Source: an uncultured bacterium (GTDB lineage: Bacteria; Babelota; Babeliae; Babelales; Babelaceae). Taken from it: a DNA stretch of 64,000 bases. Where the stretch lies: contig CAWKFG010000004.1 of assembly GCA_963848965.1 (NCBI GenBank), positions 672,001-736,000 on the forward strand, written 5' to 3'. Both the position numbers and the translations under genes were made by a program. Below, one piece after another: positions 1 to 64,000 of the stretch. Position 1 is the stretch's first letter; each line of letters begins with the position of its first letter. The notes beneath the pieces are model-generated. The model ran no database searches and had not been told where the DNA came from. It saw only the letters and a list, made by a program, of their open reading frames with translations.

Positions 1-1
1 C

Positions 2-1069
<1,068 letters not shown>

Positions 1070-1071
1070 GC

Positions 1072-1314
1072 ATGAACTTTACGCTTATTGGTCCTACAAG
1101 TTCGCAGACATTAGAAGTAAAATGGCTTGAAGTACAGACATTGCAAGGCAACTTTGTTATCAAGCCTGGCCATGCTCCTATGATTATTATTCTTGCTCCT
1201 AATAAAGAGATAAGTATGGAATTGAAAGATGGCTCTACAACGGTTATGACTGTTGTAGGTGGAATGTTAGAAGTTACACGAACAGATGTTACCTTATTGT
1301 TAACTCATGAATAA
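1072..1314 (+). CDS. atpC: ATP synthase epsilon subunit, N-terminal beta-sandwich only (80 aa)
   Basis: Directly after atpD; has the G.F.I.PGHAP and V.GG.LEV motifs; no C-terminal helical hairpin. Confidence 0.9.
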   Translation: MNFTLIGPTSSQTLEVKWLEVQTLQGNFVIKPGHAPMIIILAPNKEISMELKDGSTTVMTVVGGMLEVTRTDVTLLLTHE

Positions 1315-2902
1315 TATACTTGGTCATATTGTATCTGGATCACTTGCAGATGGGCTTATTATGAGAGTGAGTCCCCATGCGAATCTTGAAACGTTAAAAA
1401 CAGGAAAGTTTGTTTCAATTCATGGTGATCATAATAAATTTTTCTGTCTGATTACTGATTTAAAGCTTGAAGTTACACATCCTGATATTCTGTTATTCCC
1501 TCCATCGCATGAAGAAACACTTTTAAAGCAGGCACTGAAAACTAAAGATATGTATGCGACAGCTGTATTAAGGCCTATGCTTATGTTGAATGAAGAGAAG
1601 CCATTACCGGTAAAGACAATTCCGCCTCATTTTGCACCAGTAAAAGAAGCAACTGAGCAGGATATTGCTCATATTTTTGGTGATGAAAAAGAGCCGAGTA
1701 AACGGTACTTTACTATTGGTTGTCCACTTGATATGGAAGCTCCTGTCTGTCTTGATCTAGAGCGGCTTACAGAGCGAAGTAATGGCATTTTTGGAAAAAC
1801 GGGTACCGGTAAAACGTTTTTAACGAGGCTCGTTCTTGCAGGATTGGTACACAATGATAAAGCAGTAAATCTTATTTTTGATATGCATAGTGAATATGGG
1901 CTGCAAGCACGTAAAGAAGGATCTCATAATTCATTTGTTAAAGGGCTTAAAACGCTGTTTCCAGATAGGGTTGTAATATTTTCGCTTGATCCTGCATCTA
2001 CACGTAGACGTGGCGGTATGCCCGATGTTGAACTCACAGTATCTTATAGCTCTATTGCAGTAGAAGATATTATATCGCTTGATACTGAGCTTAATTTGCA
2101 TCCTACAGCGTATGAAGCTGCCTATTTAATTGCTGCAAAGTACAAGAAAAAGTGGCTTGAAGTATTTTTAGCAAGTGGGGACCGGCTTAAAGAGTTTGCT
2201 CAAGAGATTGGGGCACATCCAGAATCTATAGCAGCACTGTATAGAAAGTTGAAAACGATTGAACGGTTACCGTTCTTGCGAGTGTCAGAAGAGCAGAACG
2301 ATGTTATTGATAGAATGATAGAGTATATCGATAGAGGTATCTCTATTATTATTGAATTTGGCAATTTTACTTCAACGTTCTGTTATTTGTTGATTGCTAA
2401 TATCATAACAAGGCGCATTCACAGTTTGTATATGCAAAAAACTGAACATTTTTTAGGGACACAACGTAAGCAGGATGAGCCTAAAAAGTTGATGATAACT
2501 ATAGAAGAAGCACATAAATTTTTAAATCCGCAGGCTGCTCGACAAACGATTTTTGGCACTATTGCACGAGAAATGCGAAAATATTATGTTTCGTTGTTGG
2601 TAGTAGATCAGCGCCCTTCTGGCATAGATGCTGAAGTTCTGTCTCAAATTGGAACAAAGATTATTGCACAGCTCAATGATGAAAAAGATATACAAGCAGT
2701 ACTTAATGGTGTGAGCAATTCGTCGCAACTTCGTTCAGTACTTGCAGGTTTGGAGACAAAGAAACAAGTAGTGCTTTTAGGTCATGCTGTTGCAATGCCT
2801 GTTGTCATTCAAACACGTGAGTATGACGAAAAGTTTTACAAAGCAGTAATGCAGCCAGTACATGTTAAAGGCATTGACGAGCTTGTAAATGAGCTTTTTT
2901 AA
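1307..2902 (+). CDS. HerA/FtsK-superfamily ATPase (HAS-barrel + DUF87 HerA core)
   Basis: N-terminal barrel (LGHIVSGSL...GKFVSI); Walker A GKTGTGKT, DMHSEY, Walker B ITIEEAH, REMRKY and DQRPS. Overlaps atpC by 8 nt. Confidence 0.9.
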   Translation: MNNILGHIVSGSLADGLIMRVSPHANLETLKTGKFVSIHGDHNKFFCLITDLKLEVTHPDILLFPPSHEETLLKQALKTKDMYATAVLRPMLMLNEEKPLPVKTIPPHFAPVKEATEQDIAHIFGDEKEPSKRYFTIGCPLDMEAPVCLDLERLTERSNGIFGKTGTGKTFLTRLVLAGLVHNDKAVNLIFDMHSEYGLQARKEGSHNSFVKGLKTLFPDRVVIFSLDPASTRRRGGMPDVELTVSYSSIAVEDIISLDTELNLHPTAYEAAYLIAAKYKKKWLEVFLASGDRLKEFAQEIGAHPESIAALYRKLKTIERLPFLRVSEEQNDVIDRMIEYIDRGISIIIEFGNFTSTFCYLLIANIITRRIHSLYMQKTEHFLGTQRKQDEPKKLMITIEEAHKFLNPQAARQTIFGTIAREMRKYYVSLLVVDQRPSGIDAEVLSQIGTKIIAQLNDEKDIQAVLNGVSNSSQLRSVLAGLETKKQVVLLGHAVAMPVVIQTREYDEKFYKAVMQPVHVKGIDELVNELF

Positions 2903-3010
2903 AGGTATAATAACAATAATAGTCAATATATCGTATAGTTTTGCAAGCCTATGCTTGCTGAGTATATTTCTCTTACAAAATAAGGGAATATTATACATAA
3001 GGGGAACCAC

Positions 3011-4159
3011 ATGAAAGTAACATTTAAGCATATACTTACCATTGTATTGCTTATTCTTGGTACAAAAATACTCATCGGTTTTACATTCTTCAATGGTAAA
3101 AAAGTAATCAAAGAAGAAATTGTTGAATATACGCATACATTAATACCGGGAAGCACTGTAGAGATAAGCAACAGACTTGGTGACATTTCTATTTCTGGGT
3201 GGAATAAAGATACTATTTATGTTAAAGCAATAAAGAAGGCACCTCAAGATGAGCTTGCAGGTATTAAAATAGAAACGTACTTTACTGATAAGCAGGCACG
3301 AATTGTAACGCTTGGAAAAAGTTCAGAAAGCACACGATACTCAATCTCTTTTTTTTCATTCAATTTTTCAAAAGAAACCACTTCTACGCAAGTCGATTAT
3401 ATTGTCAAAGTACCTTATGACGCTCTTTTAAAATCTATAGCTACTAAAAATGGTGATATTATTATAAAAGATATAGATAATGTGGTTAATGCAACAACCG
3501 CTTTGGGAACCATAAAGGCTGAAAATATAAAAAAGGAGCTTTCTTTAAAATCGCAAAACGGTGATATAACATGCACTACAGTTGGAGGCCCTGTCGTTAT
3601 TGAAACAGCTCGGGGTGCTGTATCTGTTAAAGATGCCCTTTTATCGCTTACTATACATACAAGCAATGGTGATGTAAAAGTAGTACATAGTAAAGGACCA
3701 CTTACTGTTGGAACGGCACTAGGAAGTATAACTGGTTCTGATATTGAAAATGCAACCTTCCTTACAACAAAAAATGGCAATATAGAGCTTGAGCATAGAC
3801 ATGGACCTCTTACAGTAAGTACTGTACGAGGAAACGTAAAAGTACACAAACTTGATGGTCCTTCTACTATAAGTGCTACTAATGGAGATGTCTCTCTTAC
3901 ACAGCAAAGTCTTTCTAACACAAAGAAGATAGATATTCAGACTGTGCGTGGCTCCATTAAGCTTACTTTGCCAAAAACAGCTCAAGCTTCTCTACAAGCA
4001 AAAGCTCTTTCAGGAACTGTTAAGCTTACTCACTTTGATACAGCTCTTTTTAAAGAAAAGAGCTCTCGTGAAATTGAAGCTTTTATAGGAGGAAAAGAGA
4101 TACAAGAACCAAAGATTGTTCTTCAAACAACCAATGGTTCTATTACTGTCGGCTCTTGA
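3011..4159 (+). CDS. DUF4097 beta-strand repeat (putative adhesin) protein
   Basis: N-terminal hydrophobic segment, GDISISGW motif, many T.NG(D/N)I repeats, ends LQTTNGSITV; RBS AAGGGG. Confidence 0.85.
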   Translation: MKVTFKHILTIVLLILGTKILIGFTFFNGKKVIKEEIVEYTHTLIPGSTVEISNRLGDISISGWNKDTIYVKAIKKAPQDELAGIKIETYFTDKQARIVTLGKSSESTRYSISFFSFNFSKETTSTQVDYIVKVPYDALLKSIATKNGDIIIKDIDNVVNATTALGTIKAENIKKELSLKSQNGDITCTTVGGPVVIETARGAVSVKDALLSLTIHTSNGDVKVVHSKGPLTVGTALGSITGSDIENATFLTTKNGNIELEHRHGPLTVSTVRGNVKVHKLDGPSTISATNGDVSLTQQSLSNTKKIDIQTVRGSIKLTLPKTAQASLQAKALSGTVKLTHFDTALFKEKSSREIEAFIGGKEIQEPKIVLQTTNGSITVGS

Positions 4160-4165
4160 AAGTAC

Positions 4166-6319
4166 TCAACTCTTTTGTTGGTTACCAAAAAGAGTACTCC
4201 ACGTTTCTTTAAGAGAAAGAAGCAACCGGGTTCCACTAGGTAATTTTTGATAATAAGCATCAAGTATCTGTACAATTTCGGGTCTTTCATACGTCTGAGC
4301 ATACATGAGTGCTGTATAACCATAGATATCTCGAGTAGTAATATACTCTAGGGAAGGCGCTTGTTCGAGGATGCAGTTTACTATGTATGTATTTTTAAAT
4401 ATACAAGCCCATATTAAGAGCGTTTGGTGAAGCTCATTACATGAAGAAGTAAAATCGCGTTGCAGATGCATCTGACAATACTGTCTTGTATTTTCAAGGT
4501 ATGCTTGTACATCATCTCTTTGAAGCAATTTTAAAAGCAAGCACAAATCTTTGTATCTCTTTTCTCTCTTCAGTTTTGTAAAGGTATTATACAGTTCAAT
4601 ATCCATAATATCTTCGCGACCAACAATACCAGCTTCTTTATCAAGTAAAAGTGTTGCTATGTCAAGAGCATCTAAAGCTGCTGCATATGATAAAGCGCTT
4701 TTACCATCCTTATCAAACATGTCTATATGTGCTCCAGCAGATAAAAGAAATTCTACAAAGGGCTTATTTTTATGTTTTACTGCATACATTAAAGCTGTTT
4801 TACCACTTCTCCCTTTACCATTAATGTCTACTCCTAGTCTCACTAGATGTTTCACAATATGTGCTTTATTAGCGCTAGAATATTTTAAAAATTCGGTATT
4901 TCTATGCCTTTGCTGTGTAAGATCTTTGCCTAAAACTCTGTGCATAATTGCTCGATTGCCTACTCTCAGAGCTAAGCTTACAGGAGTTTCTCCTCTTTGA
5001 TCTTCACTATCAATAGAGGCACCATGTTCTATAAGAATATCTACAAGCTCTTTCCATTCTGCTTCTATTGCAATCATGAGCGGCGTTTTGCCATCTTCAT
5101 CAGGGGTATCACAGCTGATCCCTCGTTTTATAAGAAATTGTATCATATTCTTTTTGGCTTCGCTTTTCTCAACTCGTTCCCTAAGAAGATTTTCATCTTC
5201 AGTAGGTAGATCTAAAAGAAAGTTTTCCTTCTCTTTAGATACGCTACGTGGTGTATATTTTAATATACACATTTGATCTCGAAGAACGCGTACTACCAGT
5301 GGTTCCGACTGCGCATGAAGATCTGCACCTAACTGTAGCATCATAGCTACTAAAGGGATGTGCCCACAAAATATGCCCACTGTTAAAACTGAATTGCGCT
5401 CTTGCGATGTTCTTGCCAGCACTGCTGCTAGATCTGCATTACCTTTTTCAGCAGCATACATAAGAGCTTCTTTGCGGTTATGTAATGGTACATGATCAAC
5501 AAGCAAAAGTGCTATGTCCTTATTGCCTTGAACTACTGCTGATGTTAAGGCTTTTTCTGCTCTTACATCAAAACTCATAAGATTTCTAACGTGTTCAATC
5601 TGTCCTTTATACACCGCTCTCTTTAAAGCTTCTTCTACAGTACTGGTCATATCATAGGCATAAGGAGAATGTAGTTGCGACAGTTTCGCTACAATGCGCT
5701 TATGTCCTGCTTTTGCAGCACAAGTAAGAGCCGTATCTCCATCTAAAGACTTAATTGTACTCTCTGCTCCTGCCATAAGCAGTAAATCTACAACAGATTC
5801 ATGCCCTTTTTGAGCAGCAAGCATTAATGGTGTTACCCAAGAATCACCATAGTGGCAGCTTTCATCTACGCTTACAGTATGCATTAAAATTTCTTTTACT
5901 GCGCTTGCATCACCTTTTCCGACTGCAGTCATGAGCTGTGCTTGCAAAGATTTGCTCTGATAGGCATATGAGCCTCTATTATCAAAAACATCGTTAAAAA
6001 GCCTTTGGGTATCAACAGATCTACTTGCAAGTATTTCTAAAGCTCTATGCTGCTCAAAGCTACCCTTTTGCACTACCTCAATGAATGACTTACCGTGTAA
6101 AATGCTTGTAAGCTGCTCATTATCCTTTTTTTGTAACGCTCTCTCTAAAGCTTGTATATTGTGCTCATACGCATGCAAGAGAATACCACGACACTTGTCC
6201 ATGCGCTCTCCTCTCTCTTTTGTATAGTTTAGACAGCGTGGTAATGTGTGCTTTGTCTTTTCCATACCATAAGAAAGAGAGGTAAAAGTAATGAATAAAG
6301 CTACGATTTTCGTAACCAT
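4166..6319 (-). CDS. Exported ankyrin-repeat protein (717 aa)
   Basis: Signal peptide ending SYG-ME; TPLMLAAQKGH and GKTPLMIA repeats; shared C-terminal module QTLLIWACIF...DIYGYTALMYA; RBS AAGGAG. Confidence 0.92.
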   Translation of the reverse strand: MVTKIVALFITFTSLSYGMEKTKHTLPRCLNYTKERGERMDKCRGILLHAYEHNIQALERALQKKDNEQLTSILHGKSFIEVVQKGSFEQHRALEILASRSVDTQRLFNDVFDNRGSYAYQSKSLQAQLMTAVGKGDASAVKEILMHTVSVDESCHYGDSWVTPLMLAAQKGHESVVDLLLMAGAESTIKSLDGDTALTCAAKAGHKRIVAKLSQLHSPYAYDMTSTVEEALKRAVYKGQIEHVRNLMSFDVRAEKALTSAVVQGNKDIALLLVDHVPLHNRKEALMYAAEKGNADLAAVLARTSQERNSVLTVGIFCGHIPLVAMMLQLGADLHAQSEPLVVRVLRDQMCILKYTPRSVSKEKENFLLDLPTEDENLLRERVEKSEAKKNMIQFLIKRGISCDTPDEDGKTPLMIAIEAEWKELVDILIEHGASIDSEDQRGETPVSLALRVGNRAIMHRVLGKDLTQQRHRNTEFLKYSSANKAHIVKHLVRLGVDINGKGRSGKTALMYAVKHKNKPFVEFLLSAGAHIDMFDKDGKSALSYAAALDALDIATLLLDKEAGIVGREDIMDIELYNTFTKLKREKRYKDLCLLLKLLQRDDVQAYLENTRQYCQMHLQRDFTSSCNELHQTLLIWACIFKNTYIVNCILEQAPSLEYITTRDIYGYTALMYAQTYERPEIVQILDAYYQKLPSGTRLLLSLKETWSTLFGNQQKS

Positions 6320-6340
6320 AATAAGCTCCTTTCATTGAGT

Positions 6341-9300
6341 TTATAGAAGATAAGGAACAATTCCTTGATTTGCCTCTTTAGCACGTTCACTTGCTAAAAA
6401 CAGAAGTGCCCGTAGTATTTTTAAATTGTCTTGCTCTGCAGCAAGCTTTATTGCTCGAGCTATAGGCCGTGCTCCTTGGCCAAAAAGAGCACTTACTAAC
6501 GCTTCATCGCCTATAGATACTGCATAACATAAAGCAGTGTTACCTTTATTATCCTTCAGATGTATCCCGTTATCACAATATCGTGTAAGCAGTCGAGCAA
6601 CTTCAGTATGACCGTATAATGTTGCATACATTAAAGCCGTTCTTCCTAAGCAGTCTTGTGCATTAATAGAGCATTGAAGAACCGCCATTTGCAAGAATAA
6701 TTTTACGACTTCACTGTGCCCTACCATAGATGCCCACATAAGCACTGTTTGATTCTTAGTATTTTTTTGAGGCCTTGAATTTGCATGAGGAATATAATGT
6801 AAAGGATTAGCAAGATATGCTTGCATATCCTTTGCTTGAAGTAATTTTAAAAGCTCTAGGAGATGCTCATATCTTTCATAAAGATGTACTAAGGTACTAG
6901 CCTTTTCTTTGGATAGCACAGCTATGCGTCCTTTTATGGTTACCAATTTATCTTCAACGGCTGTACAACAGGAGTTATTTTCTTCCCTTTTTAAGAATAT
7001 ACGTGCTTCTATCGAATCTTGTGCTATAAGGTGTATTGCTGTCTCTATTTGATTATTACTTATAGCTGCTTTGAAAGCTGTTATGACAGTACCTACAGGA
7101 AGATGCTTTAGAAGAAGCTCTACTACTTGTGTTTGCCCTTGACATGCAGCAAGCATTATTGCGGTTCTTTGATAATTATCACGTGTGTGAAGAGATACCT
7201 CTCTTTCTAAAAACATCTGAACCGCTTCATAGTGACCGCTTTCTGCAGCAAGCATAAGACCTGTAGACCCATTACTATCCACCGTATTATTCATATCTAT
7301 ATGTGTATCAGAAAGCTCTTTTATGATCGATATCTTACCCACTGTGCAGGCCTGAAGAAAAAGAGCTTTTAAAGCAGCTCTTTTATCATGTTCATTTTCA
7401 AGTTTTTCTATAAGACCGAAGAGTATGTTCATCCGATCAAGTTTCAATGGTTTCAGAGCTGTAATTAAAGCAGCAACGTCCTGCCTATTGTTAATTTTGC
7501 TCTCTCTTTCAGAATGTAAAAGCATTAAAACAATTGCTTCATGGCCATTATGTACAGCTTGCATCAACGCTGTAAATCCTGCTTGATTACGAATAGTACT
7601 ATCTGCTTTATGAGCCAAAAGCGTTTCTACTACTTCCTTGTGACCATAGAAAGCAGCATAGAGTAATGCTGTATTTCTATCATTACATTGTGCGTTAATA
7701 TCAGCACCTCGAGCTATTAACAATCTAGCAATTTCGTTATGCCCACGTAAAGCAGCATACATAAGAAGCGTTTTACCTTTTTCATCTCTAATAGTGCTAT
7801 CTACACCAGCATCAAGCAGCAAGAGAACTATTTCTTTAAAGCCATAGTATACAGCTTCTGTCAAAGCACTTGCACAGCACCTGTTATGCACATTAATACC
7901 ATTTTTCAAAAGTAATACTACTAGCTCTTTGTATCCTCTTTCTACCGCTTTCATAAAAATTTGCACGAGTATATTATCAGAAAGTTTCTGTACTAAGCCA
8001 TCTGCGATTACCGTTTCTAAAAATGCCGTATTACGGCTGCTCATAGCATGAGAGAAAACATAGTACAACGTAGATGCTTTATCTACACTATGTTCAATGA
8101 TCTTTCTTACTATGCTGTTAAAGTTTTTATTTATCGCCTCTTTTAAGAGAGCACAGTCATCTTTACTGTCTATAGCAATGGGATCCCTTTGGTGTACCAG
8201 TACTTCTACTAACTCTTCATCATTCCTTTTTATAGCCTCTAATAACGGAACATTACCATAAGCACGTACAGAGATCCCCTGATCCATTAAGAGTTTTACA
8301 GCTTCGGGACAGCCATACTGAGCAGCTAGATGTAAAGCTTTTTTACCAAGCTCACTTTGAACATCTATAGCAACTCTATTTTTTAGAAATACTTCTACAA
8401 CTCGAGCATGGTTATTGTTAACTGCGCAGCTCAATGGAGAACGGTTCCAATAATTTTTAGCAGTAACGTCTGCACCATGAGCAAAGAGTGTTTCTACTAC
8501 ATCCTCATGTCCATGTTCTGCTGCACAGAATAAGGAAGTTTCTCCTAAGCTATTGCAAATATTAACATCTGCCCCTCCTTTTAGTAACAGCTCTACCACA
8601 TCTTTATGACCATTTTCTGCCGCACTTGCCAATACCGTACTATATCTGCTCTCAGTTTTTGCATTACTATCTGCTCCTCTATCGCAAAGCATTCGTACAA
8701 TATCATAGTATCCACCTGCAGCAGCCAGTAACAGGGGAGTACTAGTTCCTTGGACATTAACATTGGCACCTTTTTCTACAAGTACTGCAGCAACTTGCAG
8801 ATGGTTAGTCCTAAGAGCTACAATTAATGCAGTATCTTTTTTACTATTTTGACAATCAATAGCTGCACCGTGTTCTACAAGTAGAATTGCCACTTCTTTA
8901 TGCCCATGACGTGCTGCATAAAATAAAGGCGTATTTCCTTTTTTATCTGTAGCATTAACATGTGCACCATGTTTTATAAGCATATCTACTACTTCAATTG
9001 AACTTCCTTGTGCAGCATACATAAGTGCAGTTATACCTGCTGCATCTATCGCATTACTATCTGCCCCTCTATGCAACAAAAGTTCTACTACTTTTTTACA
9101 GCTTCCTTGAACAGCTACAAAAAGGAGCTTATGCAGTTTCTTTACATCACAGTTTATTATCTTTACCAGCTCCTTATCTTCTGCTAACTCGAGCAATAAA
9201 GCAGCTGCTTCTAAGCAATCGTATTTTACTAAAGATAGGAGGCACTGCTTTTTATAATCATCTGAAAGAGTAATAATGTGATGGACAATCAGTTCTCTAG

Positions 9301-10858
9301 ACTCTTTTGGTGCGTCTTTTATAGCAGTCGCCAACTCATTGCTATACAATACGACATCTATTTTTATCTCTGCTCCTTTGTTGAGTAGTATCTCAACTAT
9401 TTCTCTATGATTTTTCTTTGAAGCATAATCTAAGGCAGTTGTACTTCTACCCAAGTGATCTTTTGAACGTACTTGAGCTCCTTTTTGTAAGAGTAATGTT
9501 ACAAGCTCTTTATTTCCTTTCACGGCTGCACACATCAAAGGTGTTTTACCACTAGAATCTTTCATGTTAACATGTGCGCCTCTTGCAAGAAGCTTTTCAG
9601 CTAAAACAGCTCGACCACCCATAACCGCTGCTAGCAAAGCTATATTCAAAAGAGTTTTATCGCCAGGTTGAGAATTGAGTATAGCACCCACTGGTAGTGA
9701 ACAATATAATCTTTGTTCTATAGTACCATTGCTAGCACAATCTTTTTCATTAAAATTTTTATCTAATTTTAATAACTTTTCTACAAGTGCTATACGGCCC
9801 TCCTGCGCAGCTCCAACTACTGCAAGTGCTAACGCTAGTCTTTTATGAGAACTTCTTTGTATAATAGTATAGATAAAGTCTTCAGATCCCCATTTTGCAA
9901 TTTCTGTAAGCACAGTAGTACGAATATCATAATTTTCGTTCATATAATCTGCACCGCGCTCTATAAGAAATTGTGCAACCTCTTTATGTCCATTTAAAGC
10001 AGCACAGAGAAGAGCAGGTTCACCAAAAATCTCTGTGCCATTAACTTTTGCTCTGTTTTCTACAAGAAACTTTACTGCTTCAAGATTACCAGTTTCAGCA
10101 ACTCTCATGAGCGCAGTTTTATTATTATAACATGTACGTTCCCAATAAGAAGTATTACACTGTAAAAGAGATATAATTGCTCCTTTACATCCAGCTTTTA
10201 TAGCCTCTTCTAAAAGAGCATAGAACTGTTCAAAGTTAATTTCTATTTGTAAAAAACTATTTTTCTTATGCGTTTCTGCTTCTTTTGAACTTCTTTCTAA
10301 AAGCAGAATAACTACTGTATAGTGATTATTTTTTAATGCCAACTCAAGAGCGGTATCACCTTCAGTATCGCGGGTGGTACTATCTGCACCAAGATCCAAC
10401 AGCTTCTCTACTAATTTTATTTTTCCTCCTGCAGCAGCTTTAAGTAAAGCAGTGCCTAAAGCTTGTTTTTTATTTTTACTGCTCTTTATAAAAGCAAGCA
10501 CAAGGTCTTCATAACCATTATAAGCAGCAGCACTCAGCGCAGTATCTCCAGTTTTATTACATAACGCACTATTTGCACCTTTTTCTTTAAGAAAAAATGC
10601 TGTTTCGCACTGGCCTGCTTTTATAGCAAAAAGCAACGGAGTATTGCCTTCCTCATCTTGACTATTTATGTCAGCACCTATAGCAGTAAGCCTCTTTATC
10701 TGCTCAATATCTCCTTCTTTTGCAGCATTTCTTATGTGTTTGTGTATTTCCTTGAATGGATCATCAAGTTTAAATACCTTAAAGACCTTAGGAGGTCTAT
10801 TCATACTAGAGGCAGGGAAAGCACAAAGGAGTGGGAGAAGGATTAAAAAATATACCAT
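6341..10858 (-). CDS. Giant exported ankyrin-repeat protein (~1505 aa)
   Basis: Start moved to MVYFLILL (signal peptide, RBS AAAGGG). Dozens of G.T(P/A)L..AA..GH repeats plus the shared C-terminal module. Confidence 0.93.
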   Translation of the reverse strand: MVYFLILLPLLCAFPASSMNRPPKVFKVFKLDDPFKEIHKHIRNAAKEGDIEQIKRLTAIGADINSQDEEGNTPLLFAIKAGQCETAFFLKEKGANSALCNKTGDTALSAAAYNGYEDLVLAFIKSSKNKKQALGTALLKAAAGGKIKLVEKLLDLGADSTTRDTEGDTALELALKNNHYTVVILLLERSSKEAETHKKNSFLQIEINFEQFYALLEEAIKAGCKGAIISLLQCNTSYWERTCYNNKTALMRVAETGNLEAVKFLVENRAKVNGTEIFGEPALLCAALNGHKEVAQFLIERGADYMNENYDIRTTVLTEIAKWGSEDFIYTIIQRSSHKRLALALAVVGAAQEGRIALVEKLLKLDKNFNEKDCASNGTIEQRLYCSLPVGAILNSQPGDKTLLNIALLAAVMGGRAVLAEKLLARGAHVNMKDSSGKTPLMCAAVKGNKELVTLLLQKGAQVRSKDHLGRSTTALDYASKKNHREIVEILLNKGAEIKIDVVLYSNELATAIKDAPKESRELIVHHIITLSDDYKKQCLLSLVKYDCLEAAALLLELAEDKELVKIINCDVKKLHKLLFVAVQGSCKKVVELLLHRGADSNAIDAAGITALMYAAQGSSIEVVDMLIKHGAHVNATDKKGNTPLFYAARHGHKEVAILLVEHGAAIDCQNSKKDTALIVALRTNHLQVAAVLVEKGANVNVQGTSTPLLLAAAGGYYDIVRMLCDRGADSNAKTESRYSTVLASAAENGHKDVVELLLKGGADVNICNSLGETSLFCAAEHGHEDVVETLFAHGADVTAKNYWNRSPLSCAVNNNHARVVEVFLKNRVAIDVQSELGKKALHLAAQYGCPEAVKLLMDQGISVRAYGNVPLLEAIKRNDEELVEVLVHQRDPIAIDSKDDCALLKEAINKNFNSIVRKIIEHSVDKASTLYYVFSHAMSSRNTAFLETVIADGLVQKLSDNILVQIFMKAVERGYKELVVLLLKNGINVHNRCCASALTEAVYYGFKEIVLLLLDAGVDSTIRDEKGKTLLMYAALRGHNEIARLLIARGADINAQCNDRNTALLYAAFYGHKEVVETLLAHKADSTIRNQAGFTALMQAVHNGHEAIVLMLLHSERESKINNRQDVAALITALKPLKLDRMNILFGLIEKLENEHDKRAALKALFLQACTVGKISIIKELSDTHIDMNNTVDSNGSTGLMLAAESGHYEAVQMFLEREVSLHTRDNYQRTAIMLAACQGQTQVVELLLKHLPVGTVITAFKAAISNNQIETAIHLIAQDSIEARIFLKREENNSCCTAVEDKLVTIKGRIAVLSKEKASTLVHLYERYEHLLELLKLLQAKDMQAYLANPLHYIPHANSRPQKNTKNQTVLMWASMVGHSEVVKLFLQMAVLQCSINAQDCLGRTALMYATLYGHTEVARLLTRYCDNGIHLKDNKGNTALCYAVSIGDEALVSALFGQGARPIARAIKLAAEQDNLKILRALLFLASERAKEANQGIVPYLL

Positions 10859-11213
10859 TTCAGCCCTTTCTTTTTTAATCATAGAAAAAGGTACTGTGCT
10901 ATACAATTACTATAGTTCTTATCAAACAGGTTTATTATATAGAAAGAACTGAAAACTACAAGAGTTAATTATTTATAGCGCCAATTAAGACTATCGCTTA
11001 TTGATACAGCTATTAGGGATACTTTTTTTATGCAACAAAAATTCTTTTGGCATGAAAGGAGCACATAGCAACACGTTATAACCTTATGCCACCGTTCTTT
11101 TAAGCGTAGGTAAAAGATTCTGCACTATTCTTTATAAAGTAGTGCTTCTCTTCTTCTATTGCTTGAAAGAAAAGGCACCTCTATATTCTCTAATAATCCT
11201 TAAAAACTAGATT

Positions 11214-14200
11214 TTACTTAAAAATAGCTGGAAGATCTTTAAGCTTAAACAAAATACGAATAACAATGTCACTCCGCCCTTGTGCTGCTGCTATTTTAAG
11301 TGCAAGTGCAGCTTTTCTTTTATCTGTAGAGAGCCTTGCATTTGCTTTCAAAAGATCATTAATGAGGTTAAGATTCCCTTTTGTAACTGCATAGAACAAT
11401 GCTGTATTGCCTTGAGTATCAGAAAGATTTATGCCAGAAAGCGCTAAAGCTTTCTTTTGTGCTTCTAGGTCATCTTTATAAAGCTCTGCTATACGCTCAC
11501 TATCTTGCATATACCACTTAAGTAATATTTGAACACATTCAGTATGACCATAGAGAATTGCATAATGTAATGCTGTACGCCCATAGATATCCTGTGCATT
11601 AATGAACCACTGCGGCATATCACTTTCTATAAACTGTCGTACTACTTTAGCATGACCAAATATGCAAGCCAGCATAAGTGGCGTTTGCAGTAAAAGATTA
11701 CGTGTGCGTTTTCCTTCTTTATATGTTTTTAGGTAATCAGCACATAATTGCTCTTTTTCTATAAGATAGCTTTGAAGTTCTCCTGTATCTAATAGCTTGA
11801 TAAGAAATAAGAGCTCTTCATGGCGCTCTTTTGCTAAAGACTGCATAAAATTATTTGGTCCTTGGGCCCTAGAGTTCATCAAGAGTTTCCCTAATTCATG
11901 CTGAAGTTTAGTTTTCAAGCTTTCAAGATTGAGAAACTCCGTTGACATGTCTTTTGATCCTGCAAGCAATGCAAACGATTCAAGAGCACATATTCGTACT
12001 GCATAATCAAAAACAGTGTAATTAACAGGATTCTTTTTAGTAATAAGAGCACCATGAGAAAGCAGAATTTTTATTATATCTGGAGCATTACCACAGACAG
12101 CTGTCATCAAAGAAGTTCTATCTTCAACAATATCATTAACATCTGCACCTAATGTAATAAGTTGCTCTATCAATGCTTTCTGTTTACCCTTAATTGCTTC
12201 ATGTAAAGCAAGCGATAAAGCAAATTGTCTATTTAAATGTACATCTACAAGCAGTGGCACAACCTTATGAATGCCTCTAAAAGCAGCAACTCTTATTGCA
12301 GCTTGTAGAGTACTTTCCGCTATCTTATCAGAGGCCGTAAGCAAAAGCTTTACAAGAGTTTCATCTGCTTTTTTTGCTGCAAGAGAAAGTGCAGTTTCAC
12401 TCTTTCTATCCCACAGGTTAATGTCTACACCATACTTGAGCAAAAGCTCTACGACAGGTATGTGTTCATTAATAACTGCGCGCATTAAGGAAGTTCTTTT
12501 TTGAGCATCCTGAGCATTTCTATCAGTACCCTGTCTTATAAGGTCTTCGACCGCTGTTGCATCTCCTCGAGCAGCAGCTTCTAAGAGCGCCTGTTGCTTT
12601 TGATATTTACCTGAAAGCATTTCTTCAAGCATATGCACTATGGTTTCGTGACCATTCTTTTTGGCATAAAAAAGAGCTGTATAGTTATGAGCATCTTGCA
12701 ACGTAACATCTGCACCAGCCTCTAGCAAAGTTTTAACACATGCTTCATGGCCCTTTTCTGCTGCTAACATTAAAGGAGTCCGCTTGTCTCTCAATGTTTG
12801 GTCATTGACAGAACCTCCTTGAGCTAAAAATAGCTGTAAAAGTTTCAGCTTACCCAAATGTGCAGCAAACAACGTTGCGTTATTACGAGCTTCTTGAGTA
12901 TGAGCACTTCTATTTATAAGAAGCTTAATCATTTCTTCATGCTCTTCTTTTACTGCAGTACCAATCGTAATTCTATCAATAGATGCACCAGCATCAAGAA
13001 GTACCTTTACTATTTCAATGTTGCCTGTTCTTACAGCTACATCTAAACAGGAACCATTTTTAGTTCGATTATTAACAAAAGATCCTGCTTTTAGTAATAA
13101 TTCTATAAGTTCCTTGTTACCTGATTCTATAGCATGCATAAGCCCAGTTTTGCCTTGCTCACTAGCTGCAAGTATATTAACGCCTTGAAGTAGAGTGCGC
13201 ACTTTGGAAATATCACCTTGAACAGCTGCTTCAAAGAATGCTTTTTGACGATCCATCTTTCGTTGACCAGTTATCTCGACTAAAGATGTAAATCTTTCTT
13301 CGCAACCTATTTTTTTTGCAAGTGCAAAACAATCTTGACCTGCTGAATCCTTACCTGCTGGCTGTGCTCCTGCGTCTAATAATGCTTCAACTATTTCCCA
13401 TGATGTATCCTCTAAAGCTTTCATAAGAAGTGGTACCTTACGTTGAGGATCTGCTGCAGTAATTGTCCTATCTGATCGAGCTCCTTGTGCTAGAAGCGTT
13501 TTAATCAGAAAAGAGCTCTTTTTTAATCTCACAGCATAATCAAGTGCAGCGTCAAGAGCTTGCTGCCTAGTTTCATGTGCTTGTATAAGCATGAGTACTA
13601 TTTCTTCATGCCCTTCTGATACAGCAGCGTATAAAGCATCACCATCACTATTTTTAGCGCCTTTTTGTAAGAGTAACTGAACAGCTTCCTTGTGCCCTAC
13701 TCGAGCCGCTTGTGAGAGAGCACTTTGACCCTTAGAAGTTTTCAGATCTATAGCCAGCCCTTTTTCAAGTAAGAGCCTTATAACGTCAAGATTTCCTCCG
13801 TCTCCTGCGAATATAAGAGCATTTACATCACCCTCAGAGGAATGCATCGTATGGGGACATCCTTTTTCTAAAAAGAATTGAACAAGCTCAAGCGAGCCTG
13901 CATCTGTTGCCATAAAAAGAGGGTTATTCTCTGCATGTTCAGAGGTATATAATAACTGCCAAACTTTCTTTTTATCATTGATCATTCTTTTTACAAGGCT
14001 TACATTATTTTTACTAATAGCACCCCTTAAAGCATGTGCATGAATCTCAATTTGTTCAGACTGCTTTTTATTACTTATTTTCATAAACTTAGTAACAAGT
14101 ATCTCGTTACCCCACGCTGCAGCATGTTGAATAGCACGTCTAAGATCCAGTTGCTTAAGCTTGTTGCTATCACACTTGCTTACTATAAATTCTACTAAAG

Positions 14201-16286
14201 ATTCGTTATTCTGTTTTGCTGCATATTCAAGTGCTTGAGACAAATAAAAACTATGAAAATTATCGTGCTCAAGTAAAAGTGTAATTACATCGATATTACC
14301 ACCTTCTATTGCATATTCAAGTACAGTCTTACCTTGTTTATCAGTAACATCACAATGCCTATCTTGAGTAAAATAGTATTTAATAAGTGGTATATCTGCT
14401 TTAGCACACGCTTGAATAAAAGCTTCATCAACATCTTTCATTTGATTAACTTTATCTTCTAATAGTTTTTCAATAGTGCTGTACCCTTTTGTTTTTGCTA
14501 TTGTAAGCACATCACTATTATTAGTAGAGACGAAAGGTGATGCTCCTTTATCTAATAAAAGCTTTGAAATATCAGTATGCCCCTTTTGTACAGCATACCA
14601 TAACAGCAAATTCAGCCCACTATCTTTATCTGCCCATTCAGTAAGCAAAAGCCTTACTACTTCGGTATGCCCATTATGTACTGCTTTATCAAGAGCAGAC
14701 TTCTTTACATCTGATGGTATCTCTTCTTTATTTTCAAGTAACAGTTTAACTATATCTGCATGACCACCAGCTGCAGCGACGATGAGAGGACTTCTGTATC
14801 GTTCGTCCCTTACATTAATTATCATATTCTGCTTAAGCAATTGCTGAACCAAAGAATAGTCTCCTTGAGCACTTGCTTCAACAAACTCTGTTTGCTGCTT
14901 TTCCTGTTTAACTTGAGCCTCTTCTACGAGCTTCACTATCTCCTTATAGCCTCTTTTCTCTGCTTTCCTAAGAGCATAACTGCAATGTATAACAGCTTGA
15001 TTACAAAGATTTGTTTGAAGGAGGAGCTCCACCATATCCTTATGCCCTGCTTTTATAGCAATCTCTAAAGCATTATAGGTACGGGAACCAGCTTGATCTA
15101 GATAAACCTTTGCTCCAAGTCCTAATAACTTTTTTGCAAGAGTGAGATTGTTTCTAGAAGCAGCTCCGAGAAGAGCACACGTATAAGCTTTTTTCTTATC
15201 AAGAGCCTTTTCACATAAGAGATCTAATAAATCACTACGATCTAATTCAGCAAGAGCTGTAAGAGGCGCTGCATTTTTTTGAAGAAATTTACTTTTACAA
15301 GAATATAACAATTCATCTGTTATATAGGGTAACAAGAGAGGAATAAGATTCGTATGCTCTTGTCTAACTGCTTCTACAAAAGCTTCTGCTATACTATGCT
15401 GATTTCTATTGTTTACGTGAGAAAGAAACTCTTTTACCCAACGCTCTCTATTATGTTTTGCAGCAATAACAAGAGGAGCTCTTACCTGACTCTTTTTAGA
15501 ATGCCATAATGCACCTCGTTCTAGAAGAAACTGCACAGTATCATCATGGCCTCCTTCAAGAGCAGCTGTTAACGGCAGACGATAGCCTGTAGTATGGCTA
15601 TTAATATCAGCTTTATTTTGCAAAAGCACTTCAATAAGAGTAGTATGTCCAAAATAAGCAGCTCCTATCAGCGGGCTTACAAAAAACCTTTTTAGTGTAG
15701 AATCATCTTCAACAATGCTTGAGATACTTGTTAAAAACGCACCTTTGGCTGCATAATCTACATCTGCCCCTTGTTCTATAAGAAACTGCGCTATCTCTTT
15801 ATGTCCACATACACATGCTACTATAAGAGCTTGTGAAATAATCCACTCTTTGATCTCTGAACTTTTGCTGTAAATAGTTTTCACAAGCTCACTATCACCT
15901 ATTTCTACAGCGTACGTAAGTGCAGTATTATTAAAGCTATCTTTCTCATCTATCTGTGAATTCTCACTGTTAATAATCTTTAGAGCAAGCTCTTTATTCT
16001 TCTGCCTGAGCGCCTCTATAAGTGGTGTTGTTTGACCTTGAGAAAGAACTGCTTTCTGTCTCTTTTTAGGAAGCTTTTGGCTCTTCTGCTTTGTATCCTT
16101 GTTTTTTATTGCAGCTTTTTTACGCTTTGTTCCGTTTGCACGAGGTATAGGATCTACAACATGTTCAGGCTCTGCATCAGAAGAAGAGCTATACTGTTGA
16201 CTGGTTTCTTCATAAGTCCTTTTCATACAGCAAAGCTCTTCTACGCAAAAGCCTATACCTAGTACTATAAACAGTAGTAATTTCAT
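11214..16286 (-). CDS. Giant exported ankyrin-repeat protein (1690 aa), tandem paralog 3
   Basis: Signal peptide + MKR + acidic/basic N-terminus; ankyrin repeats; ends LPAIFK. Confidence 0.95.
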   Translation of the reverse strand: MKLLLFIVLGIGFCVEELCCMKRTYEETSQQYSSSSDAEPEHVVDPIPRANGTKRKKAAIKNKDTKQKSQKLPKKRQKAVLSQGQTTPLIEALRQKNKELALKIINSENSQIDEKDSFNNTALTYAVEIGDSELVKTIYSKSSEIKEWIISQALIVACVCGHKEIAQFLIEQGADVDYAAKGAFLTSISSIVEDDSTLKRFFVSPLIGAAYFGHTTLIEVLLQNKADINSHTTGYRLPLTAALEGGHDDTVQFLLERGALWHSKKSQVRAPLVIAAKHNRERWVKEFLSHVNNRNQHSIAEAFVEAVRQEHTNLIPLLLPYITDELLYSCKSKFLQKNAAPLTALAELDRSDLLDLLCEKALDKKKAYTCALLGAASRNNLTLAKKLLGLGAKVYLDQAGSRTYNALEIAIKAGHKDMVELLLQTNLCNQAVIHCSYALRKAEKRGYKEIVKLVEEAQVKQEKQQTEFVEASAQGDYSLVQQLLKQNMIINVRDERYRSPLIVAAAGGHADIVKLLLENKEEIPSDVKKSALDKAVHNGHTEVVRLLLTEWADKDSGLNLLLWYAVQKGHTDISKLLLDKGASPFVSTNNSDVLTIAKTKGYSTIEKLLEDKVNQMKDVDEAFIQACAKADIPLIKYYFTQDRHCDVTDKQGKTVLEYAIEGGNIDVITLLLEHDNFHSFYLSQALEYAAKQNNESLVEFIVSKCDSNKLKQLDLRRAIQHAAAWGNEILVTKFMKISNKKQSEQIEIHAHALRGAISKNNVSLVKRMINDKKKVWQLLYTSEHAENNPLFMATDAGSLELVQFFLEKGCPHTMHSSEGDVNALIFAGDGGNLDVIRLLLEKGLAIDLKTSKGQSALSQAARVGHKEAVQLLLQKGAKNSDGDALYAAVSEGHEEIVLMLIQAHETRQQALDAALDYAVRLKKSSFLIKTLLAQGARSDRTITAADPQRKVPLLMKALEDTSWEIVEALLDAGAQPAGKDSAGQDCFALAKKIGCEERFTSLVEITGQRKMDRQKAFFEAAVQGDISKVRTLLQGVNILAASEQGKTGLMHAIESGNKELIELLLKAGSFVNNRTKNGSCLDVAVRTGNIEIVKVLLDAGASIDRITIGTAVKEEHEEMIKLLINRSAHTQEARNNATLFAAHLGKLKLLQLFLAQGGSVNDQTLRDKRTPLMLAAEKGHEACVKTLLEAGADVTLQDAHNYTALFYAKKNGHETIVHMLEEMLSGKYQKQQALLEAAARGDATAVEDLIRQGTDRNAQDAQKRTSLMRAVINEHIPVVELLLKYGVDINLWDRKSETALSLAAKKADETLVKLLLTASDKIAESTLQAAIRVAAFRGIHKVVPLLVDVHLNRQFALSLALHEAIKGKQKALIEQLITLGADVNDIVEDRTSLMTAVCGNAPDIIKILLSHGALITKKNPVNYTVFDYAVRICALESFALLAGSKDMSTEFLNLESLKTKLQHELGKLLMNSRAQGPNNFMQSLAKERHEELLFLIKLLDTGELQSYLIEKEQLCADYLKTYKEGKRTRNLLLQTPLMLACIFGHAKVVRQFIESDMPQWFINAQDIYGRTALHYAILYGHTECVQILLKWYMQDSERIAELYKDDLEAQKKALALSGINLSDTQGNTALFYAVTKGNLNLINDLLKANARLSTDKRKAALALKIAAAQGRSDIVIRILFKLKDLPAIFK

Positions 16287-16315
16287 GTAGTTTCCTTACC
16301 TACAAAAGCACGCAA

Positions 16316-19300
16316 CTATTTAAAAATAGCTGGAAGGTCTTTAAGCTTAAACAAAATACGAATAACAATGTCACTCCACCCTTGTGCGGCTGCTATTTTA
16401 AGAGCAAGTGCTGCTTTTCTTTCATCTGTAGAAAGCCTTGCATTTATTTTTAAAAGCTCATTAACAAGCTTTAGATCTCCCTTTGTAATAGCATAAAATA
16501 ATGCTGTATTACCTTGATTATCAGAGAGATTTATACCTGAAAGCGCAAGAACTTTCTTCAGCGCTTCTTCATTATTTTTGTGCAGCTCTTTTATACGCTC
16601 ATTATCTACCGTATACCACTTAAGTAATAGTTGAACACACTCAGTATGACCATAAAGAATAGCATAGTGTAGTGCTGTACGGCCATAGGCATCCTGCGCA
16701 TTTATAAACCACTGTGGCATAGCGCTCTCTATAAACTGCTGCACAATGTCAGCATGGCCAAACATACATGCCCACATAAATGGCGTTTGTAAAAACTCAT
16801 TCCGAGCACATTTTTCTTCTTCTAGATATACTCGTATGTATTCAGAGCAAAAGGAAGCTTTATCCTTAAGATATACTTTAATGTCTGGTACTCCTAGTAA
16901 ATGAATAAAAAGTAACATCTCTTCATAATTTTGCTTTATCAAGAACTCTAAGAATCCGCCTAATCCCTGTTTCTTTGATGCTATAAGATGCTCTCCTATT
17001 TTTTGCTGAAGTTGAATTTTAAAAATTTGTTGTCCTGCTACTACTAATTCAAAAGAAGGATTTTCAGATCCCATAAGAAGAGCAAGCGCTTCAAGCGATC
17101 CTGCTTCTGTAGCACTATCAAAAGCAGTGAACCCTCGGTTGTTTCTATAGTTAATAGCAGCCTTATGAGCAAGTAAAAGCTTTATCATATCAGTAGTATT
17201 AACAGAAGCTGCCCTCATCAAAGGAGTTCTTTCTTCAACAACGCTATTAACATCTGCTTTTACATCTATAAGCTGCTCTACCAATGCTTTCTTTTGACCA
17301 CTTACTGCTGCATGTAAAGCAAGAGAAGCTGCTTGTACTGTATCTGTATGAACAGCCAATAGCGCTTTTACAATCTCATCTAATCCCTGTAGAGCAGCTA
17401 TTTGTAATGCACGCTCTAACGTTTGAGCTGTTACCTTATCAGGAAATGCTATAAGTAGCTGTACTAAAGTGCTATCTGCTTTCTCAACAGCAAGAGACAG
17501 TGCTGTATCGCTACCACCTTTATCTATGAGATTAATGTTAGCACCTTCTCTTACTAAGAGCTCTATTACCTCTTTATGTCCATGAGCAACTGCATGCATT
17601 AAAGCTGTTCTTCCTTGAGCATCATGTGCATCTTTATCGACTCCTTGTATAAGCAAGTCTTGCACTAATTCTCTGTCTCCTTGTTTAGCTGCCTCAAATA
17701 ATGCTCGTTGTTTTTGGTATTTATCTGAAAGTGCTTCTTCGAGCATACGTACTATCGTTTCATGACCATTCTTTCTTGCATATGCAAGAGCATCTAACTT
17801 TTCATCATCTTGCAACGTTGCATCTGCACGTGCATCAAGAAGAAGCTCTACACACTTTTCATGCCCTTTTCCAGCTGCCATCATTAAAGGTGTTCTATTT
17901 TGAGGACTTCTTGCATTAATATGTGCCCCTTGGTTTAACAATAACATCATTAACTCGTGCTTATTAAATGCGGCAGTAGCATCTAATGCCCAGTTACGCG
18001 CTTGTTGTTGATCTTGGCTATCATGTATAAGAAGCTGTAATATTCTTTGATTACCTTGACTTACTGCCATACCAATAGACTTAGCATCTACTTGAGCACC
18101 GGCACGTAGAAGAGCATTTACAATTGCTTCATTCTCTCTTTGCGTAGCAATACTTAAGGCTGAAATACCATTTTTAGTTCGAATATTTACTAACTCTCCT
18201 GATCGAGCAACCAATTCTACAAGCTCTCTACTTCCACTTGTTACAGCGTACATAAGGACTGTTTTGCCTTGCTCATCTGTTTGTTGTATATCTGCACCTT
18301 GTAAAATGAGTTCTTGCACAGAAGCTGTGTCGCCCTTAGCAGCTGCTTGTAATAATGCTTTTTGGCGCGCTGCCTTTTTATCACTCACAGTTGCTATTAT
18401 CTTTGATAATGTATCTTCCCACCCTTTACTTTTTGCCAGAGTAAAGCAATCTTGGCCTCTCGCATCTTTCGTAGAGGGGTTTGCACCAACATCTAAGAGA
18501 AATTGAACGATATCCCAATAACCGCGCTCGATAGCAAGCATAAGAATAGTTTTTCCCTCTCTCATTCTTGTTTCTAGACGTACACCTTGTAAAAGAAGTT
18601 TACGTAGAACAGAAGCATGTTTTCTATGCATTACTGAAGTTATAAAAGCTGCATCCAGAATATTTTGTCTAGTAGGACTTATGTCTATAAGAAACTGTAC
18701 AATATCTTCATGACCTCCTTTTACTGCCTCCGTAAGGGCCGTATGAATATTTTTAGCTCCCTTATTAATAAGAAGTTCTACAGCAGCTCTGTGTCCTGCT
18801 TGAGCTGCATACGTAAGAGCAGAATCGCCAGTACTAGTAACATCATCTATATTTATACCTTCTTTAAGTAAACGCTCTATAACGTCAGTATGCCCTCCTT
18901 GTGCAGCACTCATAAGTACTGTCATCTTTGGATCTTTTACCGCAGGAGCTCGCAGAACTGGAGAGACAGGTAGGCGAGGATATACAGCCGAATAATGAGG
19001 TACAGTCAGTGAACATCCTTTTTCTAAAAATAAATCTACTAATTCCAGTGATCCTACACGAGCAGCAATAAAAAGAGGATTTTTATCTACTTCTTGCGAT
19101 CTAAAAAGCGAATCCCAACTTCCTGCTATACCACTTAGTAGCTTATGCACAAGAGAAACATTCTTAGCACGAACAGCGGTACATAACGCATATTCACGAA
19201 GAGTCGCTTTATCATGAGCTCCTTTTACTAACTTTATAATGAGCTGTACCATCTTTTCATTGCCGCTTGTTACTGCAGTTTCAACAAAAGGTCTCATGTT

Positions 19301-21607
19301 ATTACTAGTAAGCGTACCACATTTGCCCAGTATAAATGTTACTAAAGGCTCATTACCCTTTTCTATTGCAAGCTTCAACCCACGATAGATCTTTTGTTTA
19401 TGTACTTTATGCTTTAACAAGAGCTCTATTACCTCTTTGTGCTCATATTCTGCTGCTAGCTCGCAAGCTGTTCTATTATTTTCATCACACGCATCACCAT
19501 CAATATCTTGCGTAAGATACTGCTGTATTGTTGGCATATCTGCTTCTGCACATGCTTTAAGAAATGCTCCTTCAACTTCTTTAACTTTAAGAAGCTTTTC
19601 TTTAAGAAATGCGACAAGGGCTGCATGGCCCTTCTCTTGTGCCCACGCAAGAGCATCTTTTCCATTTGTGTCTTTAAGCGTAAGAGAGGCTCCTTTGGAT
19701 TCTAGAAGCCGCACTACTTCTTCATGTCCATTTATCACCGCATGAATTAATGGAGTAAAATTAGTGTACATTCCTGTTTGTACATACGTCCTTTGAGGAC
19801 TATATGGCATAGGAACTGGTACACCATATGGCGATATTCCATCCTTAGCTACCATAAAGGCATACCCATTATTAGAATTTGTATTTAGCTTAGTATCCCG
19901 AACATTACTATCAGCTCCTGCTTGAATAAGAAGCTCTACTATTTGAGCATGCCCATTCTGTGCAGCAAGTAAAAGAGCTCCATTGATATTTACAGCATCC
20001 TTTTCAGTTTCAAGCAATAGTTTAACTATTTCTTTATTTCCATTACCTGCAGCAAGCATTAAAGGGTTCTTACCTTGTTTATCTTTTATATCAATACCTA
20101 CTTTTTGACTAATTAGCTGATGCACTAAGGCGTCATCTCCAGTAGAGCTTGCTTCAAGCAACTTTTGTTGTCGCTCTTGTTGCTGAGCAATCCCCTCTTC
20201 AAGCACCTTTGCTAGCTCTTCATCTCCTTTTTCTCGTGCACGCGAAATACTATATGTACAATTCTGAATATCTTCAATGTGCGCACCAGCTTGAAGAAGT
20301 AGTTTTATCATATCTACATTTTTTATATCTATAGCTTTTGAAAGAGGAACATCATGATAGGAGTACCTACCTTGAACCTTCTCGTACCCATTAACATTTG
20401 CTCCTCGTTTTATGAGTTTTTCTGCAAGTACTTTATTGTTAGCAGAAACAGCACCTATTAATGCATAGGTATATGCCTTATTTTTATCAAGAGCTTTTTC
20501 AAATAAGAGTTCAAGAATGTCTTCTTTTCCTAGTTCACCGAGAAATGTAAGAGCTGCTGGTGAGTTTCTAGGACGAGCACCTTGTACAGTCATATAAAGC
20601 ATCTCATCAGTTATATGTGGCATCAAAGTATCTGTAAGATGCATATGTTTATATCTAATACATTCAACAAGAGCTCGTATAATATCTCTTTGGTTTTTAT
20701 TTTTCTGATGTGGTAAAAACTCTTGCACCCAACGATCGCGATTATACATTGCTGCAACTATAAGAGGGGCCTTTACTTGATTATTTTTTGGTAGAATATG
20801 CGCTCCACGTTTAAGAAGAAGCTCTACAAGATCATCATGTCCACTTTCAAGAGCAGCTGTTAAAGGAACACGCTGACCCTGACCGTTAATGTTAATGTCT
20901 GCATTTTTGTTAAGCAGTAATTCAACAATAGCAAGGTGCCCAAAATAAGCAGCAACTAACAATGGGCTTGTGATAGACATTCTAAATTTACTAACACTTT
21001 CCTCATCAATAGCGTAAATACCTGAGAGGAACAATCCTTTTTCGCAGAAATCAACATCAGCTCTGTGTGTTATAAGAAACTCTGCTATATCTTTGTGGCC
21101 ACAAGCACAAGCTACTATAAGTGCTCTTGAAATTGTAGACCCTGAAAGAATTTTATCATATACAAGCTTTACAAGCTCAATGTCACCAGTTTCTGCAGCA
21201 TATACTAAAGCCGTATTTTCAAATGCATCAGCAGCAGAAACATCAACGCCACTTTCTACAAGAGCTGTAACTTCCTCTCTATTTTTATCTTTTACCATTT
21301 TCATTAAAGGAGTAACTGTAGCATCTTTAGCAGGAAATCGTACGTTCTTAGATTTTTTTCGAGAAGGCTTTTTAACTTTAGCAGAGGATTTTTTACCTTT
21401 TTCTTTTACCTTATCTCGCGTTCGCTTTTTACCTCGCTGCTGCTTTACTGGCTCTTCGCTTGGCGAGTCACTCACCTCATCAGCTTGTTCCATTTCTCTA
21501 TCAGAGGTATCATGCTCTTCGCTTTCTTCCGATAACTTTCGTTTCATACCTACTATGGTTTCTGTACATAAACCAACAAATAACGTTACTAATAATAATT
21601 TTTTCAT
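16316..21607 (-). CDS. Giant exported ankyrin-repeat protein (~1763 aa), tandem paralog 2
   Basis: Start at MKKLLLV (RBS AAGGA); signal peptide + MKR; ankyrin repeats; ends LPAIFK. Confidence 0.95.
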   Translation of the reverse strand: MKKLLLVTLFVGLCTETIVGMKRKLSEESEEHDTSDREMEQADEVSDSPSEEPVKQQRGKKRTRDKVKEKGKKSSAKVKKPSRKKSKNVRFPAKDATVTPLMKMVKDKNREEVTALVESGVDVSAADAFENTALVYAAETGDIELVKLVYDKILSGSTISRALIVACACGHKDIAEFLITHRADVDFCEKGLFLSGIYAIDEESVSKFRMSITSPLLVAAYFGHLAIVELLLNKNADININGQGQRVPLTAALESGHDDLVELLLKRGAHILPKNNQVKAPLIVAAMYNRDRWVQEFLPHQKNKNQRDIIRALVECIRYKHMHLTDTLMPHITDEMLYMTVQGARPRNSPAALTFLGELGKEDILELLFEKALDKNKAYTYALIGAVSANNKVLAEKLIKRGANVNGYEKVQGRYSYHDVPLSKAIDIKNVDMIKLLLQAGAHIEDIQNCTYSISRAREKGDEELAKVLEEGIAQQQERQQKLLEASSTGDDALVHQLISQKVGIDIKDKQGKNPLMLAAGNGNKEIVKLLLETEKDAVNINGALLLAAQNGHAQIVELLIQAGADSNVRDTKLNTNSNNGYAFMVAKDGISPYGVPVPMPYSPQRTYVQTGMYTNFTPLIHAVINGHEEVVRLLESKGASLTLKDTNGKDALAWAQEKGHAALVAFLKEKLLKVKEVEGAFLKACAEADMPTIQQYLTQDIDGDACDENNRTACELAAEYEHKEVIELLLKHKVHKQKIYRGLKLAIEKGNEPLVTFILGKCGTLTSNNMRPFVETAVTSGNEKMVQLIIKLVKGAHDKATLREYALCTAVRAKNVSLVHKLLSGIAGSWDSLFRSQEVDKNPLFIAARVGSLELVDLFLEKGCSLTVPHYSAVYPRLPVSPVLRAPAVKDPKMTVLMSAAQGGHTDVIERLLKEGINIDDVTSTGDSALTYAAQAGHRAAVELLINKGAKNIHTALTEAVKGGHEDIVQFLIDISPTRQNILDAAFITSVMHRKHASVLRKLLLQGVRLETRMREGKTILMLAIERGYWDIVQFLLDVGANPSTKDARGQDCFTLAKSKGWEDTLSKIIATVSDKKAARQKALLQAAAKGDTASVQELILQGADIQQTDEQGKTVLMYAVTSGSRELVELVARSGELVNIRTKNGISALSIATQRENEAIVNALLRAGAQVDAKSIGMAVSQGNQRILQLLIHDSQDQQQARNWALDATAAFNKHELMMLLLNQGAHINARSPQNRTPLMMAAGKGHEKCVELLLDARADATLQDDEKLDALAYARKNGHETIVRMLEEALSDKYQKQRALFEAAKQGDRELVQDLLIQGVDKDAHDAQGRTALMHAVAHGHKEVIELLVREGANINLIDKGGSDTALSLAVEKADSTLVQLLIAFPDKVTAQTLERALQIAALQGLDEIVKALLAVHTDTVQAASLALHAAVSGQKKALVEQLIDVKADVNSVVEERTPLMRAASVNTTDMIKLLLAHKAAINYRNNRGFTAFDSATEAGSLEALALLMGSENPSFELVVAGQQIFKIQLQQKIGEHLIASKKQGLGGFLEFLIKQNYEEMLLFIHLLGVPDIKVYLKDKASFCSEYIRVYLEEEKCARNEFLQTPFMWACMFGHADIVQQFIESAMPQWFINAQDAYGRTALHYAILYGHTECVQLLLKWYTVDNERIKELHKNNEEALKKVLALSGINLSDNQGNTALFYAITKGDLKLVNELLKINARLSTDERKAALALKIAAAQGWSDIVIRILFKLKDLPAIFK

Positions 21608-21686
21608 ATACATCCTTAAAACGGTAGTAATAGACAAAACACAGACTTTAGAGGCTTCGCCGAATAGTTGTTATAACACCTAAACT

Positions 21687-24600
21687 TTACTTAAAAATAG
21701 CAGGTTGTTCCTTAAGGTAAAAAAGGATCCGAATTACAACATCACTATACCCTTGCACTGCTGCTATTTTAAGAGCAAGTGCAGCTTTAGTTTCACTTGT
21801 AGCAAGCTTTGCATTAAGCTTAAAGAGCTCATTGACAAGATTAAGGTTCCCTTTAATAATTGCATAGAATAATGCTGTATTACCCTGGCTATCCGTAAGA
21901 TTTATACCTAAACAGTCAAGAGCTTTCTTCAACGCTTCAGGATTATCCTTATATACCTCGTTTATACGTTCTACCTCTTGTGTATACCACTTAAGTAATG
22001 TTTGAACACATTCAGTATGACCATACAAAATGGCATAATGTAAAGCAGTACGGCCATAGACATCTTGAGCATTTATAAACCAGCGCGGCATTTCACTTTC
22101 TATAAACTGTTGCACAATATGAGCATGACCAAACATACATGCCCATATAAGAGGTGTTTGTAAAAGCCCATTACGTGTACATTTTCCTTGCTCTTTATAC
22201 ACTTTTATATACTCAGTGCAATAAGCATCCTTATTTTCAAAATAGTCCTTCTTAACATAACCTGGGAAGGATTTTTTTACTATTCTCAAAAGCAGTGCTA
22301 TCTCTTCAAGTTTCAGCCTTTTAAGGGCTTCTTTATAGTCAGAGCCATTAATTCTTGATTCTTCAAGATAAGAATCTAACCGCGAGTGAATTTTATTTTG
22401 TATATCAGCATCATTATTTATGAGGTCAGGCACATTAGGGCTTGCTCCTATAAGGATTGCAAATGATTCGAGCCCCAGTACTGCTACAGCACGAGTTAAA
22501 CTTGATATATTATGAGCATTTCTTTTATTTACATGAGCACCATGAGAAAGTAAAAGTTTTACCATCTCCGTATCGTTGTTAGTTGTAGCAACCATAAGAG
22601 GAGTATCTCCATAGGCCACATTGACATCTGCTCCTAGTTCTATAAGCTGTTTTACCAATTCTTTCTTTTGTCCCCCTACTGCTGTAGTTAAAGCAATAGC
22701 ACAAGCATGTGCCTTATTTGGATGAGCATTTATAAGCAAAGATACAATTTCACTATGTCCTTCATAGCTCGCACTATCTAATGCAGGCTTAAGAATTACT
22801 GTAGGAAGTCTGTCAGGAAAAGCAAGTAGAAGTTTTACTAAAGCTGTATGTGCCTTTTGTGTAGCAATCGAAAGGGCAGTATTACCAGCTAGATTTCTTA
22901 TAGCAATTTGAGCACCCTCTCTAAGCAATAGCTCTACTACTTCATTATGCTCATTAGTAACTGCATGCATTAAAGCTGTTTTTCCTTGTCTATCTTGAAC
23001 GTTCTTGTCTACTCCTTGAGCAAGTAATTCTTTTACTTCAGAAAGATTTCCTTGAACACTTGCTTCAAGAAATGCTTGTTGCATTTGGTACTTTTCTGAA
23101 AGCGCTTCTTCAAGCATACGCACTATAGCTTCATTGCCATTCGTCTTTGCATAAGAGAGAGCATCTACTCCTTTATCATCTTTTAATGTCACATCTGCAC
23201 GTCCATCAAGAAGAACTCGAGCACAGTCATCATAGCCTCTCATAGCAGCTATTATTAATGGTGTTCTCTGATACAGAGATCGTGTATTAACATCTGCTCT
23301 TAGTTTTAAAAGACTTGTTATAATAGCAGGCTTATTGCATTCAGTAGCATAACATAGCGCTAGATTACAAGCTTGTTGCTCATCTTCACTTTTTTGTATA
23401 AGTAATCGAAGGAGAGGACCATTATCTTGCCTTACGGCTTTACTAATTGCCACAATGTTTATATGGCTTCCAGCATTAATAAGATATTTTACAAGCTCTT
23501 CATGCCCTCTTTCTACGGCAAAGCTTAAAGCAGTCATACTATCTTTAGATTGTCCGTTAATAGACAAACCCGCTTGTGTAATAAGTAGTTCTACAAGCTC
23601 TCTATTGCCGCTTGCAGCAGCATACATAAGAGCATTTATTCCTGATGAATCTACACATTGGGCATTCACACCTTGCGTAATAAACTTCTTAACTTTTGCT
23701 ACATCACCTTGAGCAGCCGCTTGCAAGAAATGGTTTTCTAATGCTGCTCTTTTTTGAGCTACCTCTTTCCTGAGTTCAGCTTTCCTTTGCTCTATTTCTC
23801 GCACAGAAGCCATAAATTTTTCTTCATAGCCACTATTTTTTGCATAGGCAAATGCATCTAAACCTTTACCATCTTTTGCGTAAGGATTTGCACCTGCTTC
23901 TAAAAGAAAAGCCGCTACATCCCATTTTTTAGCGCCAAGAGCAAGCATAAGAGCAGTTCTTTCAGTTTTTGCTTCTTTTAGTTCTAAATGAGGAACCTGA
24001 GCGTGCAATTTCTTTACAAGCATAAGTTTACCAGTGGCTACAGCAGCAAAAAATGCTGTGCTAAGGACTGCAGGTCTTTCTCTATTTGCGTCAATAAGAA
24101 TTTGCAGGATTTCTTCATGTCCACCTTGTACTGCAGCTGAGAGAACCTTGGAGGTAATGCTTGCTCCCTTACTTATAAGAAGTTGTACAATTTCCTTCTT
24201 CCCTGCTTGTACAGCATTTTCAAGAGCTTTAGATGTGCTTTGAGCACCTTTATCCAAAAGAAGCTGTAGGACATCTTTTCTTCCTACACTAGCAGTAACT
24301 GAGAGAGCAGTTTCACCTTCTTTATTTGAAGTATTTATAGGTATACCCTTTGCAAGCAAGAATTCTACAAGGTGTATGTGTCCTTCTTGTGCAGCAAGCA
24401 TAAGAGCATTCATATGAGGCTGTACTTGTGTCTCAGATCCGATAAAGGAAGAAACCCCAGATGCCTTATCTTCTGAAAAAACAGTAAGTGGACATCCTTT
24501 TTCTAAAAAGAATTCTACGAGCTCAAGTGACCCTGCATATGTTGCAATAAGCAATGGATTATTATACGTAGATTGATAGAAATCTATCCAATATTTCCCT

Positions 24601-26945
24601 TTTTTATCATTAAGTATTTTCTTTACGAAAGCAACATTACGAGCTTTAATTGAAGCATATAAAGCACGTTCTGTAAGACCTCGCTTATACCACCTATCAG
24701 AAGTCTGCTTAATAAACAGATTCACTATCCCTGCGTGGCCATGAGCTGCAGCACTATCCACAGCATCTGCAAGAGTATCCATTGATAGCTTATTCTTATA
24801 GGCATTAAGAAGAAGTTTTACCATATTCTCATCACCTTTTGCAGCTACAAGCTTTAATGCCTTTGAAAGATTGCGTTCATGAGCATCATTTTCTAATAAG
24901 AGAGCTACTATATTAGTATGTTTGTGCTCTACAGCAAGCTCGAGTCCTGTTTTTCCTTGCTCATCTACTATCTCACTATTTATTGGATCGCCAAATAAGC
25001 GTGTTACTTCCTCTTTATTTCCTTGAGTACATGCATCTAAAAAAGTAGCATGAGCTTTTTTATCTTCAGCAGCTTTTGCTTCAAGTAGTGCTTCAATTGT
25101 CTTATTCCCTTTTTCTTTTGCCCACGTTAAAGCACTTTTGCCACGTATATCTTGAAGCAGCGTATCAGCTTTATAAGCCAATAAAAGCTTTGTTGTTTCT
25201 TCATGACCATTAATCACTGCATGAATCAAAGGAGTAAAGTTACATGATTCCCTTCCAGAGGAGTTCCAAGGCTCTGGCTTCCAGTCTCTGGCATTCACGT
25301 CAGCTCCTGCATTAAGAAGGATTTTTACAATATCTGTATGACCTTGAGCTGCAGCAAGCATAAGGCTCTTATTCAAGTAGTGTCTGTTTTCTAAGTAGTA
25401 ACTACTTTTGCCTTCAAGTAACATGGTAACTATTTCTGCACGTCCATTCTTTGTAGCAATCATTAAAGGTGTTCTATGTTGAGCATCCATTATAGTAGCG
25501 TCTGCTCCTTGTTTAAGCAGTTCTTGTACTGCAACACCATCACCCTTTGTACAGCTTTCAAAAAGCTCTTCAGTCTTTGCTCTGGCATTTTCAAGAAGAG
25601 CTAGTACCTCTTTATGGCCTTTTGCTCTTGCAAGATCAAAAACATTCTCCCAACTTGGACCTACATTCACTTTTGCTCCAGCCTGCAAAAGAAATGTTAC
25701 CATATCTGTATGTCCAGCTCTTACTGCTTCTCTTAAGGGGGAATCATCATAGCCGCTAACATGTGCGCCACGCTCTATAAGCTTTTCTGCAAGTATCTTA
25801 TTATTGACTGCAGCAGCTCCTGCAAGAGCACATGTACATGCTTGAGTTTTATTAGTAGCCTTATTCATAAGTACGTCAAGAAGCTCTTCATTTCCTAATC
25901 GAGCAACTTCTTTAATAAGCGAGCTTGAACCAAGTTGATAGAGCATACCATCAGTTATAGAGGGCATAAAAATGTCGAGAAGGCTTTTATGTCCTTGCTC
26001 AAGAGCAGTTATAAATCCATTAATAATATCTCCTGGATTTACGTTTTTTGATCTTGAAAGAATCTTTTTAACCCATTTTTCGCGGTTATACCGCGCTGCA
26101 ACAACAAGAGCAGCTTCTATTTTACCTGTTCCTTCAACACGAGCACCTGCCTCTAACAAATATTCTATAATATCATCATTTCCACGCTCAAGAGCAACAA
26201 GTAATGGAGTAAAATTACCTGTACGACGAAGGTCAGTATTTGCTCTATGTTCTAATAACAATTTGACAAGGGCTTTATGTCCATAATAAGCAGCAAGCAA
26301 TAAAGGATATACTTGACACTTTCCAAATCTTTTCATGCTTTCTGCATCAATGCTTTCAATATATGTAAGGAAAAATCCTCCTTCTAAGCAATCTACACGA
26401 GCTTTGTTGGCTATAAGGAATTCTGCTATCTCTTTATGTCCGCAAGCAGCTGCTACAACCAAAGCTTTGTCTGATGATTTTTTTGCCAAAGGACTTTTAT
26501 CATACACTAATTTTACAAGATCTAAGTCCCCAGTCTCTACAGCGTATATCAAGGCTGTATTTTTAAATTTATCAACAATATCTGCATGAGTTCCGCTGTC
26601 AAAAATACTTCTTACTTGCTCTGTATTTTTGTCTTTTATCGCTTTTATTAAAGGAGTTGTAGCAGTACCTTTAGTAGGCGATGAAGCTTTTTTAGATCTC
26701 TTTTTAGAAGGCTTTTCTATCTTTTCAACTGCATTGCTATTTTTTGATTTATCTCGGGTTCTTTTCGCACTTTGTTGTAAAGGTTTATCGTCTGAAGAAT
26801 CACCTGATCCGCTCTTTTGGTCAATTTCCATATCAGAGGCTTGATCTCTTTGCTCTTCACTTTCTTCTGAACGGCTGCGCTTCATGCAAAGTATATCCCC
26901 TACAAAGAAGCCTATAAGTAATGGTAGCAATAATAACTTTTTCAT
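21687..26945 (-). CDS. Giant exported ankyrin-repeat protein (1752 aa), tandem paralog 1
   Basis: Signal peptide + MKR; ankyrin repeats collinear with the two downstream paralogs; ends QPAIFK. Confidence 0.95.
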   Translation of the reverse strand: MKKLLLLPLLIGFFVGDILCMKRSRSEESEEQRDQASDMEIDQKSGSGDSSDDKPLQQSAKRTRDKSKNSNAVEKIEKPSKKRSKKASSPTKGTATTPLIKAIKDKNTEQVRSIFDSGTHADIVDKFKNTALIYAVETGDLDLVKLVYDKSPLAKKSSDKALVVAAACGHKEIAEFLIANKARVDCLEGGFFLTYIESIDAESMKRFGKCQVYPLLLAAYYGHKALVKLLLEHRANTDLRRTGNFTPLLVALERGNDDIIEYLLEAGARVEGTGKIEAALVVAARYNREKWVKKILSRSKNVNPGDIINGFITALEQGHKSLLDIFMPSITDGMLYQLGSSSLIKEVARLGNEELLDVLMNKATNKTQACTCALAGAAAVNNKILAEKLIERGAHVSGYDDSPLREAVRAGHTDMVTFLLQAGAKVNVGPSWENVFDLARAKGHKEVLALLENARAKTEELFESCTKGDGVAVQELLKQGADATIMDAQHRTPLMIATKNGRAEIVTMLLEGKSSYYLENRHYLNKSLMLAAAQGHTDIVKILLNAGADVNARDWKPEPWNSSGRESCNFTPLIHAVINGHEETTKLLLAYKADTLLQDIRGKSALTWAKEKGNKTIEALLEAKAAEDKKAHATFLDACTQGNKEEVTRLFGDPINSEIVDEQGKTGLELAVEHKHTNIVALLLENDAHERNLSKALKLVAAKGDENMVKLLLNAYKNKLSMDTLADAVDSAAAHGHAGIVNLFIKQTSDRWYKRGLTERALYASIKARNVAFVKKILNDKKGKYWIDFYQSTYNNPLLIATYAGSLELVEFFLEKGCPLTVFSEDKASGVSSFIGSETQVQPHMNALMLAAQEGHIHLVEFLLAKGIPINTSNKEGETALSVTASVGRKDVLQLLLDKGAQSTSKALENAVQAGKKEIVQLLISKGASITSKVLSAAVQGGHEEILQILIDANRERPAVLSTAFFAAVATGKLMLVKKLHAQVPHLELKEAKTERTALMLALGAKKWDVAAFLLEAGANPYAKDGKGLDAFAYAKNSGYEEKFMASVREIEQRKAELRKEVAQKRAALENHFLQAAAQGDVAKVKKFITQGVNAQCVDSSGINALMYAAASGNRELVELLITQAGLSINGQSKDSMTALSFAVERGHEELVKYLINAGSHINIVAISKAVRQDNGPLLRLLIQKSEDEQQACNLALCYATECNKPAIITSLLKLRADVNTRSLYQRTPLIIAAMRGYDDCARVLLDGRADVTLKDDKGVDALSYAKTNGNEAIVRMLEEALSEKYQMQQAFLEASVQGNLSEVKELLAQGVDKNVQDRQGKTALMHAVTNEHNEVVELLLREGAQIAIRNLAGNTALSIATQKAHTALVKLLLAFPDRLPTVILKPALDSASYEGHSEIVSLLINAHPNKAHACAIALTTAVGGQKKELVKQLIELGADVNVAYGDTPLMVATTNNDTEMVKLLLSHGAHVNKRNAHNISSLTRAVAVLGLESFAILIGASPNVPDLINNDADIQNKIHSRLDSYLEESRINGSDYKEALKRLKLEEIALLLRIVKKSFPGYVKKDYFENKDAYCTEYIKVYKEQGKCTRNGLLQTPLIWACMFGHAHIVQQFIESEMPRWFINAQDVYGRTALHYAILYGHTECVQTLLKWYTQEVERINEVYKDNPEALKKALDCLGINLTDSQGNTALFYAIIKGNLNLVNELFKLNAKLATSETKAALALKIAAVQGYSDVVIRILFYLKEQPAIFK

Positions 26946-27022
26946 GCATATCCTATAAAACTAATACTCATGACAACTACAGAAAAATTTCACAATAAAC
27001 AATTTGTAGCTGCTTAAATTTT

Positions 27023-27058
27023 ATTTGTCATTTTACTACAAAATGACAAATTTGCAAA
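27023..27058 (-). promoter_or_regulatory. Putative sigma70 promoter of the ankyrin cluster, overlapped by a perfect 12-bp inverted repeat
   Basis: ATTTGTCATTTT-actac-AAAATGACAAAT (27023-27051). On the minus strand TTGCAA-16 nt-TAAAAT overlaps it. Confidence 0.5.
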
Positions 27059-27131
27059 TAATATTTTAGTGCTCGCATTGCTTTAACCACATCTTCGACA
27101 AAAAAAATAGCGATTTAAAATGTTCGTAGTT

Positions 27132-28550
27132 CTAGAAGGGAAGTAGTTTTCCTATCATATGTGCAAAGCAAACAGTACCTGTTAATAAAGATGTAGTAAG
27201 AGGTGTTGCAGCAGAAGTATTAACAGTTTTATTGACAGGAGAATAGGTAAGAGCAAGAGTAGTAGCTGAAGTTGGGCGAGTAGTTACAACAGGGGTATGT
27301 GTAGATGCGTAAGAGACACAGGCAGGAGATTTGCCTACTGTATAATGGGATTTTTGTAAGCTGTGGTGTGAGTTACCAAGCAAACGAGATAGGCCGCTTA
27401 CAACGGCTCCTGATAGAAAAGGATTATCTGATTTTACTTTATGATCTTGCGAATGGGAAAAATATGAAGCACTACTCGTAGCCGCCTGAGGCGTAAAAGA
27501 GAAGAGTGTGCCTGCTTTTTTCATTGCAGAAAAGTTTTCTCCTTGTGCAGTTTGCTTTTCAAGCTCTTTTACTTTGTGGGTCATCTGCTCTAATTCTGCA
27601 GCAAGCTTTTGCTCTCGCCAGTAGGTAGTGGTGATAACATAATTATATACTATCTCAAGCGCCTTAAGTACATTTTGCGCGTCCTCTATAAGAGCTTCCT
27701 GAGCAGGCAAAAATAGCTCTCTTTGCGTATCTTGAGTAAAGGCTAAAGTAGCTGTAAGTTTCTCAATCTCTTCGTGCAAACTTTGAGCATACTGTACAAA
27801 GGGAAACTTCTCTTCTTTATAGAGAGAACCAATGTAGGTATTGAGCATATCTAAAGAAAGTTCTCTTTCTAAAGCCTGAAGCTCAAACGCATGTTTTTCT
27901 CGATAGGCAAAAGTCATTAGCACTTGTACATGAATAAAATCTCTTTGCTTGTGAATAACATGCACCCATTGTATAAATTGTTGTTGAAAGAGCTCAAGCT
28001 GTTTAAACAGTTGTTTTGCTTCTTCAAAAAGACATTTTCTTTGTTCCCATCTTTTGAGGTTCTCTTCCATTTGTTGAATATAATTGTGCACCTCACTGCT
28101 ATCTTGCTGTAACCGCTTTTCATATGCTTCTAAAGAACCATCATATGATTGTAATAGGTTAGACCAATAAATATACGGTCGTACGTCCAGGGTAAGATAT
28201 TCTTGTTCTGCTCTATAGTGTTTCTGTAATTTTTCAATAAAAGAGCTCAGCTCTAAAATATACTCTTCATCATCTTGCGCTCTTTTAATCTCATTTTTAA
28301 GCTTTTCAATTTCGTTATGTGCATAGTTCGCCTGATCGGCAAGCCGTCCTTCGAGTTCCCTTTTTTGTCCTACTCTTTGACGCCATTCTTTTAAAGCCCA
28401 GCAAGATGATAGTAGTGTAACTCCAGCAAGTAGTGGCTTAGTATAAGAACTTTTATCGATTTCAGACCAGGTAGGAACATTCCAAGCACTAAGCGGTTGT
28501 AGCACAAAAAAAGTAAGACCTGTTACTATGATTTTTTTAGATAACACCAT
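27132..28550 (-). CDS. Signal peptide + TM + coiled-coil protein with Ser/Thr-rich tail (paralog A)
   Basis: LSA/WN cleavage, TM ending WALKEW, E/K/Q-rich helices, YKEEKFPFVQY motif shared with paralogs. Confidence 0.85.
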   Translation of the reverse strand: MVLSKKIIVTGLTFFVLQPLSAWNVPTWSEIDKSSYTKPLLAGVTLLSSCWALKEWRQRVGQKRELEGRLADQANYAHNEIEKLKNEIKRAQDDEEYILELSSFIEKLQKHYRAEQEYLTLDVRPYIYWSNLLQSYDGSLEAYEKRLQQDSSEVHNYIQQMEENLKRWEQRKCLFEEAKQLFKQLELFQQQFIQWVHVIHKQRDFIHVQVLMTFAYREKHAFELQALERELSLDMLNTYIGSLYKEEKFPFVQYAQSLHEEIEKLTATLAFTQDTQRELFLPAQEALIEDAQNVLKALEIVYNYVITTTYWREQKLAAELEQMTHKVKELEKQTAQGENFSAMKKAGTLFSFTPQAATSSASYFSHSQDHKVKSDNPFLSGAVVSGLSRLLGNSHHSLQKSHYTVGKSPACVSYASTHTPVVTTRPTSATTLALTYSPVNKTVNTSAATPLTTSLLTGTVCFAHMIGKLLPF

Positions 28551-28702
28551 GAGATCCCCTTACAAAAGAGTTACGCCATCTTTTAAAGATTAAATAAATA
28601 TCAAATAAAAGCAAAAGCCCTCTAATCTGTACAATAACAAATATTGCCTTTCTATGCCTTCGTAGTCTAAAGTAGGAGAAAGTTTTACTCTGTGAGAGGA
28701 CT

Positions 28703-29746
28703 ATGATGCAGACTTCTTTTCTTATTAAAGCGAACCTTATTTTTCTCTTTATTTTCTTTTTCGTGCTTGCCCTCGTATTTGGCAAACCTCTTTTTGTGCC
28801 ACTGACTTTTGCAGCTCTTTTTGCGTTACTGATACTTCCTCTTTGCAGAAAGCTTGAAATATGGGGCCTTAAAAGAGGCTTTGCAAGCCTATTGAGTATC
28901 TTCATTCTTATTGTTCCGCTTATCATACTCATTGGGTTAGGTACCCACCAGATTACAGAGCTCACTGCTTCATTTAAGCTTTTTAAGAACCAGGCAACGA
29001 CTACATTAGATACTATTCAAAATTTTATTCAGAATTTTCTAGGAGCATCTCTACAAAAGCACATAGAGCATATAAAGTCGCAACTTTCTTCATTTATGCA
29101 TATAGCAGAAGCTTCTTTAAAGGACCTAGTTATTAATGCTTTAAAAGTGGCTGCAGTAACAATCCTTACTCTTGTCTATACGTTCTTTTTCTTATATTAC
29201 AGAGAAAAACTCAAAACATTTCTTTTGCAAATAATAAGCAGACAAGAACATAGCAATGTAAGAGCGGTAATAACTGAAATTCAAACTATGGTATCTCATT
29301 ACTTATTTGGTATTCTTACTGTAATGTTTATTCTTGCTCTTCTTAATACACTTGGACTCTCTCTTATAGGAGTTAAATATGCATTGCTGCTAGGACCCTT
29401 AGCTGCTTTTCTTAATGTTATACCTTATATTGGAACAGCTATAGGAAGTACGATACCACTTATAGTAAACTTTTTAAACGGCGGGTCATGGTATTCTACG
29501 CTTGCAATTATAGTACTTTTTACTTTGGTACAGCTTCTTGATAGCCATGTACTTACACCAACCATTATTGGACCACGGATGCAAGTCAATCCTTTAGCTG
29601 TTATTACCATAGCAGCAATAGGCGCTCTTCTATGGGGTATACCAGGAATTATTCTGTTTATACCATTACTTGGCATCATAAAAATTATATTCGAGCACAT
29701 TCCTCAATTACAACCGTATGCCTATCTTATAAGTAACAGACAATAG
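28703..29746 (+). CDS. AI-2E family transporter
   Basis: Multi-TM; PLTFAALFALLILP, LNVIPYIG, QLLDSHVLTPTIIG..MQVNP and LWGIPGIILFIP motifs. Confidence 0.93.
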   Translation: MMQTSFLIKANLIFLFIFFFVLALVFGKPLFVPLTFAALFALLILPLCRKLEIWGLKRGFASLLSIFILIVPLIILIGLGTHQITELTASFKLFKNQATTTLDTIQNFIQNFLGASLQKHIEHIKSQLSSFMHIAEASLKDLVINALKVAAVTILTLVYTFFFLYYREKLKTFLLQIISRQEHSNVRAVITEIQTMVSHYLFGILTVMFILALLNTLGLSLIGVKYALLLGPLAAFLNVIPYIGTAIGSTIPLIVNFLNGGSWYSTLAIIVLFTLVQLLDSHVLTPTIIGPRMQVNPLAVITIAAIGALLWGIPGIILFIPLLGIIKIIFEHIPQLQPYAYLISNRQ

Positions 29747-29747
29747 A

Positions 29748-30953
29748 CTATTTACGAGTATAAGAAATATAGTGCTGTGCTTGTAAAGAGTTAATATCGC
29801 GCCGCAGTGAATGAACTTTATCGCCAAGCTGTGAGCACAAAGATTGAATATCATCTTGAACTCTCGTTGATCGCTCAAGCTTGGTATTTAACGTTTGATA
29901 CTGGGACTGTAGCTTGCTTAGCTCTTTTTGGAAAGTAACCTCATTGCTTGTTACTTGCTTTTCTATCTGATCAATTTGACTACGCATATGCGTCCATTCT
30001 GAAAGAAACTCTTGTTCTTTGAAAAAAGGAGTTGCACGCACATGGCTACGTACCACTTTAAAAGCAGTATATAATGAATGAGCATACTCTATAAGGCGCT
30101 GTTGAAAACTACTTGATTGCATTTCATCTATAGAAGACAGCACTTTTTCAAGACGAGCACCTTCTCTTTCAAGCTCAGTCTCATATGCTACATAAGGAAA
30201 TTTTTCAGTCTCATACAATGCAGCTATACGATCACTAAGCAGCCCTAAAACGCTTTCATCGCCAAGAGCTTTATATTCAAATGTATAACGAGCGCTGTAT
30301 TCTGAAGTCACCAATGCTTTAAGAGCAAAAAAGCCTTTTTGCTGCTTACTTATATGAATAAGCTGACGTAAAAAGTTGCTTAAAGTTTCAAAATGCACAA
30401 TAAGCTCTTGGCCTTTTATGTGTAGGTAAAGAGATTGCTTTACTCTCCATTCGTTTATTTTTTCACTGAGCTCTTTGTGATGCTTTTCAACAACTGAAAG
30501 CTCTTTTTGTAACATCTCTTCAAAATGGTCAAAACTCGAAGCCGTTCGCTTGGCAGAGTTTTCAAAAAACTCTATAAGTAGCTGTATATCCTCATTGACC
30601 AACGTTTCTTTAGAAAGAATGTCCTCTACAGGTGCGCAGAGGTTTTGAACTTTTTCAACACATTCTGTCTTTTCAACTAAAAAGTATTCATCCTCTTGCA
30701 ATGCCTTCATCTCATCAGTAAGCTTTTTAATTTGTGTGTTAGCTTGCACTTTCTGTTGGCAAAGCTGGCCCTCAAGCTCTTTCTTTTGAGATGTACGCTG
30801 GCACCATTCTTTTATTGCCCAACCAGTTGACAAAAGAGCTGCTCCAGCTGCAAGCGATGTAGCATGTTGCATCTTAGATATATTCCATGCATGTATTTGA
30901 GTACCTAAAAAAGAGATACTGGTTGTAAGGACTATTGTTTTAGTTGAAACCAT
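29748..30953 (-). CDS. Signal peptide + TM + coiled-coil protein (paralog B)
   Basis: IHA/WN cleavage, WAIKEWCQR..QKKELEG, YETEKFPYVAY, C-terminal heptads. Confidence 0.85.
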   Translation of the reverse strand: MVSTKTIVLTTSISFLGTQIHAWNISKMQHATSLAAGAALLSTGWAIKEWCQRTSQKKELEGQLCQQKVQANTQIKKLTDEMKALQEDEYFLVEKTECVEKVQNLCAPVEDILSKETLVNEDIQLLIEFFENSAKRTASSFDHFEEMLQKELSVVEKHHKELSEKINEWRVKQSLYLHIKGQELIVHFETLSNFLRQLIHISKQQKGFFALKALVTSEYSARYTFEYKALGDESVLGLLSDRIAALYETEKFPYVAYETELEREGARLEKVLSSIDEMQSSSFQQRLIEYAHSLYTAFKVVRSHVRATPFFKEQEFLSEWTHMRSQIDQIEKQVTSNEVTFQKELSKLQSQYQTLNTKLERSTRVQDDIQSLCSQLGDKVHSLRRDINSLQAQHYISYTRK

Positions 30954-31026
30954 ACTTTGCCCCTTATAGAAACAGAACCCATTATTATTTAATAATAAAG
31001 TATTTTACAAAGAACACAAAAGCCTT

Positions 31027-31800
31027 CTAGTACTTATAATAGTATCCTGTAGGAGGCAAAGGAGTAGTTGGCCATTTATCGGCAAGAATAATTTTGCGCC
31101 TATTAAAAACTTCTAAAGTGCTTACTTTAAAAGTGGTACACAGAAAGTCTATATAACGTTTAATTTCAGAACCTTCTTGTATAGGTGAATTCATATTATC
31201 AAAAATATATAATCCTCTATGGGACCCATCTTTTTGCACAAGTGAGACTAGAATACAATGATCTTCTCCCTTTGCAAATACGTGGCATACAAAGTGAATA
31301 CAGTATAACTTCTTTCCTTCAAGCTCTTTTTTAAGTTCTGTGAGCAGCGCTTGCTCTCTTTTGGTTATCGCACGCTCAAGAAGCCGTTGTACTTCATAAT
31401 CTGGTATATCTGCACGGATAGTAATAGTTGTTGGGCTATTAAGAAGAGGTGCAATTTTACCTCCACCATTATTTAAATAGACAATGTTTTGTAATTTGCA
31501 CTGTGTTGCAAGCTTTTCTATATCCATATTTGAAATACCATCACGAGGACCCTTATGGGTTCTACGTATAAAAGCAGTACACAACTCATTAAATTGTTTA
31601 AAATTGCTATAAGAGTTTTTAAATCCTAACGTATTTTCTAGGTTACATGCGTTAAACAATGCATTATAACCGCATGACCATTCATCTATTTGATGAGCTT
31701 GCATATGATATACAGCCTTTGAAGAGATACTTGATGGTACTGGCATATATTTCGCTTGTACAGTAAAGCATGAAAGGACTAGAAGCGCCCACATAAGCAT
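31027..31800 (-). CDS. Exported papain-fold (clan CA) cysteine protease-like protein
   Basis: Signal peptide (VQA/K); HQIDEWSCGYNAL (Gln/Cys), EDHCILV (His) and LYIFDNMN (Asp) in Cys-His-Asp order. Confidence 0.6.
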   Translation of the reverse strand: MLMWALLVLSCFTVQAKYMPVPSSISSKAVYHMQAHQIDEWSCGYNALFNACNLENTLGFKNSYSNFKQFNELCTAFIRRTHKGPRDGISNMDIEKLATQCKLQNIVYLNNGGGKIAPLLNSPTTITIRADIPDYEVQRLLERAITKREQALLTELKKELEGKKLYCIHFVCHVFAKGEDHCILVSLVQKDGSHRGLYIFDNMNSPIQEGSEIKRYIDFLCTTFKVSTLEVFNRRKIILADKWPTTPLPPTGYYYKY

Positions 31801-31989
31801 AAAGACCCCTTTGTTAGAATGTGTAAGATAAGCGCCATTTAGTTTATGTGCTTTTTTAAGTTATGCAACTGGGCTCTCTACAAAGGCTTCTATTAGATAG
31901 GACACCGTGTGTATGTCATTGTAATGCATGGCATTCAATTTTGAAGGCAATGAAAGGTGCAGCTTTATAAAGCTGCACTCTTTACTATA

Positions 31990-32946
31990 TTATTTTACAG
32001 CCGCACTTATATCAGCAAGTGCTATCTGCGCTGTAGATCTTTCTAGCTCAGTGCCTCGTAAGGTTAACTCAACAGTAAAACCAAGTTCTTCATTTTTCTT
32101 TTCTATAGTACGGTTATCTCTGTTAATTACCCCTTTAGGAGCAGGTTCTAGTTTGTGCTCTACTACTGAAGAAACCTTAAGTCTCTGTGGATTCCATAGA
32201 TCTCTTTGTGCAGTAACAGCTAACAAGAGAGCAGGTCTACGATACTTTATTGCAGTTTCAACATTATGATAATCTCTTACATTATATATCTCTACCGTTG
32301 ACCGTAAAGATGTCTTATTATGGCTTCTGAACGTAAAAGGTAATGAAAATGATCCCTGAGGTTCTACTACTGTTCTCTTTTTTGTAAGAGGATCAAAAAC
32401 AACATATTCATCATTTGTTTTATTTTCTATCACTAACAATGTGCTCGCAAGAGCAGGTTTAACAGTAGAAGGTACAGATTCTTTTTGTACCTGTTGTTCT
32501 TGAGCTTTAGAGAGTATCTCAGCTATAGCATGATAGCTATTTGTTTTTGCTATAGTAAGTGGAGTAAGGCCTGCATTTGACTTAATAGCTGGATTTGCTC
32601 CTCGTTCTAATAAGAAACTTACCATAGGTGTATCAAATGCCATTACAGCAAAATGAAGAGGCGCTAATCCCTGAGAAGTTTGCATATTAATATCTGCTCC
32701 TTTATCAAGCAAAAGTCTCGAACCTTCTTTACTTTTATGCAAAACAGCAGCAGTTAAAGGAGTGGCTCTTCCTTGATTAAATGTAAAATTTAGCTCATTA
32801 GTTTGAGAAACCAGCTGCTGTATAACGCTTTCGATTCTTATAGCTTTTCCCCACGCTCCTTCAAACCGATTTTCCCAATTCTGCTCCATAGCATAAGAAG
32901 AAATCATCCAAAGCGTTGCTATAAAATAAATACCCTTTTTTATCAT
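31990..32946 (-). CDS. Exported protein with ~3 ankyrin repeats and a C-terminal beta-rich domain
   Basis: Signal peptide SYA-ME; TPLTAAV, GLAPLHFAV and GLTPLTIA repeats. Confidence 0.88.
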   Translation of the reverse strand: MIKKGIYFIATLWMISSYAMEQNWENRFEGAWGKAIRIESVIQQLVSQTNELNFTFNQGRATPLTAAVLHKSKEGSRLLLDKGADINMQTSQGLAPLHFAVMAFDTPMVSFLLERGANPAIKSNAGLTPLTIAKTNSYHAIAEILSKAQEQQVQKESVPSTVKPALASTLLVIENKTNDEYVVFDPLTKKRTVVEPQGSFSLPFTFRSHNKTSLRSTVEIYNVRDYHNVETAIKYRRPALLLAVTAQRDLWNPQRLKVSSVVEHKLEPAPKGVINRDNRTIEKKNEELGFTVELTLRGTELERSTAQIALADISAAVK

Positions 32947-33145
32947 GTTACATATCCTTAATTTAATTTGTTTTTAATAAAGTATAACATATAGATTATT
33001 TTAATACAATATTGCTATTAGAATAAATAAATACAGGTGCTACAATTTTTTCTTTCTAAAAGATACGAGCAAATACTTTTATGTTACGAAAATCAATGGT
33101 ATAACTTACCAGGGAAGTGCTCTTTTATAAGCAACGAGGAAATTT

Positions 33146-33544
33146 ATGAACATTGGTGTAATAGTATCTTTAAGTATTTGTCTTACAAGCGTTTTTACCT
33201 GTATAAGCATGGAGCAACATCAAGCATTTGACCCTGAGCAAGAGTATAGACGCTTACTAGGAATAGCAAAGAATGCAACAACAGACGAAGAGTATGACAA
33301 AGCAATAGAGCACATTAACAAACTTAAAGGATCCTACACCGAAATTCTTTCTAATATGCCAAATGTAAAACACCTTCGTCCTAGCGAAGCGCGTAAGATT
33401 TACGAAGAAAAACTCAGAAAGTTTAAAGCCGCAAAAGGACCTCAAGAAGAAACAGAAGCTCGTAAAACACTTAATGATCTTATTAAAAGACATCCTGAAG
33501 TAAAAAAATTCAGAGAAGAGGTCTTAAAATCTATGAAAAAATAA
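33146..33544 (+). CDS. Small exported helical hypothetical protein
   Basis: RBS GAGG; signal peptide ending CIS-MEQ; charged amphipathic helices. Confidence 0.8.
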   Translation: MNIGVIVSLSICLTSVFTCISMEQHQAFDPEQEYRRLLGIAKNATTDEEYDKAIEHINKLKGSYTEILSNMPNVKHLRPSEARKIYEEKLRKFKAAKGPQEETEARKTLNDLIKRHPEVKKFREEVLKSMKK

Positions 33545-33555
33545 GAAGGCGAACT

Positions 33556-33762
33556 GTGATTAAAATACTACTAACGATTCTCTATACCCTTCAGGTATTA
33601 AATTCCTATGCTATGCAGCACTCCCGTACTAGTAATGCAGATGAATTAACACATTTAGCTACGAAAATACCACATATGCCAAAATTAAAAAGCGGCCAAG
33701 GCTTGACAAATAGCAAAATAAACGGTACATTATTTAAAAAATTGCATATCGTAATTTATTAA
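33556..33762 (+). CDS. Short exported hypothetical protein, possibly truncated
   Basis: GTG start after GAAGG; signal peptide ending SYA-MQ like its neighbours; only 68 aa. Confidence 0.45.
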   Translation: MIKILLTILYTLQVLNSYAMQHSRTSNADELTHLATKIPHMPKLKSGQGLTNSKINGTLFKKLHIVIY

Positions 33763-33955
33763 AGGAGTCCTTGCATGTGTTATACCATGCCTCATATATA
33801 CCAAAGTGCCCTAGCATCTTATTTCTTACAATCTTCTCTTCCTTTCTTAAAACGTTGCCATAAGCGTTTACCCAAACGCACATAGTCTTTCTTTGCTTAT
33901 TCTTCTGATACTTCTGCAACTAGCATTTTCGACTCTTTTTAATAATCTAGAGCAT
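33734..33955 (-). pseudogene. Decayed ORF remnant
   Basis: RBS AAGGAG + ATG at 33955 is in frame with the 33734..33919 ORF but interrupted by two TAG codons. Confidence 0.3.
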
Positions 33956-34065
33956 ATATTCTCCTTATGTGTAGCTTTTTTAGAAAGCGATTGTATCACA
34001 ACAAGGCATTCAGCACAGCTTATGAGAGTGCTCTCTAACAATACTACTTACTTACAAAGGACATA

Positions 34066-35661
34066 ATGGCTACACCTACATGGATTGTAATTCTTCCACC
34101 ACTTTTAGTACTGTTGAGTGTTTTAACAACACGACGTATGATACTTTCGTTCCTTATTGGCATTGTAAGCAGCGCGCTTATTGTAACAGGAGGGGCGCTA
34201 CAACCTGCTATCTCCCTTATTCTTAAGCGATTTGGAGAAAGCAGTGGCCTCGATAAAATTTATTCATGGCAAGCATTGTGGACCAATTGGAATCTAAGTA
34301 TCTTTATTTTTCTTATTTCATTAGGTGTACTCATTACACTATTGCAACGCTCTGGAAGTACACAGGCATTTCTACAACTTGCCCAAAAAAGAGTTAAAAG
34401 TAAGAAATCTGCAGAAGTCACGTCACTTCTGCTGTCACTCGCATTCTTTATTGATGATTACTTTGCTGCTCTTACTGTTGGATCAGTTATGCGCCCACTA
34501 GCAGCTGCCTATAGAGTATCATCTGTAAAATTAGCTTTTTTAGTAACAGCACTAGCTTCTCCAATAACCATTCTCTCTCCTTTATCAAGTTGGGTAGGAG
34601 AAATCATTGCACAGCTGCGACAGGTAGGGGTGGCAAAAACGGCTGATGCTGTTATTGCAGTTGATCCTTTTTATGCTTTCATACAATCTATACCCTTTAT
34701 TTTCTATGCTCTTTTTATGATATTCAGTGCATGGTACATAGTTTTAAGAAAAATATCCTATGGACCTATGGCAATCTATGAAAAGCAAGAAAATCACAAT
34801 GAACATTCAGTATCTAAAGAAGAGACTCAATCAATATCTATCTTTTATTTTGCCTTTCCTCTGCTTCTTCTTATAGGCTTTATATTTACTACTTTACTAG
34901 CAACAGGAGGATATAGTCTCTTTGGAGGAACCTCTACGTTACTAGAGGCACTTAAAAATGGCTCTATTCAACAGGCATTTCTCGTAAGTGGGATAGGAAC
35001 TTTGCTTATAAGTATCCCGTTCTTTTGGCTCTATGGAAGAATAGCATTTCAGGAGATAGGACCTTCTTTGTGTCAAGGAGCATGGCTCATGATACCCTCA
35101 ATCATAATGCTTGTACATGCTTGGACGTTGGGTGTTATCCTCAAAACAGATCTTCAAACTGGAACGTATTTTGCTTCACTTTTTTGCTCAGTTATATGCA
35201 TAAATTTTCTTCCTCTTGCAAGCTTTGTTACCGCAGCTCTCATTGCTTCTATGATAGGCTCTGCATGGGCAACAATGGGACTTATGTTCCCTATTATTAT
35301 ACCTCTTCTTAAGGTACTTTTACATCTACCTGCAGGAGCAGCACTTGAAGCAGTACCGCTTGCCTTACCTGCTATAGGAGCAACGCTTTCTGGATGTGTT
35401 ATCGGTACTCACCTTTCTTTTATTGCAGATAATCCTATAATGGCAGCAACAAGCTCTGGAGCTCCTCATTTTGAGCTTATGAAAGCTATGACCTGGTATG
35501 TAGTGCCTGTAGGTATTGCAACAGCTGCTGCTTATTGGATACTTGGCATAACACTTCCTTTATGGGGACTTGGCCACTCATTTATTGCTGCACTAATACT
35601 TGGTCTTATAGTCTTAGTACTTTTGTTTGAGATAGCACAACGCTTGTTTGGAAAAAAATAA
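34066..35661 (+). CDS. Na+/H+ antiporter NhaC family protein
   Basis: Multi-TM; FFIDDY, VG.VMRP, PLSSW, GSAWATMG and IGATLSG...G.H.S motifs. Confidence 0.88.
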   Translation: MATPTWIVILPPLLVLLSVLTTRRMILSFLIGIVSSALIVTGGALQPAISLILKRFGESSGLDKIYSWQALWTNWNLSIFIFLISLGVLITLLQRSGSTQAFLQLAQKRVKSKKSAEVTSLLLSLAFFIDDYFAALTVGSVMRPLAAAYRVSSVKLAFLVTALASPITILSPLSSWVGEIIAQLRQVGVAKTADAVIAVDPFYAFIQSIPFIFYALFMIFSAWYIVLRKISYGPMAIYEKQENHNEHSVSKEETQSISIFYFAFPLLLLIGFIFTTLLATGGYSLFGGTSTLLEALKNGSIQQAFLVSGIGTLLISIPFFWLYGRIAFQEIGPSLCQGAWLMIPSIIMLVHAWTLGVILKTDLQTGTYFASLFCSVICINFLPLASFVTAALIASMIGSAWATMGLMFPIIIPLLKVLLHLPAGAALEAVPLALPAIGATLSGCVIGTHLSFIADNPIMAATSSGAPHFELMKAMTWYVVPVGIATAAAYWILGITLPLWGLGHSFIAALILGLIVLVLLFEIAQRLFGKK

Positions 35662-35748
35662 GGATCTATCAATAATAACCTTCTAGTGCATATTGCAATT
35701 ATGTTTGAATTCATCTATCCTAGAAGAAATAGTTATAAAGGAGTTGCC

Positions 35749-37311
35749 ATGAAACAGCTTCCTATAGGTGTTCAAACATTTGAGATAATGATTAATGACG
35801 GTTTTATCTATGTAGATAAGACTGAGCATATTCATAAGATTATAACAAAAGGCAGATACTATTTTCTAGCTCGTCCTCGTCGCTTTGGAAAATCTCTTTT
35901 AGTATCAACGCTTAAAGAGATATTTTTAGGAAACAAAGCACTTTTTAGAGACTTGTGGATTTACAAAAGTACTTATGATTGGGATGAACATCCTGTTATT
36001 CATCTAGATTTTTCACAGTTAGCTCATAAATCGCCAGATGCTCTTGAAGTAGATCTATCATGGTCTCTTGATTCATTAGGCGAAGATTATGATATTGATA
36101 TCTCTAGTGCTCCTTCAATACAAACCAAACTTAAAAAACTTGTTAAATCCCTTGCAAAAAAATATCGACCTTCACGCGTAGTTATACTTATTGATGAGTA
36201 TGACTATCCAATATTAAGTCATTTACATACATTAGAAATTGCTAAAAAACATCAAGAAATCCTAAGAAGTTTTTATGCAACAATTAAAAGCCTTGATGCC
36301 TACTTAGACTTCGTTTTTCTCACAGGTGTTAGTAAATTTTCAAGAACCTCTATTTTTTCTGGGCTTAATAATCTTAAAGATATAACAAATACCCTGCAAG
36401 GAGCTTCGTTATTGGGATATACGCAACAGGAGCTTGAATACTACTTTAAAGAGCATATAGATTTCTTAGCTAAAAAACAAAGAGTCACTATCATAAACAT
36501 TCTTGACCAGATGAGAACGTGGTATAACGGCTATAGATTTTCCAGAGAGCCTATCAATGTTTATAATCCTTATTCCGTACTTCTTTACTTAGATAACGGC
36601 GTAATAGAAAATTACTGGTTTGAAACTGGAACTCCATCATTTCTTATTAATATTCTTAGACAAAAATACGAATCATTAAGAAACATCGAACAAGGAAAAA
36701 TAAGCGTTTCAAGTTTGGGAACATTCAATATAGAAAACATGCCCCTTATAACTCTTCTTTTTCAAACCGGATATCTTACAATTAAAGACTACAATCCTAA
36801 GACACGTAAATACTCTTTAAACATACCAAATAAAGAAGTAGAGATATCTCTTGAAAAAAGCCTTCTCTCTGCGTTTACGTATAAAGATGAACCAGACGTA
36901 GAAAGTCACATCGACCGCATGAAAAAAGCTCTTGAAAGTAATGATATCAAACAATTTTGTAGTAATCTTCAAACTTTGCTTGCTCATATTCCATACAACC
37001 TTCATATTAAGCAAGAAAAATACTATCACTCTTTGTTCCAACTTATAGGCAATATGCTTGGAATAGATAGTAACTCTGAAGTTGCTACAGACAAAGGTAG
37101 GATTGATCTTACACTCATAACCAAAAAATACGTTTATTTATTTGAATTTAAATTTAATCAGTCAGCAGATAAAGCTCTTAAACAAATTGAGCACAAAAAA
37201 TATTATGAAAGATATTTAGAGCTAGAAAAAAAGATAATGCTTGTTGGTGTCTCCTTTCATCGAACTGAAAATGATCTAGCCATTGAGTGTCTGGCCAAAC
37301 CGTTGAGCTGA
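35749..37311 (+). CDS. AAA-ATPase-like protein with C-terminal PD-(D/E)XK nuclease (PDDEXK_9 type)
   Basis: Start MKQLPIGVQTF (RBS AAGGAG); YVDKT, RPRRFGKSL, ILIDEYD.P, WYNGY, YNP, YWFETGTP, GRIDL...FEFK...ALKQI..KKY. Confidence 0.93.
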   Translation: MKQLPIGVQTFEIMINDGFIYVDKTEHIHKIITKGRYYFLARPRRFGKSLLVSTLKEIFLGNKALFRDLWIYKSTYDWDEHPVIHLDFSQLAHKSPDALEVDLSWSLDSLGEDYDIDISSAPSIQTKLKKLVKSLAKKYRPSRVVILIDEYDYPILSHLHTLEIAKKHQEILRSFYATIKSLDAYLDFVFLTGVSKFSRTSIFSGLNNLKDITNTLQGASLLGYTQQELEYYFKEHIDFLAKKQRVTIINILDQMRTWYNGYRFSREPINVYNPYSVLLYLDNGVIENYWFETGTPSFLINILRQKYESLRNIEQGKISVSSLGTFNIENMPLITLLFQTGYLTIKDYNPKTRKYSLNIPNKEVEISLEKSLLSAFTYKDEPDVESHIDRMKKALESNDIKQFCSNLQTLLAHIPYNLHIKQEKYYHSLFQLIGNMLGIDSNSEVATDKGRIDLTLITKKYVYLFEFKFNQSADKALKQIEHKKYYERYLELEKKIMLVGVSFHRTENDLAIECLAKPLS

Positions 37312-37454
37312 ATAGCTGCAGTCTTATCCCGTAAATTTGCTTTTTCATAGCTTAAATCTTGACATTAAGCACGTATTTAAAAGATTCTTATAGAAGAATT
37401 ATACATTCAAACTCCACAAGCAAAATAGACATACATAATGCAAAGGAGATTTTC

Positions 37455-38597
37455 ATGAAAAAGCTGTTTTTCATACTTGTAAGCACTACCTCTTTTTTAT
37501 ATTCAGCTCCTACTATTGACCCTAAAGCAACAAAAGAAGAAATTGCTGAATATGAGCACAAATTAGCAAGTGGAGGAATACTAGAAGTGCTCGCTACTTC
37601 TGGTAAAATTTCTATTTCTGGGTGGGATAAAGAAACGATTTATGTAAGAGCTATTAAGCGAGCTCCAGAAAAACTTATCTCTTCGCTTATAATAGAAGCT
37701 CAGCTTACCGATACAAATGCGCTTATTAGAACAATTAGTGATCCTTCTCCTACGTATACCTATTCATATTCTTTTCTGTTTTTTAATTATTCTTATACCT
37801 ATACCTGTCCTGATGGCTGTATGTCGGTAGATTACAAAATTAAAGTACCGCGTAATACTGCAATTAAAATTTCTTCAACCAAAAATAGTCCTTTGCGAGT
37901 TAAAAATATAGATAATGGAGTATGGATAAAAAGCAACAAAGGAGACATTAAAACTGATGAAATTGCAGGACCATTAGAAGTACAAACGGAGAATAGTGAT
38001 ATACATATTACTGATAGTAGCGATAAAGTGTTGCTCAACGTTGCTAACGGAGACATAAGTATTAATAATAGCTTTTCTGTTTCTATTGAAGGAAAAAACG
38101 GAGATATAGATGTTAATAACGTTCAAGGAGCACTTACAGTAAAAACAAAGCAAGGTCATGTTAAAGCTACCAATATAACACAAACTGCTGCTATTGATGT
38201 CAGTCAAGGAGATACATATCTTACTAATGTGCATGGACCTATTGCTATTCACTCAAAGCGCGGCTACGTAAAAGTACAGAAAGCAAAAAGCTCTTGTACT
38301 ATTACTACTGTACATGGTGATATTACTGTTAGCCAAAAAAGCTGTAAGCCTGAAGAAAGTATTTCTCTACAAAGTACATATGGCGATATTCGACTCTACG
38401 TTCTTAAACATCTTGATGCACACCTTAAAGCAAATACTGAAAGTGGAACAATCTTTTTAGATCGTGCATTAACAGAAGTATATCATGTAGCACAGAATGT
38501 AAAAAGTCTTGATATTTCTTTGGGCAAAAAAGATATTAAGGGCTCTCAAGTAACAGTAAAATCTGTTGATGGTAATATTAAAATCGCAAGTTATTAA
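37455..38597 (+). CDS. DUF4097 beta-strand repeat protein, paralog of 3011..4159
   Basis: Start MKKLFF after AAGGAG; shares KEEI.EY.H.L, ISISGW.K.TIYV.AIK.AP and VDY..KVP with the first copy. Confidence 0.85.
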   Translation: MKKLFFILVSTTSFLYSAPTIDPKATKEEIAEYEHKLASGGILEVLATSGKISISGWDKETIYVRAIKRAPEKLISSLIIEAQLTDTNALIRTISDPSPTYTYSYSFLFFNYSYTYTCPDGCMSVDYKIKVPRNTAIKISSTKNSPLRVKNIDNGVWIKSNKGDIKTDEIAGPLEVQTENSDIHITDSSDKVLLNVANGDISINNSFSVSIEGKNGDIDVNNVQGALTVKTKQGHVKATNITQTAAIDVSQGDTYLTNVHGPIAIHSKRGYVKVQKAKSSCTITTVHGDITVSQKSCKPEESISLQSTYGDIRLYVLKHLDAHLKANTESGTIFLDRALTEVYHVAQNVKSLDISLGKKDIKGSQVTVKSVDGNIKIASY

Positions 38598-38621
38598 AAG
38601 GCTCTCATAGCGAGAGCCTTT
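38597..38621. terminator. Probable bidirectional intrinsic terminator
   Basis: AAAGGCTCTC-atagc-GAGAGCCTTT between convergent genes. Confidence 0.75.
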
Positions 38622-38640
38622 GATGATACTATTTTGGTCT

Positions 38641-40104
38641 TTAAGAATGTGCAATTAATGCTCGTAGAGGAGCCAAACTCATTCGTAATTTTTCAGTATA
38701 TTCATGAGCACTTTCTTTATCTGAAGTACTTAACACAGATTCAAGACTTTGCAATGATTGGGCTGCCTGTTTCTTTACCTCGCTCAGTTGCGACTGAAGC
38801 TCTGTATGCTTTCTCGTTATCTCTTCATGTTGTGTTTGGAGCTTTAGGCATCGTTGTTCCCAGAATACCGTATTTTTATGCAGCGTTTCTTTAAACTTCT
38901 CTCCCTCTTTGAGTTTTGCCCATTCAAATTCTAGTTTCCGCTCTTTAACTTCAAGTTCCTTTTTCTGTTTTTCAATCTCTGCTTTTTGGTTAGCAATAGT
39001 CTGTGCTTTATTAAGCTCTTTTTGCAGCTTTATTTCACCTCCTCTTTTTTCCTCTTCAATGTGACTGTGCTTTTCTGATACTTCTAGTGAAAGGCGCTCC
39101 TGTCTTTCATGAAGTTCAAGCCGCTCTTGGTCGCGCTGATGATCAAAATGAGGTTTACGTTGCTTTTCTTGTGCATAAGTATCTGTTGTTACAATATATT
39201 CAAGCACTTCCTGAAGTGTTTTATCAAGTTGATAAGCATGCTCAATTGCTTGTTGTTGAAACGGCAGCGGTTTAAAATCAGTTAATCCTGTAAGCGCTTG
39301 CTTGACTGCAGCTCTATCTTTTTTAAGTCGTTCTACATATGTTACATAAGGAAACTGATACTCTATATCGCTATAGAATGTCCGTATGTGCTTATCAAGT
39401 TTTTGGTTATACTCGTCAGATGATATGCTTCTTTCAAAGGCATAGGTCTCTAAAAATTCTTTTCCTAAAAGAAGCTCTAGCTTTATAAAACTTGTTTGAC
39501 GTTCAAGCGTAAGGTAAAATGTAGTAAAAAACGCACTCAGTGCATCTAAGTGGGCACCCAACTTTTGCCCTTGTATCACATAGGGTTCCCGTTTCTCTTT
39601 TGCTTCCCACTCAAGTAGTTTAACTTCAAGTTGATGCTTATAGGCAGAAATTTTCTCTTGCTCTTTCACAATTACTTTTTCAATTGAGTCAAGCGAATTA
39701 CGCGACCTGGTGATACGACCTTTAACAGTACTTAAAAAGTTTTCTAGTACAGCATTTTCATGAGATCGGCTGACCAATAGCTGCAACTCGCATGCATACT
39801 CTTGCTCAAGCATTTGAATATATACTCCTATAGAAGATAAAAATTCTTGATCTTTTTGTAGTTGATGGCTCTCATTTTGTAACTTATCAATGCACTCGTA
39901 CAACTGTGCTGTAGAAGCTTTATGCTCTGTGTAAACTCTACCAAAATAATCTTCAAGCTTTTTTTTCTTATAATATTCCATACAACCCCACACTGCTGTA
40001 GCAAGTGTTGTAGCACCAAAAAAATAGGCACCCTTCGAAACCGCATGTAGTAATGGTGAAGGAATACAAAGCGTAATAACAAGAAAAAGCCACGATATCT
40101 TCAT
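38641..40104 (-). CDS. Signal peptide + TM + long coiled-coil protein (paralog C)
   Basis: ATG 9 nt after AAGGA; TM ending WGCMEY; YQFPYVTY motif; long E/K/Q heptad region. Confidence 0.85.
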   Translation of the reverse strand: MKISWLFLVITLCIPSPLLHAVSKGAYFFGATTLATAVWGCMEYYKKKKLEDYFGRVYTEHKASTAQLYECIDKLQNESHQLQKDQEFLSSIGVYIQMLEQEYACELQLLVSRSHENAVLENFLSTVKGRITRSRNSLDSIEKVIVKEQEKISAYKHQLEVKLLEWEAKEKREPYVIQGQKLGAHLDALSAFFTTFYLTLERQTSFIKLELLLGKEFLETYAFERSISSDEYNQKLDKHIRTFYSDIEYQFPYVTYVERLKKDRAAVKQALTGLTDFKPLPFQQQAIEHAYQLDKTLQEVLEYIVTTDTYAQEKQRKPHFDHQRDQERLELHERQERLSLEVSEKHSHIEEEKRGGEIKLQKELNKAQTIANQKAEIEKQKKELEVKERKLEFEWAKLKEGEKFKETLHKNTVFWEQRCLKLQTQHEEITRKHTELQSQLSEVKKQAAQSLQSLESVLSTSDKESAHEYTEKLRMSLAPLRALIAHS

Positions 40105-40260
40105 ACTCACAATTCCTTTCTTTAAAAGTATTAATTTGCAGAATATGCATGCTTTCAGTATACTGAAATAGTATATAGATGTTATTTTACCTTATGTCTA
40201 TAAGTTATACAAAAAAATTGCTATACCTAAAGCTCGTATGTTTATCAAAGAGGAGAATTC

Positions 40261-41031
40261 ATGAAAAGATTACTTATTCCCTTGGTGCTCATTGGGGCAA
40301 GCTTTTTAGCTGTCACATGGTACCGCTCAACAAGAGACTATAAACCCTTAGAAAATATTCTTATTGTAGGAACCAGTGCTGACTTCGTGCCCTTCTCATT
40401 TAGAGATCAACAGATGAATATTGTAGGATTTGATATTGATATTGCAAAAGAAGTGGCAAAGCGCCTTAATATGCAGATCGACATTCAAGACAAGCCTTTT
40501 GGTATGCTGTTACCACAGATGGAAATGGGCCAAATCCATATGATCGCTGCAGGTATGACACCAACAGAAGAGCGAGCAAAACGCGTTCATTTTACTAAAC
40601 CGTATTTGACAGGTAATCCTCTTTTAGTAGTAACACTTGCAAAAAATCCGCCAGTAAACAACTTAGAAGATCTTAAAGGTAAAGATGTTATTGTTAATAC
40701 AGGTTATACAGCAGATACCTATATGTCCAAGATACCTGACATTAACCTTATACGTCTTGGCAAAGTAGCAGATGCTATCGCAGCTCTTGAGCACGGTAAA
40801 GGATATGCTTTTGTAACTGCAGCTTATACACTACAGCCATATCTTAAAGAGACAGGCAAAGACAAAACAGAATTTAATGTCTTTAGAATTCAAGAGACAG
40901 ATGAAAAAAATGCATTAGCTATTTCTAAAAAGCTTCCTGATGAATTTGTACAAAAGGTACAAAAAGCGCTTGATGATATGGAAGCAGATGGAACACTTAC
41001 TGCATTAAAACAGAAGTGGGAAGTTGTATGA
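40261..41031 (+). CDS. Polar amino acid ABC transporter substrate-binding protein
   Basis: VGTSADFVPF, GFDIDIA, GMTPTEERAK.V.FTKPY (SBP_bac_3 motifs). Confidence 0.95.
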   Translation: MKRLLIPLVLIGASFLAVTWYRSTRDYKPLENILIVGTSADFVPFSFRDQQMNIVGFDIDIAKEVAKRLNMQIDIQDKPFGMLLPQMEMGQIHMIAAGMTPTEERAKRVHFTKPYLTGNPLLVVTLAKNPPVNNLEDLKGKDVIVNTGYTADTYMSKIPDINLIRLGKVADAIAALEHGKGYAFVTAAYTLQPYLKETGKDKTEFNVFRIQETDEKNALAISKKLPDEFVQKVQKALDDMEADGTLTALKQKWEVV

Positions 41032-41687
41032 TCAACTTTGAACTTATTATTTCTATCTTGCCTCAGCTTGCACAAGGAGCACTCGTAACGCTTGCTATAG
41101 CGTTCTGTGCTTCTCTTATAGGCTTTTTTGGAGGCACCATTTTAGGTGTTATACAAACGAGTGGCTATCGCGGACTATCGCTTGCTGTTGCAATATATGC
41201 TACCATCTTGCGTGGTACTCCTATGCTTTTACAGATAGTGTTTCTTTCTTTAATGCTTCCTACTATAGGTATCTACTTATCTGCATTTACTACTGCGGTT
41301 GTTGCAATTGGTCTCAATAGCAGTGCCTATATTAGTCAGATTATACGGAGTGGTATCCAATCAGTATCTAAAGGGCAAATAGAAGCTGCTCGCACACTTG
41401 GAGTAAGTTCAGGGGATATTACAAGATACATTGTATTACCACAAGCGTTGCGAGTAGTTATTCCTGCGCTCGGAAATGAATTTATCACGCTTATTAAAGA
41501 TTCCAGCTTAGCATCTATTATTGGTGTTATGGAGCTTTATATGCGTGGCAACATTATTATAAGTCAAACGTATAACTCACTTTCTGTCTACATTGCTACT
41601 GGTCTCTTTTATCTTGTTATGACCGTTATACTTTCACTTATTGTTCACAGAATCGAAAAGAAGCTTAATTACCATGCTAGAAATTAA
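41028..41687 (+). CDS. Polar amino acid ABC transporter permease
   Basis: ATGA overlap with the SBP stop; RGTPMLLQ, NSSAY, GQIEAA..LG, NEFITLIKDSSL. Confidence 0.95.
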   Translation: MINFELIISILPQLAQGALVTLAIAFCASLIGFFGGTILGVIQTSGYRGLSLAVAIYATILRGTPMLLQIVFLSLMLPTIGIYLSAFTTAVVAIGLNSSAYISQIIRSGIQSVSKGQIEAARTLGVSSGDITRYIVLPQALRVVIPALGNEFITLIKDSSLASIIGVMELYMRGNIIISQTYNSLSVYIATGLFYLVMTVILSLIVHRIEKKLNYHARN

Positions 41688-42387
41688 ACATCTCACGAAG
41701 ATATATCACAGTAAAACAGTACTCAACGATATCTCTCTTTCTGTAGAGCCAGGGGAGATTGCGTTACTCCTAGGATCATCTGGCGTAGGAAAATCTACAC
41801 TTTTGCGTATCCTCAATGGGCTAGAGACCTATGATAAGGGTACTATAGTGCTTAATAATAAATCATTAGATATTAAGCACACACGTGCTGTAGGAATGGT
41901 TTTTCAGCAATTCAATCTCTTTGAACATATGACAGTTATACGCAATATTACATTTGCACTCGAAAAAGCACTTAAAAAGACCCCTAAAGAAGCACGTGCT
42001 ATCGCTCATGCACTTCTAAAAAAGTACGGTCTTGAAGATAAAGCAGATTTGCCTGTAACACAACTTTCGGGAGGGCAAAAGCAACGGCTTGCTATAGCCC
42101 GTTCACTTGCTCTACGACCACGAATTATTTGTATGGATGAACCTACTTCTGCTTTAGATCCTTTACTTACTAACTATGTTGCTCAAAGTATTCAAGAGCT
42201 TGCCCAAGAAGATTATATAGTACTCGTAGCATCTCATGATACTGCGCTTATTGAAAAACTCGATTGTACTATTTACCTTATGGATAAAGGAGAGCTTGTA
42301 CAAACAGCACGCTCAAAAGAATTCCGTAAACATCCAGAAAACTATCCAAAGATCAAGAACTTTGTAGAGGGCGCTCAGTCTACTTGA
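41674..42387 (+). CDS. Polar amino acid ABC transporter ATP-binding protein (GlnQ-like)
   Basis: GSSGVGKST, VGMVFQQFNLF, LSGGQKQR, DEPTSALDP. Confidence 0.95.
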   Translation: MLEIKHLTKIYHSKTVLNDISLSVEPGEIALLLGSSGVGKSTLLRILNGLETYDKGTIVLNNKSLDIKHTRAVGMVFQQFNLFEHMTVIRNITFALEKALKKTPKEARAIAHALLKKYGLEDKADLPVTQLSGGQKQRLAIARSLALRPRIICMDEPTSALDPLLTNYVAQSIQELAQEDYIVLVASHDTALIEKLDCTIYLMDKGELVQTARSKEFRKHPENYPKIKNFVEGAQST

Positions 42388-42433
42388 GAAAAACTCAATA
42401 GCTTTAGTAAAATAAAGCAAAAGCCTCTTTATG

Positions 42434-42589
42434 TGTGCGAATTAAAAGTTCAACTTACGATCCGCACGATTTATCTTGTGACCACGAATTTGCCTAATTC
42501 AGCTAAAATATAGTTGATCCTTTACTTTTTAACTATTTCTGGGGTACAATTAAATTGTGCGAATTAAAAGTTCAACTTACGATCCGCAC
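42434..42589. repeat. Two identical 34-bp imperfect palindromes flanking a promoter (operator-like)
   Basis: TGTGCGAATTAAAAGTTCAACTTACGATCCGCAC at 42434-42467 and 42556-42589. TACAAT -10 box at 42545-42550 lies between them; RBS AGGAGG follows. Confidence 0.9.
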
Positions 42590-42603
42590 AAATAGGAGGT
42601 GAC

Positions 42604-43791
42604 ATGTTTAAAAGAGATTTGACCAATACACTTATTAATTACGCCCGTTTTCCTGTTGTTGCTCTTCTAGGACCACGCCAATCTGGTAAAACTACTTTAG
42701 TAAAAAATACCTTTAAAAACCATCGTTTTATCACTTTTGAAGATGCAGACGTACGGTCACTTGCACTTACAGATCCTCGTGGATTTTTAAGAATACATGA
42801 AAATGAGTTTGGTATTATTATAGATGAATTTCAGTATGTTCCTCAAATTTTAAGTTATATTCAGCTTGAGGTAGATGAAAAGAAAAGACCTGGATACTTT
42901 ATTTTAACAGGATCACAAAACTTTTTAATGAACCAAGCAATAACACAGTCTCTTGCAGGAAGAGTAGGCATTTTAAATTTATTACCTCTCTCATTACATG
43001 AACTTTCTCAAAATGCTTTACTTCCTGAACTAGCAGATCAAGCTATAGTTAACGGAGGATATCCGCGAATTTATAGTGAAAATATTTCTCCTATCCAACT
43101 ATACCCCTCGTATATTCAATCCTATATTGAACGCGATGTACGACAACTTATTAATGTAGGTAACCTCAATTTGTTTCAGAGATTTATTCAGTTATGTGCA
43201 GGAAGAGTAGGACGCGAGCTTAACTTAACAGTCTTAGGAAACGATTGCGGGATAAGTTACGTAACCGCACGCAGTTGGCTTTCTATCCTTGAAGCAAGTT
43301 ATATTGTATTCTTGCTTCAGCCTCACTATCAAAATTTTAATAAGCGCATTACTAAAACACCTAAACTATATTTTTTCGATACTGGTATAGTATGCTCGCT
43401 TTTACGCATTTATAGCCCAGAAGTATTATCAACTCATCCCTTAAGAGGGAATATCTTCGAATGCTTTATAATTGCAGATCTTTATAAACAATACTGTAAT
43501 AAGGGCCTACGACCTGCCTTATATTTTTGGCAAGACCAAAATGGCAAACACGAAATAGATTGTATTATAGATACTGGCCTGTCTTTAGTCCCTGTAGAAA
43601 TAAAATCTGGCGAAACAGTAAATCCAGACTATTTTAAAGGTCTTAAGTTCTGGAAAGAGCTTACTGGAATTGATTCTTCAAAAGAATTTGTTATCTATGG
43701 GGCAGATCACACATTCCAGCAGAGAAACGTAGGAACTCTCCTAGGATGGAAAGCTGCTGCGACACTTGTGGACTACGTCCAACCGATATAA
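42604..43791 (+). CDS. AAA_14 ATPase with HTH and DUF4143 (PD-(D/E)XK-like) domain
   Basis: GPRQSGKTT, IIDEFQ, FILTGS, SLAGRV, GGYP, YIERDV, HTH LNLTVLGNDCGISYVTARSWL, K.PKLYFFDTG, EID...VEIKS. Confidence 0.93.
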   Translation: MFKRDLTNTLINYARFPVVALLGPRQSGKTTLVKNTFKNHRFITFEDADVRSLALTDPRGFLRIHENEFGIIIDEFQYVPQILSYIQLEVDEKKRPGYFILTGSQNFLMNQAITQSLAGRVGILNLLPLSLHELSQNALLPELADQAIVNGGYPRIYSENISPIQLYPSYIQSYIERDVRQLINVGNLNLFQRFIQLCAGRVGRELNLTVLGNDCGISYVTARSWLSILEASYIVFLLQPHYQNFNKRITKTPKLYFFDTGIVCSLLRIYSPEVLSTHPLRGNIFECFIIADLYKQYCNKGLRPALYFWQDQNGKHEIDCIIDTGLSLVPVEIKSGETVNPDYFKGLKFWKELTGIDSSKEFVIYGADHTFQQRNVGTLLGWKAAATLVDYVQPI

Positions 43792-43810
43792 GCTTATGGC
43801 AGCCCACTCA

Positions 43811-43859
43811 AAAAGAATTCTATAAGCATCCAGAAAACTATCCAAAAATTAAGAACTTT
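43811..43859 (+). repeat. Displaced copy of the ABC ATPase 3' end (attR-like)
   Basis: Encodes KEFYKHPENYPKIKNF versus KEFRKHPENYPKIKNF at 42315-42363. Confidence 0.9.
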
Positions 43860-44027
43860 AGCACACACAAAATTATCTTGAAGATATATACTACTGCTTT
43901 TAACAAAACATCTTTATTTTCTTGGACAAACCTTTCTTAAGAAGAAAAAGTAGCATATTATAAGGCTTTATTTACCATCAAGGGATTAATAGAGGGGTTA
44001 TTCTATGTAGATAGTTACAATCGTGAC

Positions 44028-44056
44028 TTGACATTATAAAAAGAGCTTGTTAGTCT
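44028..44056 (+). promoter_or_regulatory. Sigma70-type promoter with no annotated downstream plus-strand CDS
   Basis: TTGACA-17 nt-TAGTCT with an extended TG motif. Confidence 0.6.
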
Positions 44057-44061
44057 CATCA

Positions 44062-44163
44062 TCATTAGAGAGCTTAACAATGTCCCTAAACGAACAATAC
44101 ATCCTACGTATTGTTCACCCCCCTAACCCTTCAGCTTATTTAAGTTGAAGGGCTCTTTTATTT
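44062..44163 (+). ncRNA. Candidate ~100-nt small RNA (or 22-codon small ORF)
   Basis: Promoter upstream; perfect 9-bp hairpin GAACAATAC/GTATTGTTC; C6 tract; 11-bp terminator hairpin CCCTTCAGCTT/AAGTTGAAGGG with a T-rich tail. Confidence 0.5.
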
Positions 44164-44436
44164 GAAAGCCACCTTCAGCTCAGTATCCTTTATACTTTTA
44201 AGAGCTACTCCTTTATCAAATATGTTTACTACTTCATAACCAGCAACCTTATCGCCTATACGTACGGTATATTCTTTACCTTCTAAAACTATAAGAGCAC
44301 ATCGCTTATCAGTTCCTTCTAGAGAACATACAGCTTTACATATACAGCTTTCTGCTTGTTGTACTGGTATCTTAAAAGGATCGCGCAGTTCTGCACAACA
44401 CGAAAGTGTTACAAGAAAACAAAGTATTTTAATCAT
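44158..44436 (-). CDS. PilP-like (type IV pilus/T2SS) small protein
   Basis: Start at MIKILCF; RDPF motif followed by ALI...G....VRIGD.V. Lies downstream of the PilO-like gene. Confidence 0.6.
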   Translation of the reverse strand: MIKILCFLVTLSCCAELRDPFKIPVQQAESCICKAVCSLEGTDKRCALIVLEGKEYTVRIGDKVAGYEVVNIFDKGVALKSIKDTELKVAFK

Positions 44437-44441
44437 AGTTT

Positions 44442-44972
44442 TTACCTTTTTATTAAAAACTTGAGCATGAAGGTACACAGTACGTGAGCCGTATCTGCCC
44501 GAGTCATAGTACATTCGTCACACATAAGGCCATAGGACAACGTAGCAAGCTCTTTAAAAAAATTTATTATGTTCTCGTAGCTGCCTTCTAAAGCACATTC
44601 AAAAGGTGCATAAGTATAGCCAAGCCGAGAGTGCATTTTTTTAGGAATACATGACCTTAATGATAGCGTATGTCGATTCGCACATTCGATAACCTCTGCA
44701 AGCGCCTGGTGTACTTGATGTACAGAAAGGTGCATAATCTTTTGCTGCACATTTTGTGCTTTTTTGTAGAGTACATCCCTTTTGAGATACTGTGCCTTTT
44801 GTGCCTTTAAAAAAGGTATATGAACCCTATAGTACTCTATAGAGCTTTGTGTAGGGCAATAGTACAAAAAGTACCAACTTGTGCTTACAAGAACAACTAT
44901 AAGAGCAGTTCCTGCAAAGCGTAAATACAAAGGGCACCGTACTAAAAAAATAGAAATTTGGTAAAAACTCAT
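44442..44972 (-). CDS. PilO/GspM-like type IV pilus assembly protein
   Basis: Single N-terminal TM, coiled coil, Y...PF...LEGSY.NI..FF.EL..L motif. Confidence 0.65.
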   Translation of the reverse strand: MSFYQISIFLVRCPLYLRFAGTALIVVLVSTSWYFLYYCPTQSSIEYYRVHIPFLKAQKAQYLKRDVLYKKAQNVQQKIMHLSVHQVHQALAEVIECANRHTLSLRSCIPKKMHSRLGYTYAPFECALEGSYENIINFFKELATLSYGLMCDECTMTRADTAHVLCTFMLKFLIKR

Positions 44973-45066
44973 ACATTCTCCTCATCAGACCGTTTTTTCA
45001 AACGTACTACGCTGAAGAAAAAATGCAACCATTTTTAAGCGCATGTTACCGATGAAGATAATCAAG

Positions 45067-45094
45067 AAAAAAGGGAACCCAAAAGGTTCCCTTT
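45067..45094 (-). terminator. Intrinsic terminator after the M23 gene
   Basis: AAAGGGAACC-caaaa-GGTTCCCTTT with a T-run on the minus strand. Confidence 0.75.
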
Positions 45095-45121
45095 AGCTTT
45101 TTGAATAAGGCTGTTCTTACT

Positions 45122-46336
45122 TTAAAAATCTTGTTTTGTCCATTCAAGTGGATCTACTGCTATGTTATGAATACGCATCTCTTCATGTAAATGATATCCT
45201 GTTGCACGCCCTGTTTGTCCTATCGTTCCAAGAGGGTTCCCCTTTTTAATCTTTTGTCCTACTTCAATAGGCGCAAAGCTATCAAGGTGAAAGAAGAGCG
45301 TAAAAATACTGCATCCATGGTCAATAACAACAGTATTACCGCTATGTGCATATCTGTTTTTAATAATGACAACTCCGTCTTGGGGTGCCCATACAACACT
45401 TTTTGGTGTTCCATAAAGATCTACTGCTTTATGTTGCTTAAGACCTGCATATTGTGTTGTACGAATAACACCAAATTCGGTAGTTATCTGCTTTGGACTT
45501 TTGTATTCAATAGGCATACAGAAAGCTCCTTGCCAGAGTTTTTTACAAGGAGATTTTTTAGAAAGCTCTTCAAGCTCTTCTTCAAGCTTTTGCTCAGGAA
45601 GACTATTTTCTTCTTCAGCCTTAATTTTTTCAGGGCTAATCTTTAAGCTCTGTTTTTTAAAAGGGAACATAACGACTTGAAATTTAGTCTCTAACGTCAT
45701 TTTATTACCTACTTTGTCTTCTATCTCAATAGTAAGCAAATACTCATTAGGCAGTTGCTCACAATCAACAGGAATAAAACACTCATAAATGAAAGATTTT
45801 TCTGCTTCAACATAACAAGGATAGGTCTTTGAAAAAACATGCACACAAGCAGATTTTAACTGTTTATTTGCTTGAAATTGTATATGTAAGGTTCTTCCTT
45901 GAAATACTTTAGCATCCACTGCCCCTTTAACAAAAGCTGCTTGTAATGGAACATTATCTACATATAGTAGTATTTCTTGAGCAGTTTTTTCCTTATGGTA
46001 TGTTCCATTTTGAGCTTCAACAGTAAGCGTATGCTTTCCATTAGAAAGCGCCTTTGTAGGAATAGTAAAGGGATGCTCAAACTCCTTTTTACTTATCCTA
46101 AAGTTACTTACCAACGGCTTACCATCAATTGCTATAGAAATAGTGCGTACTTTATAATTGTCCTTCCCTTTCACGCAACAGGGAACATCTCCTGCATAGG
46201 AACCTTCAGGCTCAATCCCTGCTATAAGCAACAAAGGCGCTCCTTGAGAGAAAAAATAAGAATAAATACTCCATCCAGTCCACGCTACAATAAGTGAAAT
46301 CCCTAAAAGTACAAGCATGCGTATTTTTGATGCCAT
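45122..46336 (-). CDS. M23 family metallopeptidase with N-terminal membrane anchor and Ig-like domains
   Basis: HKAVD (HxxxD), GNTVVIDHG, IGQTGRATGYHLHEE (HxH), VDP. Confidence 0.92.
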   Translation of the reverse strand: MASKIRMLVLLGISLIVAWTGWSIYSYFFSQGAPLLLIAGIEPEGSYAGDVPCCVKGKDNYKVRTISIAIDGKPLVSNFRISKKEFEHPFTIPTKALSNGKHTLTVEAQNGTYHKEKTAQEILLYVDNVPLQAAFVKGAVDAKVFQGRTLHIQFQANKQLKSACVHVFSKTYPCYVEAEKSFIYECFIPVDCEQLPNEYLLTIEIEDKVGNKMTLETKFQVVMFPFKKQSLKISPEKIKAEEENSLPEQKLEEELEELSKKSPCKKLWQGAFCMPIEYKSPKQITTEFGVIRTTQYAGLKQHKAVDLYGTPKSVVWAPQDGVVIIKNRYAHSGNTVVIDHGCSIFTLFFHLDSFAPIEVGQKIKKGNPLGTIGQTGRATGYHLHEEMRIHNIAVDPLEWTKQDF

Positions 46337-46459
46337 AATCCCTCACCCTACATAAAAATAAGACGTTACTACATCTTCTACTATACCCTCTTTTAACGAT
46401 CTCGTAAATGTGCATATCCTTAAAAGAAAGAGATATACCTAGAAATTACCGTACAAAAA

Positions 46460-46618
46460 GTGCCCCCTCCATGTGGCTTCTTAGGTCGGTGCTTAGTGAG
46501 CCTCTTATCCAAAACCCACTTGAGTAGCTTTCTTGATCTTTAGAAAATTGCTACAAGTACTAGCTCATGTCGCTAAGCTATCAGCATAAGCATTTGCATA
46601 ACAGCTCATTAAAAGCAT
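46460..46618. ncRNA. Candidate structured RNA (long irregular rod, possibly 6S-like)
   Basis: Nested pairings GCTTAG/CTAAGC, GAGC/GCTC, ACTTG/CAAGT, TAGC/GCTA and TTTCT/AGAAA with an internal bubble, in an ORF-free intergenic gap. Strand uncertain. Confidence 0.4.
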
Positions 46619-46666
46619 TCAATACCTCTGTTTGAGAAGCTTTTGTTATACAAAAGAGCGCTTTTA

Positions 46667-46675
46667 TGCTATAAT
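46667..46675 (+). promoter_or_regulatory. Extended -10 promoter for uvrC
   Basis: TGCTATAAT ending 34 nt before the uvrC ATG. Confidence 0.6.
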
Positions 46676-46709
46676 AAAAGAGCTAAAGAAATAATCGAAA
46701 AGAGCTATT

Positions 46710-47975
46710 ATGAGCGCAGAAATAATAAAAAATATACCAAAATTACCTGGCATATACGTTTTTAAAAATAAGGATAATGGAATCCTTTATATAGGCAAAG
46801 CTAAGTGCCTTTATAAGAGGGTATCATCCTATTTTAGGCGCCAACAAGACGACTGGAAAATACAAGAGCTTATAAAAGAGCATGCAACAATTGAGCATAT
46901 TATTACCAAAAATGAGATTGAAGCTCTTTTACTAGAAGCTCAGCTTATCCGTAGATTCAAGCCTAAATATAACGTTCTACTCAAAAGCGGTAATCCCTTT
47001 TTGTACCTTTTGGTAACAGATGAAGAGATTCCTCAGCTTAAAATAGTACGTATTAAAAGCGAAAAAGGTACTTATTTTGGCCCCTTTTTACATAAGCAGA
47101 AGGCTCGCTCTGTCTATGACTATCTTGTGCGCACCCTTAAATTGCGCCAATGTTCAGTTAAAATAGAGGGCGGCTGCCTTGATTACCATCTAGGCAGATG
47201 TGCTGGTAGCTGTCTTGATACCTTTAATGCTCAAGATTATAAAGTAAAGGTTACTTTAGCAAAAGAGCTTCTAGGCGGAAACTATGAGGCATGTAAACAG
47301 TTACTTCAAGAGCAAATTAAAGAGCATAATAAAAAGCTTGAATTTGAAAAATCACGCAACTTAAGCAAATATCTAGCTGATTTAGAGACTATTTTTGAAG
47401 TTCTCAAGACGGGCTTTCATGAGACAAAATACGCAAAGGATATCTCTGCTCTTACCGTACCGCTTGAATATAAATTTAAAGAACCGTTAAAGGCTCTTGA
47501 AGAGCTCCAAATTCTCTTAAAGCTTGACCGAAAACCAGTTTCTATCGATTGCTTTGACATATCCCACTTTCAAAGCAGTTCACTTGTAGGTTCATGCGTA
47601 CGATTTACCTATGGGATATCAGATCAGGATAAATTTAGAAAGTTCAAGATCAAAACGCTGAGTGAACAGAATGACTATGCAGCATTACGAGAGATTGTTT
47701 CGCGTAGATATCAACGTAATGATTTCCCTGATGTTATCCTTATTGATGGAGGAAAAGGACAACTCAATGCTGTAAAACATCTAGTACCTCATATCCCTTG
47801 TATAAGCCTTGCAAAACGTGAAGAGACTCTCTTTACTCCTCATCATCCAGAAGGCATAAAACTATCTAACAAAAGCAACGTTGGCAAACTTCTCATAGGT
47901 CTACGCGACTACGCCCACCACTTTGCCATTTCTTATCATAAAGCTTTACGCATGAAAGAACTACGGACGCTTTAA
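46710..47975 (+). CDS. uvrC: Excinuclease ABC subunit C lacking the C-terminal HhH domain
   Basis: GIY-YIG (PGIY...LYIGKAK.L..RVSSYF, EALLLE..LI...PKYN), Cys cluster, CFDISH, NDYAALREIV.RR, ILIDGGKGQL, LAKREE, RDYAHHFA. Confidence 0.93.
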   Translation: MSAEIIKNIPKLPGIYVFKNKDNGILYIGKAKCLYKRVSSYFRRQQDDWKIQELIKEHATIEHIITKNEIEALLLEAQLIRRFKPKYNVLLKSGNPFLYLLVTDEEIPQLKIVRIKSEKGTYFGPFLHKQKARSVYDYLVRTLKLRQCSVKIEGGCLDYHLGRCAGSCLDTFNAQDYKVKVTLAKELLGGNYEACKQLLQEQIKEHNKKLEFEKSRNLSKYLADLETIFEVLKTGFHETKYAKDISALTVPLEYKFKEPLKALEELQILLKLDRKPVSIDCFDISHFQSSSLVGSCVRFTYGISDQDKFRKFKIKTLSEQNDYAALREIVSRRYQRNDFPDVILIDGGKGQLNAVKHLVPHIPCISLAKREETLFTPHHPEGIKLSNKSNVGKLLIGLRDYAHHFAISYHKALRMKELRTL

Positions 47976-48052
47976 TCTTTTTGTAAGTATTTAGATTCTA
48001 AAGACCGCTTTTTATCAAGTAATGCCGCATATAAAAGAAAATAGGCTGTTCT

Positions 48053-48168
48053 ATCACCCACAGCATGGTGGATAATCACCCACCACATGGTGGATTTTTT
48101 ACCATTCTATAGATTTTTCACCCGCAATGTGGTAGAATATCAACCAAGATATGGTGGATTTTACACCA
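48053..48168. repeat. Array of 22-bp imperfect direct repeats over the promoter of the second DUF4143 gene
   Basis: Units at 48053 ATCACCCACAGCATGGTGGATA, 48075 ATCACCCACCACATGGTGGATT, 48117 TTCACCCGCAATGTGGTAGAAT and 48139 ATCAACCAAGATATGGTGGATT, then a partial TTACACCA. Extended -10 TGGTAGAAT lies inside unit 3. Confidence 0.8.
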
Positions 48169-48176
48169 AGGAGCTT

Positions 48177-49421
48177 ATGTTTTACCGCAATATTCAGCAA
48201 AGACTGGAAAAATCCCTTACTATTCATCCGGTAGTCTTGTTAACAGGAGCACGACAAACGGGTAAAACTACTTTAATGAAAGAAGTTGCTCAAGGAAAAA
48301 ATTATACTTATATTACCTTTGATGATCTTGGCTTTTTAACAACTGCACAAAAGGATCCACAAGGATTTATACAGAGCATACCCAAACCGGTAATTCTTGA
48401 TGAAATACAAAGGGTTCCAGAACTATTTCTTTCTATTAAACAATATGTTGATGAGCATGATATTCCTGGCCAATTTGCCTTAACGGGATCTGCCAATCCA
48501 CTCTTAATTCCTCGTTTAGGAGATTCACTTGCAGGTAGAATGGAGATACTTAAGCTATTTCCGCTTTCACAAGGAGAATTGCATAACACTTTTAACGATT
48601 TTATTAGCTTTGCATTTAGTGACGCTCTCTTTCCTAAAACTTCAGAACTTCAGAAATCAGAGTTATTGAAAAGTGTTATAGTAGGAGGCTACCCCCGTGT
48701 TCAAGGACTTGATGAGGATGGTCGAACATCGTGGTTTAATTCTTATATCGAAGCATTACTTCAACGGGATGTAAAAGATCTCTCTCAACTTACGAGCATT
48801 GGTGAATTTCCTCGTCTTCTTTATATTTTAGCAACACGCACCGGAAACCTTCTTAATACAGCTGATCTTTCACGCTCAACAGGTATACCCACTACAACAT
48901 TGCAGCGCTATCTTTCTCTTTTAGAAGCATTGTTTATTGTTCAATTACAACCATCTTGGAATTCAAATTTAGGAAATAGGTTTATCAAATCACCTAAAAC
49001 ATATCTCATAGATTCTGGATTACTTTCATTCCTTCTTGGCATTAATCTTCAGAGACTAACTGATGATGGAAAGCTTATGGGTGGAATCCTAGAGAATTTT
49101 GTAGTGAATGAGCTCTATAAGCAGGCCACGTGGAGTAAGATGAGAGTTAAACTTTACCATTTTCGTACAACCACAGGAATTGAAGTTGATACTGTACTTG
49201 AAAACGCTAGCGGGTCACTTGTCGGCATTGAAGTAAAAGGAAGTGCTACCATAAACCCAAGCGATTTTAAGGGATTACAGTATCTGCAAGAAATGACTCA
49301 ACAAAAGTTTCACAGGGGAATTGTTCTTTATCTAGGATCTGAAATCATACCATATGGTAAAGGGCTTTTTGCAATTCCTCTTTCATCTCTTTGGAGAACT
49401 GCTTCTGTCAGCACTCTGTAA
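48177..49421 (+). CDS. AAA_14 ATPase with HTH and DUF4143 domain
   Basis: Start MFYRN after AAGGAG; GARQTGKTT, ILDEIQ, FALTGS, SLAGRME, GGYP, HTH LNTADLSRSTGIPTTTLQRYL, KSPK.Y..DSG, EVD...GIEVK. Confidence 0.93.
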   Translation: MFYRNIQQRLEKSLTIHPVVLLTGARQTGKTTLMKEVAQGKNYTYITFDDLGFLTTAQKDPQGFIQSIPKPVILDEIQRVPELFLSIKQYVDEHDIPGQFALTGSANPLLIPRLGDSLAGRMEILKLFPLSQGELHNTFNDFISFAFSDALFPKTSELQKSELLKSVIVGGYPRVQGLDEDGRTSWFNSYIEALLQRDVKDLSQLTSIGEFPRLLYILATRTGNLLNTADLSRSTGIPTTTLQRYLSLLEALFIVQLQPSWNSNLGNRFIKSPKTYLIDSGLLSFLLGINLQRLTDDGKLMGGILENFVVNELYKQATWSKMRVKLYHFRTTTGIEVDTVLENASGSLVGIEVKGSATINPSDFKGLQYLQEMTQQKFHRGIVLYLGSEIIPYGKGLFAIPLSSLWRTASVSTL

Positions 49422-49463
49422 CTTTCTTTACTCTCAAGCATATAAGCACCAGTATAAGAGACA

Positions 49464-49491
49464 AGAAGGCTTTCCGAATGGAAAGCCTTCT
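49464..49491. terminator. Probable bidirectional intrinsic terminator
   Basis: AGAAGGCTTTCC-gaat-GGAAAGCCTTCT between convergent genes. Confidence 0.85.
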
Positions 49492-49496
49492 ACTTT

Positions 49497-64000: not shown

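Follow-up and report, generated by a model that had tools for sequence, protein, structure and literature searches.

A single AAA_14-DUF4143 gene of the PDC-S01 type lies behind glnQ in a Dependentiae/Babeliales-type genome, bracketed by two diverged copies of the glnQ end. The explanation that we favor, and to which we give about an even chance, is an old and eroded insertion of a PDC-S01-type cassette accompanied by a long target duplication. A self-contained cassette of ~1.4 kb, with a cargo of two 33-nt dyads around its own promoter and one AAA_14-DUF4143 gene, would have entered a variable slot of the genome, its landing point lying immediately past the glnQ stop codon. Insertion would have copied roughly 85-120 nt of the target, the glnQ end included, to both sides of the insert. 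Selection would then have kept the left copy as the working glnQ end and left the right copy free to decay, with about 13% substitutions, a 1-nt insertion, and the loss of at least 24 nt of its end. We infer that the duplication arose at insertion and that copy 2 was truncated later. Breakage of DNA by a nuclease, possibly the cassette's own, may underlie the event. Such a duplicated-end footprint has so far been described for restriction enzyme genes; here it surrounds an ATPase-nuclease gene. Positions in Table 1 and in the text are those of the window, i.e., the whole 64,000-nt stretch of DNA that was analyzed.

Table 1. Features of the glnQ locus, the putative cassette, and the downstream slot
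Feature	Position	Strand	Remarks
glnH-like binding protein gene	40261-41031	+	Pfam SBP_bac_3, E 7e-36; conserved operon upstream
glnP-like permease gene	41016-41687	+	Pfam BPD_transp_1, E 6e-24; conserved operon upstream
glnQ-like ABC ATPase gene	41674..42387	+	Pfam ABC_tran, E 2e-36; intact, product ends ...KIKNFVEGAQST*
Repeat copy 1	42305..42363	+	Predicted working coding sequence, glnQ codons about 211-230, then 24 nt of native gene end
Distal 33-nt dyad, GTGC...GCAC	42435..42467		47 nt past the glnQ stop; exact repeat of the proximal dyad
Promoter-like site, TTTACT-18 nt-TACAAT	42521..42550	+	Between the dyads; 9/12 in a consensus scan, pattern match only
Proximal 33-nt dyad	42557..42589		Starts 7 nt past the -10 hexamer, ends 14 nt before the ATG
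AAA_14-DUF4143 gene, PDC-S01 type	42604..43791	+	395 aa; Pfam DUF4143, E 2e-48; AAA_14, E 2.5e-26
Repeat copy 2	43800..43859	+	Putative pseudo-copy of the glnQ end; 1-nt insertion; without the last 8 codons
Spacer from copy 2 to the conserved downstream element	43860..44025		Without similarity to the glnQ tail, the cassette, or the 470-aa gene
sRNA-like element	44026..44160	+	Promoter-like hexamers, hairpin, C-rich stretch, terminator; marks the right side of the slot

A repeat search of the window returned a 49-nt direct repeat (42315-42363 versus 43811-43859; 44/49 identical, 90%) with a start-to-start spacing of 1496. The 49-bp repeat with five mismatches reported by the first-pass annotation is thus confirmed in its coordinates, its spacing, and its mismatch codons, both by this search and by blastn. 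The latter lengthened the pair to the coordinates given in Table 1 (60 alignment columns, 86.7% identity, one 1-nt indel), and on either measure a direct repeat of more than 30 bp lies on both sides of the inserted gene. Read from the sequence, the five mismatches fall in the codon pairs CGT/TAT, AAA/AAG, AAG/AAA, and ATC/ATT, and the two copies are identical over at most 20 nt in a row. The earlier suggestion of coding evolution in both copies is unsupported: three third-position changes among five differences have a probability of P = 0.21 under neutrality, selection on copy 1 alone would yield the same differences, and copy 2 carries a frameshifting indel. In a genome-wide search, the repeat matched just two places in the 1.73-Mb genome and is therefore a unique pair. 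Aligned locally, the 480 nt upstream and the 280 nt downstream of the AAA_14-DUF4143 gene gave a top score of 78, compared to a mean of 20.5 (standard deviation, 2.5; maximum, 31) in 300 shuffles. Because the copies are 13% diverged, an assembler would neither create nor collapse them, and the contig that holds them is 873 kb long; chance similarity or an assembly artifact is thus a hardly credible origin of the pair. No homology above that of shuffles was found past either repeat end, including the lost glnQ tail after copy 2. With a possible 7-nt addition to the repeat (42277-42283 and 43792-43798), copy 2 would have to have lost 21 nt.

The upstream genes form a glnHPQ operon that is syntenic in relatives. 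The ABC ATPase has GlnQ as its best NCBIfam match (E 1.8e-57, below the equivalog cutoff), and the original calls of a GlnQ-like gene upstream and an AAA-DUF4143 gene enclosed by the repeats both hold in Pfam and NCBIfam. Following copy 1, the GlnQ C terminus reads VEGAQST*, in agreement with the family-typical ...NFVEG tail and with the ends of relatives, 5/10 of which read ...FVEG...; the gene end at the near border is therefore of the native type. These 24 nt and the stop codon separate copy 1 from the insert, and the same stretch is missing after copy 2, which begins 8 nt past the AAA_14-DUF4143 stop codon (or 1 nt if 43792-43798 is counted in). The right copy thus abuts the stop codon (1-8 nt) and the left copy does not directly abut the insert. 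Since this topology is not that of a clean target duplication, an extra deletion must be assumed. Judged from their sequences, copy 1 is the functional glnQ end and copy 2 is a truncated, frameshifted, and presumably nonfunctional pseudo-copy.

The first-pass annotation had interpreted the locus as an integrative element without an integrase, or as the remnant of a larger one, lying between att-like sites at the glnQ 3' end, bringing a replacement gene end, and mobilized in trans by a site-specific recombinase. Several features agree with this interpretation: the direct repeats overlap a gene 3' end, the target gene is intact, and the cassette carries no recombinase, the insert being a single ORF with no mobility gene within it. 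The integrase-less part of the claim also stands in the surroundings, where a scan of 23 ORFs between 27 and 60 kb found no integrase or transposase Pfam domain. Integrase-less att-flanked elements (CIMEs) and integrative islands at gene 3' ends likewise have direct repeats there, leave the target gene intact, and contain no recombinase. The window differs from them in three ways: there is no displaced gene end, related cassettes do not share a target, and a candidate integrase was not found nearby. Because the last 8 codons of glnQ are missing from copy 2, the original end that should have been displaced to the far border is not there, and it is the near border that holds the native-type end, the reverse of replacement-end logic. 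Related cassettes are found at unrelated sites with unrelated repeats of varying length, and no target site is shared among them, repeats and contexts all being different. Because the repeats at other loci are locus-specific (40-160 nt), no single site-specific att accounts for them. The whole genome encodes only two Phage_integrase-family (PF00589) proteins, both Xer-sized and both on contig C1, and a near-identical second copy of the cassette was not found in it. Since no recombinase domain was found nearby, repeats differ between loci, and no gene end is displaced, the att and replacement-end reading fails, and we regard an integrative element of this kind as very improbable. A DNA transposon or insertion sequence was also rejected: no inverted pair brackets the cassette, whose closest paralogue is 57% identical in protein, and pairs of related cassettes show no short duplication at their borders.

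Relative to the related genomes compared, the AAA_14-DUF4143 gene is a single-gene insertion. Between glnQ and the conserved downstream sRNA-like element, a DUF4143 gene is present in 0/10 relatives. All ten have a single copy of their own glnQ end, and the gap from glnQ to the element spans 58-3557 nt. The relatives compared belong to other genera of the family or to other families of the order, with GlnQ of the nearest 49-74% identical. This slot is a hotspot that holds different genes in different relatives, including a 470-aa gene in two of them, of which no remnant was found in the slot of the window. The sRNA-like element is 82-95% identical in the 10 relatives, and its consensus fold comprises 20 pairs, 5 of them with compensatory changes; a terminator lies at 44127-44152. 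In an Rfam search up to E 1, the element had no match, and the same search together with a tRNA scan over the region returned nothing relevant. The G+C content of the cassette (35.5%, compared to 38.3% for glnHPQ and 36.7% for the window) is uninformative.

The filling of this hotspot with different genes in relatives would also fit homology-assisted integration, in which DNA of another Babeliales lineage, with a glnQ end plus cassette, recombined via the conserved glnQ end, through either single crossover of a circle or homology-facilitated illegitimate recombination, leaving one copy donor-derived. Both homology-facilitated illegitimate recombination and Campbell-type integration can put foreign DNA beside a conserved gene end and duplicate that end in the process, and the differences between the two copies are mostly synonymous, as would be expected of two orthologous gene ends. 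However, a single crossover predicts the gene tail of the recipient after the second copy, where it is absent. Identity longer than the 20-nt run found here would be needed, this being short for homologous recombination, and 60 nt are too few to assign either copy to a donor. Moreover, the duplicated sequences at other loci are terminators or promoter regions rather than conserved genes. We consider such an origin quite improbable.

The product of the enclosed gene scores well above the Pfam cutoffs for both of its domains (AAA_14, 92.6 bits versus 27; DUF4143, 164.6 bits versus 28.1), and the PADLOC PDC-S01 model PDLC04790 matches residues 4-372 (E 7e-94). By the usual definitions of the Walker A/B and nuclease D...ExK motifs, these are intact: Walker A is GPRQSGKT (residues 23-30) and Walker B is IIIDE (71-75), and the predicted nuclease motifs are ExD as EID (317-319) and ExK at 332-334 within VEIK (331-334). 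The predicted protein thus joins an AAA+ ATPase to a module for DNA binding and PD-(D/E)XK nuclease activity, and it is a candidate for an antivirus function. In this it resembles PADLOC's PDC-S01, also an AAA_14 ATPase fused to a DUF4143 PD-(D/E)XK module. It is up to 65% identical to proteins of other genomes, compared to at most 57% to the paralogues in its own genome, and its nearest tree tips are external. PDC-S01 genes are described as among the most common defense candidates in prokaryotes, this single-gene system ranking fourth among the candidates and being experimentally unvalidated (PMC12988326). The cassette structure, upstream dyads, and flanking duplications described here have no counterpart in the passages of that account on which we draw, and our literature search found no account of how PDC-S01 genes spread.

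Upstream of the gene, the two dyads form a 34-nt exact direct repeat (42434-42467 and 42556-42589), and AGGAGG lies between the proximal dyad and the ATG (42594-42599). A dyad of the form GTGC-N25/26-GCAC is found upstream of homologues in 60/130 loci, compared to 3/2600 shuffles, and is often doubled, with copies 70-150 nt apart. Its arms covary: 82.9% of cells are paired, compared to 73.2% in shuffles (0/500 shuffles as high), and 11/15 arm pairs are changed on both sides. The first-pass annotation proposed a unit made up of operator repeats, a promoter, and the gene, and the recurrence of the dyad shows it to be a real module of the family. The dyads could act as operators for autoregulation, and the distal dyad probably belongs to the left part of the cassette. 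A dyad arm may resemble an Xer/dif arm; a dif-site reading was nonetheless rejected, since the 33-nt spacing of the dyad is unlike the 28-nt dif site.

The same cassette occurs in unrelated contexts, which strengthens the earlier idea of a mobile unit. Among cassettes that are 82-95% identical in DNA, homology is limited to 1.23-1.33 kb, and tblastx finds no relation between the flanks. In three of the pairs (L064/L065, L109/L181, and L187/L190), 400 nt or more of flanking sequence is available to the left and to the right of both cassettes; the pairs L038/L117 and L058/L127 are informative at the left side only. In L038/L117, DNA homology stops exactly at the stop codon; elsewhere, the homology was found to border at a point 24-46 nt ahead of the dyad. 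As far as these alignments reach, the dyad-promoter-gene cassette travels as a unit with sharp borders. By analogy, the left border of the window's cassette may be placed a similar distance ahead of its dyad. Its flanks have no DNA similarity to those of its closest homologues outside the ORF, and no duplication, short or long, is visible at the borders of the well-bounded cassette pairs.

Duplication of neighboring sequence is commoner around DUF4143 genes than around their neighbors, in line with what the initial reading of the locus led us to survey. With a minimum length of 40 nt and flanks of 450 nt upstream and 250 nt downstream, same-strand local repeats bracket 12/123 distinct DUF4143 ORFs, compared to 6/276 of the remaining ORFs of these contigs (odds ratio, 4.9; Fisher p 0.0026). 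Three of the matches among such control ORFs are immediate neighbors of DUF4143 genes and not independent. A flanking repeat is absent from the other 111/123 homologues. In the genome studied here, 10/843 ORFs are flanked by repeats, two of them DUF4143 genes. The repeats at other loci derive from gene ends, terminators, or promoter regions, and the right copy starts -2 to +29 nt from the stop codon in 8/12 of the listed repeat-flanked DUF4143 cases. A wider test (1200 nt on each side) scored 12/51 loci but failed a shifted-window control, with 7/25 real positions scored compared to 7/25 and 3/25 shifted windows at the same loci; because shifted windows scored as often, this test was dropped for the tighter gene-based one.

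Local direct repeats turned up in 14/200 random windows of these genomes and so are not rare; this background lends some weight to a local tandem duplication. A cassette already behind glnQ would have been part of a 1.5-kb tandem duplication that began inside the glnQ end and stopped just past the cassette's stop codon; the second cassette, together with the second glnQ tail, would then have been deleted, leaving 60-68 nt. Such a deletion would directly account for a copy 2 that stops short of the gene end. Within the family, second copies in tandem or in decay are known, namely, a degenerate second start in L080, two tandem genes in L043, and a dyad on both sides in L118, and one pair of paralogues lying 6 kb apart in the genome is very similar (tree distance, 0.19). 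Because these tandem cassette remnants exist, local duplication followed by decay can give similar pictures. On the other hand, this history requires two events and leaves the arrival of the gene unexplained, no remnant of a second cassette is seen past copy 2, and random breakpoints would not bring the right copy so near to the stop codon, from which it starts less than 30 nt away in 8/12 cases. We therefore judge tandem duplication to be rather unlikely.

Insertion with long target duplication, the reading that we prefer, is a mode described for units of restriction-modification genes (Furuta, Abe & Kobayashi 2010, PMC2853133), and that paper cites Nobusato et al. 2000 (its reference 37). 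According to the passages of the paper used here, those inserts resemble the one in the window in being nuclease-encoding, defense-type units with no mobility gene and with direct repeats of >30 bp. Their repeats copy unique local sequence, often overlap the 3' end of a neighboring gene, have a site-dependent length, and are commoner than at average genes. The window likewise has no mobility gene in or beside the insert (one ORF) and a repeat that is not high-copy (two genomic copies). As set against the same passages, its cargo is one ATPase-nuclease gene rather than a restriction-modification pair, its copies are 87% alike, and the genomes available for comparison are of other genera or families rather than providing a same-species empty site. 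In addition, its right copy is without the last 24 nt of the target, so that the duplication is no longer clean.

The PDC-S01 family can now be linked to this mode of insertion, because its compact module recurs at unrelated sites and duplicated local sequence flanks it about five times more often than it flanks neighboring genes. The window would represent an old and eroded example in reduced Dependentiae genomes, which are rich in such genes, and would show how the footprint decays. We further speculate, as a long shot, that AAA_14-DUF4143 (PDC-S01) cassettes are autonomous one-gene selfish elements, whose own ATPase-nuclease recognizes the dyads, breaks DNA, and drives insertion with a long, variable target duplication. 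If true, no simpler self-mobile nuclease genes would be known, and the cassettes would offer a tractable model of a mode of insertion that has gone unexplained since 2000.

The second flanked DUF4143 paralogue of the same genome (C4:447406-448734) was considered as a second case and set aside, its repeat being dispersed: this 77-nt sequence belongs to a family of at least 10 copies within an 18-kb island. An attC-like reading of the island repeat was also rejected, since by eye its ends are direct, not inverted.

The unit downstream of glnQ is a one-gene, recombinase-less cassette that travels horizontally, and to this extent the interpretation in the first-pass annotation holds; its other half, an att-flanked integrative element carrying a replacement gene end, does not. 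The encoded protein retains intact Walker A, Walker B and ExD...ExK motifs and matches the PADLOC PDC-S01 models (best E of 7e-94). DUF4143 is included in the PD-(D/E)XK superfamily in PMC3424549, and PDC-S01 is ranked fourth among the most common defense candidates, most of which still await experimental validation, in PMC12988326. The best NCBIfam match of the ATPase gene preceding the cassette is GlnQ, under the equivalog cut-off. The genome assembly comprises 5 contigs and 1.73 Mb at 37% G+C.

Features of the glnQ locus and its surroundings (window positions)
Feature	Position	Strand	Basis
Further ATPase-nuclease fusion genes	35686-37311 and 48087-49421		Pfam
Binding protein, permease and ABC ATPase (glnQ), polar amino-acid type	40261-42387	+	Pfam
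Direct repeat, copy 1 / copy 2	42315-42363 / 43811-43859		repeat search
Direct repeat, lengthened	42305-42363 / 43800-43859		blastn
7-nt match beyond the left end of the repeat	42277-42283 / 43792-43798
Slot, glnQ stop to sRNA-like element	42388-44025
Two identical 33-nt dyads	42435-42467 and 42557-42589
Promoter-like TTTACT-18-TACAAT	42521-42550
AAA_14 + DUF4143 protein, 395 aa	42604-43791	+	Pfam
64-aa ORF	43746-43940	+
sRNA-like element	44026-44160	+

Horizontal movement is indicated by comparison of 160 loci, among which several pairs are 82-95% identical in DNA over just 1.23-1.33 kb. Apart from L085/L160 (95.4%), which is ambiguous since its tblastx block exceeds the DNA block on the right, tblastx found no flank similarity within these pairs. 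At least 400 nt of flank was available on both sides of both members in L064/L065 (91.5%), L109/L181 (92.0%) and L187/L190 (82.4%), while the flanks of L038/L117 (94.7%) and L058/L127 (87.8%) were informative on the left side only. Homology borders are sharp: the left one falls 24-46 nt ahead of the dyad, the right one anywhere from the stop codon itself to about 35 nt past it; by analogy, the left end of the window cassette would lie at about 42389-42411, right behind the glnQ stop. Pairs L036/L116, L046/L061 and L114/L118 have common flanks too and are ordinary orthologous loci, and L127/L131 have the right flank alone in common. Identity of the window protein to its 14 full-length paralogues does not exceed 57%, but it reaches 65% with proteins of other genomes. 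In a FastTree phylogeny of 134 proteins, which is unrooted and was therefore used for neighbor distances alone, its nearest tips are external and its six close paralogues do not cluster. Two metagenome contigs (L049/L052) carry cassettes 99.4% identical over 1243 nt in differing upstream arrangements, and one of them stops 66 nt past the gene, a pattern that either a multi-copy unit active in the recent past or a repeat-induced break in the assembly would produce.

The site itself varies among ten relatives, which belong to other genera of the family or other families of the order. Downstream of glnHPQ, these genomes share an element of roughly 100 nt that is 82-95% identical, and the gap between it and the glnQ stop measures 58, 85, 93, 200, 586, 1570, 1680, 2108, 3246 or 3557 nt. 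In all ten, the slot lacks a DUF4143 gene and the glnQ end is single-copy; two have a 470-aa secreted-type gene there. Since the gap is variable and the DUF4143 gene is absent from it in all ten, the slot appears to be a hotspot and the cassette a lineage-specific insertion, judged at the family and order level. Unrelated genes fill the slot among these relatives. The conserved element resembles a compact sRNA gene. It has promoter-like hexamers and two hairpins, one of 9 bp that shows compensatory changes and one of terminator type, as well as a conserved stretch (GTCCCT-AAA) and a single-stranded one rich in C; no Rfam family matched it at E up to 1. Neighboring proteins are 50-74% identical, against the 82-95% of the element.

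The direct repeat that had drawn attention to the locus was recovered with the same coordinates, length and spacing (49 nt, 44 identical, 1496 nt apart) and the same five mismatches, and blastn lengthened it to 60 columns at 86.7% identity with one 1-nt indel. It matches at two places only in the genome, and its copies align with a score of 78, against 20.5 +/- 2.5 (maximum 31) in 300 shuffles. This score and the divergence between the copies exclude chance similarity or an assembly artefact, an explanation to which we give next to no credence. After copy 1, the frame continues as VEGAQST and then a stop. Because this tail is like the GlnQ C-termini of the ten relatives (...NFVEGHFSE, ...HFVEGIED, ...KFVEGS, ...QFVEGI, ...KFVSGH and similar), copy 1 with its tail is a native-type glnQ end. 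Copy 2 is cut off exactly behind ...KIKNF, carries one extra nucleotide close to its start and is followed by nothing resembling a glnQ tail in local alignments against shuffles, all of which mark it as a truncated pseudo-copy and not the displaced original end. Copy 2 could possibly extend leftward through the 7-nt match to 1 nt past the stop codon, which would imply a 21-nt deletion within it. The earlier proposal that each copy evolved while still coding was not established: three third-position changes among five differences has P = 0.21 under neutrality (by arithmetic), and synonymous change in copy 1 alone could account for them. A 64-aa ORF that starts within the last part of the DUF4143 gene and crosses copy 2 in the reading frame of glnQ has no Pfam match and probably arose as a side effect of the pseudo-copy.

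The att reading thus fails for want of a displaced gene end, of an integrase domain nearby (none in the 23 ORFs examined between 27 and 60 kb) and of a target common to related cassettes. The genome has two tyrosine recombinases only, both Xer-sized. A transposon was also ruled out, the cassette being without terminal inverted repeats or near-identical copies. The nearest parallel described is the one known for restriction-modification units as insertion with long target duplication; PMC2853133 describes these as defense units without mobility genes, flanked by duplications of >30 bp, more commonly than average genes are. These duplications are variable, consist of unique local sequence and often lie over the 3' end of a neighbor; the authors suggest a role for double-strand breakage and propose that the repeats permit amplification (PMC2853133). 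The window locus is alike in repeat length, uniqueness and absence of mobility genes, with the single-copy glnQ end lacking a cassette seen at the family level only. It differs in that copy 1 is separated from the insert by a native 24-nt glnQ tail, which is absent after copy 2. The simplest repair, which we assume, is that copy 2, already dead, later lost this tail by deletion; a deletion there is plausible because the same copy has the 1-nt insertion and possibly the 21-nt deletion. The missing tail counts against homology-assisted integration from a related donor, which predicts its presence after copy 2 and would have to rely on at most 20 nt of unbroken identity; although it would account for the synonymous differences between the copies, we consider it improbable. 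The locus has an even chance of being an old, eroded case of long target duplication, here with a PDC-S01 gene as the insert. This insertion mode is already known, albeit mechanistically unexplained, and the PDC-S01 cargo is the new variation.

Flanking duplications were surveyed, as the first-pass annotation had suggested, and proved commoner at DUF4143 genes than at other ORFs. With a same-strand repeat of at least 40 nt, copies within 450 nt upstream and 250 nt downstream, and ORFs of at least 250 aa, positives numbered 9/55 DUF4143 versus 6/127 other ORFs at metagenome loci and 5/72 versus 1/154 at genome loci (8/80 removed as duplicates of metagenome records). Clustering near-identical records left 12/123 versus 6/276 (odds ratio 4.9, Fisher p 0.0026), so that 111/123 homologues have no qualifying repeat; three control matches directly adjoin DUF4143 genes. 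With flanks of 1200 nt, a less strict version of the test did no better than shifted-window controls, and no duplication was found at the borders of the sharply bounded cassette pairs. The repeats are locus-specific and derive from local sequence: the 3' end of a convergent gene (L032, L041, L075), the terminator of an upstream gene (L090), or the region ahead of a xerD-like gene (L105). At L080 and L118 the repeat is the cassette's own upstream region, indicating tandem copies. Such tandem remnants favor a scenario in which the glnQ end and the cassette were duplicated together and the second cassette was subsequently lost; this would explain the missing tail directly. It requires two events, however, and leaves unexplained why, in 8 of the 12 listed cases, the right-hand copy starts -2 to +29 nt from the stop codon; we judge it unlikely, if somewhat less so than integration from a donor.

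In the window's own genome, 10/843 ORFs were positive, two of them DUF4143 genes and the rest tandem paralogue arrays. The second flanked paralogue was rejected as another case, its repeat being a dispersed island repeat. Outside the window, on contig C4 of this genome (C4:435000-453700), a repeat of roughly 75 nt occurs at least 10 times on the same strand at spacings of 1.2-3.7 kb. The intervening genes include an AbiEi/AbiEii-like pair, two DUF4143 paralogues and a reverse transcriptase of group II intron type (names assigned by eye). This region resembles a cassette array, yet its repeat ends are direct, not inverted.

The operator repeats reported previously are two identical dyads with the promoter-like site between them; the proximal one begins 7 nt past the -10 hexamer and leaves 14 nt between its end and the ATG. 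Dyads of the same type (GTGC, 25-26 nt, GCAC) occur within 260 nt upstream at 60/130 homologue loci, against 3/2600 shuffled upstream regions, and are doubled, 70-150 nt apart, in several. The strict motif is absent from the six closest paralogues in the genome. The arms covary: in an alignment of 34 33-mers, 82.9% of cells are paired versus 73.2% in shuffles (0/500 equally high), 11/15 arm pairs have changed on both sides, and sliding the arms reduces pairing to 32-43%. This would fit a hairpin, or an operator co-evolving with a dimeric binding protein. Autoregulation is the favored prediction because the dyad sits over the transcription start.

Three ATPase-nuclease fusion genes lie inside 14 kb among housekeeping genes here (one AAA-ATPase_like + PDDEXK_9, two AAA_14 + DUF4143). 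By tblastn, the genome holds 15 full-length and 4 fragmentary DUF4143-type matches, and relatives in the family also have many such genes. Two paralogues 6 kb apart (C1:584100-591514), at a tree distance of 0.19 and amid local repeats of 400-490 nt, stem from a recent duplication within this genome, which sets them apart from the other paralogues.
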